From contig JBHGNT010001069.1 in assembly GCA_043228905.1 (NCBI GenBank), positions 1 to 12,424 of the forward strand: a DNA stretch of 12,424 nt, given 5' to 3'. Within the stretch, counting starts at the first letter, position 1. Every line of letters begins with the position of its first letter. The stretch comes from Azolla caroliniana (Eukaryota; Plantae; Polypodiophyta). The notes under the pieces were generated by a model, which was not told the origin of the DNA, ran no database searches, and worked only from the letters and a program-made list of their open reading frames with translations. The position numbers and the translations under genes are program-made. Positions 1 through 12,424 of the stretch are shown here, one piece after another.

Positions 1-55
1 AGTTGGTTCTGTCGAGCTTCTCTGTTGGAAGCGAGCTCGCCATGCCTCTATCCAT
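1..55 (-). CDS. gag: N-terminus of a Ty1/Copia Gag(-Pol) ORF, running off the window start
   Basis: The minus strand from ATG at 55 reads MDRGMASSLPTEKLDRTN. The KLDxTN(Y) pattern is typical of Copia Gag N-termini, and the ORF lies ~60 bp downstream of a PBS. Confidence 0.75.
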   Translation of the reverse strand, partial: MDRGMASSLPTEKLDRTN

Positions 56-115
56 CGTTCTTCTCGTTCTTCTTCGTCAAGCTGTGTCAGCTGTAGAGAG
101 GTTCTCAACCCTCGC

Positions 116-127
116 GCTCTGATACCA
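116..127 (-). other. Primer-binding site (tRNA-iMet) of the minus-strand Copia element
   Basis: Plus-strand GCTCTGATACCA equals minus-strand TGGTATCAGAGC, directly abutting the LTR end (...CTACA). Confidence 0.93.
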
Positions 128-514
128 TGTAGAAAGCAACGTGCAGAAGCAAGTATGAAGACCGAACAGAAGGAAGGAAACTCAGGTTTAATGGAGAGCT
201 TGAGCTTACGCAGTATACTCGGGAGAGACAGAGAGAGAAAACACAAAAAACTATATTCAACAATAATACTCAGTCTGTACATAAGACGTGCTCAGTGAGC
301 ACTTTTATACAAGTCCTAGAAGGACTGACCGAAGTACTGACAGTACTTCAATGCTCATTAAGAGCTCCTACACTACCTCCCAAATATATTCCTCACGGAA
401 TATCTTTCCTAACGACCTCCCGGTGTACGCACTCGGCCTAACCGATCGGTCCCAACCGATCCGGTCCTCGGCTTCTTCAGCCAATCCGGCCGATGTTGAG
501 CTTGTCTCTCAACA
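128..514 (-). mobile_element. 5' LTR (387 bp) of a Copia retrotransposon inserted into another Copia pol
   Basis: The minus strand starts TGTTGAGAGAC at 514 and ends CTACA at 128, followed by the PBS. It contains TATAAAAG (309-302) and a downstream CT-rich tract. Pol homology begins immediately at 515. Confidence 0.85.
302..309 (-). promoter_or_regulatory. TATA box in the Copia LTR
   Basis: Minus-strand TATAAAAG in mid-LTR, upstream of a pyrimidine-rich R/U5 region. Confidence 0.55.
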
Positions 515-1452
515 AAGATGTAGAAAATATCCACAAGTTAAAGGTGGATCTATCTGAGGCCTTTGACATGAAAGATCTAGGTCATGCCAAGCATAGTTTA
601 GGCATGAAAATTACTCGCAATAGGGAATGTGGTAAGTTGTGGCTTTCTCAAGAAAAATACATAGAAAGAGTATTAGAAGGGTTTAATATGCATAATGCAA
701 AACCAGTAAGTACCCCCCTTGCTAGCCATTTTAAATTATGTAGAAAAGACTGTCCACATACCGAGCAAGAGAAAGAAAAGATGTCCTCAATTCCTTACTC
801 TTCAGCGATTGGTTCATTGATGTATGCTATGGTCAGCACAAGGCCAGATATTGCCCATGCCGTTAGTGTTGTAAGTAGATATCTCTCCAATCTGGGTAAG
901 TCTCATTGGGATGTCGTAAAATGGATCTTTCAATATTTAAGAGGTACATCAAAATTATGTTTATGTTTTGGAGATTCTAAACAAACTCTTGAAGGTTTTT
1001 CAGATTCAGATATGGCAGGAGATCTCGATGGGAGAAAATCTACTTCGGCTTACTTATTTACATTTGCAGGGGGAGCCGTGTCATGGCAATCTAAGTTGCA
1101 AAAATGTGTTGCTTTGTCTACAACAGAAGCGGAATATATTGCAGCCACTGAAGCTGCCAAAGAGATGCTATGGTTGAAAAGGTTTGTTTCAGATTTGGGT
1201 TTAAGTCAACTAACTTATGTGATATTTTGTGACAGCCAAAGTGCAATAGATCTAAGCAAGAACTCGATGTACCATTCTCGTACGAAACATATTGATGTAA
1301 GGTATCATTGGTTGCACTCGGCAATTGAAGATCAACTTCTACAACTCAAGAAAATTCACACAAATGACAATGTGGCTAACATGTTGACGAAGGTAGTCTC
1401 TAAACAAAAGCTTGAGCTATGTGTCAAGCTGGCTGGAATGAACAGAAACTAA
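515..1452 (+). pseudogene. pol: Ty1/Copia pol C-terminal part (RT C-terminus + RNase H), Tork/Tnt1-like, disrupted by an insertion
   Basis: Motifs FDMKDLG, LSQEKYIERVL, PYSSAIGSLMYAMVSTRPDIAHAV, FSDSDMAGD, SWQSKLQKCVALSTTEAEY, CDSQSAI and HSRTKHIDVRYH. The frame is open to the stop at 1452. The usual ADMLTK reads ANMLTK. Confidence 0.96.
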
Positions 1453-1483
1453 GTGATTCAATTGAATCTTCTCCTATGTGGCC

Positions 1484-1494
1484 AGAGGGGGAGA
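1484..1494 (+). other. Polypurine tract of the Tork-like Copia element
   Basis: AGAGGGGGAGA ~30 bp after the pol stop and 1 nt before TGTTA. Confidence 0.9.
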
Positions 1495-1495
1495 T

Positions 1496-2101
1496 TGTTA
1501 GGTTTTTTCTGTCCACATTAATAAGTAAATAAAATAGGCCTTGGACGCCCAAAACTTGTATTTTTTTTAAATAGTGTGAAAGGGGTTCACACAAGAAGAC
1601 GTTACATATCTACACTATGTAACACATTCTTTTTTGAGTGTGTCAAAAAGGGGGGAAATGAGCATTTCTCTGCTACGACAGAGAAAAACAGATTTCAAAG
1701 AGCACATACTCTCTTTCTCAACTAATTCCTTCAATCTTTTGGAAGTACACTCAGACATCCGGACATCGCTGCCTCCGTCATCAGCCACGTGCTGTGAGTT
1801 TTGGTGGTTTTTGTGTTCTTTTTGTTGAGTTTTTTATTGTTGAAGAAACATCATATTCCTCAATTGCTTATAGTACTCTAACTTGTTTAGAGTAGAACTT
1901 TGGTGTATCAGTTTTATATTGATAGTGAATTAGTTCTGGACTAGGTCCCGTAGTTTTTACCTCTTTGAGGGTTTTCCACGTTAAAATTTGTGGTGTATTG
2001 TTTATCGATTTGTTGCGTATCTTTCTTGTTTCCCTTTTAAATCTTGCACAACATATTTTCTGTTTTACATAAGTGTTTAAGTGCTACTAAGTTTCGGAAC
2101 A
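1496..2101 (+). mobile_element. LTR of the Tork/Tnt1-like Copia element (3' end at 2101, possibly extending to 2175)
   Basis: Starts TGTTAGG after the PPT and contains a CCCGTAGTTTTT...GGGTTTTCCACGT motif (~1947-1981) resembling U5 of Tork-like LTRs. It ends ...GGAACA before a PBS, and a second CAACA end occurs at 2171-2175. Confidence 0.8.
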
Positions 2102-2103
2102 AG

Positions 2104-2115
2104 TGGTATCAGAGC
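2104..2115 (+). other. Perfect tRNA-iMet PBS following the LTR
   Basis: TGGTATCAGAGC, 2 nt after ...AACA. Confidence 0.85.
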
Positions 2116-2337
2116 AGAGATTGGTGCCTTGATATTGGTGTAGTGTTCTCGGGCCACTTCGTGCTCCCGTCAACAACTAGTGGGTGAATACACCAAACCC
2201 TTTGAAGCTGCCAACACCTAATGGCGCATAGTGGTGAAGAAGAATAGTCCCCTGAAATACTCTCAAACCAAACCCTAGACTCTTAAGTAGGAAAGTAATA
2301 AGAAGAATAAGAAAACTTAAACTCTCATGAAGGTGAG

Positions 2338-2739
2338 TATTATGATCATAATCGTAGCCGTAGTTGTGTATGAAGGGGTGAGGGTTGACTTATCTCAATC
2401 CTACAATGAGAGATAACTTTAGAGTGTTTCATCACTTGGCTATTTTTTATTAAAAAACAACCAAGTGAGAAACACAAACAAGGGGCCTAGGATTTGAGCC
2501 TATAGTAGAAGGCTAGCTACCTTCATGAAGGGGCATCTCTTCTATATAGCTACCTTCATGAAGGCTAGCTACCTCCTCCTTCTTCAAACCACGGTACGAT
2601 CCATGTTTGTACATGGTGGTATGGAACACTTATGGGGACTTGGATCTGTCCACCTTTGTTAGGTGGTCAAGTGGATTGGTGCCCTTTCTTCCTCATTTTC
2701 CCTCTTTAACTTTTCTTAACGCCAATTAAGATTCTAACA
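2338..2739 (+). repeat. 5' LTR of the Gypsy element
   Basis: Aligns with 10588-11179 (TATTATGATCATAATCGTAG vs TGCTACGAGCATAACCGTAA, shared TTATCTCAATCCTACA and AAGGGGCCTAGGA). Ends ATTCTAACA. Confidence 0.9.
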
Positions 2740-2741
2740 AT

Positions 2742-2753
2742 TAGTATCAAAGT
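2742..2753 (+). other. Degenerate tRNA-iMet PBS of the Gypsy element
   Basis: TAGTATCAAAGT vs TGGTATCAGAGC (three transitions), 2 nt after the LTR CA. Confidence 0.75.
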
Positions 2754-3687
2754 GCGGTTAACGTTTTCTTGTGTTGGCTTGTTTCTTTTTATCTTTCTCT
2801 TATAAATCCTGAAGCAATTAACGGAGTGCATTTTCTCGATCCAGGAACAAGCAACTCGAGAACTTCAGTATTCTCCAAACGTTTCTCCTTTCTTTTTATA
2901 ATTAGGTAAATACTTTGTTTCTCTTATATAAGTGAGGGGTTTTTTGAAATGTGGGATTATATGTGGTAGTTCAATCTCATGTTTTATGCCCGATTAGGGT
3001 TTCGTCGTTTAGTCGACAACACGAGGTTTTATTTATTTATATTTAAAAATAAATAAATCCGCATTTATTTTTATTTTTTTTCATAATATTTTTTGTGATT
3101 TATTCATAGTTAATTAGTTAAATGTTTATCTATATTTGTCTATTTTTTAAACTTTTTTTTGGGCCATGGCCTCCTACACCAAGTCTTCACGAGTTGAGAC
3201 CTATTGTGCACATCAATAGGTCATTGCAACCGTCTCACTTCTTGGTGTTGTTCAGGGAAATAAATAAAAAAACAAAAAGAATAAATTCGATATTTTTTAT
3301 TATTAATAAAACACACCACCTCATCCACACCATCATAACTCCATATATAGTTATGGTGGGTGTTTTGTGTATTTTGGGTCCTTGATGTAGGGTGATGTTT
3401 TCTTCGATCTAGGATGCTTTTATTTTTTCCAATGGTTATTTTGATTGTTTTTTTTTCCTTATTATCTATGGTTATTAACTTATTTATTTATTTTCTTGTG
3501 TTTTGCTGACCTACACAATGTATACGTATTAACATACATATCAATATATTGTTATAAATCTATATTTTTAACATAAATAAATAAATAAGTAAAATATATG
3601 GATGCACACTCAATGACAAATCGTTAATATTCTCATATTTGAGAGTATTTATTTATACGGTCGGATATAGAACTTTTCTTGACCACA

Positions 3688-3778
3688 ATACATAAAAATT
3701 GACAAACCATGACCTTACGCACATTTACGAATTCATAAGATGAGTGTGTACGGTCATGGTTTATCAACTTTTATGTAT
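3688..3778. repeat. Imperfect inverted repeat with ~35-bp arms
   Basis: Left arm ATACATAAAAATTGACAAACCATGACCTTACGCAC vs reverse complement of right arm ATACATAAAAGTTGATAAACCATGACCGTACACAC, 4 mismatches. Confidence 0.85.
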
Positions 3779-4199
3779 CTCGAGCCTCGAGGAGCTTCCA
3801 TGGTCTTTTGATAAACACTTTTTTTTTATGTCTCCTCCATGGTTGTTAAAACACCTTAGTGTTACCACAATGTCCTTATTCTTGAAACATTTCTCACATG
3901 TCTAAAGGGGTACAAACATGAGATTTTTTATCGAATGATGTTGCCAAAGCTTGTCCAACACTTCCTAAACATTATTAATTGTTTTCTTTAGACATCTCAA
4001 TGGCACAAATCAATGACAGAAACATGGAATGTGATAATACTCCCATGGCACCAACGACCACATCTATCGGAATTCCACCTTGACTTAGTTTCCTAAGCTT
4101 CAGAAATCTTACAGAGCTCTTGAGTCTTGGGTGTTGGATATGCAGTTTAATTCTTCATTGAAAGACGACAAGCAAGGTGAACCATCCTTGGTTGTGAAA

Positions 4200-4720
4200 C
4201 CTTACATAGGTGATAAGAAGGAACAAATTGACGAAGCTATTATAACTTGCCTTGGTCGTTGGGAGTCACATTTCGAACTTTATCTTAAGTTAGATGATAC
4301 CAAGATTGCCTATGTCAATTGTGAGCTTGGGGGTAAAATCTTTGCTTGCCAATAAGGGCTTTGTAATGCCAAAAAGTTTCTTAGTGCATGGGATCACTTT
4401 GCCAATACATTTAAGAAACTGTTTCTTCAATCTCCCTATGAGACTGAAGCATCACACAACATACTTAACATTTTTGGCCAAAAAATTTCTTCTCTTATGC
4501 CAGGACTTAGTTCCAAAAATGAGGTCCTGAGGTGACAAACAATTTATTGCTTGCTTACTACATGGCATTCCTAACTCTGATTATCCTTAGATAGTTCATG
4601 ATAAGGATCCTAGTGAACTTGAGGAAGCAATAGAAATTTAATTCGTTATGGTCGTATATCATAATAAAGACCATAATAAACCCTTGGGTTCTACACCTAA
4701 TCCATCACAATTTAGTGGGA
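4200..4720 (+). pseudogene. gag: Degenerate Gypsy gag (boundaries approximate)
   Basis: CLGRWESHFELYLKLDDTKIAYVNCELGGK and, further downstream, WDHFANTFKKLF resemble the Ty3 Retrotrans_gag pattern. Located between PBS and protease, with stops and frameshifts. Confidence 0.6.
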
Positions 4721-4762
4721 AATGAAAGAAACTCGATCATGGATTCTTAACTCGCAACTCCA

Positions 4763-5275
4763 GTGACCAATACCTACATGTGGTTAGGACCTAAATATTT
4801 GCTTGGTGCCAACATACTTATCAAAGGGTCTTCAATATATTTTTTATTTGATTTTGGAAGCTCACATGATTTCATCAATGATCCTTTGGTTCAATTGTTG
4901 GAACTTCAGCCAAGTCTACGCGATCACACTTATCAAGTCCATCTAGCAGATGGAGGAATTCAATACATCAATGGAATGATTCATCAATTTCCAATCCATA
5001 TCAATACCTATTTAGAAAAACTAGACTTCTATATTATGAGTCTTCGATCCATTGATGTAATACTTGGTTATCCATGGTTTTTTTAAAAGACTTCCTCTTT
5101 ATCCAATGATTGGGTCAAACATTCAATATTGTTTTCATTAAATAATTCTCAACACTTTATTCAATGTGGCAAACCTTTGTTTGTCTCTACTCTTTTGAGC
5201 ACATCTTTTTTCGATTCTTCTTGTTCTGCAATGTATTGTCGTGTCCTTGACTTTGATCTTCAAATATATAGTACT
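4763..5275 (+). pseudogene. pol: Gypsy aspartic protease (degenerate)
   Basis: LFDFGSSHDFI (usual LxDSGASHNFI), VHLADG and DVILGYPW. The frame breaks at ~5086. Confidence 0.88.
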
Positions 5276-5291
5276 AAGTATATTAAGTGAC

Positions 5292-6345
5292 TTTTATTTA
5301 GTGGAAGAAGAAGTTGAAGTTATGCAACTAGCCTCCCAAAAACCCATTAGGGTCATTGCTAGGTTAGAGAAGAAGTTTTTCCTAGATCCTAACCCTTTTG
5401 TGGCAGACCATGCACGACAACTGTGGGCATTTCAAAGTAAGCCGGTGGAACACCTTAATTGGGACCCGACTAACTATGCATGGCGGTTGGTTGGAAGATC
5501 TTCGGCAAATGAACAAGAAAGTAGAACTCGCCCTTTTTTTTTTAGTACTCTGTGGCCTATGGGAGACGCTTCTTGTTGCAAAGTCATTCCATAAGTCCTT
5601 CTGCACAAAAGTATTGGGAGTCAGGTGCAATATCGCCTCAATATTTGGTAGCTTACTGGAAAAGTTTATGGACTTTACCATGTCTACGGAGAGCCATTTC
5701 TTTTAAGTGGTTATTACTTCATTATGCTTTACCTGTAGGTTGTCATCTAAAAGGACAGGTTCATGATTGTCATTGTGTGTGTTGCTAAGTACAAGAGGAA
5801 ACTTTGAAACATTTGTTTTGGACTTGTATTGCAGTTCAACAATATTGGGGAAGAATACTTAGGATGTTTTCTTGTAAATATAGAGGAGCGATTTTTACAT
5901 GGGGAGTTGTTCTTTGGGGGTCTTTGGATGTCCAAGTATCCATGTATGAGGGGGAGCATTGTGTGGAAGCATTGCATGTGTCGGAGAATAGAATTGAAGC
6001 AATTCTCCCGAATAGTCCGGGTGGTAAATATTTTAAAGAGGCTTTTGTTTGGAATATTGTCTCGATTAATGTTTTATGGGTGTGGTGGACATGTAGGTGC
6101 AACAAGAAATATGAAGGTATCGAGTATAATGTGGTGGATATGATAAAGATGTTCTGGGACAACTTAGTACATACAATTAAGGGAGAGTACGATAATATTA
6201 AAGGGCCAACAAAAAAGGTGTATAAGAAAAGAAGGAAAATTCGTCATACATGGTGACCAATACCTCTATGGTTGGATGGGACACATGATAACTGTTGGAA
6301 TTATGTGCCACCACGATGGTTGTTTCCTCCGCCTAGTCCTTTCTT
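5292..6345 (+). pseudogene. LINE ORF2 C-terminal region including zf-RVT
   Basis: YWKSLW...FKWLLLHYALPVG...CVCC*VQEETLKHLFWTC...YW matches the zf-RVT CCHC pattern. ORFs 5552-5788 and 5804-6256 share a frame with one stop, there is a frameshift at the T-run ~5534-5543, and the frame continues past TGA 6254-6256 as WNYVPPRWLFPPP. Confidence 0.85.
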
Positions 6346-6350
6346 ATTTT

Positions 6351-7054
6351 TTGGGGAATGGTTTTCTCATTTTTTTGGGGAGGATGAGAGGAGACAAATT
6401 GTCAAAAGGTATTATACTAAGATGTAGACATTTGATAGCAGGTTATGTATTGCTGACTATGAGCAAGTTGAATGTGGAAGATAGAAGACTACATTAAGAT
6501 GCATCAATTTTGTGTACGTTGAAAGTGGAATTAGAAGAGTGGTTTGGCTTTGCTTGGGGAAGCCATCCTTATGGGGAAAATCTTTTTGCTTTGTGTTTGT
6601 GACAAAGATGGATGATGTTAAAGGATGTTGAAGCAGTTCTAGGGAGTGACAAGGAGGCTAGATTATGTTTCAATGACTTTTCAAAGTTGGGGAGTGGTTT
6701 TTTCAGTTTTCTGGGGAGGATTAGTGGAGACAAATTGTCAAAAGGTACTGTATTAGGATGTATACATTTGGTACCAGGCCTTATGTATTGCTATTTATAA
6801 GTTGGTTAAATGTGGAAATAAAAGATTGTCTCAAGATGTAGCTACTTTGTGTACACTGAAAGTGGAAATTACAAGAGTGGTTTGGTTTTGCTTGGGGAAG
6901 CCATCCTTATGAGAAAATCTTTTTATTATGGGGCAGAGATGGATGATGTTAAAGGATGTTGAAGCACTTCTAGGGAGTGACAAGAAGGATAGATTATGTT
7001 TCATTTACTTCTCAAATTTGGGGTGTGGTTTTCTCTTTTTTCTGGGGAGGATGA
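6351..7054 (+). repeat. Tandem duplication, ~335-bp unit x ~2.1
   Basis: Units 6351-6686, 6687-7017 and partial 7018-7054. The two full units share GGAGACAAATTGTCAAAAGGTA, GCTTGGGGAAGCCATCCTTATG and GATGGATGATGTTAAAGGATGTTGAAGCA. Confidence 0.92.
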
Positions 7055-7059
7055 CTAGA

Positions 7060-8032
7060 GCAATTTTAGGTGTAGCTAACTATGAGCAGGTTGAAGAAGG
7101 ATGGTGTTTCACAATGCAACTTCTTTGTGTGGAGACAAAGTAATGGAAGATGCTAGAAGGCCGCCAGATGACCCTCATCTTGTGTACTTTACCTATGAGG
7201 AAAGAGGGACTTCCGGTTCGGGCTATGGCTTCTAAAAATGCACTAATTTTAGGATATTACTACCGTGTGGCACTATAGGGGTGGTTAATAGGTACAGAAA
7301 CTTGCAATGGAATCATGAGTATCAGGCTGCTAAAAGACAATATTGAGCTTGGAAAGGCCATGTTGGACATATGCTATATGTGGCTAGGTGGATCATGGTT
7401 CAACAGAGATTTTTTGTGGTTTACTTGGTGATCATACAACAAGGATTGGATGTGGCAGAATGATGTAATTTGAAGAATGGTCTGCATGCTATGGTTCTCC
7501 GAAGTTGTGTGAGCATACAAGTGGTTCATTGTCTTCATGTATACGACGTAGTTTCAAGAGAATGGAGGGAGTATAGAAGCAGGAATTTGGTGGTAACCAA
7601 CAAGATGATTGATGTGGAAAGGGGAAGCATTCTTTTTGTGTTTACAAACATGCATATGAAATGTGGTTGTCTTGAAGAAGCATAGAATGTATTTGATCGC
7701 CTTCAAAATCGAGATTTAGAGGCATGGAATACATTGTTCTCTACCTTGGAAGCTTGTGGTAGCATTCGGTTTTTAGGGTAAAGGAAGATTTATTAGAATT
7801 GCATTGGTGGATATAGCATGCTGAAAAATCATTCTAATGGTTCCAATCTAGGAGTTGCGAGGGCTTGTCTCTGGATGTCACAACTTTTGTTTCTGTTTAT
7901 GGAATAGCTTGTGATTACAAATTATGCTAAACAAGAGCAGGTTGAAGAAGCATTGAAATGGTTCATATCTATGAGTTGTGAGGGCTTGTCTCTGGATGCA
8001 ACTACTTTTGTTGTTGTCAATGGAATAGCTTG
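7060..8032 (+). pseudogene. Fragments of PLS-class pentatricopeptide repeat (PPR) coding sequence
   Basis: Translations include EGLPVRAMASKNALILGY (7204-7257), IMSIRLLKDNIELGKAMLDI..AICG (7312-7384), MHMKCGCLEEA*NVFDRLQNRDLEAWNTLFS (~7650-7742) and ITNYAKQEQVEEALKWFISMSCEGLSLDATTFV (~7914-8012). These follow PPR consensus motifs and are broken by stops and frameshifts. Confidence 0.88.
7836..8032 (+). repeat. Direct repeat of ~76 bp with 121-bp period in the PPR region
   Basis: 7836-7911 vs 7957-8032 share GAGGGCTTGTCTCTGGATG and ATGGAATAGCTTG. Confidence 0.85.
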
Positions 8033-8221
8033 GAATGTGTCTATAGAATAATTTTCAAATTAGTTTTTCCTCTACTTTGGAGTACATAGATTTGTTTCCT
8101 TAACCATTGTCTTATAAAGATGAGTTGGGGAAAAACTATTTTGTATGTTGCAGTTGTTATGACTTTTCTAAAAACTAATGGAAGGATATTTTGGTTTTTA
8201 AAAAAAAGTATATTAAGTGAC

Positions 8222-9276
8222 GGGGATCAATTAACATAATATAAACAACAAGTTCTTGACTCACTGTTAAAAGAGTTTCAAGATATTTTCCCTAGGCTAA
8301 ACATAATATTGACCACCATATTGATCTCATACTAGGTATTCCTCGGTATCGACTTAGTCGAAATGAAGCAAATGAGATTGCTTCGCAACTTAAGGAGTAC
8401 TTAAGGATGGGTCATATACGTTATAGTAAATCCCCTTCTTGTGCACCAGTCTTTTTGGTCAAGAAAAAAAAATGGATCGTGGAGACTATGTATTAATCAT
8501 CACCGTTTCAATAAAGTCTTGCCTTGCACAGATGATTTGGTATATTGTCTAGGAGTTAAATCATTTTCAAAGATTGATTTGAGAACTAGTTATCATTAGA
8601 TACGAATTGTCAAAAATGATATTCAAACAACATTCCATATGCGTTATGACCATTACGAGTTTCTTTGAGAACTAGTTATCATTAGATACGAATTGTCAAA
8701 AATGATATTCAAACAACATTCCGTATGCGTTATGACCATTACGAGTTTCTAGTTGTACCTTTTGGTTTGATTAATGCTCCAACTACATTCCAACAAGAAG
8801 TGAATGATATGTTTTGATATTAACTCAAATAGTTCATTGTTGTTTTCTTGGATGATGTTCTTATTTATAGTTGTCACTAGACGAACATAGTGCACACATC
8901 TATTTTGTCCTTCAAACATTCACGCCATGATATAGAAATGTGAATTTTTTTTAAAGTCAATTATATATCTTGGACATTTGGCCACTAAATAGGATGTGCA
9001 AATTGATCTTTCTCGAATAGAGAAAGTCAAACTAAGGTCTACTCCACGAATCATTTGAGAGTTATGTTGATTTTTAGGTTTTGTGGGTGTTTTGCAAAAA
9101 GCTATTCGTAATAACTCCTAATTGGCGACATCATTTAAAAACCTTTTAGAACGTCAAATGCGGCAAGTCTACAAAACCAATCCCTCGGAAGGATCATCTA
9201 GATGAGTCATTTCAAATACTCAAAGAACATGTACATTAGGTCCCTTCACTTCTTTTACCAGACTCATCTAAACCGT
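8222..9276 (+). pseudogene. pol: Gypsy reverse transcriptase (degenerate)
   Basis: LLKEFQDIFP, YRLSRNE, SKSPSCAPVFLVKKK, GSWRLCI, FSKIDLRTSYH, PFGLINAPTTFQ, VFLDDVLIYS (FLDD 8845-8856), YLGH and PSLLLPDSSKP, with many stops and frameshifts. Confidence 0.93.
8579..8750 (+). repeat. Near-perfect 86-bp tandem duplication inside RT
   Basis: 8579-8664 and 8665-8750 differ at one site (A8637 / G8723). Confidence 0.95.
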
Positions 9277-9579
9277 CGTCGCGAAAATGCTCGCGTGCGT
9301 GTGCTACTTGAGCAGGACCACTTGGGTCTCAAACTAAGGAGGACATTTGATGACCTTAAAAGACAATGATGTGGATGTTTGAGTCGAGGAAGACAATGTC
9401 ACACAGTTTTGCTTTGTGACATGCACGAAACCATTGGCTTAAAACCATGGTTTTGTGCACACGGTTTTGTATTATCGTTTCATATGTAATGTGAATATGA
9501 AAAGTAAATACATAAAGTTTAACGTGTATGATTATAGCCCTAGTGGTAAATCAATTCTCTTCTACATTGGAGGTACAAG

Positions 9580-9776
9580 TAGGGATCGGCAATGGCTCGG
9601 CTCAAGCCTAAACCGTTTGGCTTAGCCGGCTTGAAAACGGCTTAGCGGCTTAGTAGCTCGTCTTGACTCGGTTTGAGCCTCGCCAAACCGGCTCAAGCCG
9701 GCTAAGCCGTTTAGAAATTTTAGAGAGAGAGGTGGAGAAAGAGAAAGAGAGGGAGGGAGGGAGACAATAGACAAGG

Positions 9777-9843
<67 letters not shown>

Positions 9844-9993
9844 TTCCAAACCGGTTTAGCCTAAACCGGTTTGTGAATTGGTTCGGTTCGGTTCGGTTCA
9901 GGTTTGAGATCCCCGAAACGGTTTAGGCTTAGCCGGTTTGGCTTGGATCAGGCCAAACCGGCTAAGCCTAAACCGAACCGTTGCCGATCCCTA
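9580..9993. mobile_element. Non-autonomous hAT (Ac/Ds-like) MITE, 414 bp
   Basis: TIRs TAGGGATCGGCAATGGCTCGG / TAGGGATCGGCAACGGTTCGG (19 of 21 match), a perfect 8-bp TSD GGTACAAG (9572-9579 and 9994-10001), and many subterminal AAACCG/AAGCCG motifs. Confidence 0.95.
9781..9840 (+). repeat. (GA)30 microsatellite
   Basis: Uninterrupted GA dinucleotide run of 60 bp, preceded by a degenerate purine tract from ~9722. Confidence 0.98.
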
Positions 9994-10230
9994 GGTACAA
10001 GGTTCAAATCTTGCTTGCACCACTCTTTTTACGCACTCAATCTCACTAGGCCCTAGGTTTGTTTTTATATTTTGTGTAATGAACACCTAAACACACATCA
10101 CACGTGCACATTAACGTGCTAAAATACATGTGTAACCACCACTCCTTTCATATGTGTACATATTGCACCTTCTCGATTTTGTCCGTTCCACACGATTTTC
10201 ACACCGTTGCCGAAAATCTTCATGACATTG

Positions 10231-10515
10231 TATGAGGTCAAGATTGATGCTAGTGATTATGTCGTAGGGACAATTGTATATTAAGATGCCAAACCTGTTG
10301 CATTTGAGAGTAAGAAATTTACTCTAACTCAGTGCAATACTCAATTCGAGAAAAATAGCTATTTGCAATAATATATGCACTAAGTCATGGAGAAATTAGT
10401 TGTATGGAAATCATTTTGTGGTAACTACGGAGCACCAAGTCCTTCAAATATTTTTGTGACCAAGAAGGCCTCATGGGTTGTAAGACACGATGGGTAGAAC
10501 TCATTCAAAACTTTC
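10231..10515 (+). pseudogene. pol: Gypsy RNase H (degenerate)
   Basis: YEVKIDASDYVVG, PVAFESKKF, YSIREK*LFAIIYALKSWR, LYGNHFVVTT and RWVELIQNF. Confidence 0.9.
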
Positions 10516-10573
10516 AAAAGATGCTCTTAAAACAAAATTTCTTCACTTTTCATGGCAACGGGTACAATCTTTT

Positions 10574-10585
10574 GGAGAGGGAGAG
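10574..10585 (+). other. Polypurine tract of the Gypsy element
   Basis: GGAGAGGGAGAG, 2 nt before the 3' LTR TG. Confidence 0.88.
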
Positions 10586-10587
10586 TA

Positions 10588-11179
10588 TGCTACGAGCATA
10601 ACCGTAACTGTAGTTGTGGGCTAATTTGTAATGATGAAGGGTGAGGATTGATTTATCTCAATCCTACAGTGAGATCTAACTTCAAAGTGTTTATCACTTG
10701 GCTACTTTTTATAAAAGAAAACAACCAAAGTGAGAAACACACACAAGGGGCCTAGGAATTGAGCCTATAAAAGAAGGCTAGTTAGCTTCATCAAGTTATA
10801 TCGTACATTAGGATATAACTTCGAAGTGTTTATCACTTGGCTACTTTTTATTAAAAAAACAACCAAGAGAGAAACACACACAAAGGGCCTAGGAATTGAG
10901 CCTATAGAAGAAGGCTAGTTGCCTTCATCAAGGGGCATCTCTTTTCTTTATTGTTTTGTGAAAGAGACTTTGAGAGTGTGGAAGAGCTGTAACTTCGTAC
11001 ACATGTGCCTCCTTCTTTAACCCCAAGGCACAGTTCATGTCTATAGACGGTGGTGTGGGACACCAATGGGGGACTTAGATCTATCCCTCACCTTTGTTAG
11101 GGGTGGTTGAGTGGACCGGCACCCTTTCTTCCTTATTTTCCCTCCTTAATTTTCCTAGACATTAATTAACATTCTAATA
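10588..11179 (+). repeat. 3' LTR of the Gypsy element, with an internal ~122-bp duplication
   Basis: Homologous to 2338-2739. Segment 10673-10795 is repeated at 10812-10932. Ends ATTCTAATA (CA to TA). Confidence 0.9.
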
Positions 11180-11589
11180 ATGAGGAAAAATAAATCCTAG
11201 CTGAAAAAAAAATTAAAAAAAACTCATAAAACCACAAAACCATAATGGTGCACACCAAAACTCAAAATGAAATAAACCCTCTTTTTATATGTAGAGAAAG
11301 AGGCACCTATTTTTGGTATTAAATGTATTTCTTCCTTTTTTTCTTCGAAAATGCAAAAAAGAAATAATTCCTAAAGACGTGTTAACAAAGATTTAAACTC
11401 CATACTTCTTATACATAGTTAATGACCCTAACCACTAGTTTATTTGCTTTTGGAACCTCCAACCTCCTTGGTCATAATGGAAACTTATAGAGACTTCCGA
11501 AGCATGCACTTTCAAAAAAATTGGAATGTTCTAAGAACTTCTAGACTATGCATGCACATGAAGTGCTTAGGAACACGTGTAAATACAGT

Positions 11590-11619
11590 TGTTCACCTTG
11601 ATCTCAATCAAGGTGAACA
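11590..11619. repeat. Perfect 13-bp hairpin
   Basis: TGTTCACCTTGAT-CTCA-ATCAAGGTGAACA. Confidence 0.9.
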
Positions 11620-11729
11620 CAATTTATGGAATCATAAGTACAATCCAATAAGTTCTTTCTCCCTCAATATTTTGTCTCTTGTCTCACATTCCTTGCCTCC
11701 GTTTTGGTCTATTCTAATTATCTGTGACA

Positions 11730-12175
11730 TTCATGTTGTACCAGTTGGATATTGGGTGGGATGCATTTGTAATAGTGTGCACACTTGATTCAAGAATCCT
11801 TGAAATTGTATATGAGTACCATCAAACTTCACTAGTAGCCATCAATAAGATATTGGGTGGGATGAATTTGTAATAATAGACACACATGATTCAAGAATTA
11901 TTGAAATTATGATTGAGTACCATCAAATTGATCTTGGTTTCTTTTGGGGAATTTTGTGCTTCCAAGTCTTATTATTGCAAAGTCCCTAGCGTTACTTCAA
12001 GTTGGTGAATCCTTTGAGTTAATCCCTCAAGTTGAGCTTTCTCAACTAACAATTCTTATACATCCTTGCGATACCTTTGATTCTCTTGCTCTAAGGCCAT
12101 GAACTTGGTCGTATTCTAGCTAGTAACAACTTGTATACACTCTAGTTCACTTATTGTTGCTTTGGTTATGAGAAC
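11730..12175 (-). pseudogene. gag: Degenerate N-terminal gag of a second Ty3/Gypsy element (possibly Tcn1-like)
   Basis: The minus strand reads a coiled-coil-like KFMALEQENQRYRKDV*ELLVEKAQLEGLTQRIHQLE, then PKETKI, then FDGTQS*FQ*FLNHVCLLLQIHPTQY and KFDGTHIQFQGFLNQVCTLLQMHPTQYP. This fits the P-x-KFDG...F..F..Q gag pattern. Confidence 0.75.
11748..11927. repeat. Diverged direct repeat of 79 bp with 101-bp period
   Basis: 11748-11826 vs 11849-11927 share GATATTGGGTGGGATG, TGATTCAAGAAT and TGAGTACCATCAAA. Confidence 0.9.
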
Positions 12176-12424
12176 ATAGAGTGAGGATTTCTTCAAGAAA
12201 TAAAAAATAAAAAATTCTAATTCAAACTATCATGTTCATAGTCGAGAATCGAATCAAGGAAGAGAATACAAAGAGAGAAATAAGAGACGAATGGCAGGGT
12301 CATATCTAAGAACAAAATTATTGAAGAAGAACGAAATGTATTAATAACAACTAACAACTAACAAGATACAAGAACATGTTGAAGGCTAACGTTGAACTAG
12401 TATGGTGCATCAATATTACAACAT

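Follow-up and report, generated by a model that had tools for sequence, protein, structure and literature searches.

In 3' transduction by human L1 elements, host sequence moves 3' of ORF2 and lies inside one TSD with a poly(A) tail. Captured host genes are also held by telomeric non-LTR elements of Drosophila, among them nxf2 in TART-A and piwi, aub and CG12520; as far as the two reports are available, the captures are fragments of 140-235 nt that were fixed and amplified, at least nine of them are independent, and nxf2 lies in the TART-A 3' UTR (PMC7785250, PMC13534243). LINE template-switch chimeras such as U6/L1 and the tripartite WEIRD/Mg-SINE/MGL are known as well, and double jumps are documented in the accessible parts of PMC4476161 and PMC2104539. 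In plants, gene capture has been described for the maize LTR element Bs1, TRIMs, Pack-MULE and Pack-CACTA elements and Helitrons (PMC13317346, PMC13477047). The available portion of a 2026 review treats plant gene capture by LTR and DNA elements and names no LINE case (PMC13317346), and the literature searched, mostly open-access main texts without supplements, gave no example of a plant LINE family that serially captures genes in its 3' UTR. A stringently recognised 3' end is reported for some plant L1s, such as maize LINE1-1_ZM (PMC3472496, in part). PPR expansions in hornworts, lycophytes and a moss have been attributed to retroposition, linked mainly to flanking LTRs in the part of PMC13386178 at hand.

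Anatomy of the insertion

The window, meaning the whole stretch of 12,424 nucleotides from Azolla caroliniana that was analysed, contains an insert that is an old, broken, 5'-truncated copy of a multi-copy L1-clade LINE family. Its features are given below; loci written L001, L002 and so on belong to 24 related loci found in a scan of metagenome contigs, all of them assembled from short reads and possibly from several species.

2390-11184 (plus strand): host Ty3/gypsy remnant, with LTR-like 2390-2744 and 10653-11184, protease 4808-5089 and RT 8728-8886
5276-5291 (plus strand): left TSD, 16 bp, exact repeat of 8206-8221
5292-6349 (plus strand): 3' end of the 5'-truncated L1-clade LINE ORF2, which aligns to 17 of the 24 loci along about 1058 nt at 81-93% identity
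5648-5848 (plus strand): zf-RVT domain, PF13966, E 2.3e-7
6350-7060 (plus strand): tandem repeat of the 3' UTR with a unit of about 331-338 bp, present 2.1 times (TRF) and common to L001, L003, L004 and L005
7066-7124 (plus strand): start of a P-type PPR motif, aligning to 7926-7964; the relatives' cargo switches at 7124
7125-8040 (plus strand): degenerate PLS-PPR cargo, from PPR models, a frameshift-aware profile and Pfam
7204-7257 (S/P), 7647-7742 (S+P), 7731-7769 (L), 7817-7897 and 7914-8018 (P/L) (plus strand): PPR remnants, from custom models
8136-8199 (plus strand): conserved family terminus, about 65 nt, in the window and 9 of the 24 loci, with an A run and then a different flank after it each time
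8200-8207 (plus strand): short poly(A) tail of 8 A, the last two common to the TSD, read from the sequence
8206-8221 (plus strand): right TSD, 16 bp, exact repeat of 5276-5291

The LINE splits the Ty3/gypsy remnant between its protease, on the left (E 6e-7), and its RT, on the right (E 2e-8; both Pfam). The TSD, AAGTATATTAAGTGAC, is exact at 5276-5291 and 8206-8221; the two end regions have no other exact repeat of more than 8 nt in common, and a length of 16 nt was reached in 1 of 2000 dinucleotide resamples. Contigs from three of four runs join across the insertion site (5195 to 8209, 5211 to 8209 and 5270 to 8247), and a 1053-nt contig of run X2 bridges the right junction (8169-8600); no Logan contig spans the whole insert. 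The insert starts inside ORF2, with a 1-nt match to the end of the TSD. The window copy has 5' truncation, a poly(A) tail and a TSD in the 7-20-bp range, with a tail that is short since it has only 8 A, two of them common to the TSD.

A preliminary description of this DNA had proposed that one 16-bp TSD and an A tail enclose both the end of an L1-like ORF2 and PPR sequence, and the exact TSD, the 8-A run, the zf-RVT domain and the PPR motifs bear this out. Its view that LINE and PPR sequence moved as one unit holds too: a search inside the insert for independent boundaries of the PPR part found no TSD or A run belonging to it. A later insertion of the PPR part into the LINE is ruled out, as that part is without a TSD or tail of its own.

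The zf-RVT match (31.8 bits against a Pfam cut-off of 27.5) lies in an ORF2 that is much decayed. Homology to the relatives reaches 6349, beyond a stop at 6254-6256 that is, judged by this alignment, premature, and there is a frameshift near the T run at 5534-5543. Against L006, 30 of 66 mismatches are G>A or C>T, which we read as the decay of an old methylated copy. The repeat at 6350-7060 is joined to ORF2 through an internal deletion relative to L001.

PPR signal was scored with Pfam and with P, L and S models custom-built from 215 triplets in the 150 best database PPR matches. The frame 7464-8039 exceeds the Pfam cut-offs (PPR_2, 32.1 against 30; PPR, 27.2 against 25). The custom models, a check that had been foreseen in the preliminary description, gave an S motif at 7647-7718 (37.6 bits) and a P motif at 7914-8000 (23.9 bits), with a marginal L motif at 7731-7769 (8.5 bits; best of 100 shuffles, 8.8). 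The frameshift-aware profile adds 7204-7257 (25.9) and 7817-7897 (24.9), with shuffle maxima of 18.8-20.3. Thus P, L and S motifs stand in order as S-P and P-L remnants, the L match alone being marginal. The cargo also contains a 121-bp duplication (7815-8032), and the alignment of 7066-7124 to 7926-7964 was equalled by 0 of 200 shuffles. No E or DYW family was matched by Pfam in the PPR part. On the minus strand of the insert Pfam found no family, and the custom models gave one weak match each (5.0 and 19.3 bits), inside the shuffle range.

The PPR motifs had been assigned to about 1.9 kb of same-strand sequence. The plus strand and the PLS motifs stand, at about 7200-8020; the stretch 6350-7054 is a tandem repeat (2.1 copies of a 331-bp unit, TRF) in which no PPR score reached significance (7 of 100 shuffles scored as high). 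By these scores only about 7070-8040 is demonstrably PPR-like. The 331-bp unit was also considered as a decayed PLS triplet, and the comparison was not significant, with 7 of 100 shuffles as high for protein and 38, 58 and 125 of 200 for DNA.

Stops and frameshifts run throughout the PPR part, which has no full open reading frame and is, on this reading of its frames, a gene fragment and not a gene; the cargo of the window is non-coding and most likely a passenger. Its protein is 26-41% identical to the 150 best database PPRs, a comparison that leaves an own-genome donor outside, and among the nine top matches that were looked up four are from ferns (Adiantum, Ceratopteris) and two from a lycophyte, which points to a fern as the likely host. 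Because of this low identity, the suggestion that the sequence could give rise to siRNAs against host PPR genes appears unlikely for the window copy.

The LINE family and its terminus

The window LINE belongs to a family and is not a one-off, as the preliminary description had offered as one of its possibilities: besides the 24 loci, in three of the four runs 23-28 contigs per run share the 3' end and continue beyond 8207 with unlike flanks (agreement 0.42-0.44). Among the sequencing runs listed as containing the window stretch none was of RNA, a result that has no bearing on expression. Single contigs of run X1 have a depth of 40-57, against a summed contig depth of 1180-9620 along the insert, with its maximum at the 3' end; such depth is a rough guide to copy number, to which PPR genes add at PPR-like stretches (e.g. 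9210-9419 of L004). Six of the 24 loci have an open, full-length ORF2 of 1468-1488 codons, which may be assembler averages of many copies. An ORF2 tree (within-family, DNA) has two well-supported clades that are about 82% identical.

As the window copy is truncated, ORF1 was examined in relatives, where DUF4283 was found in three of four and zf-CCHC in two of four, at E 1e-3 to 7e-3 and all below curated cut-offs. The ORF2 of L009 has an APE endonuclease, RT and zf-RVT, and that of L002 has RT and zf-RVT; the best PDB match is human L1 ORF2p (E 3e-55, against 1e-19 for R2). Together with the 5' truncation, tail and TSD, the domain sets of ORF1 and ORF2 point to an L1-clade element of plant type. 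No exact complement of 11 nt or more pairs the ORF1/ORF2 junction with the 3' region in seven of seven loci.

Within the terminus, a TTTGTA-type box is followed by a CTAATGGAAG box at 8175-8184 and then by a U-rich run. The CTAATGGAAG box is invariant in all ten sequences that reach the terminus, across both ORF2 clades, and ten different flanks follow the terminus and its A run; the other 15 contigs stop short of the box or depart from the element ahead of it. For a stem-loop in the terminus there is no support (-1.28 kcal/mol, no covariation). In the nine relatives with a terminus, a search for a TSD returned only chance 9-12-mers. At least four loci leave the element into other sequence (L002, L005, L016, and L004 beyond about 9486, at single-copy depth in run X11); L004 probably follows a PPR gene from there, and some of the relatives' joins may be assembly chimeras.

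In the window neither a terminus box nor an A run lies ahead of the PPR part. The cargo sits upstream of the element's own conserved terminus, between the ORF2 stop and the terminus, and for that reason the earlier proposal of 3' transduction in the L1 sense is not supported. Depth within the insert is highest at the terminus, so short terminus copies are probably common.

Cargo of the 3' UTR

The relatives carry different cargo at the same place. L001 has PIP5K (E 2e-4) and then the last 250 nt of the window (7951-8207, at 85% identity). L003 has the PIP5K start of L001, a CAGG joint and then a piece of the window's PPR (7580-7715, at 77% identity). L004 carries a second, younger PPR, which it has in common with L006, and ribosomal L1/L10a (RPL10A, E 1e-5). 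A third PPR is followed by cullin in L009, L012, L015 and L020 (cullin E 3e-7 in L012 and 3e-5 in L020, both also with PPR) and comes with a 288-codon open PLS stretch in L019. In L018, ORF2 is joined directly to the terminus with no cargo. The PIP5K start recurs in L001, L003, L004 and L005, the same loci that switch to other cargo at window position 7124 in the junction alignment, and cullin recurs in L009, L010, L012, L015 and L020.

Throughout, the cargo (PPRs, PIP5K, RPL10A and cullin) is on the sense strand, and Pfam found no minus-strand match in the UTRs of the five relatives scanned or in the window insert. The early UTR plus strands of L001, L004, L006, L012 and L019, and of L007, were scanned with the custom PPR models only. 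Two pieces escaped Pfam, the PIP5K of L003 and the PPR of L006; these rest on DNA alignment and the custom models. At the DNA level the window PPR is weakly similar to that of L019 (0 of 200 shuffles as high, one S motif) and has no clear similarity to that of L004 (9 of 200 as high), so the three PPRs are read as separate captures.

Taken across these loci, the 3' UTR is a changing mosaic that differs between subfamilies. The earlier idea of a stable PPR-derived 3' UTR is therefore set aside, as pieces of PIP5K, RPL10A and cullin take part as well. The earlier idea that PPR motifs could be dispersed in this way is borne out only for broken pieces lying downstream of where ORF2 stops; in one relative, L019, a PPR stretch of 288 codons is open.

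Some of the cargo bears signs of passage through RNA. The PIP5K of L001 lacks a 167-nt GT-AG intron found in the homologous sequence of L005, a comparison made with a homologue about 77% identical and not with the true donor. The RPL10A piece of L004 (8764-8927) has 4 differences over 164 nt, in one stretch, to a contig of run X21 guessed to be RNA, and single-copy DNA contigs (X1, X2) match it only from 8791, starting at AG. Since this is where an intron would be expected to end, the piece is likely intron-free. L012 and L015 contain a 141-nt GT...AG piece that is missing, with exact ends, in L010 and L020. In L005 the UTR continues, with one frameshift, into a PIP5K that has introns; this join may come from chimeric assembly, from one jump onto pre-mRNA or from capture at the DNA level. 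A few junctions, examined without statistics, have microhomology, such as the CAGG at the PIP5K-to-PPR joint of L003.

In run X11 (organism C), L004 occurs nearly identically and has a summed depth of 318-864 over 8475-9104, against 21-26 for single contigs. In organism A (X1, X2) there is only gene-level depth at RPL10A, and a joint skips 8709-9129. The L004 cargo is read as a capture that would be recent, lineage-specific and amplified. An siRNA role is plausible for such younger cargo, e.g. RPL10A with its 4 differences in 164 nt to the RNA-type contig.

PPR donors may be intronless anyway, and a PPR cargo free of introns is an ambiguous sign of mRNA origin.

Origin of the cargo and known systems

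Set beside the observed anatomy, family, common terminus, differing sense-strand cargo and one lost intron, it seems on balance probable that host gene pieces were captured from mRNAs by reverse transcription that repeatedly switched templates, and that they were then amplified together with the element. Target-primed reverse transcription by ORF2p would start from the terminus of the element itself, and this would account for the terminus having outlasted everything upstream. The enzyme would then jump to a host mRNA and back to the LINE RNA, often at short microhomologies, and the product of such a double jump would be a spliced fragment of 100-900 nt. A chimera with both ORFs and the terminus could found a subfamily, in which cargo would be added, replaced and eroded by later jumps, deletions and cryptic splicing. 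The recurrence of PPR pieces probably reflects the large number of PLS-PPR mRNAs in ferns, and PPR sequence already resident in an element would direct later jumps through homology. The sense fusion in the window, with no TSD or tail of the PPR part's own, is consistent with the foreign RNA of a template-switch chimera. More tentatively, the family may be an autonomous, stringent-terminus L1-clade 'Pack-LINE' of ferns, the 3' UTR of which would serially capture and amplify spliced mRNA pieces by double template jumps; hopping among PLS-PPR mRNAs, guided by homology, would then let it shuffle the motifs of RNA-editing factors and supply trans-acting small RNAs directed at young donors.

Several observations weigh against template switching. 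Splicing and sense orientation are expected under read-through too; the relatives are all short-read contigs, none with a TSD, and some joins are possibly chimeric; the intron-containing PIP5K of L005 fits DNA-level or pre-mRNA capture too. Template switching in mammals is reported mostly for U6-type snRNAs in the available part of PMC4476161, which counts against jumps onto mRNAs.

Read-through is central to a modified form of 3' transduction, which we consider unlikely. An end-less LINE in or before a gene would read into exons, be spliced and retrotranspose only if it ended at a downstream short terminus copy, and serial rounds would build the mosaic. Sense orientation and splicing are explained in this way, the join of UTR to intron-containing PIP5K in L005 and the peak of depth at the terminus, with its probably common short copies, are in its favour, and the same route has been proposed for TART-A and nxf2 (PMC7785250, as far as available). 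However, each of at least six donors would have to lie between a truncated LINE and a terminus copy, and pieces of unrelated genes meet directly, in the space of a few hundred bases, leaving no remnant of intergenic DNA or LINE tails between them. Moreover, one cargo gives way to another at internal points (position 7124 of the window; a TTCATA point in L019 compared with L020).

Capture at the DNA level, by double-strand break repair or gene conversion that put cDNA or gene pieces into resident LINEs of which the mobile ones spread, would leave microhomology junctions and internal deletions as repair signatures too, and would account for the introns kept in L005. We think it quite improbable, as the recognised cargo is all exonic and sense, with no minus-strand Pfam match in six regions, and two pieces look spliced.

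It is very unlikely that only the window's ancient PPR capture is real and that most other cargo diversity comes from chimeric low-coverage assemblies. The contigs are de Bruijn assemblies of repeats, several of which visibly exit into single-copy genes, but the PIP5K start, cullin and the second PPR recur in separate assemblies, the cargo, degenerate when compared with genes, leads back to the terminus, and that of L004 has repeat-level depth in an independent run. That a flanking PPR gene was transduced just once, by classical 3' transduction, would be favoured by the single TSD around LINE and PPR sequence, but can practically be dismissed: ahead of the PPR part there is no LINE terminus or A run, the terminus behind it belongs to the whole family, and L001 and L003 have parts of the PPR cargo beside other flanks.

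If repeated template switching onto mRNAs is the correct explanation, such switching by a LINE would become testable at genome scale through datable, subfamily-specific cargo and apparently intact ORFs, and a candidate enzyme handling PPR mRNAs would be named. Cargo-bearing UTRs would also inflate the PPR and pseudogene counts of annotations.

Like the Drosophila telomeric elements, the present family is a LINE-type element with apparently amplified host gene fragments in its 3' UTR (PMC7785250, PMC13534243). In the available parts of these reports, however, the Drosophila captures are telomeric and mostly of piRNA-pathway genes, and targeting by piRNAs has been shown, whereas the present family is a dispersed plant L1-clade element with mosaics of unrelated genes and repeated PPR capture. 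With the U6/L1 and WEIRD/Mg-SINE/MGL chimeras it has in common the fusion of different RNAs in sense within one TSD-bounded insertion; those chimeras, as described in the accessible parts of PMC4476161 and PMC2104539, are for the most part single insertions resembling pseudogenes, in which the foreign RNA lies 5' of a LINE 3' end, whereas here the foreign mRNA lies inside elements that keep both ORFs and apparently amplify it. DNA transduced by human L1 lies downstream of the element's end and tail (definition in the available part of PMC13317346), in contrast to the present cargo, which is upstream of the terminus. The mosaics of fragments from several host genes resemble those of plant gene-capturing elements, which in the portions at hand of PMC13317346 and PMC13477047 are LTR or DNA elements. 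Finally, both this family and LINE1-1_ZM are L1-clade LINEs with a conserved 3'-end sequence, which in LINE1-1_ZM forms a solid RNA structure (PMC3472496, in part) and here consists of conserved sequence boxes without a supported fold.

Possible captured sequence in the LINE 3' UTR

In several contigs from X1, a sequencing run that matched the LINE family, the opening bases of the clade-A 3' UTR adjoin PPR S-motif sequence (L004:7130-7147), hinting at a PPR origin for even the oldest part of this UTR. Further UTR pieces in three related loci (L001:4299-4390, L004:8650-8760 and 8930-9130, and L006:2500-3100) had no Pfam match and are possibly more captured mRNA. At another locus (L005:3326-4662), an intron-containing PIP5K with one frameshift directly abuts the LINE UTR; the join may be an assembly chimera or a capture intermediate.

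All seven long loci, which represent both clades, share one sequence at the end of ORF1, comprising the stop and the 13 nt that precede it (L002:1923-1938 and equivalents). This conserved end is a candidate signal for ORF2 translation.

LTR elements and local repeats in the window

The left end of the window carries a copia RT/RNase H frame (442-2114; RVT_2 match, Pfam E 4e-11). This and other stretches of the window hold the following features.

~116-127, reverse strand: primer site, beside an LTR-like stretch (both within 116-510)
~1484-1495: purine tract, within the copia region
~1497: LTR start, just past the purine tract
~2103-2114: tRNA-Met-type primer site, TGGTATCAGAGC
3688-3778: hairpin with 35-bp arms
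8578-8750: near-perfect 86-bp tandem duplication, in the gypsy RT
9580-9993: MITE ending in TAGGG terminal inverted repeats, flanked by an exact 8-bp TSD (9572-9579/9994-10001)
10673-10932: 137-bp duplication, in the right LTR
11748-11927: repeat of 101-bp period

The LTR that begins after the purine tract is itself followed by TGGTATCAGAGC, a tRNA-Met-type primer-site motif, which suggests a tandem or recombined element at 442-2114. Judged by the reverse-strand primer site and the neighbouring LTR-like stretch, the copia RT seems to be interrupted by an LTR element on the minus strand (116-510). The MITE, which contains an (AG)n run, is presumably hAT-like, judged by its TSD length.

Insertion site of a related copy

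Past the A tail of the LINE copy at L003, the flank is a copia integrase frame (L003:3910-4914); on this sequence, the L003 copy is, like the window copy, inserted in an LTR element.
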